Assembly: GCA_963543945.1 (NCBI GenBank)
Contig: CAUUCN010000001.1
Location: 1,118-65,117, forward strand
Direction of reading: 5' to 3'
Source: an uncultured Candidatus Saccharibacteria bacterium
GTDB lineage: Bacteria; Patescibacteriota; Saccharimonadia; Saccharimonadales; Saccharimonadaceae
DNA length: 64,000 nt
The notes below the pieces were generated by a model, which ran no database searches, was not told the DNA's origin, and saw only the letters and a list, made by a program, of their open reading frames with translations. Below are positions 1-64,000 of the stretch, one piece after another. Both the position numbers and the translations under genes were made by a program. The number at the start of each line of letters is the position of its first letter. The stretch's first letter is position 1.

Positions 1-2138
1 GTGGTGACATTACTGAGGTCAAAATGAGAAATATCAAGTTGAGGAGTATCTAGATTTTGGAACATATAACTCATATCGGTGAGATTTGCAGTATTGAATG
101 TGCTTGGGAAGGTTACTGGGCCATTAGCATAAGCTTTTGCGAACATATGCGAGGCGTTGGTGACTTTATCGGCTTTAAGATTCGGGATGATGTTGGCTTG
201 TGATAGATATGGTGTATTGGCAAATAGGTGACTGAGATTAAGGGCATTTTTGATATCTAATTTATCAAAATTATTAATAGTTGTGAGCTTAGGGGCATTT
301 TCAAAAAGAGAGCTCATGTCGGTAACATTTGAAGTATTAAAGACGGTTGGTAAGGTGACCGTTTTAAGTTCGGATGCACCTTTAAAGATACCAGCGACTG
401 CGGTAAGTGGTCCAGTTTGCATACTACCAAGGTCGATATTTTTAACCTTACTATTTTCAAACATGTAGGACATATCAGTAATGTTGTTGCCGCCTAGATT
501 ATTATTGTTTAATACGAGTTGATCGGCAGAAGTGTCTTTAAACATCCCAGAAAGATTAGTTGCCGCACTAAAGGTGATTTTGGATAGATCGATATTGCTT
601 GCGTTTGTGGCACCATTAAACATGTTTGAGAAGTCAGTGGTACTAGAAAATGTTGCCTCTGGCATACTAATTGTAGCAGCTTGAGCATTTTTAAACATTC
701 CACTCGCATTTTCAACGTTATTGAAAGTTGCTTTTGGCATAGTAATCGTGGTGGCTTTGGTGTTTTCAAACATTCCACTAGCATTTTCAACGTTATTAAA
801 AGTTGCATTTCCGAGGGTAATGGTGGTGGCGGCGGAATTTTTGAACATATTTTGGGTATTGGTGGTGTTTTCGAAGGTTGAATTACTGAGATTGATTTCT
901 CGTAGTGCCGAATTTTCGAAAATAGATGAGGCGTCTTCCATGTCGGAAATAGTCCAAGTAGAAAGATCGGCAGTCTCAAGGTATTTTGCGTTTTTGAAAA
1001 GATTAGAAATATTTTTGGCATTTGACATGAAAGAGGTGTCATCAATAACGGAAATACCAGAATCTTCGTAAAGTGATTCTATATTTTCAACTTCTGCCTT
1101 TTTCAGATAATTGGTGAATTCATCGGCTTTAAATTTGTTGCTATAATAACCCGTCGTTTTATGAAAGAGGTGTGAAGCATCTTTGACTTTGGAAAAATCG
1201 AGCATGTTACTATCTCGTCCATCATTAAAGGTGAAAGACACATCTCTATTGATATTAGTGAGTCCGGAGAACATATAAGATAGATTTTCTGGGAAGATAA
1301 GCTTGGTGGCAGGTGTCCAAATGCAGTATTTATCCCAAGAGTTACGATATCCGCCAAGATAGACCGGTGCTTCGGAATCTGGAGTGGAAATTAAACTCGT
1401 GCGTTCTGGTGTAATATCGTTACTACATTTATTTTTACCAACTGAAATACTAAGATCAGGGTAATAAGAATTGCTGGTGGTTTTTAAAGGATCGTCAAAA
1501 TAACTTTGATCAGTAATGCCAAGGCCCTTTTTGAGTGCTTTATTTAATTCTGTGCCACTTACGATTTTTCCAGTAGATTCACCTTCTGAAATGAGGGTAA
1601 AAACTAATTTACGTTGATAAGATCCAGCTGGGATGTTGTTACGTAGTGCAAAACCCAAATTAAATTTAAAGTTATCGGCCGCTGTGAGTTGAGTGGTAAC
1701 ATTGCGGATTAGTGCGGGTGACGCAAGGGCTGGAATGTAGTTGTATAGTTTATTGTCAACGGTTTCGGTATTGTAACCATACTGATCATTCATAGCACTA
1801 GACAGATTATTATTGTTGCCATAGACGGAAGTAATCTTAAAACTATTACCCGTAGTACTGACAAGTCCAGTCTCAGCACTGTCGCTACTAAAATAGAGCT
1901 TATAGCCAGTCGAGCTACTGGAGTTGACGGTTAAATCGAGAGTTTTTGTGACCTCAGTTTTAGCCTGGGTACCAGTGTCGGCTTGAATGTTGATATTTGA
2001 TGGAACGGTGATTGAAACAGAATCGGCAAAAGTGTCTTGAGTTTTAATCAAGAAGAACGCAAGGCTAAAAATTAGAGCAAAGCTAATTCTTTGGCCTAGA
2101 CCACAAAAACTTCTTTTGTGTGTGCGTGATTTTTGCAC
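1..2138 (-). CDS. BspA-like leucine-rich-repeat surface protein (DUF285-type repeats), N-terminal 712 codons; C-terminus lies beyond the window edge
   Basis: Hand translation from GTG at 2138 (GGAGGA just upstream) stays open to position 1, so it is absent from the ORF track. Basic plus hydrophobic signal-like N-terminus; many ~25-aa xxxMFxxxxxxxxIxL repeats. First ~300 aa collinear with paralog 2306..5179 (QYGYN, FNLGF, NKCS..ERTS.IS.PDS, YLGGYR.SWD..CIW). Confidence 0.8.
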   Translation of the reverse strand, partial: MQKSRTHKRSFCGLGQRISFALIFSLAFFLIKTQDTFADSVSITVPSNINIQADTGTQAKTEVTKTLDLTVNSSSSTGYKLYFSSDSAETGLVSTTGNSFKITSVYGNNNNLSSAMNDQYGYNTETVDNKLYNYIPALASPALIRNVTTQLTAADNFKFNLGFALRNNIPAGSYQRKLVFTLISEGESTGKIVSGTELNKALKKGLGITDQSYFDDPLKTTSNSYYPDLSISVGKNKCSNDITPERTSLISTPDSEAPVYLGGYRNSWDKYCIWTPATKLIFPENLSYMFSGLTNINRDVSFTFNDGRDSNMLDFSKVKDASHLFHKTTGYYSNKFKADEFTNYLKKAEVENIESLYEDSGISVIDDTSFMSNAKNISNLFKNAKYLETADLSTWTISDMEDASSIFENSALREINLSNSTFENTTNTQNMFKNSAATTITLGNATFNNVENASGMFENTKATTITMPKATFNNVENASGMFKNAQAATISMPEATFSSTTDFSNMFNGATNASNIDLSKITFSAATNLSGMFKDTSADQLVLNNNNLGGNNITDMSYMFENSKVKNIDLGSMQTGPLTAVAGIFKGASELKTVTLPTVFNTSNVTDMSSLFENAPKLTTINNFDKLDIKNALNLSHLFANTPYLSQANIIPNLKADKVTNASHMFAKAYANGPVTFPSTFNTANLTDMSYMFQNLDTPQLDISHFDLSNVT
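693..842. repeat. Two near-identical 75-nt in-frame tandem units inside the BspA-like gene
   Basis: aaacattccact(c/a)gcattttcaacgttatt(g/a)aaagttgc... repeated with period 75 nt; encodes ATFNNVENASGMF(E/K)N...TI(T/S)MP twice. Confidence 0.85.
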
Positions 2139-2202
2139 TTAATCCTCCACTTTAACTTATTTTGACTTTATAGGTCGAAATAAATTTACTCTTAATGCTT
2201 AT

Positions 2203-2211
2203 ATTTTAGCA
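2203..2211 (-). promoter_or_regulatory. Extended -10 promoter (TGcTAAAAT) for the 1..2138 gene
   Basis: Reverse complement of attttagca. The flanking ttagcataaatggaat is also present upstream of the paralog at 5251. Confidence 0.5.
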
Positions 2212-2305
2212 TAAATGGAATGATGAATGGAAGAGCAAAATCGAGGATTTAGAATGTTTTTTATGATGGGTTTTTTCGGATGAAGAATGGAGTCGTTAGG
2301 GGTTA

Positions 2306-5179
2306 TTAGGGTTTTCTAGTGAAGACGCCTGGCTTTCCTGGTTCGTCGATACGAGCATATTCGATACCGTCTGGGGATGGAGTGGTCCCGAGCGCACCCA
2401 CGAGAGCAGTGCATCGATCAAAGATACCTTCGAATTTTGTAACTTTGGTTGTGACGAAGCTATCTGAGGCATATACAGTATTAAGACGGTTGCTATAGTC
2501 GAACATATGAGACATATCTTCGACACTACTGGTATCCCAGCCAGTAAGGTCAATTACCTCGAGATAACTAGACCCAAGAGTATTACTCATAGTTACTACG
2601 TTACTAACATTAAGTCCGGTGAGATCAATAGTACCATCTTGAGTCGTAGTGTAATAAAACATACTCTGCATATTTTTCACATTTGAGGTGTCAAAAGCGA
2701 TTTTGACTGGCGCAAAATCAAAAGTATCGTAAGTAAACATACCTTCCGTATTTTCCACTAATGAGGTGTCCAGTCCGGTGAGATCTAGTCGGGCAATACG
2801 GGTACCAAGTTCACTAAACATATAACCTAGGTCTGTTAATGAATGGGAATTGATTTTTGGGAAGACGATTTGGCCGAGGTAGTGATTCCCCTTGTAAAGA
2901 CCTCGAAGTGAGGCAAGGTATGGAGCCTCAACTGGATGATCCGGCCAAATGATTTGCTGGGCAGAGTACTTATTGTCATCAAGGGTAATTTCATCTGGAT
3001 TTGCTCCACTAAGCATCTCTTCCATGGTGGTGGCGCTATCAAAATTCATGTTGGAAATATCGAGTAATGGAACCTTGAAACCACCAAACATGTCTTTCAT
3101 ATTAGAGATATGATTGGTTTTAAAGGTAGTCGGAACGGTAGTATTTTGGCTAGAGGTGGTTCGATAAAACATATATGAAGCGTCGGTGATATTTTCAGAT
3201 TCAATATGGTGAATAAAATCTTTGATATCAAGCGATATAGTATTCGCAAACATGTGATTGGTGTCGGTAGCGCTAGTCAATTTGATTTTATCACCGTTTT
3301 CTAGCGTAGCAAGACGAATATTATCGGCGAGGAATGAACTAAAATCTGTAACAGCTGCGGTATTAAAGATATTTGGGAGAGTGATTTTTTGTACATTAGG
3401 AAGATTCTTGAACATACTGGCAATATTCTCTAGGGGGCCAGTGGAAATATTATGGAGATCTATTTCGGTAAGATAAGGGCAATCCTGAAACATACTCGAC
3501 ATATCAGTAATATGACTACCACCCATGGGTGCTACATTGAGGGTGAGACCGCTAATTTCGGATTTATAGAACATCTGAGAGAGATTTTCTGCCGAGATGA
3601 GGGATAGTTTTGGTAATTTTAGCGTAAAATAATAGGATCCACTTTCCTTAAAGAAGTTACTAAAGTTAGCTGTATTAGTGAAAGTGGCACTAGATAGATT
3701 GAACTCGTTAAGAGGTGCTTTTTGAAACATAGAGCCTGCGTCGGTAGATTTGGCAAAAGTGGCTTTAGTTAGAAGTATTTTTGAAGATTTGGTATTCATG
3801 AACATGGCGTGAGTGTCAGTGGTTTCACCAAATATTGCATTTGGAAGCTGGATTAGTGAAGAACTTTGGGTGTCCTTGAACATGTTTGCGGTGTTTTTAG
3901 TCTTAGCGAAGGTAGCATTATTTAGGATAGCCTGACCAATCCCACTACCCTCGAACATAGACTGAGTATCTTCGGCTTCGCCAATGATCCAATCGGAAAA
4001 ATTAACTTGATTTAATGATTTCGTATTGCGAAAAGCATAGGCGAGATTTTTGGCACGATTTACGATATTGCCGAATTTCTCAACGGTCTGGACTGTGGAA
4101 TTTTCGAAGATGGATTCAGCACTTTCGATCGGGGAATCTTTGAGATATTCAAAAAATTCTGAAGCTTCGAAGGAGCTGTTGTTATATGCGACAGTATTGT
4201 GGAATAGATGGTCAAGATTTTTGACTTTCTTAAAATTTAGCGTGGATTTACTGCGGCCGTCGGCAAAATTGAAGGAGACATGATAGTCGGTCCCGCCAAG
4301 TCCGGCATACAGATAGGAAAGATCTTCTGGGAAGATTAATTCTGTAGCATTACTCCAAATGCAGATATTATCCCAGCTGCTACGATAGCCACCGAGATAA
4401 ACTTCGGCGTCGGAATCTGGCAGGGAGATAACCGAGGTGCGTTCTTTGGTGATATTATCACTGCATTTATTTCTACCTACGGTAATATTAACCTCTGGCC
4501 ATAAATCGTTCGGGGTAGTGGTAAGCGGGTTATCGAGATAGCTGGCCTCGGTGATGCCGACGGCTTTTTTGATAGCCTTATTAATTTCGATACCATTAAC
4601 TAATTGGATGGAAGCTTGATCTTCGGCTAGGAGGGTAAAAATTAAATTGCGGTGATATTCACCAGGCTGTGCGGAAGATTCGAGTTCGAAGCCGAGGTTG
4701 AATTTGACAGTATCGGCAGCGGTAAGTGGATCTTTGACTTGCTTGATTTTGAGCGGGCTACTAAGGCTTGGGATTTGTTGGTAAATTTGATCGTCAGTGT
4801 CTTTAATATTATAGCCGTACTGGTTATGCATGTCTCTAGAAAGTACATAATTAGATCCGTAGACAGAAGGGATAGAATAGTCGTTCTTAGGGTCGTTGCT
4901 CACTAGTGAACTATCCTCGCTGTCGCTACTAAAAAGTAATTTGTAACCTAATGGGCTATTAGTATTGACGGTAATATTGATGGATTTAGAAAACTCCATT
5001 CTACTTCCAGTCGAAAAATCGGTTTCGACTTTAACCTCGCCAGGCATGCCTAGTGAGGCAGTCGAGGCATGGGTGCATTCGTAATGTAGCAAGCAAAATA
5101 AAGTGCTGACTAAAAAGATTGATAATATATTAAAAACCGACCTACCACTGATGGTATGTCTAATTCCTCGCTTTGACAC
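2306..5179 (-). CDS. BspA-like leucine-rich-repeat surface protein (DUF285-type repeats)
   Basis: 957-aa ORF with N-terminal hydrophobic anchor/signal. Long series of MF-containing ~23-25-aa repeats (TDMSSMFQDCPYLTEIDL, IASMFKNLPNVQKITL). Tandem paralog of 1..2138. Confidence 0.85.
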   Translation of the reverse strand: MSKRGIRHTISGRSVFNILSIFLVSTLFCLLHYECTHASTASLGMPGEVKVETDFSTGSRMEFSKSINITVNTNSPLGYKLLFSSDSEDSSLVSNDPKNDYSIPSVYGSNYVLSRDMHNQYGYNIKDTDDQIYQQIPSLSSPLKIKQVKDPLTAADTVKFNLGFELESSAQPGEYHRNLIFTLLAEDQASIQLVNGIEINKAIKKAVGITEASYLDNPLTTTPNDLWPEVNITVGRNKCSDNITKERTSVISLPDSDAEVYLGGYRSSWDNICIWSNATELIFPEDLSYLYAGLGGTDYHVSFNFADGRSKSTLNFKKVKNLDHLFHNTVAYNNSSFEASEFFEYLKDSPIESAESIFENSTVQTVEKFGNIVNRAKNLAYAFRNTKSLNQVNFSDWIIGEAEDTQSMFEGSGIGQAILNNATFAKTKNTANMFKDTQSSSLIQLPNAIFGETTDTHAMFMNTKSSKILLTKATFAKSTDAGSMFQKAPLNEFNLSSATFTNTANFSNFFKESGSYYFTLKLPKLSLISAENLSQMFYKSEISGLTLNVAPMGGSHITDMSSMFQDCPYLTEIDLHNISTGPLENIASMFKNLPNVQKITLPNIFNTAAVTDFSSFLADNIRLATLENGDKIKLTSATDTNHMFANTISLDIKDFIHHIESENITDASYMFYRTTSSQNTTVPTTFKTNHISNMKDMFGGFKVPLLDISNMNFDSATTMEEMLSGANPDEITLDDNKYSAQQIIWPDHPVEAPYLASLRGLYKGNHYLGQIVFPKINSHSLTDLGYMFSELGTRIARLDLTGLDTSLVENTEGMFTYDTFDFAPVKIAFDTSNVKNMQSMFYYTTTQDGTIDLTGLNVSNVVTMSNTLGSSYLEVIDLTGWDTSSVEDMSHMFDYSNRLNTVYASDSFVTTKVTKFEGIFDRCTALVGALGTTPSPDGIEYARIDEPGKPGVFTRKP

Positions 5180-5250
5180 GGTTTTTTCTCTCCCATTTAT
5201 GTTATTTATCTAGTCCTAATAGATAAATCTATGTTTATACATCTACTTCG

Positions 5251-5259
5251 AGTTTAGCA
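5251..5259 (-). promoter_or_regulatory. Extended -10 promoter (TGcTAAACT) for 2306..5179
   Basis: Reverse complement of agtttagca; shared ttagcataaatggaat context with 2203..2211. Confidence 0.45.
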
Positions 5260-5381
5260 TAAATGGAATAAAGTGGCGAAAGAAAAATGATGTAAAATTT
5301 AATAGATATCGCATAAAATATGAAAATGGCACAAAAAATAAGCACCGGTTTATGGGTGCTTATTTTAGAGAGATTAAGAGC

Positions 5382-6287
5382 TTAGTTGTAGATATTTTCT
5401 ACAGCGATGGATGGGCCCATGGTGGTAGAAATAAAGATACTCTTAATGTATTGACCCTTGATAGAAGCTGGTTTCATTGATTTTAAAGAATCCATGAATA
5501 CGGTAGCATTTTCGTTCAATTGGTCGAGGGTGAAATTGGTTTTACCAACACCGATGTGAACGATAGCTTGCTTGTCGACACGATATTCGACCTTACCAGC
5601 CTTAGATTCCTTGACGGCTTTCTCAATATCGAGAGTGACGGTACCAGCCTTTGGATTTGGCATCAAACCCTTAGGGCCGAGTAAGCGAGCAAACTTACCA
5701 AGTTTTGGCATGTAAGCTGGGGTAGAAATGAGAACGTCGAAATTGATGATTCCCTTTTCGAGTTGCTTGATGAATTCGGCATCTTCAGCGATGTCAGCGC
5801 CGGCAGCCTTAGCTTTCTTACATTCATCTTCTGGAGCGAAGACGGCGACACGAACAGTCTTACCATTACCGTTTGGAAGAACGATGGTGGTGCGAATGTT
5901 TTGGTCAGCTTGGCGTGGGTCGACACCAAGACGGGCGTGAATTTCGATAGTGGCATCGAATTTAGCTGGATTGGTTTCGACAGCAAGCTTGATAGCGTCG
6001 GTGAGGCTGTAAGCCTTGGTCTTGTCGATATTCTTGTAAGCGGCTTGGTATTTTTTACCACGGCGTTCCAAGATTGAACGAGTGACTGGCTTGGCACCCT
6101 TTGGTTTCTCCTCTAGGGCTTCTTGCTTGTGCTCTTCAGCACGAGCTTTGCGCTCTTCTTCAGCTTTAACTTCTTCGAGGTGCTTCTTAGATTTTTTACC
6201 AGATTTGGCAAATTTTTCTTCGGTCTCGACAGTTTCGACTGGAGTTTGGTTTAATTCTTCAGTAGATTTGATTTGTTCTTCTGACAT
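5382..6287 (-). CDS. rplA: 50S ribosomal protein L1 with ~70-aa Lys/Glu-rich N-terminal extension
   Basis: Residues ~73-301 read as bacterial L1 ([28 protein letters not shown]); sits directly downstream of rplK. Confidence 0.9.
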
Positions 6288-6347
6288 TTGATTTCTTTCT
6301 GTGGTATTAACGAGCGAACTCTCCCACGGTTAATTAATTTTAATTAA

Positions 6348-6773
6348 TTATTCGGCGATAGTGACACCCATTGAGCGAGCGGTACCAGCGACGGTTTTGA
6401 TAGCACCTTCAAGATCAACAGCATTCATCTGCTTCATCTTGATGTTAGCGATTTTTTCAAGTTGTTCACGAGTGATAGAGCCAACTTTTTCGGTGTTTGG
6501 ACGACCAGAGCCTTTTTGAAGTTTTAATTCTTCGCGAATTAAATCATCAACTGGCTGACCGAGACAAACCCAATCAAAAGTGCGATCATCGAAAACGCGG
6601 ATGTGAACGATGACGTTCTTGCCGGCGAATTCTTTGGTTTTGTCGTTGAATGGATTAATGAAATCCATCATGTTTAGACCCCATTGACCCAAGGTTGAAC
6701 CAACTGGAGGACCTGCGGTGGCCTTACCACCAGGGATACGTAACTTTAAGTTACCAATTACTTTTTTTGCCAT
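6348..6773 (-). CDS. rplK: 50S ribosomal protein L11
   Basis: 141 aa; GGKATAGPPVGSTLGQWGLN and a C-terminal L11-like domain; canonical rplK-rplA order. Confidence 0.92.
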   Translation of the reverse strand: MAKKVIGNLKLRIPGGKATAGPPVGSTLGQWGLNMMDFINPFNDKTKEFAGKNVIVHIRVFDDRTFDWVCLGQPVDDLIREELKLQKGSGRPNTEKVGSITREQLEKIANIKMKQMNAVDLEGAIKTVAGTARSMGVTIAE

Positions 6774-6840
6774 AATATATTTACTCCTAATTAGAGCGCG
6801 TAACGGATATATTTTAACATATTTCTTTAAAAAATACTAG

Positions 6841-6873
6841 AAAAAAGAAAAAACCACCGATGTCCTGGTGGCT
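6841..6873 (-). terminator. Intrinsic terminator downstream of the HD gene
   Basis: On the minus strand: CCACC...GGTGG hairpin followed by TTTTTCTTTTTT. Confidence 0.55.
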
Positions 6874-6895
6874 TATTTCTAAGGTACGATAAATT

Positions 6896-7714
6896 TTAGG
6901 CACCATGACGAAATTCATGAATTAACTCTCGTCCACGCGCAATTTTTTGTGCGTATTCAGGTGTCATTTCCAGAATTCCCTCATCACATTTGGTTAGCGT
7001 ATCAATGAGTTCCATGGTACGCTTAACGTCTACCTGATTACCGTCATAAAAACTTTCGAGCTCATGCTCAAAATCTTGACGGAAGTTACAAGGAAGACCT
7101 GTTTTCCAATGCACAGTCCTGTTCCAAGTGGTAAGCGGAAGTAGGTGCGCATAGATGACAGCTACGATTTGCTTGATGGTGGACTTGCTAGCAGTGCCGC
7201 GAAGCCAATATTTTGCAATCAAAGCTGAAACCGCCTCGTGATTATAGTAACAAATGTCACCAACTTTGTTGGTAGCGGCGGTGTACTTTTTCCCCACGTC
7301 GTGTAGGACAGCGAGTTGCACGGCTAAGGTGCTACTCAGGCCGGCGTCTACCAAATTGGCAGCCACTAATGCGACGTGATCACGAAGATTTTCGTGATGA
7401 TATTTGGAAGTTTGTGTGCCGATTGGGGCGATAACTTCTTCAATATTATCAGGAATAGCTGCACCGTGGATGAACGGATAGGTATAAAAGAATACACTAT
7501 CACGAACTTCTCGTTCCTGGTAAATATCATTGAAAAGCGCGTCCGGTTGATCGAGAAAATGATAAATTTCCTCAAGGTTGGCCGGTCGATTTTCGCAGAT
7601 AGCTAACAGCATCAGTCGTTGAGTTTCTGGAATATTTTCAAAATCATCGAGACTTGCATCCCAAAGTTTTTGAAGTGAAATTTTTGAAAAATACTTCGTT
7701 AATGTTTTGTTCAT
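6896..7714 (-). CDS. HD/HDIG-domain phosphohydrolase
   Basis: 272 aa; HHENLRDHV ... LAVLHDVGKKY ... NHEAVSA pattern typical of HD-domain metal-dependent phosphohydrolases. Confidence 0.7.
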   Translation of the reverse strand: MNKTLTKYFSKISLQKLWDASLDDFENIPETQRLMLLAICENRPANLEEIYHFLDQPDALFNDIYQEREVRDSVFFYTYPFIHGAAIPDNIEEVIAPIGTQTSKYHHENLRDHVALVAANLVDAGLSSTLAVQLAVLHDVGKKYTAATNKVGDICYYNHEAVSALIAKYWLRGTASKSTIKQIVAVIYAHLLPLTTWNRTVHWKTGLPCNFRQDFEHELESFYDGNQVDVKRTMELIDTLTKCDEGILEMTPEYAQKIARGRELIHEFRHGA

Positions 7715-7755
7715 ATAATCCCCTCCTAAATGTAAAACACCAAAACGACATCTAT

Positions 7756-7784
7756 ATTATAGCATTTTTAAGCATAAAAGTCAA
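7756..7784 (-). promoter_or_regulatory. Sigma70-type promoter TTGACT-17-TATAAT (with TGc extension) for the HD gene
   Basis: Minus-strand read: TTGACTtttatgcttaaaaatgcTATAAT; exact 17-nt spacer. Confidence 0.6.
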
Positions 7785-7799
7785 TGATTAACAGAGGTG

Positions 7800-7832
7800 A
7801 AAAAACAGAGTAGGCTGGATCTACTCTGTTTT
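7800..7832 (-). terminator. Intrinsic terminator after arcC
   Basis: ACAGAGTAG/CTACTCTGT 9-bp stem followed by a T-run on the minus strand. Confidence 0.75.
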
Positions 7833-7852
7833 AGAGTGTTTTAATCGATTAT

Positions 7853-8797
7853 CTATTCACCAATAATTTGGGTACCAGTTTTACCATTTATGGCGTTAAT
7901 GGCGTTCTCTGGATTGGTGATAATACAGGTACGATTTTTGCCACTTGAAACGAAGCTAATACCGGCTTCAATCTTTGGTAGCATGCTACCAGCGGCAAAT
8001 TCACCCTTCGCGATATACTTAAAGGCTTCATCGGCGGTGAGAGTCTTGAGATTTTCCTCATTGTCCTTTTTGAAGTTGATTTTGACATTCTCTACCGCAG
8101 TAAGAATCAAAAGTATGTCCGCATCAATGGTTTCGGCGAGTTTTTCGGCGGCAAAATCCTTATCGATGACAGCTTCAATGCCAACTAGGCGACCGTATTC
8201 GTCGTAATAAACTGGGATACCACCACCGCCGCCAGCGACAATAATGGCGCCATTGCCGAGAGCAATCTCAACGAGCTCGGATTCAATAATCGAAAGTGGC
8301 ATTGGTGAAGGGACCACCTTGCGCCAGCCACGACCAGCATCTTCCTTGACGGTGAAATGACGTTCTTTGCTAAGCTTTTTAGCTTCTTCTTCAGTGTAGA
8401 ATGGGCCGATTGGTTTGCTCGGATTTTTGAAAGCCGGATCGTCCTTAGAAACTAGAACCTGGGTCACGATAGCGGCAATCGGCTTATTGATGCCCTCGGA
8501 TTCGAGCTGATTGCGCATGGCATTCTGTAGCCAATAGCCAATTTGACCTTGAGACATAGCACCAGCGACATCAATTGGCATAGTCGGAGTTTTTTCGGTA
8601 TTGATAGCTTCTTCGTGCAGAATAATATTGCCGATTTGTGGGCCGTTGCCATGCACAATGACTAATTGGTGGCCAGCCGCCACGAGCTTGGCAAGCTCCT
8701 TGGCGGTCTGGTTGGCGACTTCGAGTTGATCTTTGGCGGTTGCTTTGCCATCACGGCTTAAGGCATTTCCACCGAGAGCGACGACGATTTTGGCCAT
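7853..8797 (-). CDS. arcC: Carbamate kinase
   Basis: 314 aa; MAKIVVALGGNAL N-terminus and VIVHGNGPQIG and GGGGIP motifs; last gene of the arc cluster. Confidence 0.92.
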   Translation of the reverse strand: MAKIVVALGGNALSRDGKATAKDQLEVANQTAKELAKLVAAGHQLVIVHGNGPQIGNIILHEEAINTEKTPTMPIDVAGAMSQGQIGYWLQNAMRNQLESEGINKPIAAIVTQVLVSKDDPAFKNPSKPIGPFYTEEEAKKLSKERHFTVKEDAGRGWRKVVPSPMPLSIIESELVEIALGNGAIIVAGGGGGIPVYYDEYGRLVGIEAVIDKDFAAEKLAETIDADILLILTAVENVKINFKKDNEENLKTLTADEAFKYIAKGEFAAGSMLPKIEAGISFVSSGKNRTCIITNPENAINAINGKTGTQIIGE

Positions 8798-8799
8798 GA

Positions 8800-10377
8800 T
8801 TAAATCATCCCCATAACGAAGACGGCGAATAGGCTAATGATAACAAAGGCAACCATTAACGGCATAACGCGTTTGACCCAGGTCTTGTAGGATACGCCAG
8901 AAAGTGTGAGTCCGGCCATCAAGGAAGCGATGGTTGGGGCGATCATATTGAGGAGACCGTTGGCGTTAGCGAAGGCTACTACCATGGTTTCTTTATTACT
9001 GCCGACAAGTTCAGAGACTGGTGCAATGATTGGCATGGAAGCTGCAGCGAGACCAGAGGAAGATGGAATAATAAAGGAAAGTGGAAGGTAGAAAATGTAG
9101 GCTAAGACGCCGACGAGGCCGCCATTGAAATTAGCGAGACCTTTTTCACCCCAGTGAATAATGGTATCTTCGATACCACCAGCGCGCATCACGATGGCGA
9201 CGCCAGCTGCCACGGCGATGATTACGGCGACACTCAAGAGGTCTTCTGATCCCTTAATGAAAGTGTCGGTGATGGAGACGTTTTTCTTGCTAAACTCTTT
9301 GCGGTAAATGAGGGCAATTATCACGGTCGAGATGAGGAAGAGGGTAGAAATTTCATTAAAGTACCAAGTTCCGAGGGCGCCATTGTGATTAACACCAAGA
9401 ACGGTAGAAAGTATTGGAACTCCAGCAAAGAATTCATGCAAGACATCGAAGAAATCGATTTTAAAACCACTCCAAGGGATGAGAGAGATGATCATAATCA
9501 CGAAGGTGACAGCGAAAACTCCCATGATGAGTTGGCGTTTGAAATTGTATTCTGGTACGCTATTAAGATTAATTGGTTTAAAAGTGGAAGCGACGGAAGA
9601 ATCATCGGCGTATTTACCAGCTTTTGCTTTCTTTGCATAATTCATGACGAAAAGAATGGCAAGAACGAGCATGACTACGAGGACGAGCATTTGAATCCAG
9701 AGAATGTTACCGAGTTGAACATCAGCGGTCCTAGCGGCAATGCCAGTAGAGAATGGGTTGACCGTGGAGGCCAAAACACCGACTCCACCACCTAGTACAA
9801 TCATCATTAAGGCAGTCATAGAATTATAGCCAGCAGCCATCATGACTGGAATAATAAGGGCATAAAAGGCGACAGCTTCTTCTTGCATACCATAAGTGGT
9901 ACCACCAATAGCGAATAAGGTCATCAAGATTGGAATAAGGAAAATTTCTTTACCGTTCATCTTCTTGAGAAGACCACCGAGAGCTGCATCGAGAGCACCA
10001 GTTTTCATGGTAATGCCTAGGAAACCACCGAGAATCAAGACAAAGATGATGACATCAAGACGATCAGCCATACCTTTGATTGGTGCCATAAAGACATCCC
10101 AAAGCCCTTGGCGATGGTCGACAGTGGTGACTTCTCCAGTCTCTTCATCTACGATATGTTCGACTTTGTCGATGCGCTGGTAGGTGCCGGCTTCGCGAAT
10201 TTCCTGAGACGGATCATTCGGGCCTTTAATCATGTTATATTTACCGGATGGAATAACCCAGGTTAGGGCTGCCATCAGGCCGATGATCGCAAACAAAACA
10301 GCAAAAGCCGATACCTTCTTGGTATGAGGGGTTTTTTGTTTTGGTTGTTTCTTCACCTTTTGAGGTTTTGCAACCAT
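8800..10377 (-). CDS. Polytopic membrane transporter, YfcC / C4-dicarboxylate-anaerobic-carrier-like (putative arginine/ornithine exchanger of the arc operon)
   Basis: Start moved to ATG 10377 (GAAAGGA Shine-Dalgarno). The first 29 codons of the ORF-track ORF cover a terminator and promoter. Over 10 hydrophobic segments; embedded between arcB and arcC. Confidence 0.75.
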   Translation of the reverse strand: MVAKPQKVKKQPKQKTPHTKKVSAFAVLFAIIGLMAALTWVIPSGKYNMIKGPNDPSQEIREAGTYQRIDKVEHIVDEETGEVTTVDHRQGLWDVFMAPIKGMADRLDVIIFVLILGGFLGITMKTGALDAALGGLLKKMNGKEIFLIPILMTLFAIGGTTYGMQEEAVAFYALIIPVMMAAGYNSMTALMMIVLGGGVGVLASTVNPFSTGIAARTADVQLGNILWIQMLVLVVMLVLAILFVMNYAKKAKAGKYADDSSVASTFKPINLNSVPEYNFKRQLIMGVFAVTFVIMIISLIPWSGFKIDFFDVLHEFFAGVPILSTVLGVNHNGALGTWYFNEISTLFLISTVIIALIYRKEFSKKNVSITDTFIKGSEDLLSVAVIIAVAAGVAIVMRAGGIEDTIIHWGEKGLANFNGGLVGVLAYIFYLPLSFIIPSSSGLAAASMPIIAPVSELVGSNKETMVVAFANANGLLNMIAPTIASLMAGLTLSGVSYKTWVKRVMPLMVAFVIISLFAVFVMGMI

Positions 10378-10422
10378 ATATGTCCTTTCATATAAGTTTG
10401 GTTTATATGAATCAAGTATAGC

Positions 10423-10431
10423 ACTTATGCT
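10423..10431 (-). promoter_or_regulatory. Extended -10 promoter (TGcTATACT) inside the arc cluster
   Basis: Lies between the arcB terminator hairpin and the transporter start. Confidence 0.45.
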
Positions 10432-10440
10432 AAAAAAGAA

Positions 10441-10469
10441 GCAGGGGGTCTGCTTCTTTTTCATTGTGG
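10441..10469 (-). terminator. Hairpin terminator or attenuator between arcB and the transporter gene
   Basis: GAAGCAG-ggggt-CTGCTTC flanked by an A-run and a T-run. Confidence 0.65.
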
Positions 10470-10484
10470 AAAACTGAAATCAGT

Positions 10485-11477
10485 CTAAAGAGTTAAATCC
10501 ATGACTGCTTCAATGGTGTAAACCCGGTTTTCCGCTTGATCAAAGACGACGCTATTCGGACTGTAGAAGACTTCGTCGGAGACTTCCATGGCATCAAGGC
10601 CGTATTGTTCGAGAATTTCCTTACCAATCTTGGTGTTTTTGTCGTGGAAGGCTGGCAAGCAGTGCAAGAAAATAGTATTTTTCTTACGAGTAGCCTGCAT
10701 TAGTTCACGATTAACTTGGTAGGATTTAAGGAGATTAATGCGTTCTTCGAATTTGTCTTCTTCGCCCATAGAAACCCAGACGTCGGTGTAAATGGCATCG
10801 GCATCGGCGACGACTTCGTAAGGATTTTCCACGATTTTGATAGTGGCGCCGGTTTGATATTTTTCAATCAAAACATTGCATTCATCGATAAGCGATTGTT
10901 CTGGGAAGAGTTCTCTAGGGGTACCGATGGAAAAATGAAGACCTAAAAGAGCCGAAGCAATCATTAAGGTGTTAGCGACATTATTACGGCCGTCACCCAC
11001 GTAAGCGAGGTGAGCGCCGCGTAGATAACCTACATGTTCCTTGATAGTCAACATATCGGCAAGGCCTTGAGTTGGGTGGAATTTATCGGTTAGACCATTC
11101 CAGACTGGAACGCCAGCGTATTTGGCAAGTTCTTCGACGGTTTCGTGGGCGAAACCACGGAATTCAATACCGTCAAACATACGACCAAGTACCAGCGCGG
11201 TGTCACGGACAGACTCTTTTTTGCCGAGCTGAATGTCGTCTTTGCCGAGATATTCAGCATGCATGCCGAGATCGCGGGCACCACACACGAAGGCGCAACG
11301 AGTTCTGGTGGAAGCTTTTTCGAAGAGAAGAGCGATGGTCTTCCCTTCGTGGTTTTTATTAGAAACGCCAGTGAGCTTATTGTTTTTGAGTTGTTTGGCA
11401 GTTTCCAGCATAGTCTGAACTTCGCGTGGGGTGAAGTCTTTAAGAGTTAAAAATGAGCGACCTTTAAGATTTAACAT
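10485..11477 (-). CDS. arcB: Ornithine carbamoyltransferase (catabolic)
   Basis: Start at ATG 11477 overlapping the arcA stop (TAATG), with GGGAGGA upstream. STRTR, HPTQ and HCLP motifs. Confidence 0.92.
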
Positions 11478-12712
11478 TAGATTTCCTCCCTGAAAAGTGG
11501 CATAGACATACAACGCGGACCGCCACGGCCACGACCGAGCTCGCTGCCAGCGACTTCGATAACTTTGAGACCAGCCTTGCGTAAGGCTTCATTGGTAACG
11601 TAGTTACGATCGTAGGTAATTACGACGCCTGGAGCGATGGCGAGAGTATTGGAGCCGTCATTCCACTGTTCACGAGCAGCCGCAATTGGGTCACCATTGC
11701 CACATTGGATGAGTTGAACTTTTGATACACCAAGAGATTCAGCTAAGACATTAGTGAGGTCACGACGATGGGTAACTTCGTAGCCAACATGAGTGTTGGA
11801 TTTGTCTAGGACATAAATATCGAGTTCACCACCGGCGGTCATGATTTCTGGATGGACGGAGAATTTGTCGTAATCAATCATGGTAAAGACGGTGTCGAGG
11901 TGCATGAAGGCACGCTTGGCTGGAATCTTAATGGCGAGAACGCGAGTAAATTCGGAGTCATGGAAGAGACGTGAAGCGATACGTTCGATAGCTTCAGCTT
12001 CGGTGCGTTCGGAGATACCAATGGCGACGGTGTGCTTATTCAAGACTAATTCATCACCACCTTCGACGGAGAAGCGATTATTGCGATTGTACCAAACTGG
12101 AATATTTTGGTTGGCAAAACGTGGATGATACTTCAAGATATACTGCATGAAGAGTGATTCGCGACGACGGGCTGGCCAGTGCATCTTATTAATGGTGAGA
12201 CCATTACCGATGGAAGCGGCTGGGTCACGGGTGAAATAAAGATTTGGCATCGGGTCAAGATAGAATGGATAATCATTGACCATGAAATGATGAAGTTGCT
12301 TATTGGTAGGTTCCATATCTTCAACTTCACTCTTTTTAACACCGGCCATAACTTTGCGCACCATGGTGAGTGGGTCGAGAGTCTGAAGATAATTAACGAT
12401 GGCAAAAGTTGAGAAAGTTTCCTCTTGTTTAGAAGCGCGAACCATTTCGACAATGAAGCGATCGCGCACTTCTTCATTGGCGAGAGCTTCGGCGGCGAGT
12501 TGATCGAGGTAAAGTACCTCTACGCCGTTTTCACGCAAGACGTTAGCGAAGGCGTCATGTTCTTCTTGTGCGACCTTTAGGTATGGCACGTCGTCGAAAA
12601 GCATACGGCTCATATATTCGGGAGTGAGAGCCTCGAGTTCTTCGCCTGGACGGTGAAGAAGCACGGTTTTGAGGCGACCAATTTCCGAATTAACTTGGAT
12701 TTGTGGTTCCAT
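11477..12712 (-). CDS. arcA: Arginine deiminase
   Basis: 411 aa; [16 protein letters not shown]-terminus and C-terminal GGPRCMSMP catalytic-Cys motif. Confidence 0.93.
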
Positions 12713-12743
12713 TAGATTCTCCGTTTAAAATTTCTATAAGCTG

Positions 12744-12752
12744 ATTATAGCA
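12744..12752 (-). promoter_or_regulatory. Extended -10 promoter (TGcTATAAT) for the arc operon
   Basis: Located between the nusG terminator and the arcA Shine-Dalgarno (ACGGAGAA). Confidence 0.6.
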
Positions 12753-12798
12753 TAAGCAATTAAAATAAATCAGTCTTGATGAAAATTCAGCCTTAAGG

Positions 12799-12830
12799 AA
12801 AAAATCAGACCCCGAAATGAGTCTGATTTT
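12799..12830 (-). terminator. Intrinsic terminator after nusG
   Basis: TCAGAC/GTCTGA stem with a T-run on the minus strand; separates nusG from the arc operon. Confidence 0.7.
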
Positions 12831-12848
12831 AAGAAGATTTTTATGGAA

Positions 12849-13397
12849 TTAGTCAATTTTTTTAACTTGAAGGGCGTCAAGTTCGACTGGCGTTTCACGA
12901 CCAAACATGGAGACCATGACACGAAGTTTACCCTTGCTGGAGTCGATTTCGGCAATGGTGCCTTCGAAGCCCTTGAATGGTCCATCGGTAATGGCGATAA
13001 CTTCGTTAAGCGCGTAGTTGACGGAATATTTTGGATCCTCTACGCCCATACGTTTCTTGATTTTATTAATTTCCTTTTCGGAAACTGGGGTTGGCTGGGT
13101 GCCGGTGCCGACGAAACCAGTGACGCCTGGGGTATTGCGGATGATATACCAAGTTTCATCAGAGAGGCGCATCTGGACAAGAACGTAACCCTGGAAGATT
13201 TTGCGATCGACGATTTTGCGCTTGCCGTTCTTAATTTCGATTTGTTTTTCTTTTGGTACGATAGCATCGAGGATTTTGCCTTCGAATTCAGCACTATCGA
13301 GACGTTGTTTGATGGATTCGGCGACCTTGTCTTCGTAGCCACTGTAAGTGCTTACGGTGTACCATTGGAGGGTGTCGTCATAACGGTTTACTGCCAT
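12849..13397 (-). CDS. nusG: Transcription termination/antitermination factor NusG
   Basis: 182 aa; WYTVSTYSGYEDKV NGN start and a C-terminal KOW (GPFKGFEGTIAEID); follows secE. Confidence 0.92.
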   Translation of the reverse strand: MAVNRYDDTLQWYTVSTYSGYEDKVAESIKQRLDSAEFEGKILDAIVPKEKQIEIKNGKRKIVDRKIFQGYVLVQMRLSDETWYIIRNTPGVTGFVGTGTQPTPVSEKEINKIKKRMGVEDPKYSVNYALNEVIAITDGPFKGFEGTIAEIDSSKGKLRVMVSMFGRETPVELDALQVKKID

Positions 13398-13418
13398 GTG
13401 ATTTCCTTTTTCTCTTTC

Positions 13419-13895
13419 CTATTTCAATAAGTTATTAAACAATAATGTGAATAATGCGTCAAGTACCATAATCAGCGCGGCGAAGATGACTGTGTATAAA
13501 ATAACCGCGAAGACGAGCTTCCAGGTCATTTTACGGTTTGGCCAGCGTACTTGCTTGAGTTCTTGCCAAGATTCGGCAAGGTAGCGGAAGAAAGCACGAA
13601 TTGGGGTGGTGATGAAAAGCAAGAAACGAATAAGTGGGTTCTTGGATTTTTCACCGGAAGCTTTTTTGGCCTTCTTGGCGGCTAGCTTTTCGGCTTTTTT
13701 CTCTAATTTGGCCAGTTTTTTGGCATTTTTAAGGGACTTTTTGTCGTTGGCTTTTGATTCTGTGATATCCGCGCGGATTTCGGCGTTGTCTTGAATCGGT
13801 TTTTTAGGTTCTGGATTTTTGCCAGAAGCTTTGGTGGTTTGATCTGAATTTTTTGACCCAGATTGACCTGCTTTGATGCGGGTGATGTGCGCCAT
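13419..13895 (-). CDS. secE: Preprotein translocase subunit SecE with long Lys-rich N-terminal extension
   Basis: C-terminal ELKQVRWPNRK plus a single TM helix is the SecE core; position upstream of nusG. Confidence 0.85.
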   Translation of the reverse strand: MAHITRIKAGQSGSKNSDQTTKASGKNPEPKKPIQDNAEIRADITESKANDKKSLKNAKKLAKLEKKAEKLAAKKAKKASGEKSKNPLIRFLLFITTPIRAFFRYLAESWQELKQVRWPNRKMTWKLVFAVILYTVIFAALIMVLDALFTLLFNNLLK

Positions 13896-13981
13896 ATACT
13901 CCTTCCATAAAAAATAGTCTGATAATCAGACTGTCAAGTAGATTGTATCATGTAAAGAGGTTTTTGTAAATGATTCAGGAT

Positions 13982-14006
13982 AAAAAAGACCCCCGACTTC
14001 GGGGGT
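13982..14006 (-). terminator. Intrinsic terminator
   Basis: ACCCCCGA/TCGGGGGT stem followed by a T-run on the minus strand. Confidence 0.7.
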
Positions 14007-14031
14007 GAAAAATTGTGTTGCGTTTTTCTGG

Positions 14032-14562
14032 CTAGGCTTTTTCAGTAGTGATACGATGAACAAAATTAAAATTTTCGCCACTTGTAGTAGTAACGACGTA
14101 AACATCGCCTTTACTGATGGCATCTCTCAGATCGGCAGGGACGCTGTATTCGTTAAAAAGTTCACGAATTTCTGCCCTAGTGATGTGCCGAAGTGATTTG
14201 ACACTAAACTGAAAAGTGCGAAATTTAATGTGATCATTGCGATAGTGCCTGGCATGTTGTTTGGCACATCTGGGCATTACGCTAGTAATGCGGTCAACCG
14301 AAATAGTAGCGTGAATCTCCTTGGGCACTTCGAGTTCTGGCGCATTTTGATCTTGATACCAGGACCTCAGTGTTTGATTAAAATCAGTTAGAGCCTGAAA
14401 GGACGTGTATTCTTTCCACTCGGTGCCGGTTTTTGAAGTTTCAAGCATATCCGACCAACAGAAGCGTAGACTGAAAAGATTGTAGGATTCGTCTAAAACG
14501 TGTAAAACTTCCTTGAAACTGGCTTCGTTCTCTAATTTGCGTTTGTCTAAGAAACCTTCCAT
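14032..14562 (-). CDS. Hypothetical protein
   Basis: 176-aa ORF with GGAGGGG Shine-Dalgarno and an upstream TGcTTTAAT; no family recognised. Confidence 0.6.
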   Translation of the reverse strand: MEGFLDKRKLENEASFKEVLHVLDESYNLFSLRFCWSDMLETSKTGTEWKEYTSFQALTDFNQTLRSWYQDQNAPELEVPKEIHATISVDRITSVMPRCAKQHARHYRNDHIKFRTFQFSVKSLRHITRAEIRELFNEYSVPADLRDAISKGDVYVVTTTSGENFNFVHRITTEKA

Positions 14563-14653
14563 GGTTACCCCTCCTTTTACAACACAATTTTCCTATTAAG
14601 GTACTAAATTGTTTATATTAAAGCATAAAAAGAGGGATTTGACAACTTCTTCT

Positions 14654-15853
14654 CTATTTTTTTGGTGGAAAATAAAGTTTTTGGTCTTTGATTTCTTCGG
14701 GTAAGTAGCTTTTTTGGTGATGAAAATTGGCTTCCCATTTATAATCCTTGCCGTAGCCCAGGTTTTTCATGAGTTTAGTTTCGGGATTGCGAATTTCAAG
14801 CGGGATTGGTAGATGACTAGTGTTTTTAGCGAGAGCTTTGGCGCGAGCCCAGGCGTCATAGCTAGAACGATCTTTTTTAGATTTCGCGAGAGCTACGGCC
14901 ACATGAGATAGGATAATTCCCCCTTCTGGCATACCAACTTTCTCGATGGCGGAAAAGGCGGATTCGGCGAGAGTGAGGGCGCCATTGCCAGCAAGTCCGA
15001 TATCTTCGGAAGCAAAAATTACCATACGACGGGCGATAAATTTGGGATCCTCTCCACCTTCAAGCATACGGGCGAGGTAATAAAGTGTGGCGTCGACATC
15101 GCTACCGCGCATGGATTTAATGAAGGCGGAAATTGTATCGTAGTGACGATCACCGGATTTATCAAAATAGTTGACCTTATTATTGAGAGTTTTGGTGACA
15201 AAATCGAGGGTAAGCTTATTTTTGAGTGAAAGACAGAGCTCGAGATCGCCCAGTGCTGAACGGGCGTCGCCGTGACTGAGGTGTGCGAGAAAGTCGATGA
15301 CTTCGGGATCGATTTTGGCTTTAGGATATTCTTTTTCGATGGCGCGAAGTAGAATGTCTTTGATATCAGAATCTTTTAAGGTAGATAAAATTACTACGCG
15401 ACTACGTGAAATGAGTGCGGGGATGACTTCGAAGCTGGGATTTTCCGTGGTGGCGCCGATGAGGGTGATGAGGCCAGATTCCACATGAGGTAAAAAGGCA
15501 TCCTGTTGAGCTTTATTGAAACGATGAATCTCGTCAATAAAAAGCAGGGTGCGGACTTTAAGATTCCAATTTTGTTTGGCACGTTCGACTACCTGTTCAA
15601 CATCGGATTTATGAGCGGTGACGGCGGAAAGTTCGACGAAATCAGCGTCGAGTTCTTTGGCAATAATGCGAGCCAGGGTGGTTTTGCCGGTACCAGGAGG
15701 GCCCCAAAAAATAAGATTGGTCGGTTCCTTAGATTTGATTAATTCCGTAAGAATTTTGCCTTTGCCGATAATAGTTTTTTGCCCAAAAACCTCGTCGAGA
15801 CTTTGAGGTCGCATACGTTCGGCGAGAGGCTTTCTTAAATCGGTAAATTCCAT
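14654..15853 (-). CDS. rarA: Replication-associated recombination protein A (MgsA/RarA AAA+ ATPase)
   Basis: GPPGTGKTT Walker [12 protein letters not shown] Walker B, and the MgsA C-terminal region ([13 protein letters not shown]). Confidence 0.9.
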
Positions 15854-15911
15854 AGTTCTAGTTTAACACAGAGAGAAAAAATGGTATAATAAGAAAAAAT
15901 AAAGGAGAAAT

Positions 15912-16445
15912 ATGGCTGATTTTAACAAAATCTTGACCCCAGGTGACTACGAAAATGGTGAACTTAATGTCGTCATCGAGATTCCTACTGGCTCAAATCA
16001 CAAAATTGAATGGGACCGCAAAAATGCTTGCTTTATGCTTGACCGTGTCGAACCAATGGCATTTGCAAAGCCTTGTAATTATGGTTTTATTCCTCAAACT
16101 CTCGATGAGGATGGTGATGAACTCGATGTTTTGATGATCACTGATCAGCCTTTGACGACTGGCATTTATATGAAGGCCCGTATTCTTGGCGTAATGAAGT
16201 TTGTTGACTCTGATGAAGTTGATGACAAGATTATTTGTGTGCCAGAAGACGACCGTAATAACGGTGATAAGTACCAAACTTTGGAAGATTTGCCAAAGCA
16301 ATTAATCCGCCAAATCGAATTCCACTTCAATCACTACAAAGATTTGAAAAAGCCAGGTACTACCGAAGTGAAAGGTTTCTTCGGCGCTGAGGAAGCTAAG
16401 GAAGTTGTAAAAGAAGCAATTGCTCGCTGGAACGTTCAAGCTTAA
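15912..16445 (+). CDS. ppa: Inorganic pyrophosphatase (family I)
   Basis: 177 aa; NVVIEIPTGSNHK.EWD, DGDELDVLMI and KFVDSDEVDDKI motifs; AAGGAG Shine-Dalgarno. Confidence 0.9.
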   Translation: MADFNKILTPGDYENGELNVVIEIPTGSNHKIEWDRKNACFMLDRVEPMAFAKPCNYGFIPQTLDEDGDELDVLMITDQPLTTGIYMKARILGVMKFVDSDEVDDKIICVPEDDRNNGDKYQTLEDLPKQLIRQIEFHFNHYKDLKKPGTTEVKGFFGAEEAKEVVKEAIARWNVQA

Positions 16446-16455
16446 TTAATCTTAG

Positions 16456-16490
16456 TAAAAAATAAATCCCTCTGGGGATTTATTTTTATT
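16456..16490. terminator. Bidirectional hairpin terminator
   Basis: AATCCC-tctg-GGGATT flanked by an A-run and a T-run, between convergent genes. Confidence 0.7.
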
Positions 16491-16574
16491 TAAAGGTTAA
16501 TGTAAGAGGTTGGATTTAGTTAAGTCAATAAGATTATAAATATTTGGCTGGTGTAATCTTTTTAGAATAATTAT

Positions 16575-17528
16575 TTAGCGTTCATTAAGGACGCGTTCTT
16601 CGAGATTGCGGCCGAGCGAATTAAGTTTAGTTGGGTTAAAATTCTGATTAAGTGAAATTACGATGTATTTGCGGTCTTGATATTTTGGCAGATCTTTAAA
16701 CTCGAGGATGGAAAATTCACTAAAATACGGGAGAGTGTTTGCAGCAGTTTCGGTTTTTAATTTGGCGGAAGTGTAATCGAAGATAGTGGCTTTATTAATG
16801 CCGGAAATTAAGGCAAAGTGATCGCCGGTAATGAGAAGATGTGCGAAAAATTGATCCCAATCTTCAGACTTAAGATTTTCGGGATTATAAAGAAATTTAA
16901 TTAATTTTAAATATTCGCTTGCAGTGAGGGTGAGGGTATCTCCAGAGATTTTAAGGTCTTCTAAGTCCATTTTGGTGAGAAGATTTTTGATAACCGCATC
17001 GGAAAGTTCGGCGCGCAGGGCATCCTTGCAATTTGGATTTTCGGAAGTGAAAAGTTCATTGAGACAGTCTTTCCTGGAGAGTGCAGTTTGATTTTTAAGA
17101 TTAATTTGGTCGTCGAGATGGAAGCTGCCATCACTAAGGCGGCGGTAATTTTCGTAAGCCACTAGGAGACTAACGAGATTTGGATCGGTAAAAGTTTTAG
17201 TATCGTTAAAGCGACCGACGATATCAGAGTTATTAAGGTCATAAATTAGCACTGATGACTCTTCGGTAGTTCCCTGGTCGCGACGCCAATCGTCGATGAG
17301 GTATTGTAAATCAATACGATGCGGTGCGCGTTTTTCGGTAACTTTAGCAATCTCCGGTTTTTTATTTTCGACTTTTTCAGCAGTGTTTGAAAGGAGTTTA
17401 AGCAAAGAAACTACACCAAAAGCGATGGCAAATACACCAAGAATGGTACCGAGTACGATAAAGAAAATTTTGAGAAAACTAGGTTTACTATTTTTGGCTA
17501 ATTCTTCGAGATTAATTTCGTCTTGCAT
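16575..17528 (-). CDS. Membrane-anchored hypothetical protein
   Basis: 317-aa ORF with a single N-terminal TM helix (FLKIFFIVLGTILGVFAIAFGVVSLL); no catalytic motif recognised. Confidence 0.65.
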   Translation of the reverse strand: MQDEINLEELAKNSKPSFLKIFFIVLGTILGVFAIAFGVVSLLKLLSNTAEKVENKKPEIAKVTEKRAPHRIDLQYLIDDWRRDQGTTEESSVLIYDLNNSDIVGRFNDTKTFTDPNLVSLLVAYENYRRLSDGSFHLDDQINLKNQTALSRKDCLNELFTSENPNCKDALRAELSDAVIKNLLTKMDLEDLKISGDTLTLTASEYLKLIKFLYNPENLKSEDWDQFFAHLLITGDHFALISGINKATIFDYTSAKLKTETAANTLPYFSEFSILEFKDLPKYQDRKYIVISLNQNFNPTKLNSLGRNLEERVLNER

Positions 17529-17562
17529 CTTAAAATTATTTTATCATATTTAGCATATGCGG

Positions 17563-17568
17563 TATAAT
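17563..17568 (+). promoter_or_regulatory. -10 box (TATAAT) 9 nt upstream of the GH97 ATG (near-leaderless)
   Basis: The box lies inside the first codons of the ORF-track ORF, so the start was moved to ATG 17578. Confidence 0.5.
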
Positions 17569-17577
17569 ATTAAGCAT

Positions 17578-19506
17578 ATGGGCTTTTTGAAAGGACTTTT
17601 TAAAAAAGAAGAAGCGAAAGCGAATTCTTTGGTTAACGTGAAATCACCGAGCGGGAGTTTTGTTTTTGAGTTTAGTCTGAAAAATGGTAGTCCGAGCTAT
17701 CGGGTGCTAAAAAATCAAGAAGTATTACTGAGTAACTCTAGATTAGGTTTCGAAATTTATAACGAAAAACCGATTGCGGAAAATTTGGGGGTGGTGAGGA
17801 TTTTGCCAAAATTTAAGGATGAAACTTGGCAAAGTGTAGTGGGGGAAACTTTGGATATTGTGAATAAATATAACGAGACGACTTTTTATCTGGCGGAGCG
17901 CGAAAAAGACGGACGTATCTTTACTTTAAGAGTGCGAGTCTTTGATGAGGGGGTGGCGTTTCGTTATGAGTTCCCACCCCAACCCGGTTTTCAGCGGATG
18001 ATTATTACGAATGAACTAACGGAATTTAATCTGGATATTCATGCGAAAAGTTGGTCGATGCCAGCCTTTACTCTAGCGAGGTCAGAAACGGATTATGAGG
18101 AGCGGACGATTTTTAATTTAACTGGTTCGAGGCAGACACCATTTACCGCAGAACTTCCGAGTGGTAAGATTTTGTCAATTCACGAAGCAGCGCTGATTAA
18201 TTATGGTTCGATGACTTTGGGGCTGAATAAAATCGGTCGACTGGAGGCGAATATTACACCACTCTCAGACGGCATGAAGGCTTATTTGACGCTACCTTTT
18301 GAAACGCCATGGCGGGTAGTAATGGTGGCGGATACTGCAGTGCAACTGACGAAAAATAAGATGATTTTAAGCTTAAATCAAAGCCCGAGAATGAATTTTG
18401 ATTGGGTTACGTCGATTAAATTTCTGGGAATTTGGTGGGCGATGCTGATTGGGGTTTGGAGTTTTACAGCTTCTGAAAGGCAAGGTGCGACTACGGAGCA
18501 TGCGCTGGAATATCTTGATTGGTGTGAAAAGTTAGGTGTTGCGGGACTCTTGATTGAGGGGTGGTCAGACCAAAATTTGGCAAAGAAACTAGATAAAAAG
18601 AAAATTTTGGAGCGTGCTAAACAAAAAAATATTGAAATTGTGGCACAATGTGAGACGGCAAGTCAGATTGATAACTACGAAAAAAATCTAGTTAAGCAAT
18701 TCGATGAATTAGAGGCATTAGGTGTGCGTTATTTGAAATTGGATTATTCAGGTCCGAAGATGTTGATTAAGGGGCGTGAAGAATTTCATCAGTCACAGGC
18801 GGGGGTGTTGCATTTTAGTAACGTCCTGAAGTTAGCGGCACAGAAAAAAATGATGCTAAATGTCCACGAATCGATTAAGGGCACCGGTCTTGAACGAACT
18901 TATCCGAACTTGCTCTGCACAGAGGGGGCAAAGGGGCAGGAATATGAAGGTGGTGGTTTGAATTCTAAACACGCGGTGATTCTACCTTTCACGAGAATGC
19001 TCGCCGGTGGCTTTGATTTTACGCCGGGGATTTTTGATTTAAATAATCCAGCGAAAAAAGTTTATTCCACCCTGGCTAGGCAGTTAGCTTACTATGTGGT
19101 GTTTCATTCTGGAATGCAGATGTTGGCCGACCGTCCAGAATCTTATGAAAAAAATCGGGATGCGCTGTCATTTATCCAAAAAGTACCAGTGAATTTCGAA
19201 ATTGAAGTGCCTTTACTCGGTAAAATTGGTGAATATTATGCGGTAGCCAGGCGCGGGCGAGGGGAGACGGACTGGTATATCGGTGGTATCGTCGATGACA
19301 TGGCGCGTACGATGAAAATTAAGTTAAGTTTCTTGGAAAAAGACGTGAAATATAATGCTTTTGTATTCCGTGATGGCGACATAGCGGATTTTCGCACGAA
19401 CCCAACGGATCTCAAAATCGAGCGTCTAGTGGTGGATGCGGAAGATGAACTGGAAATTCCGGTGGTAGGAATGGGTGGTTTCGCGGTACGATTAATGAAG
19501 GCCTAA
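17578..19506 (+). CDS. Glycoside hydrolase family 97-like (alpha-glucosidase/galactosidase type)
   Basis: N-terminal SPSGSFVFEFSLKNGSPSYRV...SRLGFE, TPWRVVMVAD, GVRYLKLDY and HESIKGTGLERTYPNLLCTEGAKGQEY resemble GH97 blocks; no signal peptide. Confidence 0.65.
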   Translation: MGFLKGLFKKEEAKANSLVNVKSPSGSFVFEFSLKNGSPSYRVLKNQEVLLSNSRLGFEIYNEKPIAENLGVVRILPKFKDETWQSVVGETLDIVNKYNETTFYLAEREKDGRIFTLRVRVFDEGVAFRYEFPPQPGFQRMIITNELTEFNLDIHAKSWSMPAFTLARSETDYEERTIFNLTGSRQTPFTAELPSGKILSIHEAALINYGSMTLGLNKIGRLEANITPLSDGMKAYLTLPFETPWRVVMVADTAVQLTKNKMILSLNQSPRMNFDWVTSIKFLGIWWAMLIGVWSFTASERQGATTEHALEYLDWCEKLGVAGLLIEGWSDQNLAKKLDKKKILERAKQKNIEIVAQCETASQIDNYEKNLVKQFDELEALGVRYLKLDYSGPKMLIKGREEFHQSQAGVLHFSNVLKLAAQKKMMLNVHESIKGTGLERTYPNLLCTEGAKGQEYEGGGLNSKHAVILPFTRMLAGGFDFTPGIFDLNNPAKKVYSTLARQLAYYVVFHSGMQMLADRPESYEKNRDALSFIQKVPVNFEIEVPLLGKIGEYYAVARRGRGETDWYIGGIVDDMARTMKIKLSFLEKDVKYNAFVFRDGDIADFRTNPTDLKIERLVVDAEDELEIPVVGMGGFAVRLMKA

Positions 19507-19991
19507 ACTAATTCGGCGGTGAGAATTAGACGTTCAGTATAATCGTGCCCGGAGATTTTTTCGCCATGGCAGGTCATCAAGGTGATGGTTGGGGTAGATT
19601 TTTTGGTCAAGAGTTTTGACATATTGATGTCGGATTTTTGCTGAATTTTACGAGTTTTGATTTGGTAAGTTTGGTCACCAAAACGGAAAGTATCGCCGAC
19701 TGATAGCTTATTTAGATTCTGAAAAATTGTAGAGGAGTGGCCAATAATAAAATCGTGATTTTGATTGGCGTGATAGACGCCGGCAATGCGTTCTGGTGAA
19801 ATAAGGGTGTTCTCGTCGGTAATTTCGAGGGCACGAATCGGTGAGGTGAGGCTGATTTTGGGAATTTCGAGAATCAAATTAGTGTTGGCCTCTACGGTTT
19901 GGGGTTGGAAGGCTAGAAAAGTAAAAATCAGAAAGAAGCATAAATATAATGCGCCAAAAACACCAAAAATTGATGATTTCTTGATTTTCAT
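19503..19991 (-). CDS. Sortase family transpeptidase
   Basis: N-terminal TM helix, IIGHSS (His), TLMTCHG (TLxTC Cys) and ERLIL (Arg). Confidence 0.85.
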   Translation of the reverse strand: MKIKKSSIFGVFGALYLCFFLIFTFLAFQPQTVEANTNLILEIPKISLTSPIRALEITDENTLISPERIAGVYHANQNHDFIIGHSSTIFQNLNKLSVGDTFRFGDQTYQIKTRKIQQKSDINMSKLLTKKSTPTITLMTCHGEKISGHDYTERLILTAELV

Positions 19992-20100
19992 AATGCTCCC
20001 GTTTATAAGTTTATTTTAGCAAAAGCTTATGCTTAAAACAAGAGTTTTAAAAAGATTAATAAAAGAAAAAACAGGGGCGGACTTCCCTGTTTTATGGAAA

Positions 20101-20559
20101 TTAAATAGAGTCGTAGGGCTCGCGAATTGGGAATGAGATTGAAGTGCCGAATCCGAGGCGAGATTTAATTTTAGCCCCGAGGGCGGAATATTGTTCGCTA
20201 CTATCAACGGTCATCACGACGCTGTCATCGGTAATTACTAGATGATATTTGGCTGGGGTGATATCGATGCTTTGGGCGGAAGTGGCGTTCATGGAGATTA
20301 GAATATTCCCCTTAGTCGGATTTTTGAGACGTGAATTGAGGTAGCCGACGATAAATTTGATAATGTCAGTATAATTTTCGACTTGGTGACGACGACGAAT
20401 CACGTCAAGGTCGAGATTAACACCAATTTTTTCAAGCTTAATTAGATATTCACGATAAATTGGGTCGATGATGTCCGAAAGATACATGAATTTGCGATCA
20501 AAAACACTGGTGTGAACCTTGGTGGCATCAAGAAATTTAGAGATAGATTGCCCTTGCAT
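20101..20559 (-). CDS. Hypothetical protein
   Basis: Start set at the second ATG (TATAAT-6 nt-ATG); no family recognised. Confidence 0.55.
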   Translation of the reverse strand: MQGQSISKFLDATKVHTSVFDRKFMYLSDIIDPIYREYLIKLEKIGVNLDLDVIRRRHQVENYTDIIKFIVGYLNSRLKNPTKGNILISMNATSAQSIDITPAKYHLVITDDSVVMTVDSSEQYSALGAKIKSRLGFGTSISFPIREPYDSI

Positions 20560-20571
20560 AAACATATTATA

Positions 20572-21141
20572 TCATAGACCTGGATTATGTTTTTTAAGCA
20601 TTTCACGGTGTGCGCGGTAATTTGGGTCATGGCTTTCGACTTCTCGCCAAAAAGCCTTGGAGTGGTCGGGATGATTGATGTGGGCGAGTTCGTGAATGAT
20701 TAAATAATCACGTAGAACTTCGGGTACACGCATTAAGCCAATATTCATAGAAATGGTGAACTCGTAGCCGCCGAACAGGGATTTTTTACGACGAGTGCAG
20801 GAGCCCCATCTGGTAGATTGGTGCTTTAAAGTGACGTGGTCATAATGATAACCATAACGCTTCGCGAGATATTCAAGGCGGTAGGGTAAATACTCTTTGG
20901 CTTGTTTCATAAGTAGCTTTTTCTGGGTGTCTCGAGCACGTTGTGTGGCGGGGTCAGCTAAATTTAGACCACGTAAGCGATCTCGCATGGAATCGAGGCT
21001 TTTTTGAATTTGTCGTTCGGAGACAAAGGATGGGACCGACATTTGTAGTCGGCCAGAGGTGGAACGTGAAAAAGAAATGTTTTTAGCTAAGGCGTTGCGG
21101 CGAACAATAATTTCGCCAAATTCAGAATCGGCGAGAATCAT
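20572..21141 (-). CDS. YgjP-like (DUF45) M48-type zinc metallopeptidase
   Basis: HELAHINHPDHSKAFW (HExxH) near the C-terminus; size and layout typical of the family. Confidence 0.75.
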   Translation of the reverse strand: MILADSEFGEIIVRRNALAKNISFSRSTSGRLQMSVPSFVSERQIQKSLDSMRDRLRGLNLADPATQRARDTQKKLLMKQAKEYLPYRLEYLAKRYGYHYDHVTLKHQSTRWGSCTRRKKSLFGGYEFTISMNIGLMRVPEVLRDYLIIHELAHINHPDHSKAFWREVESHDPNYRAHREMLKKHNPGL

Positions 21142-21625
21142 TTTGAAGTTGAGCTAAGACGTGAGAAAGTTGGGTCTCAAAAGTGTGTTTACCAGAGAGG
21201 ATAATCGGTTTTTCAATCTCGGCTGGAGCTTCCATGAGACGGATACGGCGATCATATTCTTCCTTAGCGCGAGCAATCGAGCGGAGCTTGAGCTTCAAAC
21301 GCATCTTGATGGTATTAATATCGGTTTGAATCCAGACGAGGGTCGGCGCATAACCAGAGAGTTTTAATAGTTTGCGTACGGAATTACGCTCATCCTCGGT
21401 ATCGAGACCACCTTCAATCACGATATTTTGACCGGTTTTAGCAATCGCCTCGAGGACGACGTGAATTTGTTTCTCAGTGAAGTCCGCTTCTTCACGCAAG
21501 GCTCGAAGATCGTAGTAAGGAGCTTTGAAACGTTGTGAGAATTTTTCACAAAATGTAGTTTTTCCACTACATGGCGCACCGAATACCAGGATAGCTCGAG
21601 GTCTTGTTTTCTTTTTACCTTCCAT
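21122..21625 (-). CDS. P-loop NTPase/kinase-like protein
   Basis: VFGAPCSGKTT Walker A; 167 aa; overlaps the downstream gene by 20 nt. Confidence 0.65.
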   Translation of the reverse strand: MEGKKKTRPRAILVFGAPCSGKTTFCEKFSQRFKAPYYDLRALREEADFTEKQIHVVLEAIAKTGQNIVIEGGLDTEDERNSVRKLLKLSGYAPTLVWIQTDINTIKMRLKLKLRSIARAKEEYDRRIRLMEAPAEIEKPIILSGKHTFETQLSHVLAQLQNDSRRF

Positions 21626-21676
21626 ATTGGAGATATTATATCATGGAAGTAATTAGGTGAACAAATAATTTAAAAT

Positions 21677-22459
21677 TTAAAGCTGATTTATGAGCTTTGA
21701 TTTTTTACTGATGCGTTTTAATTCGGAATCGAAGGGGCGGTAATAAGATTTCGTGAGGGCGGAAGAATTGGCGAGGAGAATTTGCGATGGAAAATAAAAG
21801 AGCCAACAAATAAAATTAGCCGGTTGATAAAGAAAAATCGGTAGAAAATGTGTGCGTGAGAAAAAAGAGATTAAGACGGTGAGATCGCAGGCGATAAAAA
21901 GCATAAAACCAATAAAATTACAGATGGCGGCACGACGAAAACGGGGAGTTTTGCGCTTTAACCACTGGACGGCCAGACCGAGATTGAGGATGAGTGAGCT
22001 GCCATAGGCGAAGCCGGCGGCATAAATTGTTGGAATTTGATAAAAATGAGTAAAGATAAATAATAAAATAATAAAAAAGCTCCAAGCGATAAAGAATTTG
22101 GGGCTGACATCAGCGTAGCGTGAGGTGTGAAAATATTGGGCAAAACAGAATAAAATAATGCCAAATGGCGAGATATTATCAATAGCCAGTACGACATCGG
22201 CGGCGAAGGTAAAAAGAAGCGCGGCTTTTAAGAGGTAGTCTTTTGGCGCGAAGAAACTAGTGTAGATTAAACAGGTGAGAATAGTGGAGACTTTAACGAA
22301 AGTCGCAAGGGTGAGAAGAAAATCTGGGACGAGGTGACCAAAAATCAAATTTAAAAGGCCGACGAGGAAGAAATAGGCGAACATAATCGACCAAAGTGTC
22401 AGCCAAAAATTGAGGTTAGTGAGAAGTTTGAACCAGAAATTTTGAATCTGAGTTTTCAT
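21677..22459 (-). CDS. Polytopic membrane protein (possibly YhhN/lysoplasmalogenase-like)
   Basis: 260 aa with ~8 hydrophobic segments; family assignment tentative. Confidence 0.6.
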   Translation of the reverse strand: MKTQIQNFWFKLLTNLNFWLTLWSIMFAYFFLVGLLNLIFGHLVPDFLLTLATFVKVSTILTCLIYTSFFAPKDYLLKAALLFTFAADVVLAIDNISPFGIILFCFAQYFHTSRYADVSPKFFIAWSFFIILLFIFTHFYQIPTIYAAGFAYGSSLILNLGLAVQWLKRKTPRFRRAAICNFIGFMLFIACDLTVLISFFSRTHFLPIFLYQPANFICWLFYFPSQILLANSSALTKSYYRPFDSELKRISKKSKLINQL

Positions 22460-22550
22460 GATTGGTTAAATTAAGTATAACCGATTTGAGATAAAAGTTT
22501 AAGTGTTAGAGAAATATAATTGATTTAGAGATTTAAGTGCTAGAGAAATA

Positions 22551-22559
22551 TGTTATAAT
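22551..22559 (+). promoter_or_regulatory. Extended -10 promoter (TGtTATAAT) for tRNA-Trp
   Basis: 11 nt upstream of the tRNA 5' end; preceded by a duplicated tttaagtg(t/c)tagagaaatat segment. Confidence 0.55.
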
Positions 22560-22569
22560 AAAAAAGCCT

Positions 22570-22644
22570 AGGGGCGTAGTACAATGGTTAGTATAGCGGT
22601 CTCCAAAACCGTAGATCATGGTTCGATTCCGTGCGCCCCTGCCA
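22570..22644 (+). tRNA. trnW: tRNA-Trp (anticodon CCA)
   Basis: Hand-folded cloverleaf: acceptor AGGGGCG/CGCCCCT, anticodon loop CTCCAAA, T-loop TTCGATT, encoded 3' CCA. Confidence 0.9.
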
Positions 22645-22647
22645 GAT

Positions 22648-22670
22648 TAGCTCGAGGGAGCTATTTTTTT
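22648..22670 (+). terminator. Intrinsic terminator after tRNA-Trp
   Basis: TAGCTC-gagg-GAGCTA followed by TTTTTTT. Confidence 0.75.
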
Positions 22671-22689
22671 ATGGCAAATTTTTGGCACA

Positions 22690-22719
22690 GAAAAAATCTC
22701 CCATAAGGAGAGGGAGATT
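22690..22719 (-). terminator. Intrinsic terminator after rpmG
   Basis: ATCTCCC/GGGAGAT stem followed by a T-run on the minus strand. Confidence 0.7.
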
Positions 22720-22929
22720 TTAGCGCTTCTTCTCTTTCACTTCGTTACGGCCAAGGTTTTTCTTGGTTTCGGTGAAAACGACGTGCTTGCGAAGAATTGG
22801 ATCGTATTTCTTCAAGCTAAGCTTGTCTGGGGTGTTCATAGTGTTCTTCTTGGTATAGTATGCACGGATACCAGATTCCTCTGAAACGAGACCGACGAGC
22901 TTGCGTTTGGTATTACTCTTTTTTGACAT
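22720..22929 (-). CDS. rpmG: 50S ribosomal protein L33 (Cys-less type) with Lys-rich C-terminal tail
   Basis: Start at ATG 22929 ([10 protein letters not shown]...); [29 protein letters not shown] matches the L33 core. Confidence 0.85.
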
Positions 22930-22976
22930 GATTGGGACTATTTTACCATAAGATATGAAATCTGTAAATAAATGCA

Positions 22977-23255
22977 CTAAAAATCGGGATAGATTTCCTC
23001 GAAATCAATATAGGTATCAGTTTTTTGTTCGACGAGTTCTTCGACGGCCTGAATATTGGCCTCGTGGGGCTCGAGCGCCTTAAAAGGCATAAACTGGGCA
23101 GCCCGGGCAGTGCGAGACATCGGTGGATGATTCGGTAGGTGTGGTGGCTGGAAATTAATGATGTCTTGATATGGGCCAGCCGATTCAGAATCTAACCGTG
23201 AAGGTTTAGATAGATTTGGTTGAGAGGCTCTAATTTGCTGGTTAGATTTAGGCAC
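22977..23255 (-). CDS. YolD-like small protein (partner of Y-family polymerase)
   Basis: GTG 23255 with GGAGGT 4 nt upstream, overlapping the polymerase stop (GTGCCTAA); C-terminal [10 protein letters not shown] motif. Confidence 0.5.
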
Positions 23256-24576
23256 GGTGACCTCCAATCTGTTGATTACGTTCGCGCATGGTGGAACCTT
23301 CGAGGTAGCTAGTGCCGCGCAGAATGGCGTTTTTACCATATTTTTGCTTGATGAGTAGAGTGGCTTGTTCGAGATTTTGATTACGCTTAGCGCGTGTGGC
23401 GATTTTTGGGCTTTCGAAGAGGTCTAATTGCGTGGTTACCTTCTCGGCAGATTTGAGGTGACCGAGGGTGAGATTAAGCTTCTTGACTGGGCGGGTCGAG
23501 TCGAGAATTTGGGTGAAGATTTGTAAAAAATATTCAATAATCAGATTGCTTTCGTCGGTGTATGAAAAAGATTTGGAACCGTGAGCGAAAGGTTTAATAG
23601 GGGTAGAATCGGCCTTTTTATCGTAAGAGAGATGCAGGGTGAGGTTATTAGTCAGTAACTGTTTTTCATGAAGTTCATGACAGAGTTTGTCGGCCATTTC
23701 GATAAGAATATTGCGAAGTTTTTCAAAATAGAGCCCAGTGGCCAGGACTTGGCCAGAACTAATACTGTGATCCTTGCGGCGATAAGATTTAATATCGGCG
23801 ATGGTGGTGGGTTCGATTCCCCAAGCGTGGTCGATAATTAGTTCAGCATTCATGCCGAATTTACGATAAAGTTTTTCAGAGGCGGTGAGGCTAAAGCGCG
23901 CGAGGTCGCCCATAGTATAAATGCCAAAATTGTGAAGAGATTTACTAATCCCGGGACCAATCCGCCAAAAATCGGTGAGAGGCTGGTGTCGCCAGAGTAA
24001 TTTGCGATAAGAGGGCTCATCAAGAGTTGCAATACGCACCCCGTCGAGGTCGGCCGTTTGGTGTTTGGCGAGAATGTCCATGGCAATTTTAGCTAGATAA
24101 AGATTACTACCGAGCCCAGCGGTGGCGGTAATCCCGGTATGGCCCAGAACATCCTTAATGATAGTGCGCGCGAGTTGTTCGGCATCCATCTCATAGGCGC
24201 GAAGATAGCTAGTAATATCAAGAAAAGCCTCATCGACCGAGTAGACATGAATATCTTCCGTGGCGACATAGGCGGCATAAATAGCAAAAATTTCGGAACT
24301 AACTTGAAGATAATCCGCCATGGCAGGTTCGGCAATAATAAAGCTACCACGAGGAACTTTTTCATAAACTTCAAAAAGCCGAGCGCGACCAGATACGCCG
24401 AGGGCTTTTAAGGCTGGTGAAACAGCGAGGCAAATGGTTTTCTCGGTGCGCGATTCGTCGGCGACCACGAGACGAGCGGTCAAGGGGTCGAGTCCACGCT
24501 TGACGCATTCGACAGAAGCGTAAAAAGATTTGAGATCAATCGCCAGATAAGTTCGCTTGGAATTTGCTTGCTCCAT
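23248..24576 (-). CDS. Y-family (DinB/UmuC-like) translesion DNA polymerase
   Basis: YLAIDLKSFYASVE N-terminus, SVDEAFLDIT, and the little-finger region; TATAAT-7 nt-ATG start. Confidence 0.88.
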   Translation of the reverse strand: MEQANSKRTYLAIDLKSFYASVECVKRGLDPLTARLVVADESRTEKTICLAVSPALKALGVSGRARLFEVYEKVPRGSFIIAEPAMADYLQVSSEIFAIYAAYVATEDIHVYSVDEAFLDITSYLRAYEMDAEQLARTIIKDVLGHTGITATAGLGSNLYLAKIAMDILAKHQTADLDGVRIATLDEPSYRKLLWRHQPLTDFWRIGPGISKSLHNFGIYTMGDLARFSLTASEKLYRKFGMNAELIIDHAWGIEPTTIADIKSYRRKDHSISSGQVLATGLYFEKLRNILIEMADKLCHELHEKQLLTNNLTLHLSYDKKADSTPIKPFAHGSKSFSYTDESNLIIEYFLQIFTQILDSTRPVKKLNLTLGHLKSAEKVTTQLDLFESPKIATRAKRNQNLEQATLLIKQKYGKNAILRGTSYLEGSTMRERNQQIGGHRA

Positions 24577-24600
24577 GCTATTTATTATATAAAAAGGCCA

Positions 24601-24627
24601 GAAAAAAGGGCCCCATAACGGGACCCA
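24601..24627 (-). terminator. Intrinsic terminator closing the 26160..24667 operon
   Basis: GGGTCCC...GGGGCCC hairpin plus TTTTTT on the minus strand. Confidence 0.65.
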
Positions 24628-24666
24628 TTTTTGACATTTGTGGGGTTAAAGTGCGTGTAATTTAAT

Positions 24667-25269
24667 TTAAGTTGAAGTTTCGACTGCGGTTTCCGAGAAT
24701 GGCACCGAATCTTTGAGTTTAGTATTTCTCTCTTTGAAGTAATGTTTTACAAATGGAATCAGATGATCCTTCATAAGCTTGAAGTGTAATTCGTGATCAG
24801 CTTCCGTATATTGCGTAAAGTTCATCCGAAATAGCCGGTCAGCATCTTCATATTCCTCCTGAGTAAGAAATTTCTGCTCTAAGGCTAATTTAAAACCATA
24901 TGAACTAAAATATTCTCTACTGATAGATACTTTTTGGTCAAGATTATAGTCGCGTCTAAAATGTATGAGACGACTAAGCAAAGCGGCTTGGTGTTTGAAA
25001 TCCTTATTGCCGAGCTTAGTTAATCCAGTCAGACTAAAGGGGCCGAGCAGGATTTTGGTATGAAGATTGCGAATCGTGCAGCCAGTATGACTGCGGACGC
25101 GTTTACTAAAACTAATCAAATCCTTGTCTGGGTGATACTCCATCTTGATGACCTCCCATTCCTGGATGGCTTCATCGTAAGTATCAGCAACAGATGAAGC
25201 AATGAGACAGCGCTGATATTCCGCAAAAGCCTCATCAAACGGCATCTTCTTAATACGATGGATAAACAT
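24667..25269 (-). CDS. Hypothetical protein (second gene of the A1 operon)
   Basis: 200-aa ORF, 3 nt downstream of 25273..26160; no family recognised. Confidence 0.6.
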   Translation of the reverse strand: MFIHRIKKMPFDEAFAEYQRCLIASSVADTYDEAIQEWEVIKMEYHPDKDLISFSKRVRSHTGCTIRNLHTKILLGPFSLTGLTKLGNKDFKHQAALLSRLIHFRRDYNLDQKVSISREYFSSYGFKLALEQKFLTQEEYEDADRLFRMNFTQYTEADHELHFKLMKDHLIPFVKHYFKERNTKLKDSVPFSETAVETST

Positions 25270-25272
25270 TAA

Positions 25273-26160
25273 TTACATCACCTCCTTCATCGGACTTTTG
25301 TAATACTGGTGAACGAAATCAGACAGGTTTTTGAATTCGTAAGTCTTAGATGCTGATTCAAAGGCGGGCGTTAACTCTATAAAATTGGTAATCATGTAGA
25401 GTTGCTCGTCAAAATCAGGTGTTCGAAATACTTCTTTTGGTAGTACCTGTATAATAGAATCAAGTGGTGGCAGTTGATAATGCTCATCTTCTCGCATAGC
25501 GCGCAAAGCTTTATTGATCATCTCGTGTACTTCACTTGATCGAATTTCGAGTGCCCGGGCAATTTGATTAATTTTCCAGGGTTCATGAATGTCGATACCA
25601 AAAAATAGATCAAGACAATTGAAAAAATCTTCTGGGAAGCGTTTTAAAACTTCCATGACGCGATTGACTTCACGGTCAGAAAGTACGACAAAGTTTTCGT
25701 AAGCTTGATTACTACTGAACAAGGCATCTTTACTGCAGATTAGCTGGCTGGCTTCTGATAGATCATGATAAACCATCTGATAGAGCTTATGCACCGCAAA
25801 GGTGTCTTGAGTATTGGCTGGAGTGAGGCCTTTACGAATGTATCCCTCATCTAGCAAGACCTGCCAGAAACTGCGACGCCATTTAGCATGTTTTTTGCTA
25901 GGAGAAAGTTCATTATAAAAAACCTCTCTAGCCTGTAAAACTAAGACTTCACCAGGTATTTTGGCTTCTTCGTGTGCACGAATTACGTGGCTTAAAAGAC
26001 AATTTTCGTAACTCACGGTGGTGATGCCATATTCGCAGCCGGGTTGATCACGAGACTGACATTCGTCAGCCCAGTGAATGGTGTAGCGGCCAAGCTCTGG
26101 TAAAAGCTCGGCTAGATTACTCTGATTTACTTGCTTACAAACTTGTTCACTAATTAGCAT
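25273..26160 (-). CDS. Family A1: protein with sigma70 region-4-like HTH
   Basis: VLSDREVNRVMEVL...LFFGIDIHEPWKINQIARALEIRSSEVHEMINKALRAMRE resembles sigma70 region 4; EGYIRKG block shared with A3 and A4. Confidence 0.65.
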   Translation of the reverse strand: MLISEQVCKQVNQSNLAELLPELGRYTIHWADECQSRDQPGCEYGITTVSYENCLLSHVIRAHEEAKIPGEVLVLQAREVFYNELSPSKKHAKWRRSFWQVLLDEGYIRKGLTPANTQDTFAVHKLYQMVYHDLSEASQLICSKDALFSSNQAYENFVVLSDREVNRVMEVLKRFPEDFFNCLDLFFGIDIHEPWKINQIARALEIRSSEVHEMINKALRAMREDEHYQLPPLDSIIQVLPKEVFRTPDFDEQLYMITNFIELTPAFESASKTYEFKNLSDFVHQYYKSPMKEVM

Positions 26161-26255
26161 AAAAAATCCCCCTCTTTTTTAAGTTTTCAGTTACCCACAA
26201 ATTGTCAAAAAACGATTTAATTCAGAGAAATCAAAAAATGAACTAAATCTATATA

Positions 26256-26284
26256 ATTCTACCATAAAAAGTATAAAATGTCAA
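26256..26284 (-). promoter_or_regulatory. Sigma70-type promoter TTGACA-17-TAGAAT (TGg extended) for the A1 operon
   Basis: Minus-strand read: TTGACAttttatactttttatggTAGAAT. Confidence 0.65.
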
Positions 26285-26329
26285 AAAAGGTATGGACAAA
26301 TAATATGAGTTATGTTATTATAATGCCAG

Positions 26330-26764
26330 CGCTAGACGAGCTCTTTTATAAACAGGAATGGGAACTTAACCAAGGTTAAGGACGCCTCGCAAGCTGAATT
26401 AACCCAAATACTTATTTTAGCGTCAAGTCACACACTTTGGAGAAGAAGTACATACACTTCGACCTGAAAGACAGATCGAAACGCTAGTAGGCGGAAGCCT
26501 GTGTGAACTCACAGATTTTCGTTGAGAGATTAAGTAGATCTGCTCTAGATGGCACGTCGTTGGTCGAGTGTTTTGAGCTACGTAGCGCAAAAAATAACCG
26601 TATAATAGTTTTTGCCTAAAAAGTAACCCGTTCCCATTCCCTGTTTGCTCTACACCTTACCGTACAGGTAGTACGGAGCCCACCGCTCGCTTAGTAGCGG
26701 AACGTAACTTACCTTCTTGATCACTTCTATGGTCAAGGCTCCCGGCATTGTCGGGAGTTTTTTA
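26330..26764 (+). ncRNA. Candidate novel structured RNA (~435 nt), class unknown
   Basis: Sits in a 700-nt stretch with no ORF of 60 aa or more. TATAAT at 26319-26324 and terminator CTCCCG..CGGGAG plus T7 at 26739-26764. Long-range complements 26350-26365/26630-26646 and 26329-26343/26575-26588, plus at least six local hairpins including a GGAA tetraloop. Confidence 0.55.
26739..26764 (+). terminator. Intrinsic terminator ending the candidate RNA
   Basis: CTCCCG-gcattgt-CGGGAG followed by TTTTTTT. Confidence 0.75.
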
Positions 26765-26891
26765 TTGGCGAGAAATAACGCTTGAGGATGTAAAAATAAC
26801 AGGGGTGTGATAGAATGAGGCTAGAAAGTTAGCTTTGGTTAAAGTACATTGAAAATTAGTGCTTAGATTTATCTCATTGGGGGGTGAAAAA

Positions 26892-27734
26892 ATGAAAGAT
26901 AATGATAAAAATAAGAGAAAAGAATTAGCGGCGAAACAGAAGTTTCATGAAGATATGGTGCTGGGATCGAAATTTATCCAGAACTGGTATTTGTTCCCGA
27001 CAGTGCCAGCGGATGGGGTGGAGTATGCGTATGACGAATTTTTAAGGAGCGTTGCCTTATTTTTACATAGAAGGACCATGGCTTTAGAAATTCAGGATTT
27101 AGGAATTTCCCTATTTGGCGCATCGCGTTACCCATGTTTTGATAATATCTTAGAGCTTGGGCAGCCGGGTTTTTACGGAGTGATTGATAATGTGGCGCGA
27201 ATCGAGAAGCTCACTATAGAAGAGAACAAAGCTTTTGTTGGTAAAATGCGGAAACAGCATCCTATCTATAAAGTAAAAAAATCGGAGCTGGTCTATAAAA
27301 TCGCGGCAGCTAGCGGTGAATTTTATGTAGGTTTGAGCGCCGTAAATCCATCATTTGCTCTGTTATTGAATAAAAAAATTGAGCAAAATAAGAAAGCCAA
27401 CTCAGTCTTAGATAACCTAAATTTAAATCGCATGATACTGGAACGAGAAATCTTTTCAGCGATGAACTTCATGGATCACTATGGTGATATGCGGGGATAT
27501 TATGATGGGGGTGAGGATGATTTTTTCGAGGACGACGAGGATCTCGAGAGGCCCGATGGTGAAGTGAAAGATAAACCAGATAATTTGGGCAGATCTAATA
27601 TTGACGGTCAGAAGCCGACGACATTGGAGATGGATGACTCGAAAAAGAAAGATATCAATCCAGATGGCTCTAAGAAAAATGATAAGCCAAAAGGCAAACC
27701 TAAGGATGGTAAAAAGCGAAAAAAGAAACCATAA
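26892..27734 (+). CDS. Family C1 hypothetical protein with acidic then Lys-rich C-terminal tail
   Basis: Start at ATG 26892 (GGGGGTGA Shine-Dalgarno); IEKL...SELVYKIAAASGEFYVGLSAVNPSF aligns with 27864..28391. Confidence 0.65.
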   Translation: MKDNDKNKRKELAAKQKFHEDMVLGSKFIQNWYLFPTVPADGVEYAYDEFLRSVALFLHRRTMALEIQDLGISLFGASRYPCFDNILELGQPGFYGVIDNVARIEKLTIEENKAFVGKMRKQHPIYKVKKSELVYKIAAASGEFYVGLSAVNPSFALLLNKKIEQNKKANSVLDNLNLNRMILEREIFSAMNFMDHYGDMRGYYDGGEDDFFEDDEDLERPDGEVKDKPDNLGRSNIDGQKPTTLEMDDSKKKDINPDGSKKNDKPKGKPKDGKKRKKKP

Positions 27735-27863
27735 TCTAAGCATTAATGAGAATCCCAGCTTCAACGGCTGGGATTTTTTCATTAAATGTGGTATAATATA
27801 AAGGTTAAGTTTTAAAGTACATTTAGTTTTAGTCGATGACACACGACAGAAAGGTGGGGATAT

Positions 27864-28391
27864 ATGTCGAAAAGACGCGAACGTGAGAAGGCTCAAGAAC
27901 TTCGTGCTGCAGCAAATTTGCGAATTCGCCGGGATTATTCCCTGGTGAGTCGGTGGAGTTTTGAATTTATGGAACCTCATACGGCGATAGATCAGTTTGC
28001 CTTGCTTAAGATGTTCAATGCATTTTACTACGGACATCTGCCGAAATTCGATTTTGAGGAAGAAATTCGCTTGCGCGGAATAAAATCCGATGATGTAAGA
28101 ATTCGCTTGCGTGGAATAGATTCCGATGATGCAAGGAGGCCGAGTGAAATCTTAAATATTCAGTCGATTGAGAAGCTTGATTTGCCGCTTATGAGCAAAG
28201 AGGAGCTGCTGAATATTTTCCGACCGGAAAACTGGAAGGAGATGCAAGAAACTATCGGTGATAGTGAGATTTATCTGGTAACCTCGAAAATGGATAAGTA
28301 TTATCTGATTTCGACGGACGCCAAGCCGATTTTTAAAGATCGGCTGGACCAAATTCATCAAGGCGCCACACTCGCCACATTGGACGAGTAA
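27864..28391 (+). CDS. Family C2 hypothetical protein
   Basis: AGGTGGGGA Shine-Dalgarno; IEKL...SEIYLVTSKMDKYYLISTDAKPIF aligns with C1; contains an in-frame 36-nt duplication. Confidence 0.65.
   Translation: MSKRREREKAQELRAAANLRIRRDYSLVSRWSFEFMEPHTAIDQFALLKMFNAFYYGHLPKFDFEEEIRLRGIKSDDVRIRLRGIDSDDARRPSEILNIQSIEKLDLPLMSKEELLNIFRPENWKEMQETIGDSEIYLVTSKMDKYYLISTDAKPIFKDRLDQIHQGATLATLDE
28065..28136. repeat. In-frame 36-nt tandem duplication (IRLRGI.SDD. x2)
   Basis: attcgcttgcgcggaataaaatccgatgatgtaaga / attcgcttgcgtggaatagattccgatgatgcaagg. Confidence 0.9.
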
Positions 28392-28520
28392 ATATATATA
28401 CTGGCGTAAACGTTGTGGGTGTAGAGTAGCTTGGGTAGGTGACCCGTCTGGCGCTAGATAGAGCGACCGGGGTGACCCGTATCTAGTGTCAGCGAGTCAT
28501 CGTCTAAGTTTTTTCTACGA

Positions 28521-28551
28521 AGAGTTCCTAAAGGATGAGGGGCTCTTTTTT
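28521..28551 (+). terminator. Intrinsic terminator of the C1-C2 transcript
   Basis: AGAGTTCCT/AGGGGCTCT stem (two G-U pairs) followed by TTTTTT. Confidence 0.6.
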
Positions 28552-28567
28552 ATTCTAAATTTGGCAC

Positions 28568-28597
28568 TAAAAAGCCCCTAGATAGGGGCTAGATTTT
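28568..28597. terminator. Bidirectional hairpin terminator
   Basis: AGCCCCTA/TAGGGGCT perfect arms flanked by an A-run and a T-run; overlaps the A2 stop codon. Confidence 0.6.
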
Positions 28598-29257
28598 CGT
28601 TAGATAAGGTTGGATTTTTTTGAGCGCGGACTTGAGGTGGCGATCAGTCTGAGTGAGAAGTAAACCTTCATTGACTGCGGTTTCACGCAAATTATGAATG
28701 TTATCACCTTGCAAGCCGAAGCTAAAATTGACGACGCGATACTCACGTTTGGTCAACTCACGCTGTAAAACCCGCTGAATGTTTTCGAGGTGCTTGAGTT
28801 CTTTCTGACTTCTCTCGAGATCAATACAAATATCTTCCTCATAGAGCTGATTCCAGTCGTGGACGGTGAGAATTTTGGCGCGATCGGTGAGTTGATAATT
28901 ATGAGCCTTTCTGGTGATTCTGGGGTCACGATATTCCAAAATTAAAGGTTCATAGTCGTCGCCGTAAACCGTACGATAGAGATAATACATGCCGATGATT
29001 CTGGAATCGATGTTTCGACAAATTAAGTGATTGTATTCAAAAATTTCCATACAGATCTTGAGCGAATGCGGAATGTTCCGAATGACTCCGGGATGATATT
29101 GCTCCATGTAATAGAGGTAGCGGCAATCCCAGATCAAATGCTCTACGGTTTCATAATTGCGTTCGACATAATTTTTAACATTACCATCAACTAGATGATA
29201 ATAGCCGAGCTGGCTTAAACTGTCGACTTTCCAAGCTTTACTAACTTCATTTTTCAT
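28589..29257 (-). CDS. Family A2: HhH (alpha-CTD-like) plus sigma70 region-4-like protein
   Basis: N-terminal LSQLGYYHLVDGNVKNYVERNYETVEHLIW; C-terminal REYRVVNFSFGLQGDNIHNLRETAVNEGLLLTQTDRHLKSALKKIQ; GGAGGGG Shine-Dalgarno. Confidence 0.7.
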   Translation of the reverse strand: MKNEVSKAWKVDSLSQLGYYHLVDGNVKNYVERNYETVEHLIWDCRYLYYMEQYHPGVIRNIPHSLKICMEIFEYNHLICRNIDSRIIGMYYLYRTVYGDDYEPLILEYRDPRITRKAHNYQLTDRAKILTVHDWNQLYEEDICIDLERSQKELKHLENIQRVLQRELTKREYRVVNFSFGLQGDNIHNLRETAVNEGLLLTQTDRHLKSALKKIQPYLTKI

Positions 29258-29318
29258 TGTCCCCTCCTAAAAAATGTGATGTGAATTAAAGGTACGATAC
29301 GGCGAGGCCGATAAAATA

Positions 29319-29346
29319 ATTATAAACTAAATAATGAGTTTGTCAA
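29319..29346 (-). promoter_or_regulatory. Sigma70-type promoter TTGACA-16-TATAAT for A2
   Basis: Its -35 box is one arm of the inverted repeat TTTGTCAAT-n7-ATTGACAAA shared with the divergent promoter. Confidence 0.6.
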
Positions 29347-29355
29347 TGTTTTAGA

Positions 29356-29384
29356 TTGACAAAATGGGTTAAATATTATAGAAT
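29356..29384 (+). promoter_or_regulatory. Sigma70-type promoter TTGACA-17-TAGAAT for 29467..29976
   Basis: TTGACAaaatgggttaaatattaTAGAAT. Confidence 0.65.
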
Positions 29385-29398
29385 AACAGAGTAGTCAG

Positions 29399-29445
29399 TC
29401 GTAACTGAATAGGTTCTTTAATTTTCTAAGACGTTACGATTTTTT
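29399..29445 (+). promoter_or_regulatory. Terminator-like hairpin in the 5' leader (possible attenuator)
   Basis: TCGTAAC...GTTACGA stem followed by TTTTTT, 20 nt before the Shine-Dalgarno. Confidence 0.4.
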
Positions 29446-29466
29446 CTGTTTGATGGAGGTAGAAAG

Positions 29467-29976
29467 ATGCGAAATGAGGGGTTAAGTAGTGTAATGCCGT
29501 TTACAAACCGAAAATTGGTCGACAAGGTGATTCGCGATGAGGCGATTATCTATGACGTTTGGCGCTTGACGGTGCCAGTTGGCGAAGGCAGAGATGAACG
29601 GCTAAAAAAAGCCGTCAATGCTATGGGGGACTTAAAATTTCAGAAAGCTGAAACGAAAATTTTTTTGCCAGGGGTAATGCTCCAGGGGTATCCTTTAAGA
29701 AATCTGGAAGATTCCAAAGACAAAGCTTTAGGAGGTCCCGCTGTAATGCTGGAATTAGATCTCTTGATGCGAATTGATATTTCGGAAAATGCCAAGAAGT
29801 ATATTTTGAATCGTTTCTTCTATAGGGAGACACGAGATCAATATATGCAAGGTAATGTTTACCTGGGATTCACGAAGGAGAGCAGGATGATTCTGCTGTT
29901 TGACGGAATGATGCATCCTGAATTTGCGGAGGCCGTGGATGATACGGTCGATATGGACTGGGATGAATTGAAGTAA
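29467..29976 (+). CDS. Family C3 (distant) hypothetical protein
   Basis: GGAGGT Shine-Dalgarno; NVYLGFTKESRMILLFDGMMHPEF weakly parallels the C1/C2 C-terminal block. Confidence 0.6.
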   Translation: MRNEGLSSVMPFTNRKLVDKVIRDEAIIYDVWRLTVPVGEGRDERLKKAVNAMGDLKFQKAETKIFLPGVMLQGYPLRNLEDSKDKALGGPAVMLELDLLMRIDISENAKKYILNRFFYRETRDQYMQGNVYLGFTKESRMILLFDGMMHPEFAEAVDDTVDMDWDELK

Positions 29977-29982
29977 CGCATG

Positions 29983-30021
29983 AAAAAAAATAACCCCTCG
30001 TAATGAGGGGTTTATTTTTTT
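29983..30021. terminator. Bidirectional hairpin terminator
   Basis: ACCCCTC-gtaat-GAGGGGT flanked by A8 and T7. Confidence 0.75.
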
Positions 30022-30038
30022 GGAACCAGGTTTTCAGA

Positions 30039-30686
30039 TTAGATTGTGTAAATAATTTTACTAAGTTCAATTTTCTTCAAGATCTCCTTCTCCTGCTTTT
30101 TAGCCTCTGGAATGGTTAGTTTAAATTCTGCAGCGGTTTGCGCTAGGGTGTGAGTCCGGTGTTTATTGAAGCCAAAGCGATAGTCGAAATACTTCATTTC
30201 AGCCGCGGACAGATAGGTGCGAAGATTGGAGCGGAAAGTTTTGAGGGATTTTTTATAAAGAAGCACGTCATTTTCGTAAATTTTATTCCATTCCAGACAG
30301 CTTTGATCGTCTGGGCGGTTCGTTAAACGAAAACGATTGGATTTCTTACAAAATTCCGGTAAAAAACATTCCAGAATGACCGGTTCGTACTTATTGCCGA
30401 GTAACACACGTTTAAGATATTTAAGACCGAAGGAATCGGCGACAAAATCAGTACGGATATAACCTGCAGTATTTAAAGCACTGATGATTTCTGCGAAAAC
30501 TTTCGGGCGATAGGCTTTTAAAGTTTCTGGGTGATACTGCATCATATAGTACAGAAAACGTACGTGCCAAACCAATTGATCCATGGAGAAATAATTTTTC
30601 TCCACGTAACGTTCGGCGCGCTTACTAAGTCCGAGTCCGGAAACGGATTTCAGTGTAGACGCAGGTTTACATTTAGGTTTCTTCAT
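30039..30686 (-). CDS. Family A3: HhH (alpha-CTD-like) plus sigma70 region-4-like protein
   Basis: Start ATG 30686 (GGAGGT Shine-Dalgarno); VSGLGLSKRAERYVEKNYFSMDQLVW; AEMKYFDYRFGFNKHRTHTLAQTAAEFKLTIPEAKKQEKEILKKIE. Confidence 0.7.
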   Translation of the reverse strand: MKKPKCKPASTLKSVSGLGLSKRAERYVEKNYFSMDQLVWHVRFLYYMMQYHPETLKAYRPKVFAEIISALNTAGYIRTDFVADSFGLKYLKRVLLGNKYEPVILECFLPEFCKKSNRFRLTNRPDDQSCLEWNKIYENDVLLYKKSLKTFRSNLRTYLSAAEMKYFDYRFGFNKHRTHTLAQTAAEFKLTIPEAKKQEKEILKKIELSKIIYTI

Positions 30687-30720
30687 AGGCATTACCTCCA
30701 TGAGTGAATCTCGGATGAGA

Positions 30721-31194
30721 TTAGATGAAATGACGATTAATGTTCGGATATTGAAGTCTAGTGGCTAAATAATAACCTCGGGTGAGACTGAGCTTATTAA
30801 ATTTAGCCATATCCAGTAGCATATTGGACATATCATCACTGTAGTGATCGGCATAAAAATAATATTTATGCTGGTTTGTCGTGGTGGCACAGATTAATTC
30901 ATGCTCGACGCCACGACAATACTCTTTGGCTACGCGCTCAAAATGCGTGATGAGGCTAGTGAAAATTTCTTCACCATCCTTGAATCTAGGGTCGCCATAA
31001 ATCAAACCACCCAGGAGACATTTGCCGGAAATAGTTATTTCATGATCTTTAAGATGATGATAAAACCGGCTAAAGTCGATCATGACCTCCTGGCGATTAG
31101 GGTAACCATCCTTTTCTTCGAAAAAGAGTTGCCAATTTTTTAAAATGGCGATACTTTTTGCATGCGTATCGTGATGTATCAGGGGTGGTTTCAT
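30721..31194 (-). CDS. Hypothetical protein (first gene of the A3 operon)
   Basis: Start ATG 31194 (GAGGAGGA Shine-Dalgarno); 157 aa; no family recognised. Confidence 0.6.
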   Translation of the reverse strand: MKPPLIHHDTHAKSIAILKNWQLFFEEKDGYPNRQEVMIDFSRFYHHLKDHEITISGKCLLGGLIYGDPRFKDGEEIFTSLITHFERVAKEYCRGVEHELICATTTNQHKYYFYADHYSDDMSNMLLDMAKFNKLSLTRGYYLATRLQYPNINRHFI

Positions 31195-31278
31195 AATATC
31201 CTCCTCACAAGAAATGCACCTTAAAACATGGTAGGCAGGGTTCCAAAATTTTAAGGTGCGAGTAAAAACTACCTTTAT

Positions 31279-31307
31279 ATTATACAATGCGATAGCTTCT
31301 ATGTCAA
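31279..31307 (-). promoter_or_regulatory. Sigma70-type promoter TTGACA-17-TATAAT
   Basis: Minus-strand read: TTGACAtagaagctatcgcattgTATAAT. Confidence 0.65.
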
Positions 31308-31476
31308 TAAATAACAGGGGTGGAAGTGTTGAAATCGGGCGGAACTAACTAGGTTTCCTGTTCGGTTTTTGTCCCTTGACTTTCTTTTATTTTTATGTCA
31401 AAATATGAATATTGATTCAATAGTGAATCATGCTGGTTGTCCCGAGGGGGATAGTTCTTTGAAAGGAGATATCGGT

Positions 31477-31932
31477 ATGGGTATCAATGAAAATGGCAAT
31501 GAAAACAAAGGCTTGTCGGTCGACGAAAATTGCGACGCGAGGGTCTATCGGATTAAAGATGGACCATATTTATCGGAGCTTTTAGAAGGGTTTAAATTAG
31601 CTCATGATGAAGACTTGCGACCGCGCATTGAATTCCAGGTGGAAAATGGAAAATTCCAGGCGAATAAATGTTATGCGCAGGGAGAAGAGCTTCTTCTGGT
31701 GAAGGATTTTCAAATCCTAGAACTGAAATATTCTGGCCTTTCTTATGATTACGTAAAAGTAATTGGAAGATGTTTGGCTGACTTATCTAGTGCTTGCGAG
31801 GAAAAAGCGGTTTATACTAAGTATAAATTCGATGCGAACTATGATGTCAAAAGACGCACGGGTAGTATTAGCTTTACGAAATATGGCTTAATACGAAACC
31901 GTAATTTAATTAGTAATGCTGGAAATGAATAA
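31477..31932 (+). CDS. Family D1 hypothetical protein
   Basis: Start ATG 31477 (AAGGAG Shine-Dalgarno); IEFQV..., LSYDYVKVIGRC and KFDANYDVKRRTGSISF align with 37549..37929. Confidence 0.65.
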   Translation: MGINENGNENKGLSVDENCDARVYRIKDGPYLSELLEGFKLAHDEDLRPRIEFQVENGKFQANKCYAQGEELLLVKDFQILELKYSGLSYDYVKVIGRCLADLSSACEEKAVYTKYKFDANYDVKRRTGSISFTKYGLIRNRNLISNAGNE

Positions 31933-31960
31933 CTTTGTTTTATTACCTTTTCAATCTTTT

Positions 31961-31989
31961 GACTGCTTAGAGATTAAGCAGTCTTTTTT
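31961..31989 (+). terminator. Intrinsic terminator
   Basis: GACTGCTTA-gagat-TAAGCAGTC followed by TTTTTT. Confidence 0.8.
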
Positions 31990-32106
31990 ATGTGAAAAAT
32001 AAAGATTTCTTACATGGATGGTTTTTATAAAAATAAGTAATATGCTCTATGGTGGGAAATTTTAATAACAGAAAACCCCGCAACGAAAGTAGGTTTTTTA
32101 AACAAG

Positions 32107-32133
32107 AGAAAACCCCGCGATGAGGCGGGGTTT
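32107..32133 (-). terminator. Intrinsic terminator after A4
   Basis: CCCCGC-gatgag-GCGGGG with flanking A and T runs. Confidence 0.7.
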
Positions 32134-32141
32134 CTGAAGAT

Positions 32142-32801
32142 TTAGATGACGTCGAAGAGCTCACAGTCTTTGATATAGAAATAAGCTTTCTTCATCAGGC
32201 CACGGACTTTGCTAATCTTACGATTAAGTTTCAGCGCGGTCTCAGCAGTAGGGTGACACTTACCGTCCTCGAGTGAATACCGAAAACAAATAATCTGGTA
32301 AGTCAACTCGTTAGGTAAAATGTCTCTTAGAATCTGCCGGATTTCCTCACGCTGTTTTTCGGTGAGCGGTATGAAATTTTCATATCTTTGATTACCATAA
32401 ACGTAGTCAGATTGGTCGGAACTTCCCTGTTCCGGATTGATTTCGCAAAAATCTTCGAGATCAGCGGCGCAATTCCAAGCTTGATATTGCTCGGGTTTGG
32501 CCAGTCTACGAAGCCGATTGAGGATAAAATCCTCGGGCTTGATGTCGTGTCGAATGTAGCCGGCACGATCAAAAGCGACGTAGGCATCCCAAAGTGGCTT
32601 CTCGAGATAACTACTGTTCTCTGGGTGATGTTCTCTAAGGTAGGCTTCGTGGCGAACCTTCCAGAGCAGTTCACTCGTGGTGCCAAATTTGTTACTAAGG
32701 TAACTCTCAGTATGCTTACTGAGGCCTAAGTTACAGATGTGGTCAAGCAGGTTAGCAGATTTAACTGTCGTCTTTTCGATGGTGTTAGTTTCATGTTTCA
32801 T
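32142..32801 (-). CDS. Family A4: HhH (alpha-CTD-like) plus sigma70 region-4-like protein
   Basis: ICNLGLSKHTESYLSNKFGTTSELLW; LTYQIICFRYSLEDGKCHPTAETALKLNRKISKVRGLMKKAYFYI; AGGAGGG Shine-Dalgarno. Confidence 0.7.
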   Translation of the reverse strand: MKHETNTIEKTTVKSANLLDHICNLGLSKHTESYLSNKFGTTSELLWKVRHEAYLREHHPENSSYLEKPLWDAYVAFDRAGYIRHDIKPEDFILNRLRRLAKPEQYQAWNCAADLEDFCEINPEQGSSDQSDYVYGNQRYENFIPLTEKQREEIRQILRDILPNELTYQIICFRYSLEDGKCHPTAETALKLNRKISKVRGLMKKAYFYIKDCELFDVI

Positions 32802-32937
32802 ATCTTTACCCTCCTAAAAATAGAAAAATGAAAGACCTTAAACTTTAAATCTTCTTTTAAGGTACTCACTTTTCAGTGTATTGAAACGTCCTTCATACGA
32901 AGAATCGCCAATTAAGTCGGAATGACTTAATCTATGT

Positions 32938-32966
32938 ATTTTAACATAAAAGATTTGAAAAGTCAA
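32938..32966 (-). promoter_or_regulatory. Sigma70-type promoter TTGACT-17-TAAAAT for A4 (leader ~130 nt with several hairpins)
   Basis: Minus-strand read: TTGACTtttcaaatcttttatgtTAAAAT. The leader contains ATTAAGTC/GACTTAAT and ACCTTAAA/TTTAAGGT stems. Confidence 0.55.
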
Positions 32967-33036
32967 TGAAGATAACATCTTAGAAAATGGTTATGTCAAA
33001 AAAGAATAGCTGGTCTTTAATAAGCGTTTTTTTAAA

Positions 33037-33065
33037 AAGAAAAGCCCCCGACTTTGGGGGCTTTC
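33037..33065 (-). terminator. Intrinsic terminator
   Basis: GCCCCC-gacttt-GGGGGC with flanking A and T runs. Confidence 0.7.
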
Positions 33066-33069
33066 TGAA

Positions 33070-33522
33070 TTAATGTGGGATATAGAAATCGGCATAACCG
33101 AGGTCATGCATGGCCTGGATGATTTCCTGAATGGAAACTTTGCCGAGATTACGAATCCTACCCCAATCGATTGAGTCAAGCGATAAAACATCTTGAATGG
33201 TATTGATATTACGATTTCTTAGGCAGTGATAAGGCCTAGGCTTGAGATTCAAGATATCGATACTGGCGTGGCCGGGATCGTTCTTAATCAGGTACTTAGA
33301 AGCCATAGTGGCTGGCTCGCTGGTGCCTTGACTAAGTTTTTGAAGCTCGATTAAGATATGATCACGCGTCTTAATCTCCTCTGTCTGCTGAAGCTTTTTC
33401 AGGGCTAGTTTAAGTGCAGCTTCTTGACGACAGGCGGCGGAAGCGGAGATCGCTTGATGTGCCTCGACGAGGTCACGAAATTTCATCAAATCTGTTCCAT
33501 GGTTAGTAATGTGTTCGGTCAT
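33070..33522 (-). CDS. Family A5: stand-alone RNA polymerase alpha-CTD-like protein
   Basis: Start ATG 33522 (AGGAGGGG Shine-Dalgarno); IDILNLKPRPYHCLRNRNINTIQDVLSL...IRNLGKVSIQEIIQAMHDLGY matches the alpha-CTD double-HhH pattern. Confidence 0.7.
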   Translation of the reverse strand: MTEHITNHGTDLMKFRDLVEAHQAISASAACRQEAALKLALKKLQQTEEIKTRDHILIELQKLSQGTSEPATMASKYLIKNDPGHASIDILNLKPRPYHCLRNRNINTIQDVLSLDSIDWGRIRNLGKVSIQEIIQAMHDLGYADFYIPH

Positions 33523-33577
33523 AGTTCCCCTCCTATGTGTGAAATGTGCAATGTGTATAAAATAATACAATAATTAT

Positions 33578-33606
33578 ATTATAATATATTTTATAATTTA
33601 TGTCAA
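33578..33606 (-). promoter_or_regulatory. Sigma70-type promoter TTGACA-17-TATAAT
   Basis: Minus-strand read: TTGACAtaaattataaaatatatTATAAT. Confidence 0.65.
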
Positions 33607-33665
33607 AGAAAAAACCCCGACGGGAGTCGAGGCTTCATAGATAGAGACAATTCACTAACTTCAGG

Positions 33666-34499
33666 TTAAGTGAAATCTTTTTCTCTATCCGTGAAAATGT
33701 TGGGGAAATACTCTAGGATAAACTTTAGATCAACGATGAAATAATTGGTTGGATTGGCATATTTAGATAACTTGTACCTGTTGATTAATTTACCGCCATT
33801 AACATAGATAGCAGCAAGAATTAGCCATCCTACTGGGGTTTCGTATTCTATGTTCTCGCAAAAAGATTTTTGAACTAATTGCTCAATATCACCGCCAGCT
33901 GGTAAAAAGCTTCTCCGAATAAACTGATCGAAGGTGTAGTCTTGATAATGGAATTCACGTTCAATTTCACTGAGCTTGACGTTATGGATGAAATCGTGTA
34001 GCGATACAGCTTTTGGTAGATCAGCCAGAGTTTTGCCAGAATCTAGACTAAGGTAACGACAGTAGTTAAGACGTATCCAGGGTTTAACGTACTCACTAGG
34101 CTCGATACCAATACTTGACCATTTGTCAGGCGAAGAACTGACGATATCGTCGACAGTGCTTTTAATCGAAAAAAGTTTTATTTTATCGATAAACATGGTG
34201 GGAATAATCCTACTGATTATACTGCGAATTTGTTCTGAGGTAATACCAAGAGTATAAAAGAAGCTGAGTATCTTAAATAGGTTATCTGGATACTCTGCAT
34301 TACTCAAGATATAATCTTCAGATAATTCAAAGGCGGTTTGTACGGAAACGCCATTAATGATCAAGTCATTAATCTCGTCGAGCGAACAAGTCTCGAGATT
34401 ATAATGACGAGCAATTTGGTCCATATCGGCATCTTGTGAATGCAGATATTGTAAATCTACCTTGTCTGATTCGATCTTTTCTTTTCTAAAAATGTTCAT
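33666..34499 (-). CDS. Family B1 hypothetical protein
   Basis: 277 aa; SLDEINDLIINGVSVQTAFELSEDYILSNAEYPDNLFKILSFFY nearly identical to B2; shared C-terminal blocks with B2 and B3. Confidence 0.7.
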   Translation of the reverse strand: MNIFRKEKIESDKVDLQYLHSQDADMDQIARHYNLETCSLDEINDLIINGVSVQTAFELSEDYILSNAEYPDNLFKILSFFYTLGITSEQIRSIISRIIPTMFIDKIKLFSIKSTVDDIVSSSPDKWSSIGIEPSEYVKPWIRLNYCRYLSLDSGKTLADLPKAVSLHDFIHNVKLSEIEREFHYQDYTFDQFIRRSFLPAGGDIEQLVQKSFCENIEYETPVGWLILAAIYVNGGKLINRYKLSKYANPTNYFIVDLKFILEYFPNIFTDREKDFT

Positions 34500-34504
34500 G
34501 ATAC

Positions 34505-34591
34505 CCCCTTTTTAAAGAGCTCGCAAAAATCTGCGCGAGCTAAACTCAAGTTTAACGAATATATTATGGCATTAAGGTTATATTTTGTCAA
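34505..34591. repeat. Promoter plus 5' UTR module, copy 1 (copy 2 at 37273..37361)
   Basis: ttaaagagctcgcaaaaat(c/t)tgcgcgagctaaac..gagtttaacg..tatattatggca....ttgtcaa shared by both copies; includes leader hairpin AGCTCGC/GCGAGCT (34518-34541). Confidence 0.8.
34563..34591 (-). promoter_or_regulatory. Sigma70-type promoter TTGACA-17-CATAAT for B1
   Basis: Exact 17-nt spacer; the motif CTCAAGTGCAAC lies 20 nt upstream of -35 (34612-34623). Confidence 0.6.
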
Positions 34592-34733
34592 TATAACCTC
34601 TGAACTAACATCTCAAGTGCAACACTAACCAATAAAAAGACAATAAGTGTAATGATGGACGAGAATAAATGACTCCTATTCAAATGTTGCAAAGCTACTG
34701 ACCCCTCTAAGAGGATAAAGTATAATATAAGAC

Positions 34734-35771
34734 ATGACAGAGTGTGAGGTAGAAGAATTGATTCAAAAATTCCATGCTATTTTAGAGCCAGATTTTCCAG
34801 AATGGCTGCAGGAGTATATTGAAACACCAGTTTTACAGAAGCAGAAGTATATTAGTACGACTTGCGGAACGATTTATTCAGATTTGTTTGAAAATCAGAG
34901 ATTTTATTCAAGTTTAGATCATGCGGTAGGGGTGGCGTTGATAGTTTGGCACTTTACTCATGACAAAAAACAGACTTTGGCGGGGCTTTTTCATGATATT
35001 GCGACACCAGTTTTTAAGCATTGTGTGGATTTTATGAATGGTGACCACCAAGCGCAGGAATCGACAGAGGATTTGACGACGGAGATGATCGCAGGGTCGC
35101 CGGAAATTAGGCGCTTGCTTAAGTGGGATGGTATTTTAGTTTCCGAGGTAGACAATTATCATTTGTATCCGATTGCAGATAACGATACACCGAAGTTATC
35201 AGCGGATCGTTTGGAATATTCACTGGCGAATATGTTGTTCGCGTATGGGGTGACGGATTTGGCGGAAATTCGTGAAATATATGCGGATATTGTAGTGCAA
35301 TCAGACGAAAATGGAGTGAAAGAATTGGGATTTCAAACGAAAAAAATCGCACGAAAATTTGTTAAACTAACTTCGCAACTATCTATGTTTTATCGCGAGG
35401 ATCGAACGCGCTACTCAATGCAGTTTCTTGCCGATATTTTGAAGAAAATGAGTGAATCTAAAAGGATTTCGGTGGCAGATTTATATCAAATGAAAGAATC
35501 GGAAGTGATTGAAATGATTTTAGCTTCAGATTATGGTGATGCTTTTTTGGCTTGGCAGAAGGCAAAGAAAATAAAGAAGGCAAAGAGTCTTGAGCAATGC
35601 CCGGACGGAGTGTACGTAGTGAACTGCCAGGCGAAAGTGCGCTATATTGATCCGTTATGGCAAGGTGAACGGATGTCGAAAGCTTGTAAAATTGCAAAGG
35701 GTTATATTGAAAAAAATTTGGCCTATAAAATGGAGGGATATCTGTATCTGCCAGGGGTAAAATTAACATAA
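34734..35771 (+). CDS. HD-domain phosphohydrolase
   Basis: SLDHAVGVALIVWHF...LAGLFHDIATPVFKH; TATAAT-7 nt-ATG start. Confidence 0.7.
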   Translation: MTECEVEELIQKFHAILEPDFPEWLQEYIETPVLQKQKYISTTCGTIYSDLFENQRFYSSLDHAVGVALIVWHFTHDKKQTLAGLFHDIATPVFKHCVDFMNGDHQAQESTEDLTTEMIAGSPEIRRLLKWDGILVSEVDNYHLYPIADNDTPKLSADRLEYSLANMLFAYGVTDLAEIREIYADIVVQSDENGVKELGFQTKKIARKFVKLTSQLSMFYREDRTRYSMQFLADILKKMSESKRISVADLYQMKESEVIEMILASDYGDAFLAWQKAKKIKKAKSLEQCPDGVYVVNCQAKVRYIDPLWQGERMSKACKIAKGYIEKNLAYKMEGYLYLPGVKLT

Positions 35772-35806
35772 AAAAGCCCCGACCGTGGTCGAGGCTTGTT
35801 TTTTTT
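35771..35806. terminator. Bidirectional hairpin terminator
   Basis: GCCCCGACC/GGTCGAGGC stem (one mismatch) between A5 and T8. Confidence 0.7.
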
Positions 35807-35811
35807 GGGAA

Positions 35812-36903
35812 TTAGTGAGCTGATTCATTCTCCATGAATTCTTTGGCGAAAATATAGTCTTGCCCAGTATAGTGTGATGGGTCGCCACACTCAAGCAACA
35901 TTTTTCGATTGATTAATTTGCTGCCAGAATCACTGAGATAAGCTAAGACAAGCCAATCGATTGGGTCTTCAGGCTGCATTCTTGCGTAATTAGCTTCTTT
36001 GGCTAATTCTTCAATGTCACCCCAAGCTGGCAGGTAATTACATTTAATGAACTGCTTCATGGTTAGGCCACGGTAATTGACTTTGCTCATAATAAACGGA
36101 AGTCCAGTATGGTGAATGAAATCACGTATAGAGACGGGATCTGGTAGATTAGCTAGAGTTTTCCCAGGCTCTATGTCGAGATAATCATCACAGTGAAGAA
36201 GAATCCAAGGTTTGGTGTATTCTCTAGGTTTAATGCCAATACTAATCCACCTACCAGATGAACCCTCAATGATGTCGTCGATAAGATCAGTAATGTATAG
36301 CAGATTTGATCCATCAATGAATCGCACTGGAATGATTTTGTTAATCATTTTACGAATTTGTCCCGAATCAATACCATGAGCGTAAAAGAAATTGAGTATC
36401 TTAAATAGAGTGTCTGGATACTCCGCACTACTCAAGATGTAATCTTCGGATAAATCAAACGTAGTTTGGACAGAAACACCATTAATGATCAGGTCGTTAA
36501 TCTCATCGAGCGAATAAGGCTCGAAGCCATCGTGAATTACGATTTCATCCATATCCGCACCTAAGGAATACAGGCGGTGTAGGTTTATCTTGCTGCATTC
36601 TACGGGTATTGAGCTGGCAATTTGATTAATATCTAAATGCGCGCCGGCATTTTGGAGTGCTTCAAACTGCTCAATAACGTCTAATGGATGTAAAACTTGA
36701 ACGATTTCTCCCATATCAACACCTGCATCATGTATTTTAGGCCAATACTTGGCCAGAATTTTGTAGGCTGAACTCAATTTTTTCTCATTTTCCGATTCCT
36801 GAATGCATTTTTTTAAGACTGGGAAAATATCATACCAGAATTTTTGATTAAATTTTTCACGGGTGGCTACTACCAATGCTTTTAAGATGCCAATAATATT
36901 CAT
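35812..36903 (-). CDS. Family B2 hypothetical protein
   Basis: Start ATG 36903 (AGGAGGGG Shine-Dalgarno); helical G(A/V)D(M/I)..I repeats; core ~85% nt identity with B1. Confidence 0.7.
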   Translation of the reverse strand: MNIIGILKALVVATREKFNQKFWYDIFPVLKKCIQESENEKKLSSAYKILAKYWPKIHDAGVDMGEIVQVLHPLDVIEQFEALQNAGAHLDINQIASSIPVECSKINLHRLYSLGADMDEIVIHDGFEPYSLDEINDLIINGVSVQTTFDLSEDYILSSAEYPDTLFKILNFFYAHGIDSGQIRKMINKIIPVRFIDGSNLLYITDLIDDIIEGSSGRWISIGIKPREYTKPWILLHCDDYLDIEPGKTLANLPDPVSIRDFIHHTGLPFIMSKVNYRGLTMKQFIKCNYLPAWGDIEELAKEANYARMQPEDPIDWLVLAYLSDSGSKLINRKMLLECGDPSHYTGQDYIFAKEFMENESAH

Positions 36904-36919
36904 TTTACCCCTCCTTGAA

Positions 36920-37264
36920 TTAATCATTGAATAATAAGCCGACGTATTGATACTTATGTGGTGGTTGAGATTTAAAAACATTGTAGTCAAAATCACTAAC
37001 ATCCAGCAGTTCAAAACGATATTTCTGCTTAGCATTAGGATATTTGATCGGGTCTAATTCCTCGAAAAATTCCGCGTACGGACGAACGTAGAGTTGCAGA
37101 TCACCATAAAGCGCCAAATAAACAACGTATCGCTCCCCCTTGTCTGGATTTTTCTTATTTGGCTTAATAGCGACATCGACGAGCAGGTAGGATTCACCCT
37201 CAAAATGATGGTAAATACCGCGAGTTTTACAGCGTGGGTTGTGGACGAATTCTTTTTCTTCCAT
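36920..37264 (-). CDS. DUF1653-like protein
   Basis: GIYHHFEGESYLLVDVA...ERYVVYLALYGD..LYVRPYAEFFEE...YRFELL matches my recollection of the DUF1653 pattern. Confidence 0.6.
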   Translation of the reverse strand: MEEKEFVHNPRCKTRGIYHHFEGESYLLVDVAIKPNKKNPDKGERYVVYLALYGDLQLYVRPYAEFFEELDPIKYPNAKQKYRFELLDVSDFDYNVFKSQPPHKYQYVGLLFND

Positions 37265-37272
37265 AACAATTC

Positions 37273-37361
37273 CCCTTTCTTTTAAAGAGCTCGCAAAAAT
37301 TTGCGCGAGCTAAACATGAGTTTAACGGCTATATTATGGCAGAGTATATGGGGTTTGTCAA
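37273..37361. repeat. Promoter plus 5' UTR module, copy 2
   Basis: See 34505..34591; the leader hairpin here is at 37288-37311. Confidence 0.8.
37333..37361 (-). promoter_or_regulatory. Sigma70-type promoter TTGACA-17-CATAAT for the DUF1653-B2 operon
   Basis: Exact 17-nt spacer; inverted copy of CTCAAGTGCAAC at 37365-37376. Confidence 0.6.
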
Positions 37362-37444
37362 GGTGTTGCACTTGAGGGGGGCGACGGATTCACATCTCGG
37401 CAATTAGCTGAATTTGCGGGATTTGGCAAGCGATGTGGTTTACA

Positions 37445-37473
37445 TTGACACATTAGCATAAGTATGTTAAAAT
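37445..37473 (+). promoter_or_regulatory. Sigma70-type promoter TTGACA-17-TAAAAT for D2
   Basis: TTGACAcattagcataagtatgtTAAAAT; the leader carries an ACCTCG/CGAGGT hairpin plus a U-rich tract (37503-37534). Confidence 0.65.
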
Positions 37474-37548
37474 ATATTGATTAGCATTATCGCTAAGTGG
37501 TTGACCTCGTAACGTATGCCGAGGTGGTTCTTTTACAGGAGGTGTTGT

Positions 37549-37929
37549 ATGCACAGTGAAGTAAGAAACGGTGATTCATTGGCTTTTGAAGTAATGAATG
37601 GACCAAGTAGGGATCGCATTCATATTGCAAACATGTATGCTTTTGATCAAAATATGTCGATTGATCTGGAATTTAAGGTAGTTTTCGCAAAACGGGAAAA
37701 TCCGGCTGGTGGAACGACTCGAGATTTTATGGCATTGAAAAATCTGCAAATCATGGGGGTGATTCACGCTGATCGCACTGGGTATGATTTTAATATTCAG
37801 GGAACTTGCGATGCGGATGTGAAATCTCCGATGAACAAATGTAATGCTTATCGAAATTTTCGTTTTTCGATGGATTACAATGCGAAGCTTCGAACCGGGT
37901 CACTGAGATTAAAGCCAATGAGGTTTTAA
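37549..37929 (+). CDS. Family D2 hypothetical protein
   Basis: Start ATG 37549 (AGGAGG Shine-Dalgarno); LEFKV, GYDFNIQGTC and FSMDYNAKLRTGSLRL align with D1. Confidence 0.65.
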   Translation: MHSEVRNGDSLAFEVMNGPSRDRIHIANMYAFDQNMSIDLEFKVVFAKRENPAGGTTRDFMALKNLQIMGVIHADRTGYDFNIQGTCDADVKSPMNKCNAYRNFRFSMDYNAKLRTGSLRLKPMRF

Positions 37930-38005
37930 GATTAATTCTCGAGTGACTTTTGTAATGCTATGTAATTTTGGATTCTTAAGGATTTTGACTTAGAAAGGTG
38001 GGGAG

Positions 38006-38347
38006 ATGATTAAAAATTACTTATCACATGTCTGCCGAATTTTGGATGACAATGATGAAATACTAACGACATACCAACCAGAAGAAGGGGCGATTGAAAT
38101 TGAGGCAAAAAGTATGCTACGTGAGCATATTGGAGTGGTGCCAATTTTCCAAATTACGTTCTCGAAGATGGTGGGTCTGCCAAGTTATGAAGAGGGGGTG
38201 TTCTATATCGTAAAACCAACTGTGGTGCGGGCGGTCAAGGATCTCGGTCGAACGATTGATGATCTATTTCTGCCAGTGTTTTCAGTTACGGATGACGAGG
38301 GAGCGCTGATTGGTTTTAGAGGGCTAGCTTCTGCACGTGACTTATAA
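38006..38347 (+). CDS. Family E1 hypothetical protein
   Basis: GVFYIVKPTVVRAVKDLGRTIDDLFLPVFSVTDDEGALIGFRGLA aligns with the high-GC gene 47935..48267. Confidence 0.65.
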   Translation: MIKNYLSHVCRILDDNDEILTTYQPEEGAIEIEAKSMLREHIGVVPIFQITFSKMVGLPSYEEGVFYIVKPTVVRAVKDLGRTIDDLFLPVFSVTDDEGALIGFRGLASARDL

Positions 38348-38481
38348 GACATTCACTTTCGGGTTCGGATTTTTCCGGGCCTTTTTTAATGAAAAAATCC
38401 CCGGCGAACCGAGGATTTTTGAGTGATGAAAGAGGATGAGAAAGCGAAGATTAGAAAATTCGATCTTAGGGAATCTGAGAT

Positions 38482-39573
38482 TTAGATTTCTTTCTGATTG
38501 AGGACTTTACCGTATTTGATACGTTTATTTTTCGATAAATCGCATCGATTAAAGAGTTCTATAAGTTTTTCCCGATTAATATTGGTGGCGCCATATTTAA
38601 GCAGGGCAACGCCAATTCGAAGTTTATCATCTGGCGTACAAAATAGGTTGCCATGTTCATATTTTTCAGCCAGTATATCAATCTGACCACCAGACACTAG
38701 GTAATTCTTGGTAAGGAATTTCTCAAAATCGCAACCATATCTAGTGGCAACGTAAACTTGCTGAATATTAAGTAACTCAAGAAACTGATTGATAGTGATC
38801 GTGGGTGGCAACTTTTTGAGATTAGGCTCTATTGATATGAAATCTTGGAAGTTCATATTAACCCAAATTGGTCGATAATCGTCAAGATTGATGCCGAAGA
38901 TGGTCCAATCGAGTGGGTCAGCGGCCATGATACTCTCGTGTATTTTTGGATTGCAGTGGTCTTTAATCCAGGCGGCAATGAGACCGAGTGAAAGATTCTG
39001 CTGATAGAAAAAATAGAGTAGACAGTAAACATTAGCAGGTTTTGGAGATTCCTTGACGAGGAGCTGGTTGGCCATCACGAAAATCGTCGTGAGGTTGACT
39101 CCGAGGACGCGCATTTCGGCGCATTGAACTTCGAGATCATGCTTAGTTTCGATCTTATAGCAGTTCATGGCGATAGTGTCGATATCGACACCGCGTTGCT
39201 GAAATTTTTTGAGGTTTCTCAGGATAAAATCACGACCTTTGATTTGAATTAACTGGTACATTAATTCATAAGAATCGACATGGACCTTAGAGGCTTTGAC
39301 TTTGTCGTAGTGACGCCAGATGTAGCTGGGGCTAAGTAGTTCCCTAACCTCGCTGGAGTTGGCGCCGGCCGCTAAAAGTTCAGACCAGATGGTTTGTGAA
39401 ATTCTATAAACACTGCCACGCTCTGCTTTAGTGCGGGCAAGTGTCATGGCGGCGTAGAGCGCATCATGTAGGTCAAGATAGCGCTTGACATAGGCGGGAG
39501 TACGACAGACTCTGGGCAGTTCCTCGAAACTAGATTCCGCGATTTGAAACATAATTTGGAATTTTTGACTCAT
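38482..39573 (-). CDS. Family B3 hypothetical protein (divergent)
   Basis: Start ATG 39573 (AAAGGGGA Shine-Dalgarno); shares the C-terminal layout with B1/B2 (IWVNMNFQDFISIEP..., NYLVSGGQIDILA, LINREKL). Confidence 0.65.
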   Translation of the reverse strand: MSQKFQIMFQIAESSFEELPRVCRTPAYVKRYLDLHDALYAAMTLARTKAERGSVYRISQTIWSELLAAGANSSEVRELLSPSYIWRHYDKVKASKVHVDSYELMYQLIQIKGRDFILRNLKKFQQRGVDIDTIAMNCYKIETKHDLEVQCAEMRVLGVNLTTIFVMANQLLVKESPKPANVYCLLYFFYQQNLSLGLIAAWIKDHCNPKIHESIMAADPLDWTIFGINLDDYRPIWVNMNFQDFISIEPNLKKLPPTITINQFLELLNIQQVYVATRYGCDFEKFLTKNYLVSGGQIDILAEKYEHGNLFCTPDDKLRIGVALLKYGATNINREKLIELFNRCDLSKNKRIKYGKVLNQKEI

Positions 39574-39627
39574 GTTTTCCCCTTTCATTTTGTAAAAGAA
39601 CGTGTAATAGATACAAAGTTTCCATTT

Positions 39628-39656
39628 ATTATCACATGAGATGCTTATTTTGTCAA
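39628..39656 (-). promoter_or_regulatory. Sigma70-type promoter TTGACA-17-GATAAT for B3
   Basis: Exact 17-nt spacer. Confidence 0.6.
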
Positions 39657-39735
39657 AATAAGCGTAGATGGAGAGCATAAAAGGTGGCTATGATTTTTTG
39701 TGAAGAGGCGGGGTTTATGAAGCATAAGCTTATAG

Positions 39736-39741
39736 TATAAT
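39736..39741 (+). promoter_or_regulatory. -10 box TATAAT 6 nt before ATG 39748 (leaderless-type start)
   Basis: tatagTATAATggaagaATG. Confidence 0.5.
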
Positions 39742-39747
39742 GGAAGA

Positions 39748-41613
39748 ATGAATCATAATTTGGCGCCAAGTGGTTTGGAGAAAGCAGGAGAGCAGGAGGT
39801 AAACGATAGTTACCTGAAGTTGATGCAGGCGCTGAAAGATGTGGAGTTCTTGGGGGAGAAAAAGACGAAAGTCGAAGAAAAACAGGCCGAAAGCGTGAGT
39901 GATTTTAACCTCGAGGGGATTTTGGGTCGCAAGGAAAAATTGCTATCAGATATAGAGAAGGAACATAGTCAAGAATATTTGATCCGAGAGAGGCATGAGA
40001 TTATTTGTGACCGTGACCATATCGAAAACCAGCGAGTGGATGTGGTGGAGAATCTGGAAAATCAGACTTTGGAATACCGCTTTAAGTTACGTGAACCTTT
40101 GACGGAAATTTCAGAATTGGGGCAGAAATTACGTACCGAATCACGCGAAAAAGACGGCGTGGCGGAGCTTAAAAGTGGTACTTCGGTGCGCCTCGGAGAA
40201 ATTATTTATCATGATTTAGAATCGAAGCGTGAATTTCGTTTGTGTGATGCTCTGGTATTTGAGAAAAATGGTGTGAAAGTTTCTTTGGCGGATGCGACTG
40301 CACGTGAACTAGGTGACGGAGTGATTTCTAGGAAACGTAATACTAGTAATCTGGTACGAGCAGCGATCGGTTTGGTGCAAATGGAAGTGCCAAAAGCGAT
40401 GGATGACATGGCGGCGCAGCAAATAATGGATGAAATTTTTAGGCAGGACCTCGGGGTAGAAGATGCTCTAGATGAAGTTTCGGAAGCGGCGGAGCGCGAT
40501 TATAAAATAGCGAGACTGAAGTGGCAGTATAAATTGGATGAACTTAGCCCGGATCAGGTCGATCGCGCGGAAAAATTGACACGCAAAGAGGTTTTTCCGG
40601 GATATTCGACCTTTATAGAATCTGGGAAACATAATGAGTATTTAGCGAAATACGGTGAGGATGTGCGCGCGGTCCATATGTTGAATTCGATGAGTGTGGA
40701 CTCGGTTTATCGGGTGTTAACTACGGGCTTGATGAGTACGACCGAGCGGTTCAGTCGGGGAGTGGTAAAAAATGGAATTTCCTCGGTACTGGATATTGAT
40801 TCTGGGGGTGCGGACAATGTGTTCACTAGGATTATGAATGCGGAGCAGCGCGGTAAAATTCAGAATCATGCGGTGGTATTGAAGCCGGAAATTTTTGACC
40901 GTACCGATTGGTATGCTTATAATGTGGACTCTTATGGTTCGACTAATGAAGCGCACTTTGCCGGGAGGTTGGTACCAGAGGAGATTTTTCAGCGCACCAT
41001 GGGCGATTTAAAACACTATTCGGCAGACAATGAGCAAATGTTTCGTACGGGTATCGGGGTGGATTATATTGAAGCGATAGAAGTGGATGAGCTGGATCGT
41101 GATGAATTACTTGAGGGGCTTCATGAAAAGGGACTCTTCGAGGTAAATGGGCGACCGATTGAGGAAGTGATTGTGGCGCGGGAATTTGACGAGGATGATG
41201 ACGATTGGGGAGACTTTGGAGCTAATTTTGAAGGGGCGGGTGAGTCGGTGGAAGATTTTTTGGCACAGAATTTAAGAAAGCAGGAACGCATGGAGGCGAT
41301 TTATAATGGCGAAGTAAAAGAGGTGAGCCTGGGAGAACTGACGGCGCTCGCGGAATCTTCGGAGGATTTTAATGATATCTTTGTTTCCCTGGCGGAGGCG
41401 ATTATGAGTCAGGGTGGAGGTGAAAAATTGAGAGTGGATCTCGAAACGCATTTAGGTCAGGTGCTGGGGTTGGAAGATTTGGCAAATTTAGCTTCGGGGA
41501 AGTTGCCAAAAGATTTTACGCCGAATGATTTAGGGGTATTCTTGTTTGCGAAAAATCAATTGGGAGTGGATTTTGGCAAAATGTATATGGAAGCGAGAGG
41601 GGTGAGTATATGA
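39748..41613 (+). CDS. Large hypothetical protein (621 aa); central segment with a weak ADP-ribosyltransferase-like pattern
   Basis: Coiled-coil-rich N-terminus; AVHMLNSMSVDSVYRVLTTGLMSTTE...DNVFTRI...NEQMFRTGIGVDYIEAIEV; acidic C-terminal region. The function call is speculative. Confidence 0.7.
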   Translation: MNHNLAPSGLEKAGEQEVNDSYLKLMQALKDVEFLGEKKTKVEEKQAESVSDFNLEGILGRKEKLLSDIEKEHSQEYLIRERHEIICDRDHIENQRVDVVENLENQTLEYRFKLREPLTEISELGQKLRTESREKDGVAELKSGTSVRLGEIIYHDLESKREFRLCDALVFEKNGVKVSLADATARELGDGVISRKRNTSNLVRAAIGLVQMEVPKAMDDMAAQQIMDEIFRQDLGVEDALDEVSEAAERDYKIARLKWQYKLDELSPDQVDRAEKLTRKEVFPGYSTFIESGKHNEYLAKYGEDVRAVHMLNSMSVDSVYRVLTTGLMSTTERFSRGVVKNGISSVLDIDSGGADNVFTRIMNAEQRGKIQNHAVVLKPEIFDRTDWYAYNVDSYGSTNEAHFAGRLVPEEIFQRTMGDLKHYSADNEQMFRTGIGVDYIEAIEVDELDRDELLEGLHEKGLFEVNGRPIEEVIVAREFDEDDDDWGDFGANFEGAGESVEDFLAQNLRKQERMEAIYNGEVKEVSLGELTALAESSEDFNDIFVSLAEAIMSQGGGEKLRVDLETHLGQVLGLEDLANLASGKLPKDFTPNDLGVFLFAKNQLGVDFGKMYMEARGVSI

Positions 41614-42002
41614 GAAGCTTTAGAAATATTATGAAAAATGGGCGTGAACGCGTGGAAAAATTGCCAGGGGCGGTTTATCTGGTGGAATGCGAGACTGATA
41701 AAACAGTGTTAGTAGCGATGCGACTAGAGGTAGTGCGGCGATTTTCTGAGGGGGAGGAATTTATCTCTGTGAAATGGTTTGACACGGTGCGTGAACGAGT
41801 GATGCGCGCGAAAATGGTTTGGCGCGTGGGTGAATGTCTGGCTTTTGAAAGACTGACAGACAATGGGGGTGGAAAATATTATTTCACGCCGTTGACGCTA
41901 GAGAAATATTATAGTGAAGTGAAAGATTTGTTGGTTTCGGGTGAGGATTTTACAAGTGAAGCGGAAATGATTGAGGCGTTCTTGAAGGCCGAGGCAAAAT
42001 AG
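41610..42002 (+). CDS. Hypothetical protein, translationally coupled (ATGA overlap)
   Basis: 130-aa ORF overlapping the stop of 39748..41613 by 4 nt. Confidence 0.65.
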   Translation: MRSFRNIMKNGRERVEKLPGAVYLVECETDKTVLVAMRLEVVRRFSEGEEFISVKWFDTVRERVMRAKMVWRVGECLAFERLTDNGGGKYYFTPLTLEKYYSEVKDLLVSGEDFTSEAEMIEAFLKAEAK

Positions 42003-42029
42003 GGGCGGGATTTGGGTTTTGAAAAAAAT

Positions 42030-42053
42030 AAACTCTCGAAAAATTCGAGAGTT
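42030..42053. terminator. Bidirectional hairpin terminator
   Basis: AAACTCTCGA/TCGAGAGTTT perfect 10-bp arms. Confidence 0.7.
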
Positions 42054-42072
42054 TAGTGAGAAAACAGTAAAT

Positions 42073-43104
42073 CTAGGCGCCAAGCCGATTAAGATTGGTG
42101 GTTTCAATGCGTGGAATGGAAGTAGATTCTGGTGAAATATCCGTGGTGTCAATTTCGGTTTCAGCAAATTGATCGCAAAGTTTAACCAGATATCGACCAC
42201 GCTTCAGGGTGGTGACCCACTTTTCTGGAATACTTTTGAGTCCATAATGAATACCAGCGAGCGAACCAGTGAGAGCGCCGACCGTATCGGTGTCATCGCC
42301 GAGATTAACCGCAGTAAGTACGGCATCTTGGAAGTTGTCAGTGGTCAGAAACGACCAAAGCGCTGCTTCTAGCGTATCGACTACATAGGCGCGAGAAGAG
42401 ATGAACCCCTTGGGATAGCGATAAATCTGATTTTTCAGAATTCGACTATATAGACTACGCTCTTCCGAATCAAACATACTGTAATCGTCTAGCTGGGTTT
42501 TGCGATAAGCTTCCTTGGGATTATCACCGCCTAATAAGTGGCAAACGAAATTAGTGTAAATCAGACAACCCAGCACGCTAATTGGGTGAGCGTGGGTGAG
42601 GGATGAAATATTTTTCACTAATTCGTAACGTTTTTCACCGGTGATTTGGTTGTTGTGACAAACAAAAGCTACTGGCAAGATGCGCATGAGTGATCCATTA
42701 CCGTTATTGGCGTAATGGCTCATACCACATTTGACGGGGTGTCCGCCAGCGAGATAAGTCTCAATCGCGCGTTTGCAGGTGCCGCCAATATCAAAAGTGA
42801 GCTTAGTAGCGGTGAATTCGTCTTGCAAATACCACTTGACAAAATTCTCCATAATGTCGTGATAATGGAAGCGTTTTTGGTCAATCAATGACTGCATCAG
42901 GCAGATGGTCATAGATGTATCGTCAGACCAAGTACCGGCAGGTTGATGATGGGTACCGACAGATAACATTTCGGTGACCGGCATGAGTTCTAGAAAATTT
43001 CGATTCAAAAACTCAATGGGCACCCCTAATGCGTCGCCAATAGCTAAGCCGATAAGGCCAGAACGAACTGCTTGCTTTATATCCTTTTTCTCTAAATGTA
43101 CCAT
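42073..43104 (-). CDS. ADP-ribosylglycohydrolase family protein
   Basis: GLAIGDALGVPIEF, WSDDTSMT and GDDTDTVGALTGSLAG motifs; AGGAGGAG Shine-Dalgarno. Confidence 0.85.
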   Translation of the reverse strand: MVHLEKKDIKQAVRSGLIGLAIGDALGVPIEFLNRNFLELMPVTEMLSVGTHHQPAGTWSDDTSMTICLMQSLIDQKRFHYHDIMENFVKWYLQDEFTATKLTFDIGGTCKRAIETYLAGGHPVKCGMSHYANNGNGSLMRILPVAFVCHNNQITGEKRYELVKNISSLTHAHPISVLGCLIYTNFVCHLLGGDNPKEAYRKTQLDDYSMFDSEERSLYSRILKNQIYRYPKGFISSRAYVVDTLEAALWSFLTTDNFQDAVLTAVNLGDDTDTVGALTGSLAGIHYGLKSIPEKWVTTLKRGRYLVKLCDQFAETEIDTTDISPESTSIPRIETTNLNRLGA

Positions 43105-43206
43105 AGTATCTCCTCCTATCGATTGGGTGATGATGCGGGATTATTTGTGAAATGGGACCAATTTTGGGTCAGATTTTTCACGATTTTTCCGCACCGAGAT
43201 TTATAT

Positions 43207-43235
43207 ATTATAACAATTTTAGAGTGTTTTGTCAA
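43207..43235 (-). promoter_or_regulatory. Sigma70-type promoter TTGACA-17-TATAAT for the glycohydrolase gene
   Basis: Minus-strand read: TTGACAaaacactctaaaattgtTATAAT. Confidence 0.65.
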
Positions 43236-43240
43236 TGAAG

Positions 43241-43274
43241 AAAAAATCCCCGAAGATAGGCTCCGGGGATTTTA
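43241..43274. terminator. Hairpin terminator, copy 1 of a duplicated 37-nt unit
   Basis: aaaaaatccccgaagataggctccggggattttaatg; near-identical copy at 43406..43440. Confidence 0.65.
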
Positions 43275-43345
43275 ATGAAGAGCTTCGACGTGTGTATTTT
43301 CTTGAATGAATAATCGTTTTAGTATTTTTGGTGTATAATTTTAAT

Positions 43346-43397
43346 ATCGAAGTCTCTGCACGGGGTGTAATGCTCCTACCGCAGGGGCTTCCTTTTT
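43346..43397 (+). ncRNA. Candidate small RNA, copy 1 (~52 nt: own -10 box, long hairpin, U-tail)
   Basis: TATAAT at 43334-43339; GAAGTCTCTGC...GCAGGGGCTTC 11-bp stem plus T5; paralog at 46546..46598 with compensatory stem changes. Confidence 0.5.
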
Positions 43398-43405
43398 ATA
43401 TACGA

Positions 43406-43440
43406 TAAAAAATCCCCGAAGATAAGCTTCGGGGATTTTA
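43406..43440. terminator. Hairpin terminator, copy 2 of the duplicated unit
   Basis: ATCCCCGAAG-ataag-CTTCGGGGAT, 10-bp stem; also serves the convergent HD gene. Confidence 0.7.
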
Positions 43441-43457
43441 ATGTGAGGAATTTAATT

Positions 43458-44045
43458 TTAGAGATTTATTGTGATAATACCTCCTAGCTCATCTATAAGA
43501 GTCGCAAGGTGATGCTTGAGTTCTATCGGCACCGGTTTGTTTCTGATGAGACTAAAAACGGTGCGATAATACCAGAGAATATCTTGTTTAGAAGCATTGA
43601 AGCGCTGCCAAATTTCATCGCCAAACTTATCGTAATCTTTTAGAATGTCAGTCAGGTTATGTATTTTATCGGCGGTTGCGACAATGTAGGCCTCAATGTA
43701 GTAGGAATTGCCGAGGCGCTTCAGGTAACTTTCTTTACGTTCTTTCCAGGGAAGTTTGGGCTGACCGGCCGTTTTAGGTTCCGAAACATCTTTGACGATG
43801 TCGGTAATTTCATCACCAAAATCGCGACGCATGTCAGCCTCAGAATAGACAGCTGGATTGACATCTTCAAGTATATCGTGTAGGATCCCAGCGACAATTG
43901 TTGCTTCGTCGTTGGTATATTGACTAATAATCATGCCGACGGCGACAGGGTGGGAAATATATGGAAAATCGGTTCCCTTGCGGTTTTGACCTTGATGGGC
44001 CTTGGCGGCAATTTTAAGTGCGAGATTAATTTTGTCAGTAAACAT
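43458..44045 (-). CDS. RelA/SpoT-type HD-domain hydrolase (small alarmone hydrolase-like)
   Basis: Start ATG 44045; AHQGQNRKGTDFPYISHPVAVGMI...AGILHDILEDV is the (p)ppGpp-hydrolase HD signature; no synthetase domain. Confidence 0.8.
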   Translation of the reverse strand: MFTDKINLALKIAAKAHQGQNRKGTDFPYISHPVAVGMIISQYTNDEATIVAGILHDILEDVNPAVYSEADMRRDFGDEITDIVKDVSEPKTAGQPKLPWKERKESYLKRLGNSYYIEAYIVATADKIHNLTDILKDYDKFGDEIWQRFNASKQDILWYYRTVFSLIRNKPVPIELKHHLATLIDELGGIITINL

Positions 44046-44170
44046 AGATTCACCTAACCTTTCGTAATGTGTGCGGGTGACTGTTTGGTTAAAATTCCTC
44101 AAATTTTAAGGTGCAATAAATTCACCTCTCTCTCGAGAGGTGAAAGTTGTGTAGCAAATTTTTTCGTAAT

Positions 44171-44791
44171 CTAAATATCTTTTACCTCGGGTTCACGATA
44201 CCAGATGATGCCAGATTTTTCAGAGACAGGGATTTCTAAACTTTGCTCTTTAAAATCCTTATAGGTCGAAACGAACCATTTAGTAGGTGATCCAGTGAAA
44301 GTAATAGAAGTGGCAGTAAGCCATGCTAAAAGACCGAACTCATCTGCGTCGGGCATTACACCGATAAAGCGCGTCTTATCACATATGTCTTGGTATGACG
44401 GCCGGTCGGCCTCTTGGATTTTTTGCCAACCGTTGTATTCGAGGATTTCACCCCAGTGTTTGGCATCGAAGCGATGTTCTCCGGGTTTGCGCGGCCCTGG
44501 TTTAGGTAATTTAGGTGAACTACCGCAGTGTTTTTTCATCATCCAGGCCACATAACTAGTACTACGCCGAATGACGAAGCCATTAGAATCAGTAATTAGG
44601 GTGTAAAAATTACCGTCGGATTCCGGCCATTTGGCAAAATCGGGATCAGCGTAAGGATATTCCTCGGCGCCAGTCTCCATGATGAAACGATAGATGTGAC
44701 GATAGATTATGCGAATAATCCGTTTAGGCTGCCAAGCAGCGCAAGATTCTCTTGCGAAAAAATTTGCTACTTTAATCTTAAATGTACTCAT
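44171..44791 (-). CDS. Hypothetical protein
   Basis: 206-aa ORF with GAAGGAGGGG Shine-Dalgarno; no confident family. Confidence 0.6.
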   Translation of the reverse strand: MSTFKIKVANFFARESCAAWQPKRIIRIIYRHIYRFIMETGAEEYPYADPDFAKWPESDGNFYTLITDSNGFVIRRSTSYVAWMMKKHCGSSPKLPKPGPRKPGEHRFDAKHWGEILEYNGWQKIQEADRPSYQDICDKTRFIGVMPDADEFGLLAWLTATSITFTGSPTKWFVSTYKDFKEQSLEIPVSEKSGIIWYREPEVKDI

Positions 44792-44835
44792 GATTCCCCT
44801 CCTTCATGCTGTGTGGGAAAATACCCAATATTTAT

Positions 44836-44864
44836 ATTATACAATGAAGAGTGGGGCGTGTCAA
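44836..44864 (-). promoter_or_regulatory. Sigma70-type promoter TTGACA-17-TATAAT
   Basis: Minus-strand read: TTGACAcgccccactcttcattgTATAAT. Confidence 0.65.
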
Positions 44865-44946
44865 TTTTTGACCCCTGAGTTAACACAGTATATAAATATT
44901 TCGATTAAAATTTAAAGATTCGTAAATATGGTATATTGTAATTAAT

Positions 44947-45603
44947 ATGAATTTAAGGGAAGCTAAAACCTATATCTATATTGATGTTAGTAACATCCGT
45001 CACGCCTGCCTTTGGAGCTGCGGTTTTGTTCTTGATTTTATTAAATTATATAACTATCTTAAAGAGAAATATCCGAATGTTCAGGAAATTCGTTATTATG
45101 AAGGGATATCTTCTAGTGATAGTAAGAAAATGGAACATTTTCGATTTTTGAGTGAAAAAGTTGGATATAAGATTTGCTCACTTTCTAGAAAAAGCTATAT
45201 TGAACCACCAAAGTACGAAAAATATAGATGCGCGAATTGCGGGTCTCTAAATAATATAAAAGTACTTTCGAAAAATGTGAAATTAAAATCGAATATTGAT
45301 GTTTATTTGACATCGGATCTGCTGGAGTGTGTTGCAAGATCAAAGGACCCAATTAATATCATAATCCTTTCTTGTGATGGAGATTATGCCGAAGCAATTA
45401 AGGCAACTCTTCGATTGAGCCCCGATTCTTGTGTAACGGTTTTAGCTACACCAGTAACAGAAATAAATAATTGCCTATCAGTTAGATTAAAACAACTTAG
45501 TCGTGAGCTTGATCGAAGTAATTATAAGTTGTCAAATATAAATAATATTAGAGATTATGTTGCTCAGTCTTTTGAGGGCGGTAAGAATAAATTGAAAAAA
45601 TAA
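44947..45603 (+). CDS. NYN/LabA-like domain protein with an inserted zinc-ribbon-like CxxC pair
   Basis: IYIDVSNIRHA ... IIILSCDGDYAEAIK (NYN acidic motifs); YRCANCGS; TATATT-9 nt-ATG start. Confidence 0.65.
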   Translation: MNLREAKTYIYIDVSNIRHACLWSCGFVLDFIKLYNYLKEKYPNVQEIRYYEGISSSDSKKMEHFRFLSEKVGYKICSLSRKSYIEPPKYEKYRCANCGSLNNIKVLSKNVKLKSNIDVYLTSDLLECVARSKDPINIIILSCDGDYAEAIKATLRLSPDSCVTVLATPVTEINNCLSVRLKQLSRELDRSNYKLSNINNIRDYVAQSFEGGKNKLKK

Positions 45604-45814
45604 TTAAGGATATTTTTAGAATCGAGCAACCCGCCATTTCTGGCGGGTTCTCATGAAGATAGCACCGAAGTGGTATCTCCGACGTTGGAGTTTCTTACTC
45701 CGATGTCTTTATTCTAGCATATATTGAAGAAAAACTCAATCCGAGTTCTAGTTGCATTTTTATAGTGTTATACTCGACGTAAAGCGGAGTAGAGGCTTAT
45801 GATATAATAAAAAT

Positions 45815-46354
45815 ATGGCTCATACTTTGTGTGCTAATAAACATAGTATGTGGAACGGCGATGGAAAAGTTTGCGTCGATGCTTATTCTGTTGAACTTAT
45901 TAAAAAAATATCAGAAGAAAACCCTGATAAGAAATTTGGCGATAAAGATAACGACTATTCCCTATTGGTTGATATTTATGATTCTTGCCCAGAAAAAGAA
46001 CCGGATATATGGCGATGCACGAAATGTCTAAGTCTAGTGATTTTCTTTTCTGATAATGAATATGGAATAGAAAAATGCTATGGTTATGTAGTTGATGAAA
46101 CGGAAAATTTGCCAGATAAAACGTTATATTCAAAATGGGAGGAGTATTTTGTTGAAAATAACGACGCCTTCGAAGAGCATCATGAGAATCTAAAAAATCA
46201 AGGTCTAACGCCATACGAATCATTTGAGAGATTCCATAAGGAATCAGATAAGTTAAACTTCGCATATGTAAGTGACGATAAGCTGAAAATTGTTGTAACA
46301 GATAATAGTTATAATCCAATTCGCCTTTATAAATTAAAATGGAAGACAGAATAA
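45815..46354 (+). CDS. Hypothetical Cys/His-containing protein
   Basis: 179-aa ORF; TATAAT-6 nt-ATG; C..H..C and RCTKC motifs. Confidence 0.6.
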   Translation: MAHTLCANKHSMWNGDGKVCVDAYSVELIKKISEENPDKKFGDKDNDYSLLVDIYDSCPEKEPDIWRCTKCLSLVIFFSDNEYGIEKCYGYVVDETENLPDKTLYSKWEEYFVENNDAFEEHHENLKNQGLTPYESFERFHKESDKLNFAYVSDDKLKIVVTDNSYNPIRLYKLKWKTE

Positions 46355-46477
46355 AGCGTTGATGTTGGAGTTGCAGTCAGTATGGGGGAAGATGCATTGA
46401 TGAATATGCTTATAAGGTCGCCAATAATCTTTGATATTGATTTTTAGATATCGGTAGTGTATTATTGAATTACAGCG

Positions 46478-46511
46478 CCTTGGTCTGGATTCGTTCCCGC
46501 CAAGGTTTTTT
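46478..46511 (+). terminator. Intrinsic terminator
   Basis: CCTTGG...CCAAGG stem followed by TTTTTT. Confidence 0.6.
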
Positions 46512-46545
46512 GATTTAAGATAATTTTATGTGATATAGTGAAAAT

Positions 46546-46598
46546 ATCGAAGTTCTTGCACGGCGCCGAAGGTACCTACCGCAGGAGCTTCTTTTTTT
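46546..46598 (+). ncRNA. Candidate small RNA, copy 2
   Basis: TGaTATAGT at 46531-46539; GAAGTTCTTGC...GCAGGAGCTTC stem plus T7. Conserved AATATCGAAGT, TGCACGG and CCTACCGCAGG blocks; the inner 11 nt differ from copy 1. Confidence 0.5.
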
Positions 46599-46759
46599 GC
46601 ATAAAATAACGATCGTGATACATATAAAAACACAAAGTCAGTTCTCTAGATAGTTTTGGTTAACCGTTTCTGTATATTTTCAACAATTCATTCGCGAGAT
46701 AGCCGAAAGCGTGTGAGTGGTATAATCATAAATAGGATACTAGAAAAGGAATAACTTTT

Positions 46760-47221
46760 ATGGAAAACGCTCCACGAATTAATGGTGAAAAAACGATGAA
46801 TATGGCTACACAACCCAATAGCCCAGATCGAACTGCTAATAAAACCTCAATCGTGAACCGACCATATATCAGAAAAGAAACCATCAATACCGTCGTTGAT
46901 CGTGATGGAAATGATAGCATGAGGATGGAAGAAATGCCAGCTGGAAAATCAGAAGAGCAAATTGAGAGTGAAAGAGTTGGTCGTGTTAAAATTAATGACG
47001 AAATGCAGGCTAGAATGAAGGTGTACTGGGCTGATAAACGAGCAAATGAGCAAAAACAACGTGAAGAACAAGAACGAGTTCGAAAAGAAAAGGCGATGAC
47101 TGAAGCCGAGCATCAAAGGATTCTGCAAGAACAAAGAGAAAAAGTTCAAAATGCATATCATCGAAATACTGAAAATGAACTTAATGAAGAGCAAGATAAT
47201 GAAATGGAAATGGAGATGTAG
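46760..47221 (+). CDS. Highly charged coiled-coil-like hypothetical protein
   Basis: 153-aa ORF; AAAAGGAA Shine-Dalgarno; E/K/R/Q-rich. Confidence 0.6.
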   Translation: MENAPRINGEKTMNMATQPNSPDRTANKTSIVNRPYIRKETINTVVDRDGNDSMRMEEMPAGKSEEQIESERVGRVKINDEMQARMKVYWADKRANEQKQREEQERVRKEKAMTEAEHQRILQEQREKVQNAYHRNTENELNEEQDNEMEMEM

Positions 47222-47224
47222 AAT

Positions 47225-47551
47225 ATGAAAACATTTCGATTGTCTTCAAATGAAATCAAAATTTTAACGGATATGAAGGGTGGCTGTATTGCATCAGATA
47301 GAATTACTGTGGATGGGCAAAAAGTTGGCTACGCTTATCGAGAAGATCCAGATAAGAATTTTTCAAATGATAGTGGATGGAGATTTCTTGCTGGGGATGA
47401 AAGCGAGGAATATCTGAATAATCCTAACAATTTTGACGTATTTGAAATAAGCACTATCTGTAATTACGATCCGAATATTCTAGATATTTTAGACGGGAAA
47501 ATTGGCGAGTCTTATATTAGAGATAGTAATACATTTAAATTAGATTTTTAA
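47225..47551 (+). CDS. DUF2185 / Imm33-like immunity-type protein
   Basis: NDSGWRFLAGDESEEYLNNPNNFDVFEISTICNYDPNILDIL matches my recollection of the DUF2185 signature (DSGW.f..G.E). Confidence 0.6.
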   Translation: MKTFRLSSNEIKILTDMKGGCIASDRITVDGQKVGYAYREDPDKNFSNDSGWRFLAGDESEEYLNNPNNFDVFEISTICNYDPNILDILDGKIGESYIRDSNTFKLDF

Positions 47552-47588
47552 CCTCAGTTCCTAAATATGGTATAATTTGAACTTTTTA

Positions 47589-47759
47589 ATGGAAACAACA
47601 CTGGCGGTATATTGTATTATAGTTGTTTTTTACAAAATAAGCATGTATTATATTGACACTTTTAAGCATATGTTCTATAATATGAGTTATACGCTTGAGA
47701 AAGGCCTAGCCGATCTGAAAGCTTATATGAAAGAACAATTCAGAAATGAAAAGTTCTAG
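47589..47759 (+). CDS. Possible small hydrophobic protein (56 aa); doubtful
   Basis: TATAAT 12 nt upstream; one predicted TM segment (TLAVYCIIVVFYKISMYY). It overlaps the promoter of the next unit, so it may be non-coding. Confidence 0.25.
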   Translation: METTLAVYCIIVVFYKISMYYIDTFKHMFYNMSYTLEKGLADLKAYMKEQFRNEKF

Positions 47760-47934
47760 TACCTTCAAAACGTAGGAATTAACACCAACTTTGATCAAAG
47801 TGGGATACTTATGCAGGAAGCTTTCGTGCGTAGCTACCCCACTTTGCGAAAAGAGAGCTTTGGCTGGGGTTGTTCCGGGATGGTCCCGAACAAAATTTGA
47901 TTTTGCTAGGGCAAAAGCCCGGAGAGGAGTCCAT
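47692..47934 (+). promoter_or_regulatory. Long structured 5' leader of the high-GC gene
   Basis: -10 box TATAAT at ~47675-47680; hairpins GTTCCGGG...CCCGAAC and GGGC-aaaa-GCCC next to the Shine-Dalgarno. The 47864-47929 segment loosely resembles ykkC-type conserved blocks. Confidence 0.35.
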
Positions 47935-48267
47935 ATGAATATAATTAATTTGACGCCCCACACTGTGAACATCTGCACTGAGGATGGAGATATCGAGTGC
48001 TCGTTCAAATCTGAAGGTGTCGCTCGCGCAAGCCAGGTGGCAGTACCTTTCGGTGACGTCAATGGAATCGAGTTGGTCGAGATGCGTTTCGGCCCTACCG
48101 TTGATCTTCCTGACCCTGAGGCAGGTACCGTACTTATTGTATCTGCGATCACCGCAAGTGCCGCTAAGGCGGAAGGTCGTTCTACTGATGACCTGGTGCT
48201 TACAGCGGATACTGTCCGTGACAAGGATGGCCGTATCGTCGGCTGCAGGCGCTTCGCCCGCGTATAA
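47935..48267 (+). CDS. Family E2 hypothetical protein (high-GC copy)
   Basis: Start ATG 47935 (GGAGAGGAG Shine-Dalgarno); MNIINLTPHTV...TVLIVSAITASAAKAEGRSTDDLVLTADTVRDKDGRIVGCRRFA aligns with 38006..38347. Confidence 0.7.
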   Translation: MNIINLTPHTVNICTEDGDIECSFKSEGVARASQVAVPFGDVNGIELVEMRFGPTVDLPDPEAGTVLIVSAITASAAKAEGRSTDDLVLTADTVRDKDGRIVGCRRFARV

Positions 48268-48298
48268 GGGACCATCCCCCCTACCTACGTTATTTTAT

Positions 48299-48332
48299 AA
48301 CCCCGGTCTCTATGGCCGGGGTTTCCATTTTT
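48299..48332 (+). terminator. Intrinsic terminator
   Basis: AACCCCGG/CCGGGGTT stem followed by a T-rich tract. Confidence 0.7.
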
Positions 48333-48345
48333 ATCTTAAAGCATA

Positions 48346-48354
48346 TGCTATAAT
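48346..48354 (+). promoter_or_regulatory. Extended -10 promoter TGcTATAAT, 7 nt before ATG 48362 (leaderless-type)
   Basis: aTGcTATAATatgtaatATG. Confidence 0.55.
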
Positions 48355-48361
48355 ATGTAAT

Positions 48362-49747
48362 ATGAAAGACCCCAATGTGGTAAAAAATGAATCCGAAAAA
48401 GACTCTGATTATGATGCCGATTGGGGTGCTGGTTGGGGTAAAGTAGCGGCGTTAGCTAACAATCCAAATCTTAGTGAAGCATCATCTAAGGAGAATCCAG
48501 AAGATTCCGATGAATATGAGGAATCTGATGACTATGATAACGAAGACGACTACGACGACTATGACGATTACGATAGTGAGGATGATGGTTATGATCGTGA
48601 TGAGGATGCTTATGGTGATTATGATGACGGCTATGATAACTATGATGGCGAAGACGATGATTATGATCATGGCGAGGATGCGTATGGTGATTATGACGAC
48701 GATTATGATGACTATGACGATGATGATGATTACAATAGCTACTATAATGGCGACAACGAGCGCCTAGAGGTAAAAGAAGACGAATTAAAAATTCGAGAAA
48801 TACCTCTACCGGAAAATATCTTAAAAAGATATGATTTTATCGAGAAGTTACCTAGTGGTATTGCTATAATGGGTGGTGTGGCAAGGAGTGTAGCACGCGA
48901 GATTTTGACTGGTGAAAAAGAGCCAATCAGGGATATTGATCTTGTGGAAATTACTGATAATGAAGACGAAAGCACAGTCGACCCAGAGCTTCTCGATGAA
49001 TTAGCACAAACTTATATGCCAGATGATTATGCATTTGGCCATGGAATCGGACTAGACACCTTAGAAGATTATTTCTCTACACGCGACTTCACTATTAATG
49101 AATGCCTTATTAAGGACGGTAAGCTTCTCGTGAGTGAGTTAGCGGAAAATGATTTTAAGGAAAATATTATCAGACCAACTTATTATGAAGCCCCATATGA
49201 CGGAGATAAACTGTCGGGACGGCTTTTCTTGAAAGCGATACTGATGCAGACCGTGATATCGCAAATTTCTGAATCCATACCGTTACTTGAGGATGTTCAT
49301 GTGAATTTTCAATATATTGGCGATTTTGATACGGCAGTATTTCTTAATAAGGCGATGAGTCGCGGGGTAGAAACAGCGGTAAAATTTACAGAGAATCTTG
49401 CTGAATGGGGTGTAGTATACCCAGAATTTGCTGGTAGGCCTATGGCGCTTGCGAAAGATTTACTTACTAATGCATACAATTTTAAATTTAGACCATCTAC
49501 AGATGAAAGATTTCTAGAACCAGAAGAAGGTCGCGACATGAGCGGATTTTTTGTGCCAAAAGCTATGCAAGAATACCATTCATCCGATCCAGCAATAGCC
49601 CGAGCTATAGATGAGTATGATAGTGGCCCAGATTACAGTAATGATGATAATGATGGTGATAATAACGGTGAGCCAGTTTCGGGATATTATACACAGAAAG
49701 ATTACGATGAGATTAATTCGAGTGTGGATAGTCGTGACATAGAATAA
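48362..49747 (+). CDS. Class-II (CCA-adding / poly(A) polymerase-type) nucleotidyltransferase-like protein with N-terminal Asp/Tyr-rich tract
   Basis: Start ATG 48362; the longer ORF-track ORF reads through the upstream gene. GGVARSVAREILTGEKEPIRDIDL and EDYFSTRDFTINECL head-domain motifs; aa 46-132 are almost only D/E/Y/G. Confidence 0.65.
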   Translation: MKDPNVVKNESEKDSDYDADWGAGWGKVAALANNPNLSEASSKENPEDSDEYEESDDYDNEDDYDDYDDYDSEDDGYDRDEDAYGDYDDGYDNYDGEDDDYDHGEDAYGDYDDDYDDYDDDDDYNSYYNGDNERLEVKEDELKIREIPLPENILKRYDFIEKLPSGIAIMGGVARSVAREILTGEKEPIRDIDLVEITDNEDESTVDPELLDELAQTYMPDDYAFGHGIGLDTLEDYFSTRDFTINECLIKDGKLLVSELAENDFKENIIRPTYYEAPYDGDKLSGRLFLKAILMQTVISQISESIPLLEDVHVNFQYIGDFDTAVFLNKAMSRGVETAVKFTENLAEWGVVYPEFAGRPMALAKDLLTNAYNFKFRPSTDERFLEPEEGRDMSGFFVPKAMQEYHSSDPAIARAIDEYDSGPDYSNDDNDGDNNGEPVSGYYTQKDYDEINSSVDSRDIE

Positions 49748-49950
49748 AATCTAAAATTATAGAACTTGTTCTAGTATAATATGTACAAGTAGATCTCCTA
49801 TTTACGTTTGTTGTTATTCTTAAGTATGGATCTACCTATTTTTATTGACAAGATTCCGCCAATATTTGTTACAAAGGTCCTGGATCTTAACGTTGCTTAT
49901 GAAATAAGCCCCGCCGAAGCGAGAGCTTTAATCAAAGAGCATAGGCTGTT

Positions 49951-50808
49951 TTACAAACTGCTTATTTTTTCGATCATCTCTTCTATAGAACGGCGGCTAA
50001 AATTGCGGAACTTGGTTAAATCAGCATTCCTTGCCTCCTCAATTGTATTGATTCCGGCGTGTCTCAGACAGCTATAAGTGCGAGTAGATAAGTTGAGCAC
50101 TTCAATTGGACCGTCGACAGGTGCTGTCCTTCCGTATTTTTGTTCATAATACTCGAGAATTATCTTTGCAACAGATAACCCTCCCTCTGTTGCCAATAAA
50201 CGCGACTGAAGCTCTAATCTGCTCACCATTAGCAATCCCAATTGTCGTTTTATTCTCGGACGCCTAAGTTTTATTTTTGCTTTTGCCAGAATTTGCTTAA
50301 TGTATCCTCTGGTAGAGCAATATTTCTGAGCAATCTCTTCAAGAGACATACGCTCGCAGCCTAATCCGTAGTGAAGCTTTAAAATTGCGTTTTCCTTCTC
50401 AAATAAACTTGAGCAAAGGATACTATAAAGGCAATTTTTCTGATCATCCGTCATTGGATTTTCCCAAAAATGGTTGATTAATTCGGGGCGATTATTAATG
50501 GCAAAATCGACCAGAAAGTACTCTTCGTTGGGAATCTTCGTGCGCAAATCAAACTTGTTGATTAATTCGGAGCGATTATCATTGGCAAAAATATCAACCA
50601 AAAAATATTCCTCGTTGGAAAGCTTCGTGCGTAAACCATGCTTTTCCAATACTTCTTTGATTTCCTTAGCTTTTTTGGGACCGATTCCACGGATACCAGT
50701 GAGATTATCATAGCATGAACAAAGTGCAAGAGATTCGAGCGAATCAAACAGTGTAGTTGCAATAATTTTCTCGATTGACGGGTTACCTAAAAGATTAAGA
50801 TTCATCAT
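49951..50808 (-). CDS. Family A6: HhH plus internal 28-aa duplication plus sigma70 region-4-like plus alpha-CTD-like protein
   Basis: LTGIRGIGPKKAKEIKEVL; ENAILKLHYGLGCERMSLEEIAQKYCSTRGYIKQILAKAKIKLRR; IEVLNLSTRTYSCLRHAGINTIEEARN...FRNFSRRSIEEMIEKI. Confidence 0.75.
   Translation of the reverse strand: MMNLNLLGNPSIEKIIATTLFDSLESLALCSCYDNLTGIRGIGPKKAKEIKEVLEKHGLRTKLSNEEYFLVDIFANDNRSELINKFDLRTKIPNEEYFLVDFAINNRPELINHFWENPMTDDQKNCLYSILCSSLFEKENAILKLHYGLGCERMSLEEIAQKYCSTRGYIKQILAKAKIKLRRPRIKRQLGLLMVSRLELQSRLLATEGGLSVAKIILEYYEQKYGRTAPVDGPIEVLNLSTRTYSCLRHAGINTIEEARNADLTKFRNFSRRSIEEMIEKISSL
50473..50643. repeat. In-frame tandem duplication (84 + 87 nt) inside A6
   Basis: gttgattaattcgg(g/a)gcgattat... 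repeated with period 84 nt; encodes LRTK(L/I).NEEYFLVD...N(D)NR.ELIN.F twice. Confidence 0.85.
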
Positions 50809-50872
50809 GGTTTTTCCTCCTTTAAAAGGTGACCAAATTTTTTAACTACTTTAGATTTAACCTAACTTTTTA

Positions 50873-50901
50873 ATTACAACATAAACGCTTTAAAATGTCA
50901 A
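50873..50901 (-). promoter_or_regulatory. Sigma70-type promoter TTGACA-17-TGTAAT for A6
   Basis: Exact 17-nt spacer; the upstream ~75 nt are homologous to 52861..52937. Confidence 0.6.
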
Positions 50902-50971
50902 TATGTCCGTAATAACTCAGAACCTTTGCAACATAACACGGTAAGATTATTGCCATCAAAAAAGTAGATTC
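50895..50971. repeat. Promoter-upstream module, copy 1 (copy 2 at 52861..52937)
   Basis: atgtcaat(a/c)tgtccgt.a....cag(a/g)acctttgcaa.a.aa..gg.aa.a..ttgcca..aaaaa.tag.ta shared by both copies. Confidence 0.7.
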
Positions 50972-51123
50972 TATACTTGAATTAACATCACTTAATAAAA
51001 GGAGAATCTATCTATAAATATTATACCAGAACAAATCCTGAATTTTTAAAACCCCTGCGGGTAAATGTGAAAAGCCTCCTAGTATGCTTTGCATATAGTC
51101 GTCTGATTCGTCGAAATAAAAAA

Positions 51124-51220
51124 GTATCGCTATGCTTCTTATTTTAATTTTTAAAACCTAAAATTATAGAACAAGTTCTAAATTTTAAATTTTAAAAATA
51201 AAAATAGAGTTCTTCGAACT
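51124..51220. repeat. ~97-nt AT-rich intergenic repeat, copy 1 (copy 2 at 56059..56155; 28-nt partial copy at 49746..49773)
   Basis: cttattttaatttttaaaac.taaaattatagaa.aa.ttctaaattttaa....ttaaaaataaaaatagagttc; contains palindrome TAGAAC-nn-GTTCTA and a terminator hairpin. Confidence 0.8.
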
Positions 51221-51271
51221 AGATATTTCTCTCATGAAGCACGCCTGGCTTCGCGGCTACTCCATTCGTCG

Positions 51272-51300
51272 AAAATAAAAAATAAACCCCTGTGGGTTTT
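51272..51300 (-). terminator. Intrinsic terminator after tRNA-Thr(GGU)
   Basis: AAACCC-acag-GGGTTT plus a T-run on the minus strand. Confidence 0.7.
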
Positions 51301-51320
51301 ATTTTGTTATTTTCTCCTCA

Positions 51321-51395
<75 letters not shown>

Positions 51396-51442
51396 ATATA
51401 AAAATTCCCACATCAATTTGACTGGGGATTTTAATGAACTTA

Positions 51443-51527
51443 TGGTGCTGGAGGTAGGACTCGAACCTACGAAGGTGTAACCCGAGAGATTTACAGTCTC
51501 TTGTCATTGCCGCTAGACTACTCCAGC
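51443..51527 (-). tRNA. trnY: tRNA-Tyr (anticodon GTA), class II with long variable arm
   Basis: Hand fold collinear with bacterial tRNA-Tyr: anticodon loop CTGTAAA, variable arm CGGGTTACACCTTCG, T-loop TTCGAGT, encoded CCA. Confidence 0.9.
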
Positions 51528-51579
51528 TTTTAAAATTCATCCACCTGCTGGCGTGAGCCAAGCCCAGACAGATAGGAAT

Positions 51580-51588
51580 ATTATAGCA
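51580..51588 (-). promoter_or_regulatory. Extended -10 promoter (TGcTATAAT) for the tRNA-Tyr/tRNA-Thr unit
   Basis: Reverse complement of attatagca, ~50 nt upstream of tRNA-Tyr. Confidence 0.5.
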
Positions 51589-51839
51589 AGTTGGGGCGGA
51601 TTTTTCAACAGGTTTCTGGAAAGAAAAGACATGGAAAAATTTCATAGAGCATAGGGGTGTAGTCATGGAATATTGGGTTCATTTTTAAGAAATAAAAAGG
51701 AGCGCTTGTGGGCGCCCCATTTTTGCGCAAAGTTTGCGCGTTTTGCAATTTTTTAGGTTTAAGTTAGGTATTCAGGTTTAGCTTTTGTTTGAAATTGGGT
51801 ATGAGTTTAAGTTATCAGTCGAGTTATTTTTACTTAATT

Positions 51840-52784
51840 TCAATCAAGTTTAGCTATTTTGGGACCGCCGTGGTGATGATAAAAAGAAATAATTTTCTCA
51901 TCCTCCGGAATTTCTACCTCGAATGTGATCGGCCGAAATGTACGGCGGAAGCCACACAAATCATAATAAGGCTTCAGAAGATCAGAAGTGTTTCGAGTGT
52001 CTCCATGGGGATTGCTAGTCATTGCATAGTGTGCTCCGGTGAAAGTCTTGCGGACTACTTCGTTATCTAGCAAATAATCTTTTTCAGAGAGGATTAAATT
52101 TCTTGGCAAATTATCATCGCCAAGGTCCCTAGTATTGTTACGGAGAGCCAGATATTGGTCAATCAATAACGCAAGAGAGCTGCTGGTTTTTTCCAGATCG
52201 AAATTGGGAATGATCGGGATAAAGCCCAGCCAGCCTAAAAGAAATCTTGACGTGAGTAGGAGCGGTCCGCCATATTTGAGCAGTGTATGAAGCGGCTCTT
52301 TAAGGAAAAACCCATAGGTGCAAGGATTCAGGCTGAAGGTTGCATCGAAGTTGTTTTCCATTTTGTGGATGACGATGTCGCCTATACTAATGGAGTGACC
52401 AATTGTGGTGCGGCTGAGGCGTTTAAATTCCTTGTTGCGCCGAACAACAGCCTTTCTCATAGCTGTAACGTAGGTCGGCACATCAAAGCCGAAATTGCTG
52501 TAACAGAGTGCGTAAACTCCGTCACCATCGTGCAAATGATCTAAAATATAGTTAAATGCACTAATTGAGGAATTTTGTACTCCGCAGATTTGGAAGAAAT
52601 CTGCTTTGCCATTGGCTTTGCCATGACGTACTGTGTGAACCCGAGTGGTGGCAGAAATTAGAGCCTTACGCAGAATAGCTGCGCTGACCGAATTGATTAC
52701 CATAAAAACGATAATCCACTGCCATATTCTCGGTAGTTCCGTGAAACCTAAAATTGCAATTGTTTGATAAAAAAATGTACTCAT
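51840..52784 (-). CDS. Membrane-anchored hypothetical protein, possibly alpha/beta-hydrolase-like
   Basis: Start ATG 52784 (AAGGGGG Shine-Dalgarno); two N-terminal hydrophobic segments; TIGHSISIGD resembles a GxSxG nucleophile elbow (tentative). Confidence 0.6.
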   Translation of the reverse strand: MSTFFYQTIAILGFTELPRIWQWIIVFMVINSVSAAILRKALISATTRVHTVRHGKANGKADFFQICGVQNSSISAFNYILDHLHDGDGVYALCYSNFGFDVPTYVTAMRKAVVRRNKEFKRLSRTTIGHSISIGDIVIHKMENNFDATFSLNPCTYGFFLKEPLHTLLKYGGPLLLTSRFLLGWLGFIPIIPNFDLEKTSSSLALLIDQYLALRNNTRDLGDDNLPRNLILSEKDYLLDNEVVRKTFTGAHYAMTSNPHGDTRNTSDLLKPYYDLCGFRRTFRPITFEVEIPEDEKIISFYHHHGGPKIAKLD

Positions 52785-52838
52785 TTTTGACCCCCTTTTC
52801 TTGTGAACATGCAACAAAAATCAAAATGTATCAGAGAT

Positions 52839-52867
52839 ATATTACCACATTTTAATGGTTATGTCAA
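52839..52867 (-). promoter_or_regulatory. Sigma70-type promoter TTGACA-17-TAATAT
   Basis: Exact 17-nt spacer; homologous to the A6 promoter region. Confidence 0.6.
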
Positions 52868-52937
52868 TCTGTCCGTTAAGGTCCAGGACCTTTGCAATAA
52901 AAAGGCAATAAGTCTTGCCAATAAAAATAGGTAGATA
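52861..52937. repeat. Promoter-upstream module, copy 2
   Basis: See 50895..50971. Confidence 0.7.
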
Positions 52938-53033
52938 TTGTTATTATGCTAATATTGATAAATTTTTAAAAAAATATAGAATATAGTTAGATAGATAACT
53001 TTTACTCTACGCACATTAAGAAGGAGGTACATA

Positions 53034-53261
53034 ATGGATGATTCGATGGATATTGCACTACAATCACTACAATATTTGACACTTGGTCTTATCCCAGGTG
53101 GTTTCTATGATGAGGATGATTTTATGCCTTTGTGGCCTTCTGGACTGGAAACTACTGAGGAATACGGAAGTGAGTCACGCGAAAGTGAGTCACGAAAAAG
53201 AAAACGTGATTACGAAGACATCAAAAGAAGATTCTACCACGAAAGTAATCGGACCGAGTAA
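53034..53261 (+). CDS. Small acidic hypothetical protein, possibly the 5' part of a frameshifted gene
   Basis: AAGGAGG Shine-Dalgarno. Protein-like reading continues in other frames up to the terminator at 53488. Contains a 15-nt tandem duplication at 53169..53198. Confidence 0.4.
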   Translation: MDDSMDIALQSLQYLTLGLIPGGFYDEDDFMPLWPSGLETTEEYGSESRESESRKRKRDYEDIKRRFYHESNRTE

Positions 53262-53487
53262 GGATGCTACACCTGAGGTATTATTAATATCAGAGGAGTG
53301 GAAGACCTGAGAGACCGGCTCGAGTCACAGCCTGGTAGTTACATCTCGGATTTTATGGTACATCCCGACTTACATCAAGGATAGTACCGATGCTCTGGTT
53401 GAGCACGAGTTTAACTTTAACCGCGATGATTTGTTTAAGGATATCGATGCCAATGTTATCGTAAGTCGCAATTAATCTCCAAAAAAA

Positions 53488-53514
53488 GAGCCTCGCAGGA
53501 ATGCGGGGCTTTTT
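53488..53514 (+). terminator. Intrinsic terminator
   Basis: AGCCTCGCA-ggaa-TGCGGGGCT followed by TTTTT. Confidence 0.75.
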
Positions 53515-53716
53515 AGTTAAGAAAAATACTTACTATGAGAAGTGTTTTTAATTATAAGTTTATACTTGAAAAAGCATAAACATAAAAGTAATAACTCCAA
53601 TAATGAAACTACCTAAAATAAGATAAATAGTATATGATGAGTGTAATGTGACTTGATGGGAGCTTCAATGAGTTTAAATTAGGGGTGGACATGGGATTAT
53701 AAAACCACTTTATAAT

Positions 53717-54277
53717 ATGAATAAGAAAGATGAGACTAATACTGTGACAGATGAAGTTATTAACGATAATATTATTTATGAGGATTATGGAAATATCTTT
53801 CTTGATGATTTTGTAGATTGTTGGCCAAGAGAAGCATCTCGGGGAGTGATACAATTTTCTGATGGTGATATTTTGGTTTTCTTTAAAGAGCGGGTTGGTC
53901 AATACAAGTTACCTGGAGGTGGTAAGGAAAACAATGAGACTCCGGAGCAGACTTTTATGCGTGAAGCTTATGAGGAAACTGGTTATATGGTAAAAAATAT
54001 ACGCAAGATTGGAGTTGTAAAAGATCAGACGCAAACTTCGCATATATTTATAGCGGAGCCATATGGAGAGGCGCAAGAAATTCACCCCGATGGGGATGAA
54101 ATTAAATTCGATGCCAAATGTTTAAAGATGAACCCAGTGGATGTCTTAAAAAATATGAAAAAGTTTATCATTGAACATAAAGGTTATTCAGATGAAAACT
54201 CGTTGATTCAGTGTTATTTTACTCAAAGAGATTGTAAAATTTTGGAATACGTACTAAATCACAATCTGTTCGCGTGA
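53717..54277 (+). CDS. NUDIX hydrolase
   Basis: Nudix box GGGKENNETPEQTFMREAYEETGY. The exact start is uncertain because TATAAT abuts the first ATG. Confidence 0.8.
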   Translation: MNKKDETNTVTDEVINDNIIYEDYGNIFLDDFVDCWPREASRGVIQFSDGDILVFFKERVGQYKLPGGGKENNETPEQTFMREAYEETGYMVKNIRKIGVVKDQTQTSHIFIAEPYGEAQEIHPDGDEIKFDAKCLKMNPVDVLKNMKKFIIEHKGYSDENSLIQCYFTQRDCKILEYVLNHNLFA

Positions 54278-54302
54278 AATAGTTTTTATGCTCTTCGTGA
54301 AA

Positions 54303-54917
54303 TCAGGCCTTTTTGTAGAGCTTGTATTGATCAGTGCTTCCCTGGTTCTTGATGATAGTGTTGATGGCATCGAGAATTTGCTGGTCGGTTTTAGTATCGC
54401 CAGAACTATATCCGTCGAAAATCTTATCACCGATTACCATAAATGGTACGCCGCGCACGTCCTGGTCTAGGAATTTACCGAAATTCTTCATGAGGGTTTT
54501 ATTATCCTTGTCACTCCAAACTTCGAAAGAATAGATATTAACTTTATTTTTGGTTTCAGCTGGTAGTTTGGAAATGAATTTGGCGAGAGCTTTACAATGT
54601 GGGCAACCGTCACCCCAGAAAATATAAATATTTGATTTGTTACTACCAAGATCGATGTCGGATTCGTGATTAAAGGCGAATTCAGTTCCTTGGGATTGTT
54701 TTGGAGTTGATTGATTGGTATTCTCGGTCTGAGTGGATTCGGTTGATTCATTTAGGCTTGATTCGGCTGACTTGTCTGAGGAGTTTTTATTCATAAGCGG
54801 CATCACAATTACAGCAACGGTTGAAAGAATTGCAAGAATAGCAAGAACGATTAAAGAGGCGAGCTGGGCGCGTTTTTTGTTAGCGGACTGAGTATTTTGA
54901 GGTGTAGAATTTTCCAT
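54303..54917 (-). CDS. Membrane-anchored thioredoxin-fold thiol:disulfide oxidoreductase (DsbA/Bdb-like)
   Basis: N-terminal TM helix; FWGDGCPHCKAL (CPHC); TATAAT-6 nt-ATG start. Confidence 0.8.
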   Translation of the reverse strand: MENSTPQNTQSANKKRAQLASLIVLAILAILSTVAVIVMPLMNKNSSDKSAESSLNESTESTQTENTNQSTPKQSQGTEFAFNHESDIDLGSNKSNIYIFWGDGCPHCKALAKFISKLPAETKNKVNIYSFEVWSDKDNKTLMKNFGKFLDQDVRGVPFMVIGDKIFDGYSSGDTKTDQQILDAINTIIKNQGSTDQYKLYKKA

Positions 54918-55071
54918 AGATTTATTATAACTTTTGGTGGGAAAAATGTAAAAATTTTATTGATTTTGATAATGTTTATGGTAAGATAGAATTTGTGTGT
55001 TTTTAAACGACTCTTTTTTTAAAAGATTTTTCAGGAATTTTTCAGATTTTTGTTACATTTTATTTTGTTTG

Positions 55072-55242
55072 TGCTAATATAGATTCAAGGATGCCATTAT
55101 TGAATAAATTTTGGGAGAGAGATTTATGATAAGTGTGATTTTTGGCGATCCGAGAGGGTCTTTATCATGTGGCTTGACTAACAAAAATGGCACCCTTTTG
55201 TGAAGCAAGCGTAGCTCCGATCGTCAAGGTCGGAGCTTTTTT
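55072..55242 (+). promoter_or_regulatory. Promoter (TGcTAATAT) plus ~150-nt leader with a 25-codon uORF and a terminator hairpin (candidate attenuator or riboswitch)
   Basis: uORF 55126..55203 (GGGAGAGAG Shine-Dalgarno; MISVIFGDPRGSLSCGLTNKNGTLL) ends 10 nt before the AGCTCCGA/TCGGAGCT hairpin plus T6 (55213-55242), which sits just before the AAGGAG of the main ORF. Confidence 0.45.
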
Positions 55243-55264
55243 CTCTTCGAGAAGGAGATGTTTT

Positions 55265-56014
55265 ATGGTGATACATGATTTGTATCCAGAAAAATTAAAG
55301 GTAATGCTTTTAATACACCCAATGTTGGCTTCGAGTGAGCCGATGAGGAGATATTTGGTGGAGAACATCTTGAAAGAAACTAATGAATATCGTTTCATTA
55401 TACCAGATTTATCGGGGCACGGTGAGGCAATGATTGAGGTGTACGTTAGCGCGGCGGAAGAGGCACGGATTTTAACGCAATATTTATTAGAACACGGAGT
55501 GACTAAGATAGATTTGGGTTTTGCGGCATCGCTGGGTGGGGTGGTGTTATTTGAGATATTGAATCGCGGTGAAATTAGATTTAGGCGACTATTTTTCGAG
55601 GGTGTAAGTTTTTATGAAAACTCGAGATTGGGTGGATTTTTAATGACAGAAATAATGCTCATGAAACAGAAGAAAGGTTTAAAAGATCCGAAGTTAGCGG
55701 TAAGGAAAATGTCTAAAATGTTTGGAAGTCAAGCTGGGGTGGTGATGGCGGAGAGATTTTTGAAGATGGATCCTCTGAGTATAAAAAATATTGTGCGGGA
55801 CTGCTCGAATGTGAGACTACCGAAAATGGATACTGAAATGCAAAAGTCTTGCGTATTTTCTTATGGTGAAAAAGATTCAGATTTGAGATTGGCAAAAAGA
55901 AAAATTCCGAAGAAATATCCGGAAGCAAAATTGGTGGTGGATAAGGGATATGGCCATTGCGAGAGAATGGTGAAAGATGCGGCAGGGTATGCAAAGATGG
56001 TAGTATGTAGGTAA
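55265..56014 (+). CDS. Alpha/beta hydrolase fold protein
   Basis: Start ATG 55265 (AAGGAG Shine-Dalgarno); LLIHPMLASS, IIPDLSGHGEA, GFAASLGG nucleophile-elbow-like motif, C-terminal GYGHC. Confidence 0.7.
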   Translation: MVIHDLYPEKLKVMLLIHPMLASSEPMRRYLVENILKETNEYRFIIPDLSGHGEAMIEVYVSAAEEARILTQYLLEHGVTKIDLGFAASLGGVVLFEILNRGEIRFRRLFFEGVSFYENSRLGGFLMTEIMLMKQKKGLKDPKLAVRKMSKMFGSQAGVVMAERFLKMDPLSIKNIVRDCSNVRLPKMDTEMQKSCVFSYGEKDSDLRLAKRKIPKKYPEAKLVVDKGYGHCERMVKDAAGYAKMVVCR

Positions 56015-56058
56015 AGGCGTGTACTAGGGTACACGCGGCCACTCTTAAAAATAAAAAA

Positions 56059-56155
56059 ATATTGCTACGCTACTTATTTTAATTTTTAAAACTTAAAATT
56101 ATAGAATAAATTCTAAATTTTAAGCCTTAAAAATAAAAATAGAGTTCCAAGGAAC
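56059..56155. repeat. ~97-nt AT-rich intergenic repeat, copy 2
   Basis: See 51124..51220; ~88% identity by eye. Confidence 0.8.
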
Positions 56156-56170
56156 TCATTTTTTTATTTT
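56132..56170. terminator. Bidirectional hairpin terminator
   Basis: GAGTTCC-aa-GGAACTC between an A-rich and a T-rich run. Confidence 0.65.
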
Positions 56171-56270
56171 TCATCCGTGGAGCCGCGTGTGCAAAAGCAC
56201 ACTTGCACCACTTCTTCAAATTCTTTGAAAAGTAAACTTTTCACGAATTTTCATCCGTGGAGCCGCGTGT
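56168..56270. repeat. 23-nt direct repeat of the tRNA-Thr(UGU) 3' end plus trailer (56168-56190 and 56248-56270)
   Basis: tttcatccgtggagccgcgtgt occurs twice, 80 nt apart. The distal copy is preceded by a GTGTGC-tttt-GCACAC hairpin on the minus strand. Confidence 0.85.
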
Positions 56271-56333
56271 CGGCTCTGCCCCGACGACCTGCCGCTTACA
56301 AGGCGGCTGCTCTACTAGCTGAGCTAACGCGGC
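56258..56333 (-). tRNA. trnT: tRNA-Thr (anticodon TGT) with non-canonical D-loop and T-loop
   Basis: Hand fold: acceptor GCCGCGT/ACGCGGC, anticodon loop CTTGTAA, encoded CCA. The T-loop is GGCAGAG (not TTCRANY) and the D-loop AGCTAGTA lacks the GG pair. Confidence 0.7.
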
Positions 56334-56358
56334 GATTTGTACTCATATGTACCTTCTT

Positions 56359-56367
56359 ATTTTAGCA
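56359..56367 (-). promoter_or_regulatory. Extended -10 promoter (TGcTAAAAT) for tRNA-Thr(UGU)
   Basis: Reverse complement of attttagca, ~25 nt upstream of the tRNA. Confidence 0.5.
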
Positions 56368-56467
56368 TGAGTTTAAGTTCTTCACAACCGCGAGATGGGT
56401 GAAAATACTAGATCGAATTGATTATTTAAAAAAGAGATAGCTATCCAAGTGGATTCTTTGAATATGC

Positions 56468-57331
56468 CTATTGAATCATCTTGCGGCGACGAGTAGAGGT
56501 GCGGGCGGCTGCAGGACGAGAAACGGCAGTGGCACTAAGTTTGGCATCTTGAATAGTACGTTCAGTGCTGGTTTGGCTGGTGGATCCACTGGATTTAGCG
56601 GTGGGTTTTTTAGCTTTCGGATAAAAAATCTTAGCTGGTCTCGCGGCGCGTACGGGTTTTTTAGCTACCGTGCGTTTTTGCTTCTTAGCGAGTTCCTGTT
56701 TTTTCTTTAATTCATCTTCGGCGACTTGTTGCTCGATTCTGGCGGTGACGATTTGGATATTTTCGGCGTCACCCATATCTTCGTAAATACTGAGAATATG
56801 GCGAAGGGTAGAAATGGAATGATCAAGAGCATAGGCGGATTCAAGTGCCTCGACGGCGGCCTTGCGGTGACCGAGTTTTTCTTCGGATTTAGCGAGTGCG
56901 ATAAAACGAGCTGGCACATCGCCTTCAAGTTTTAGAGCTTGTTGAAAGGCCATACTGGCTTTTTCGTAGGCACCGGTCTCGAGGTAAATTAGGCCGACGT
57001 TATGTAGAGAAGATGGGTTGCTGTCGAGAGACTGGGCGATTTCGAAGCATTCGATGGCTTCGTCGTAATTTTGCGATTTGGCATAGAGAATGCCGAGACG
57101 GTTGTAAGCCGCGGCGTTGGTTTCGTCGAATTTTAAGATAGTAAGCAGAGCTTTTTCGGCGCGAAGAGTTTTGCGTTCTTTCATACTGACTTTGGCGATA
57201 TCCCAAAGTTTTTTCATTTGAGCATCAAAATTCTTGTTTTCTGGAGCCGGTTTTTTGAGCCTGGCTTTGATTTTTGGTTCGAAAAAAATCAGAAAAATTA
57301 CGAAAAGTAAGATGAGGAAAATTCCTAGCAT
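56468..57331 (-). CDS. TPR-repeat protein with N-terminal TM helix and basic C-terminal tail
   Basis: AAYNRLGILYAKSQNYDEAIECFEIAQSLD-type TPR units; TATAAT-7 nt-ATG start. Confidence 0.75.
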   Translation of the reverse strand: MLGIFLILLFVIFLIFFEPKIKARLKKPAPENKNFDAQMKKLWDIAKVSMKERKTLRAEKALLTILKFDETNAAAYNRLGILYAKSQNYDEAIECFEIAQSLDSNPSSLHNVGLIYLETGAYEKASMAFQQALKLEGDVPARFIALAKSEEKLGHRKAAVEALESAYALDHSISTLRHILSIYEDMGDAENIQIVTARIEQQVAEDELKKKQELAKKQKRTVAKKPVRAARPAKIFYPKAKKPTAKSSGSTSQTSTERTIQDAKLSATAVSRPAAARTSTRRRKMIQ

Positions 57332-57447
57332 ATCTTATATTATACATGAAAATGCTTAAAATACCAAAATTTTGAGGAGCGACAGTGGTGGATGAAAGAG
57401 TTTATCGTGCGCAGAATTAGTCTTATGGTGGAAGCAAATATAAGAAC

Positions 57448-58116
57448 TTATAAGAGGTTAGCTACGAGCTGAAGTTTTTTATTGGCGGAAAAATCTGAGG
57501 TGAGATGTTTGGTCTCGATGAGGCCGGAAATTTTCTGGAGGAAGATAGGATTTTTGGTTTTGTAGTAAGATTTTTCGGCTAATTCAATAGTGGTATCGAG
57601 GATTTGATAGAAAAAATTGGGGTTGGTTTTCGGGGTAGATTTAATAATTTCGTCTGCGAGGACGGGGAGATCCTTGGCTCTTACTACAAGTAGTTTTTTG
57701 GCAAGTTCGAAAATTTTGGGGTCGGCTTTGGGTGTGGTTTTTAGGTAATCCTTCTCTTTGAAATAGAAAATCGCGGAACGCGAACGGATGGTGTCGAGTA
57801 AGCGGTTCGGATTTTTGGTAAAAAGTGCGAGATGATAATGATTCTTTGGCTCTTCGAGAGTTTTAAGAAGGGCGGAGGTGGCACTCGGAGTGAGAGTTTC
57901 GGCGTGATTAATGACAACAAAAATATCTGAGGTCTGAATGCTATTTAGATGAGATAAGATTTCGCGAATAGCTTCAACTGGGATCTTATTATTATCTTTT
58001 TCGTCCGGCTCGATGAGATAAGTGGCGCGAATATTAGGATTTTTTTCAAGATTAAAAATTGTGGAAGAATAAGCGGAGGCTAAAGCAGGGATTTCTGAAA
58101 GATTCTCGAAGTACAT
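57448..58116 (-). CDS. holB: DNA polymerase III delta-prime-like clamp-loader subunit (no Walker A)
   Basis: Start ATG 58116 (TACAAT-6 nt-ATG); LTPSATSALLKTLEEPKNHYHLALFT...LLDTIRSRS blocks. Confidence 0.6.
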   Translation of the reverse strand: MYFENLSEIPALASAYSSTIFNLEKNPNIRATYLIEPDEKDNNKIPVEAIREILSHLNSIQTSDIFVVINHAETLTPSATSALLKTLEEPKNHYHLALFTKNPNRLLDTIRSRSAIFYFKEKDYLKTTPKADPKIFELAKKLLVVRAKDLPVLADEIIKSTPKTNPNFFYQILDTTIELAEKSYYKTKNPIFLQKISGLIETKHLTSDFSANKKLQLVANLL

Positions 58117-58131
58117 ACTTCTATTGTAGTC

Positions 58132-58249
58132 TAGTTTAGAAAAAAGCAAAACCCGCTAGAAGTGTTAACTTAGTTTAGGAAAAAGTAAAACTCGCTAGAA
58201 GTGTTAACTTAGTTTAGAAAAAGTAAAACCCGCTAAGGGTGCGGGTTTT
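58132..58249. repeat. Three tandem 39-nt units derived from a terminator
   Basis: tagtttag(g)aaaaag.aaaac.cgctagaagtgttaact x3. Only the last unit keeps a full hairpin (AAAACCCGC-taagggt-GCGGGTTTT), which terminates the rluD-like gene. Confidence 0.85.
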
Positions 58250-58269
58250 ACGATGTATTTTTAAGTATC

Positions 58270-59268
58270 CTATTGATTAAAGATTTGGAATTCTGGTGGG
58301 AGGTCAGTGGTGAAAGTGACACGGCGGCTTTCTGGAATGGTGATTTCAAGTGAAGCGGCATGTAGATAGAGACGGTCGGTGGTGTTTGGTTTGGCTGAAC
58401 CGTAGACACGGTCGCCGACGATTGGGGTGCCGAGGTAATTCATGTGGACGCGAAGTTGATGAGTGCGACCAGTGGTTGGGCGAAGCATGACGAGAGAGTA
58501 AGTCTTCCCTGCCTTGAATTCTTTACCAGAATATTCTGAGTGAGCTTGAATTAGTTTTTGGATTTCTTGAACGTCGGCGAGATTAAACTTCTTGGTGGCT
58601 TTTACTTCGTAGAAAGTTTCGGATTCTTTACCACCAGCTTCCACGACGAAAGTAGTAGGATGTTTGAGGTTGCGTTGGATTGGTAGATTGATGCGCGCTG
58701 CAGGTAATTTTGGTGCGCCTTCGGTGATGGCGTAGTAGGTTTTATGAATTTTACGATCTTGAAATTGTTTACGAAGCAGAGTTTGAGTCTCTGGATTTTT
58801 CGCCAAAATTACTACACCGGAAGTGTCGCGGTCGAGACGATGAACGAGAAGGCCGTAATCTTCGAGGGTTGGCTCTAACGTAACGGCGCCTTTGGCCATA
58901 CTAAGTAAGCCAGCTGGTTTTTCGAGGACAATAACATTATCGTCTTCGTAAATGGTTTTCGGTTTAAGGTTTTCGACAGCGGTAGCCTTGGCGTCAGAAT
59001 CCTTGAGAAAATCTGGAAGATTTAGTTCAATGATATCTTCTTCGTTAATCGCGGTGTTTGGTTTGGTGACTGGAGTTTGATTAACCGTGGCATAACCAGA
59101 TTTAATGAAAGTTTGCAAGGTATTGCGATTATAGTCTGGGTATTTTTCGACCAAAAAGTGATCCAAGCGATGGCGTGGCTTTTTGGTATCGATTTCCTTC
59201 AGGGTGACGTCGCCGTTAATGACGCGTGAAAGTGAAGGTTTGCTAAATTTTTTTCCAGTTCTTAACAT
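58270..59268 (-). CDS. rluD: RluA-family (RluD-like) pseudouridine synthase with S4 domain
   Basis: Start ATG 59268 (CATAAT-7 nt-ATG). The ORF-track N-terminus overlaps the upstream gene. RLDHFLVEKY S4 motif; HRLDRDTSGVVILAKN catalytic motif. Confidence 0.85.
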   Translation of the reverse strand: MLRTGKKFSKPSLSRVINGDVTLKEIDTKKPRHRLDHFLVEKYPDYNRNTLQTFIKSGYATVNQTPVTKPNTAINEEDIIELNLPDFLKDSDAKATAVENLKPKTIYEDDNVIVLEKPAGLLSMAKGAVTLEPTLEDYGLLVHRLDRDTSGVVILAKNPETQTLLRKQFQDRKIHKTYYAITEGAPKLPAARINLPIQRNLKHPTTFVVEAGGKESETFYEVKATKKFNLADVQEIQKLIQAHSEYSGKEFKAGKTYSLVMLRPTTGRTHQLRVHMNYLGTPIVGDRVYGSAKPNTTDRLYLHAASLEITIPESRRVTFTTDLPPEFQIFNQ

Positions 59269-59320
59269 TCTATATATTATGACATAATTTATGGATTTTG
59301 TATAGAGAAAAATCCGGATT

Positions 59321-62300
59321 TTAGTATCTTGGTGCAATCTCACGAGAATAGACCATGTAGGCTTGGCCGCCGCTGAGGGATTGGCGGTAGGCCCAGAAGT
59401 AGGCATCGGCGCGGAGGGTGAAGACTTCGGCAGGGTGGATGGAGCCTTCGGCGTAGTAGGTGCCAGTTGGTCCGGTTTGAAGTGGGTGGGTGCCAGCGCG
59501 GCCGCCACCAGTATGAGAGCCGGCGGTACGGTTTAGGATGAGCTTTCTAGCAAAGACCGGACCGGTGATGGTGAGAGTTTCGTTGCAAGAGAGAGCGTTC
59601 GGATAGTGGTTATCGGAACAGGTGTCGATTTGGTTATCGCCATAATCTTCGTCGAGGATTAGCCAGGCATCGATATTGGTGACGTTGCTGGTGATGTTGA
59701 TTTTCTTGGCAAAGATGAGAACTTGTGGGAAATCATCCACTGCGTTGTAGGTTTCGTGAGCGATATTGATGTTGCGATCGATGGTGAGCGTGCCATCGAC
59801 GTACATGGCGAGGGTGTTCATGAGCTTCTCACCAGTGGTATTGCTTCTCGCGATAAGGTTGCCGCCGCGATCAAACTGATAGAAATTGGCAGTACTGTTC
59901 ATGGCGCTAAGACTGGTATCTCCCTGATGATAGAGCTGGGAGAGGCCGAGATAGTTCTTTGCGGAAGTCTCATTAGAGGTGAGACTTGTGATGGTATTAC
60001 TAGAATTTCGGATGATGGTGTCGCGGAAGCGGGCCTTGAGACGGGCAAGGACGGCGGAACCGATACGGGAGATACCGGATTCACCAGATTTATTATCGTT
60101 CGAAACCGTGAGTGGGCTTAAGGCAATTTGATTACTTGCGGAATCTGCGCCACCATTTGGCAGATTGAAATTGTAATTTTCTTCGTAGCCTTGAATAGCA
60201 CCAGTGCCAAAGCCGTTAACTTTGCCGGCAGCAAGTGCGCTAAATTCCGTCCAAGAACCGAAAAATTTAGTGGAAGCAGATGGGTAGGCGCCGAGACCAG
60301 CACCGACGGCTTTATTGGAAACTGAGGTAATAATGGAGCCATTGGTGTAAATTCCGCCACCGAGAACTTGGAAATTTGGCTTCTTGGCAAGTGTGACGCA
60401 GGAGGCAGCGGAAATATGATATTGATTATTGCCGCCATTCATCGCGGAGCCACTGGTGTTATTTTCAATGGTATTTTCGGCTGAGTCGTGAGAAGCGGCT
60501 GGCCAGATGACAGAGCGGGTGCAATATTTTTTACCAAGGCCAGCGCCAGGGAGATTGTCTGGGATGGTACGTTCGTATAACTCAGTATTATTTTTTTCAC
60601 CGGAAAAATTACCGCTTGTGTTTATGGCTCTTGAAAATTCGTCGACTAGATTACATTGTTCGGTGCCACTACAGATAGTATTACTGGCGCGAGTTTCTTC
60701 TTGAAGCCTAGATTCTGGATAATTCTCATCGACGATCATTTCGTAAATTTTGACGGTTTGATCAGGGCGAGTATGGGTAGCGTATGGGGTTTTAGAAATT
60801 AGTTCATTAGTACGTGGGGTGACGCCGTAATTGGCGCTAATATTGATTTTATTACCGATAAAACCAACACCGCCTTCGGAAGATTCGATATAGCTATGGA
60901 TAGAAGTATTGAAATTATATGGGGTGTAGACAGAGGATTTTTTCTCAAGGTAGGTATCTTGGCCGTCGGAGCGGGTGGAGACGGTATCGTCAATGTATTT
61001 TCTAATATAATAATCTTCTTTTGGCCTACTGCATCCATTAGGGGTTGGCGTACATTTGGAGCCGGGTACAGGTCTCCTTTTTTTGAGATTTGTCTGATGA
61101 CCCCACGAACCCAAACTCCCGCCATCTACAGCACTTTCATAGGAATCATTTTGATAATGGTTGACTTGTTTATTTTCTTTTTCCCAGGTGGTGTATTCAT
61201 GATACCAAGCACGAAGATTGTTATAGCGAATACCTTGAGAAATTACAGTGCCAACTTCCGTGGTGTTCCCAGTCTTGGCGGCAGAATCACAACCGGATTG
61301 ATAATCGAGAAATCCGGGTATTTGGTAGCCAACCGTGAGTTTAGGTGTATTGATTTTATAATAACGAGTATCACAGGAATAGCTAGAAGAGGCTTTTTGG
61401 GTAGGAGAAAGTGCGGTGAATCCATAATCTTCAGCGGTGATACCGCTTCCGGTTATTGGTTTTGCGCTACTATTATTGATAGAGTGAATTTGTCCATCAT
61501 GAACTGGTGAATCACCAAAAAGATAATTATTGTTTCTACCGCCATTCTTTTCGGCGAAAATTTCGAATTGACTAGCCGGTGGAGCCTCGGCGTATTTGAC
61601 TTGCTGATTTTTGGTTTGCCGCCCAACTTGTTGAACTGAAAAACAAAAAGTTTCATAAAATTGCACGCGATCTCCTGGTCTTGCGAGGACGAAGTTTTTT
61701 CCTTTGAGATTTTTCTGCCAAGAATTATGGCCTAAGGAACCAGTGTAAGAATGGTTAATTACGCCAGTATCTGCGCCGGTAGTTCCCTTGTAGTACATAC
61801 CTTCAACTCCAGAAATTTGACTACAAGTGGTGTTGGTAGCTGTGGCTGGGGGTTCAGGTTTGTTTTTATCGTCATCTTCTTCAATAATAGTGTCTCTAGT
61901 GCAGAACCAAGAAAATTCACCGCGATTCCATTTTTCAACTTCAATCGGATCCGGCTTACCATCTCGATCTTCGTAGGTATAATGCCTCCTGACTTCTTTA
62001 TCTTCCTTACGATTGCCTATTCCATGCAAGATGTTATAGTTTGCACTAGATTTATGTTTTAGATAGTTCTTGTAGTATAGAGGCAACGCAGCAGCGCCGG
62101 TAGCTTTTTGGGTGTTTTTATTATAGAAATTATAGACAAAAATATAGACGCCAGAACTTTTGCCACAACCATAAACTTCGTTGTCTCCAGCTTTTAGTTT
62201 TGTAGGAGAGTTATTGGTTGGGTAGGTTGGATCTGTGTTGGTTAAAAAACGTGAATAAGGGATATGGTCACGTTCGTTTTTTGGAATACCCATCTTATCG

Positions 62301-62548
62301 AAGTTATATAATACCCAAGAAACACCGGCATAAGATTTAAACATGCTATAACAAATAGTGCCAGAACAATCGCCATTTTTATCTCCAGTTCCGCCTTCAC
62401 TTTTACCTGGAGCTCCAGGTCTAGTTACGGCATAAATAGGAAGAAATTTGATTAAGGAAAATCCTGCAATAAATAAAAATAGTAGAGCCAATAAGCACCC
62501 TACTTTATGTTTAATTAAGAATTTTTTCTGACCCACGACACGTTTCAT
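59321..62548 (-). CDS. Large secreted or surface hypothetical protein (1075 aa)
   Basis: N-terminal signal/anchor (CLLALLFLFIAGFSLIKFL); Gly/Asn/Thr/Ser-rich; TGcTAAAAT-6 nt-ATG start; no domain recognised. Confidence 0.8.
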   Translation of the reverse strand: MKRVVGQKKFLIKHKVGCLLALLFLFIAGFSLIKFLPIYAVTRPGAPGKSEGGTGDKNGDCSGTICYSMFKSYAGVSWVLYNFDKMGIPKNERDHIPYSRFLTNTDPTYPTNNSPTKLKAGDNEVYGCGKSSGVYIFVYNFYNKNTQKATGAAALPLYYKNYLKHKSSANYNILHGIGNRKEDKEVRRHYTYEDRDGKPDPIEVEKWNRGEFSWFCTRDTIIEEDDDKNKPEPPATATNTTCSQISGVEGMYYKGTTGADTGVINHSYTGSLGHNSWQKNLKGKNFVLARPGDRVQFYETFCFSVQQVGRQTKNQQVKYAEAPPASQFEIFAEKNGGRNNNYLFGDSPVHDGQIHSINNSSAKPITGSGITAEDYGFTALSPTQKASSSYSCDTRYYKINTPKLTVGYQIPGFLDYQSGCDSAAKTGNTTEVGTVISQGIRYNNLRAWYHEYTTWEKENKQVNHYQNDSYESAVDGGSLGSWGHQTNLKKRRPVPGSKCTPTPNGCSRPKEDYYIRKYIDDTVSTRSDGQDTYLEKKSSVYTPYNFNTSIHSYIESSEGGVGFIGNKINISANYGVTPRTNELISKTPYATHTRPDQTVKIYEMIVDENYPESRLQEETRASNTICSGTEQCNLVDEFSRAINTSGNFSGEKNNTELYERTIPDNLPGAGLGKKYCTRSVIWPAASHDSAENTIENNTSGSAMNGGNNQYHISAASCVTLAKKPNFQVLGGGIYTNGSIITSVSNKAVGAGLGAYPSASTKFFGSWTEFSALAAGKVNGFGTGAIQGYEENYNFNLPNGGADSASNQIALSPLTVSNDNKSGESGISRIGSAVLARLKARFRDTIIRNSSNTITSLTSNETSAKNYLGLSQLYHQGDTSLSAMNSTANFYQFDRGGNLIARSNTTGEKLMNTLAMYVDGTLTIDRNINIAHETYNAVDDFPQVLIFAKKINITSNVTNIDAWLILDEDYGDNQIDTCSDNHYPNALSCNETLTITGPVFARKLILNRTAGSHTGGGRAGTHPLQTGPTGTYYAEGSIHPAEVFTLRADAYFWAYRQSLSGGQAYMVYSREIAPRY

Positions 62549-62572
62549 AATTTTATTTTAGCATAAAAAGAA

Positions 62573-62606
62573 TAGAAAAAACCACCTCATTTGGAGATGG
62601 TTTTTA
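62573..62606 (-). terminator. Intrinsic terminator
   Basis: ACCATCTC...GAGGTGGT stem plus T6 on the minus strand. Confidence 0.7.
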
Positions 62607-62637
62607 TATAGAATTTGAAGAAGTGAAGTTTAGAGAA

Positions 62638-63561
62638 TTAGATCGTAGTATTAATGAAATCTGTCATATTAAAATAGAATTCCTGAAGTTTTTTTGCTCT
62701 TTCAGCAATTAGCTTCGGATTATCATCGGTATAAATATTATCGATATAGTGACTATGCTGTGCGACTCTATCCATATTAAAACCAGAGATATATAGCTTT
62801 AGGTCGGGTCTCTCTGGATAATAAAGCTGGATAGGGTCTTTTGTGTGAGCGATATTTTCGTTCCACCAGGTAGCACTTTCTTTGTTGATAAATGAAGTAT
62901 CTCTTGCTTCTTCCCACCATTTTTCATTAAAATACGCATGTTTATGCCAGTATCCATCCATATAATACATGGGTGCATAAATTGCTTTATGGTATTCCCA
63001 GCAGCCTTGCGGATCAAATGTAACTACAATTTCAACTTCTGGCACTAATCCAATTAGTTGCATAATTGATTCATCTGAAACTTTTTTCCGAAATATGATA
63101 TCGTTGTCTGTTGAAAATAATCTTACTCCGGTATTATCCCATGTGAATGGGCCATTTAGGTATGGATTATTCCAATCTTTGAGATTAAAATTACTGGTGA
63201 CAACATTGTTTTCGGTAGAATTATTATTGTCGGAATATTCAACTGCAACGTACCCGAGGCTATTTGCCCAGGCTTTATAGTCAAATTGCCCGTCAGCGAA
63301 ACGCTGATAGAGACGCCAGTTATATTTGTCGAATTGGCGACCTTCAGCAATTAACTGCTGTGCTGGATACTGGTATTTACCAGTATCGTACTGGATATCA
63401 CTTTGAACTTCCTTGTTCGCAGTAGTATCGGTGGAGCTTTGTCCGCTTTGGTTGGCACTGGGCTTCAAACCCAAAACACCAGCATCAGCGGCAAATGCAT
63501 TCACAGTTGATAAAGATAAAACTGCTACAGCCAACATTGCTACAATACTTTTTTTAATCAT
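62638..63561 (-). CDS. Secreted hypothetical protein
   Basis: Signal peptide MIKKSIVAMLAVAVLSLSTVNAFA; Trp/Tyr-rich; no family recognised. Confidence 0.75.
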   Translation of the reverse strand: MIKKSIVAMLAVAVLSLSTVNAFAADAGVLGLKPSANQSGQSSTDTTANKEVQSDIQYDTGKYQYPAQQLIAEGRQFDKYNWRLYQRFADGQFDYKAWANSLGYVAVEYSDNNNSTENNVVTSNFNLKDWNNPYLNGPFTWDNTGVRLFSTDNDIIFRKKVSDESIMQLIGLVPEVEIVVTFDPQGCWEYHKAIYAPMYYMDGYWHKHAYFNEKWWEEARDTSFINKESATWWNENIAHTKDPIQLYYPERPDLKLYISGFNMDRVAQHSHYIDNIYTDDNPKLIAERAKKLQEFYFNMTDFINTTI

Positions 63562-63645
63562 AATTCACCTCTTTCTAAAAAGGGCTATCCTGGTATGACC
63601 AGAATAGCAAGTGTAAGTTATTCGGGGTATACCAAATCTGCCGAC

Positions 63646-63674
63646 ATTATATAACATTTATGGTTATATGTCAA
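63646..63674 (-). promoter_or_regulatory. Sigma70-type promoter TTGACA-17-TATAAT
   Basis: The region 63662-63723 is homologous to the B1 promoter region 34576-34640, including CTCAAGTGCAAC 20 nt upstream of -35. Confidence 0.65.
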
Positions 63675-63786
63675 TCATAATCCTAAGTTAATATCTCAAG
63701 TGCAACCATAAGCACCAAAAAGAGATATTAATTGTTTTTTGGTGTGTTAGTAAAATTGAAGATTTAATGAATGTGATGAGAAGACT

Positions 63787-64000
63787 TTAGTCGGTATATT
63801 CAAATAAAAGTGTACCAAATGTTTGCTCTTTTGAAGCACTGTTTTTGACTGGTACTTCACGTTGAAGAACGAATTCGAGTTTTATAAACTCGTTATTATT
63901 AAATTTTAAAAGATGTGGATAGACTTCGAAGTCAAAATCGAGATAGTCGGCATCAATTAAGACATATTTTTTCTCATTTTTATCGCGAAAAAGATAAACC
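63787..64000 (-). CDS. Hypothetical protein, C-terminal 70 codons (start beyond the window end)
   Basis: Hand translation of the minus strand from 63999 is open to TAA at 63787-63789 (..YLFRDKNEKKYVLIDADYLDFDFEVYPHLLKF..). Confidence 0.5.
   Translation of the reverse strand, partial: VYLFRDKNEKKYVLIDADYLDFDFEVYPHLLKFNNNEFIKLEFVLQREVPVKNSASKEQTFGTLLFEYTD

Follow-up and report, generated by a model that had tools for sequence, protein, structure and literature searches.

The 64,000-nt window analysed here, a stretch of the genome of an uncultured Candidatus Saccharibacteria bacterium, carries on its minus strand (56258-56333) a gene for tRNA-Thr(UGU) that reads as a normal cloverleaf with an encoded CCA end (56260-56258). 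Because the gene is 76 nt long the standard tRNA numbering applies directly, and a window coordinate equals 56334 minus the tRNA position. Read on the reverse complement, the acceptor strand GCCGCGT and the dinucleotide TA are followed by the D arm (GCTC, loop AGCTAGTA, GAGC), a single A, the anticodon arm (GCCGC, CTTGTAA, GCGGC), the variable loop AGGTC, the T arm (GTCGG, GGCAGAG, CCGAC), the second acceptor strand ACGCGGC, T and CCA. The cloverleaf has stems of 7, 4, 5 and 5 bp; its anticodon loop of 7 nt contains U33 and A37, the variable loop measures 5 nt and the T-loop 7 nt. The anticodon UGU (56298-56300, minus strand) lies in the loop CUUGUAA, and the whole anticodon arm is unchanged when compared to canonical relatives. 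So is the stem GUCGG/CCGAC (positions 49-53 with 61-65) of the T arm (56269-56285, minus strand), which is the same as, for example, in L005.

The elbow of this tRNA is not canonical. The T-loop (56274-56280, minus strand) reads G54 G55 C56 A57 G58 A59 G60 and the D-loop (56313-56320, minus strand) A14 G15 C16 U17 A18 G19 U20 A21, with A18 at 56316 and G19 at 56315. The near-invariant nucleotides G18, U54, U55 and A58 of the canonical elbow (its anatomy is described in PMC7912444) are replaced by A18, G54, G55 and G58, while GU at positions 59-60 has become AG. The outer platform of the elbow is intact, with the pair G19-C56, the purine A57 and the T-stem closing pair G53-C61; these five nucleotides are invariant across the tRNA-Thr alignment (A2). 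Since the target bases U54, U55, A58 and G18 are absent, the odd tRNA, as judged from its sequence, cannot carry the usual m5U54, Psi55, m1A58 and Gm18 modifications. The positions of Thr identity, whose exact set is that of E. coli, are present at the sequence level: G1-C72, C2-G71 and the anticodon U34 G35 U36. Thr identity is defined by acceptor pairs and the anticodon, and not by the elbow (PMC9976931).

The Rfam tRNA model RF00005 matches the gene over its full length (1-71) with 52.7 bits (E = 4e-10), compared to a gathering score of 29 bits, and the posterior probability of the alignment is low across the T-loop only. ARAGORN, a tRNA finder in wide use whose application was proposed in the initial annotation, makes no call at this position because of the non-canonical T-loop: the call is regained by a single reversion of G54, G55 or G58, and A18G alone gives none. 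The sequence and the Rfam score, together with the paired stems of the 14 variants described below, bear out what that annotation had stated of normal stems, an encoded CCA and a T-loop GGCAGAG in which T54, psi55 and A58 are replaced (56280-56274). Its D-loop lacking GG is correct if the dinucleotide is meant; the change is limited to position 18 and G19 is kept. For the commoner T16 variant of the tRNA, the fold of minimum energy is the cloverleaf; for the C16 variant found in the window, the cloverleaf lies 0.3 kcal/mol above the minimum. The alternative fold of the C16 variant (-35.4 versus -35.1 kcal/mol) pairs D-arm positions 10-17 with T-loop positions 54-61. A conformational switch was considered as a mechanism and dropped; this competition between folds is unremarkable because the odd loop ranks 167-172 among 243 random five-site variants in cloverleaf probability.

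The gene is bracketed by putative expression signals on the same strand. A promoter-like site (56359-56387), composed of TTGTGA, a 17-nt spacer and a TG-extended TAAAAT, precedes the tRNA by about 25 nt, and a terminator-like hairpin with a T run after it (56142-56157) lies downstream of both the tRNA and the insertion described below; the two signals are consensus matches only. In diverged relatives of group A the odd tRNA is again preceded by the motif TGnTAnAAT, and the rest of the intergenic sequence differs there. Across the odd loci the candidate signals consist of such a promoter-like extended -10 motif or of a tRNA-Tyr gene directly upstream. On the 3' side, the tRNA is adjoined by an 80-bp insertion (56178-56257, minus strand), which consists of 67 nt and, after them, a 13-nt repeat of the 3' end of the tRNA (ACACGCGGCUCCA). 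The upstream neighbourhood, also on the minus strand, codes for a TPR-repeat protein (56468-57331; Pfam TPR), a DNA polymerase III delta'-like protein (holB; 57448-58149; Pfam PF13177) and a RluD-like pseudouridine synthase (58270-59508) with the Pfam domains S4 and PseudoU_synth_2. These three genes served as synteny anchors, and the last one was used in the trees.

[quoted passage not shown] A18 together with GGCAGAG was found in at least 13 Saccharibacteria assemblies, and the same scan yielded at least 97 copies with G18, U54, U55 and A58, at least 26 of them from Saccharibacteria. A metagenome scan added 83 further contigs with the odd elbow. In all, the identical T-loop and A18 occur in at least 97 other complete gene copies from independent assemblies, so the odd elbow is neither a chance event nor an assembly error. 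The sampled odd-type members include one Nanosynbacter MAG. The TPR, holB and RluD-like neighbours are common to odd and canonical tRNA-Thr(UGU) loci in Saccharibacteria, the TPR protein with 61-96% tblastn identity, and by its position the odd tRNA is orthologous to the ordinary Saccharibacteria tRNA-Thr(UGU). The comparison of orthologs that had been suggested at the outset finds the same loop clade-wide in one branch and a canonical loop at the syntenic position in other Saccharibacteria. No description of this tRNA came up in literature searches on tRNAs and T-loops of Saccharibacteria, Patescibacteria, CPR and Nanosynbacter and on G55 or U55G.

The unusual elbow is confined to this tRNA. 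In the remaining three tRNAs of the window the D-loop contains GG and the T-loop reads TTCRA, canonical as the initial annotation had noted for the neighbouring genes. At the other odd loci the accompanying tRNAs are canonical too, and each of these loci has just one tRNA with a low score. The earlier statement that the feature is not lineage-wide holds in that the other tRNAs of the genome lack it, but for tRNA-Thr(UGU) itself the odd elbow is clade-wide. The refuting case named in the annotation, a lineage-specific but ordinary tRNA, agrees in part with the sharing across the clade; with four near-invariant elbow nucleotides replaced, the tRNA may not be an ordinary one.

The odd tRNA is under ongoing selection, because its stems are compensated and its sequence has remained unchanged while the flanking proteins diverged. 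All stems are fully paired in 14 of 14 distinct Saccharibacteria variants, with six compensated pairs. Within the odd set, 62 copies have U-A and 35 have C-G at the pair 5:68, and one copy has A-U at 6:67. Between the odd groups A and B, about 42% of the sites in the flanking proteins are different, and the tRNA is identical. The codons ACA and ACG, at about 14 per 1000 in the window, are those that the tRNA would read. The share of ACA is 13% in the odd loci, lower than the 20% of the canonical ones. A codon-usage signature of a poor decoder was rejected, as GCA, GTA and CTA drop in parallel, which reflects general third-position composition and is not specific for Thr.

It is probable that the gene codes for a chromosomal, vertically maintained housekeeping elongator tRNA-Thr(UGU) of a large Saccharibacteria sub-lineage, which reads ACA and ACG with a re-wired elbow. 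The tRNA would then be charged with threonine, used on the ribosome to decode these codons and presumably encoded by the sole UGU gene of the genome. Binding to EF-Tu and processing by RNase P are likewise expected of it.

How the elbow could be built is suggested by T-loops outside tRNA. These follow a YGNRA consensus in which the sugar edge of the G at position 2 forms hydrogen bonds with an adenosine that intercalates between positions 4 and 5; one T-loop of rRNA reads GGAAG (10.1101/2022.12.26.521914). In the odd tRNA-Thr the second nucleotide of GGCAG is G and the fourth a purine, AG follows in the place of the two 3' nucleotides that the motif has flipped out, and A18 is available in the D-loop; GGCAG with A18 as an intercalating adenosine would follow the rule of the non-tRNA T-loops. 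By analogy, the reverse Hoogsteen pair U54-A58 would be exchanged for a purine-purine pair G54-G58 between loop positions 1 and 5, and G18-Psi55 for A18-G55. A purine-purine pair A54-A58 exists in eukaryotic initiator tRNA (PMC7912444). The inner contacts of the elbow would be replaced as one set, with the outer platform formed by G19-C56, A57 and G53-C61 kept in place.

The association of the two loops is strict. A18 accompanies GGCAGAG in every odd sequence found, one targeted scan of 241 million metagenome records gave no match for A18 with a nucleotide other than G at position 55, and G18 with G55 is absent from 226 loci. No intermediate elbow state was found in the 241-million-record metagenome scan or in the 226 loci. 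The initial annotation had offered, with a question mark, an altered D/T-loop interaction based on A18-G55; this is the interpretation that the data favour, A18 and G55 being perfectly coupled and in agreement with the G-at-2 rule. The coupling may stem from a single historical event, and therefore does not amount to statistical covariation.

Such an event can be outlined from the sequence. Compared to L066 and L105 the odd tRNA has six substitutions concentrated in the elbow, and about 60 other positions are unchanged. The five substitutions in the T-loop all turn it into the ancestral D-arm sequence of positions 18-25 (GGUAGAGC versus GGCAGAGC). Only 6 of the 243 possible five-site variants, the observed loop among them, reach a match of 7 out of 8 nucleotides elsewhere in the tRNA (p ~0.025). 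Since all five substitutions match the ancestral D-arm, the odd loop may have arisen in one step of template switch or gene conversion, which would have been followed by the change G18A. The retention of C56 is left unexplained by a one-step origin.

The flanking proteins were used to follow the history of the locus. Neighbour-joining trees with bootstrap were built from the three linked genes (about 700 columns). They split groups B and C from groups O and A with 81-97% bootstrap, nesting the canonical group C among the odd groups, and monophyly of the odd state received 0-8%. A clean origin of the odd state in a single clade was thus not obtained from these trees, and simple vertical inheritance may be too simple a history for the odd elbow because the odd state is not monophyletic on them.

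These data speak for the strongest of the alternatives, in which the odd elbow represents an adaptive allele, for instance one that evades a nuclease directed at the T-loop or a surveillance that depends on modification, or one that acts as a discriminator for a partner; the allele would have spread between Saccharibacteria lineages by homologous replacement and not only by descent. We regard it as unlikely. The trees that join the canonical group C with the odd group B are in its favour, as are the tRNA-Tyr gene found directly upstream in some B (odd) and some C (canonical) members, the concentration of six substitutions in the elbow and the absence of intermediates in very large samples. However, the topology comes from neighbour joining of three linked genes only, the gaps between the distances are small (0.42 for A-B, 0.40 for B-C and 0.44 for A-C) and the nuclease or partner is only hypothetical. 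One origin followed later by a single replacement of the allele, or simply an error in the tree, fits equally well. A fuller version of this scenario seems similarly improbable. In it a Saccharibacteria branch would translate ACA and ACG with an elbow of riboswitch and rRNA type, closed by G54-G58, with G55 contacted by an intercalated A18, and unmodifiable at positions 18, 54, 55 and 58; the adaptive allele would have been created in one template-switch step and recombination would then have put it in the place of the canonical allele in further lineages. Its advantage might be, for example, escape from a nuclease that attacks T-loops or from a quality control that depends on modification. 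The conflict between the distribution of the elbow and the tree of flanking genes would, in this reading, result from that spread by recombination.

More doubtful still is the proposal that the odd tRNA is a specialised, non-translational donor of its amino acid, with a T-loop that diverts it from the ribosome like the staphylococcal tRNA-Gly that feeds the Fem transferases for synthesis of cell-wall bridges. Threonine is used in the peptidoglycan bridges of some bacteria. The staphylococcal species provide a precedent, as their T-loops carry TGC or TGT instead of TTC and are without pseudouridine (PMC7826273), but the odd gene holds the syntenic place of the ordinary tRNA-Thr(UGU), keeps the ribosome-facing platform G19-C56 and serves codons, ACA and ACG, that need a decoder. 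Among the matches listed from the species-representative genome scan, no assembly has both an odd and a canonical tRNA-Thr(UGU). The T stem tunes the affinity of a tRNA for EF-Tu, and here it is the same as in canonical relatives, with no alteration of the kind that weakens EF-Tu binding. A Pfam scan found no Fem-type gene among the 10 ORFs near the tRNA.

The 80-bp insertion is the basis for a further alternative, namely a chimeric tRNA whose 3' part, including the T-loop, was supplied by the attachment site of an integrative element. The exact direct repeat reaches 23 nt in the window (56168-56190 and 56248-56270), so that a 13-23-nt repeat of the tRNA 3' end is found 80 bp downstream, as is typical where elements integrate at the 3' ends of tRNA genes. 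Close relatives differ in whether they have the insertion: it is found in L121, L131, L140, L141, L153, L171, L177, L213 and L220 and is missing from L029, L168 and L193. Yet the att-like repeat covers tRNA positions 64-76 only, which lie 3' of the T-loop, the 67 nt that it encloses contain no ORF, there is no integrase, and the three insertion-free relatives carry the same odd loop. A foreign 3' part would also leave the coupled change in the D-loop unexplained. An origin from a phage or mobile element was rejected, an exact scan having returned no match to the T arm in 2.9 million viral contigs. A chimera is accordingly very improbable, the initial suggestion of a mobile-element-derived gene is not sustained, and the insertion is an accessory feature that did not cause the odd loop.

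Saccharibacteria have reduced genomes, and the decay of a tRNA gene under relaxed selection, another early proposal, would agree with this, with the rejection of the gene by ARAGORN and with the degenerate tandem copies at the tRNA-Thr locus of one relative (L084), but it is hardly credible against an identical elbow in at least 97 other complete copies, fully paired stems with compensatory changes, and an anticodon arm, CCA and promoter-like motifs (or tRNA-Tyr linkage) that are conserved beside flanking proteins diverged by about 42%. A decoy or regulatory RNA, also proposed from the sequence, finds no support in a gene that is the positional ortholog of an ordinary tRNA.

A housekeeping elongator tRNA-Thr(UGU) with a re-wired elbow bears on several questions. 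U54, U55 (as pseudouridine), A58 and G18 are regarded as near-universal in cytosolic elongator tRNAs, and the elbow is contacted by RNase P, the ribosome, EF-Tu-bound tRNA, the CCA-adding enzymes and several modification enzymes. A conserved tRNA that keeps only the platform G19-C56 and has its interior rebuilt with another, internally consistent set of contacts would reveal which parts are truly required, providing a natural test of the extent to which the elbow is indispensable. It would be a natural substrate unmodifiable at the usual positions by TruB, TrmA/TrmFO, TrmI and TrmH, and would tie tRNA T-loops to the T-loop/receptor grammar of riboswitches and rRNA. In practice, annotation based on ARAGORN drops the gene and the genomes of the clade can therefore seem devoid of a decoder for ACA and ACG, which could distort analyses of the tRNA complement and completeness of Saccharibacteria.

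The non-proteogenic tRNA-Gly of staphylococci, which is real, expressed and aminoacylated (PMC7826273), shares with the odd tRNA-Thr the lack of U55 in the T-loop of a bacterial tRNA. These tRNA-Gly are extra isoacceptors found beside proteogenic copies and have kept U54. Changes in their T stem lower the binding to EF-Tu. The odd tRNA-Thr is instead orthologous in position to the one tRNA-Thr(UGU) that was seen, has a canonical T stem and G19-C56, and has positions 54, 55, 58, 59, 60 and 18 changed together. A lesser departure is found in tRNA-Thr(UGU) genes from FCPU426, Patescibacteria and other MAGs that combine G18 with U54 and C55 (TCCRANN) on at least five acceptor-stem backbones. Their D and anticodon arms are as in the window tRNA, U55 is also lost and the neighbouring tRNAs are canonical, but they differ by the single substitution U55C with G18, U54 and A58 kept.

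Eukaryotic initiator tRNA-Met has A54 and A60 with U55, A58 and G18 kept, and its variant elbow serves discrimination, whereas the odd tRNA-Thr is of elongator type and has G54, G55, G58 and A18. The tRNA-Pyl and metazoan mitochondrial tRNAs function without G18 G19 or T-Psi-C (PMC7609411). They have lost G19-C56, feature short D-loops or missing arms and rely on dedicated or co-evolved partners, while the odd tRNA-Thr has loops of standard size, all stems and G19-C56. tRNAs form a separate class of T-loops, defined by U at position 2 and G18 as intercalator (10.1101/2022.12.26.521914). The odd tRNA-Thr resembles the generic T-loop motif: its loop positions 1-5 read GGCAG, with G at positions 1 and 5 like the GGAAG of rRNA, and A18 is the predicted intercalator. 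Generic T-loops of this kind sit in riboswitches, introns and rRNA, while that of the odd tRNA-Thr occupies the elbow of a tRNA.

The tRNA-Thr(UGU) gene is located at positions 56258-56333 of the minus strand and reads GCCGCGT-TA-GCTC-AGCTAGTA-GAGC-A-GCCGC-CTTGTAA-GCGGC-AGGTC-GTCGG-GGCAGAG-CCGAC-ACGCGGC-T-CCA. Its 76 nucleotides map one-to-one to the standard tRNA numbering (subtracting a tRNA position from 56334 gives the window coordinate). The four stems are all paired in the sequence; the anticodon loop CUUGUAA carries UGU (Thr), five nucleotides form the variable loop and the CCA end is encoded. The T-loop (54-60) is GGCAGAG as compared to UUCRANY in canonical tRNAs, and the D-loop is A14 G15 C16 U17 A18 G19 U20 A21, in which A stands in place of G18, with G19 kept. 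The Rfam tRNA model scores the gene at 52.7 bits, against a cut-off of 29, with posterior probability reduced over the T-loop only. ARAGORN, whose use the initial annotation had proposed, did not call it. The call was regained in silico by single reversion of G54, G55 or G58 to the canonical base, and not by A18G alone. The three other window tRNAs (Trp, Thr-GGU, Tyr) have GG in the D-loop and TTCRA T-loops. Since these readings agree, the odd elbow described initially, a GGCAGAG T-loop with G18 replaced by A in a window whose other tRNAs are canonical, is correct. It is firmly established that ARAGORN-based annotation misses the gene.

A scan of species-representative genomes, in which the D stem and the anticodon arm were specified and the D-loop interior and the entire T arm were free to vary, yielded at least 119 loci. 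Among the matches listed there are at least 97 copies with G18/U54/U55/A58, at least 6 with G18/U54/C55/A58, and at least 14 complete copies, from at least 13 assemblies, with A18/G54/G55/G58. For all 13 odd-type assemblies listed the label is Candidatus Saccharibacteria, and for one it is Candidatus Nanosynbacter; the canonical form is present in at least 26 further Saccharibacteria, Nanosyncoccus or Nanosyncoccaceae assemblies among the matches listed. No A18 combined with a base other than G55 was matched in 241 million metagenome records. The metagenome scan for any base at 18 with non-U55 gave 110 loci (83 with A18 and GGCAGAG, 26 with G18, U54 and C55), none of which combines G18 with G55. 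No mixed state of the A18/GGCAGAG elbow was thus found among the genome matches listed or in the metagenomes. This coupling could stem from a single historical event and is not counted as statistical covariation.

The scans also disclosed other variants. A tRNA-Thr(UGU) with normal G18 and a TCCRANN T-loop (U55 to C) occurs in genome loci L006, L040, L064, L082, L087 and L096 and in 26 metagenome loci (e.g. L122, L124, L142, L176), on at least five different acceptor-stem backbones that include candidate division FCPU426, a 'Patescibacteria group' MAG and one of Saccharibacteria type (L176); the 43 other tRNAs of these loci are canonical. Locus L084 has a degenerate tandem copy (~2752-2830) directly upstream of the odd tRNA; this copy shares the GGCAGAG T arm, begins with A at position 1, has eight nucleotides in its anticodon loop (TATAACTA) and lacks the CCA end. 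L015 has two inverted odd copies at a contig end. The 867-kb metagenome contig L151 codes for a tRNA-Thr with anticodon AGT (A34) where relatives carry tRNA-Thr(GGU), and its odd tRNA-Thr(UGU) begins with A1 opposite C72 (contig positions 7939-8009 and 3180-3252).

In the window the gene is flanked by genes coding for a TPR-repeat protein (56468-57331), a holB-like protein (57448-58149) and an RluD-like pseudouridine synthase (58270-59508), all on the minus strand. When the proteins encoded around the window's tRNA were searched for in the loci with tblastn, the three genes were found adjoining the tRNA in odd loci L045, L070, L073, L075, L104 and others, and likewise in canonical Saccharibacteria loci L005, L010, L016, L021, L027, L043, L057, L077, L100 and L117. 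The odd gene is therefore a positional ortholog of the ordinary tRNA-Thr(UGU), and the comparison with relatives suggested by the initial annotation reveals an elbow conserved at the syntenic position in the odd-type relatives. A 1075-aa ORF (59321-62548, minus strand) without Pfam match extends with its 3' end some 190 bp into the RluD-like ORF at the 5' end called for the latter, and one of the two starts is therefore probably wrong; among the first 119 loci tblastn gave a single weak match to it, in L048 (33% over 147 aa). Elsewhere in the window, a 285-aa ORF (49951-50808, minus strand) matches Pfam HHH_5, sigma-70 region 4 and the RNA polymerase alpha subunit C-terminal domain, a combination unusual in a small protein.

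Neighbour-joining trees of the RluD-like, holB-like and TPR proteins (about 700 columns) resolve four groups: O (outer, canonical), A (odd, including the window), B (odd) and C (canonical). The split of B+C from O+A has 81-97% bootstrap over several distance corrections, against 0-8% for odd monophyly, and long-branch attraction is unlikely because outgroup distances are equal. The nesting of a canonical group among odd ones agrees with the position of tRNA-Tyr, found directly upstream of tRNA-Thr(UGU) in some odd (L045, L225) and some canonical (L005, L057) lineages, an arrangement shared by part of groups B and C; the window tRNA-Tyr is paired instead with tRNA-Thr(GGU), 5 kb away (51321-51527). 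It is possible on this three-gene tree that the canonical allele was re-acquired in group C or that the odd allele moved between lineages; possibly the tree itself misleads. The odd tRNA differs from the closest canonical sequences listed (L066, L105) only at 18, 54, 55, 58, 59, 60 and the compensated pair 52:62. Together the five T-loop substitutions convert 54-61 to GGCAGAGC, identical at 7 of 8 positions to the ancestral D-arm 18-25 (GGUAGAGC). Of the 243 variants possible at the five sites, only 6 (about 2.5%) match some other stretch of the tRNA at 7 of 8 positions, which makes it plausible, with modest support, that an intragenic template switch or gene conversion created the T-loop in one step and that G18A then followed.

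The odd tRNA-Thr(UGU) is probably a translational tRNA. Its T stem (GUCGG/CCGAC) and whole anticodon arm are those of its canonical relatives. T-stem pairs tune EF-Tu affinity, and both these pairs and the decoding part are hence unchanged. Threonine identity is defined by acceptor pairs and the anticodon (PMC9976931), and G1-C72, C2-G71, G35 and U36 are present. The long ORFs of the window use ACA and ACG at 6.8 and 7.3 per 1000 codons, therefore a tRNA that reads them is required. In odd loci ACA is somewhat less frequent than in canonical ones; a threonine-specific codon signal was rejected, as A-ending Ala, Val and Leu codons drop in parallel. Staphylococci offer a true precedent for a cell-wall-type, non-translational tRNA (PMC7826273). 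Such a role agrees poorly with a gene that is the positional ortholog of an ordinary tRNA-Thr(UGU), has an unchanged T stem and, among the matches listed, is joined by a second copy in none of the sampled assemblies.

Apart from this gene, the tRNAs of odd loci are canonical. Rfam found in each of 11 odd loci exactly one low-scoring tRNA (48-54 bits), the odd Thr gene; the remaining tRNAs of these loci score 51.5-68 bits. In odd loci ARAGORN called 77 tRNAs whose loops read TTC.A, as well as 16 tRNA-Ala with U56. In Saccharibacteria tRNA-Ala(CGC/GGC) the T-loop TTTGAAT (U56) accompanies a D-loop containing CTGATAGA (A19), so that the outer elbow pair G19-C56 has covaried to A19-U56, in odd-type and canonical-type lineages alike (L070, L104, L129, L153, L156, L159, L169, L173, L191, L196, L197, L199, L209, L218, L224, L225; also L043, L117).

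Within the odd set, 62 copies have U-A and 35 have C-G at acceptor pair 5:68, and a single copy has A-U at 6:67. Across 14 distinct Saccharibacteria sequences every stem position is paired and six pairs changed on both sides, the D and anticodon arms being uninformative on compensation as they were fixed by the search pattern. Between the two odd groups the flanking proteins differ at about 42% of their sites, while the tRNA is identical. In group-A relatives an extended -10-like motif (TGnTAnAAT) precedes the odd tRNA at a constant distance in an otherwise divergent spacer, and in some other lineages the gene directly follows tRNA-Tyr. The identical elbow, paired stems, flank divergence and upstream motif or tRNA-Tyr linkage rule out decay and assembly error, and this conservation excludes a pseudogene.

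An 80-bp insertion (56178-56257) lies directly after the tRNA and comprises 67 nt with two small hairpins and a repeat of the 13 nt that form the tRNA 3' end; in the window the direct repeat extends to 23 nt (56168-56190 and 56248-56270). Among close relatives (RluD-like protein 93-97% identical) it is present in some and absent in others, whose tRNA runs straight into the trailer that elsewhere follows the second repeat copy. The insertion resembles a scar left by integration of an element at the tRNA 3' end. A hybrid tRNA made by such an element is excluded as cause of the odd loop, as the repeat starts at position 64 and the same T-loop is found in genomes without insertion; the odd T arm had no match in viral contigs.

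The odd gene is a genuine tRNA, yet it lacks the elbow nucleotides of a canonical elongator in a conserved and coherent manner. A full-text literature search found no description of a G54/G55/G58/A18 tRNA, and this elbow is not among the forms given in reviews on T-loop conservation and non-canonical tRNAs. Conserved loss of U54, U55, A58 and G18 in a probable translational tRNA would surprise a tRNA specialist and is testable; these four nucleotides, being absent, cannot be modified there.

In canonical tRNA U55 contacts G18, C56 pairs with G19 and purine 57 is sandwiched in the stack; in eukaryotic initiator tRNA two purines, A54 and A58, form a longer pair (PMC7912444). The odd tRNA keeps G53-C61, C56-G19 and A57, and its inner elbow has G54/G58 in place of U54/A58 and A18/G55 in place of G18/U55. 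T-loops outside tRNA are reported to have the consensus YGNRA, in which the sugar edge of the position-2 G takes two hydrogen bonds from an adenosine inserted between positions 4 and 5; the intercalator is almost exclusively adenosine, and GGAAG is listed as a distinct T-loop of rRNA (10.1101/2022.12.26.521914). The simplest reading by analogy is that pairing would have switched from the tRNA class (U at position 2 with guanosine) to the general class (G at position 2 with adenosine), with a G54-G58 pair closing the T-loop, which would explain why G18A and U55G are inseparable. Compared to the non-tRNA T-loops and to the rRNA GGAAG, the odd tRNA has the loop GGCAG and A18 at the intercalating position.
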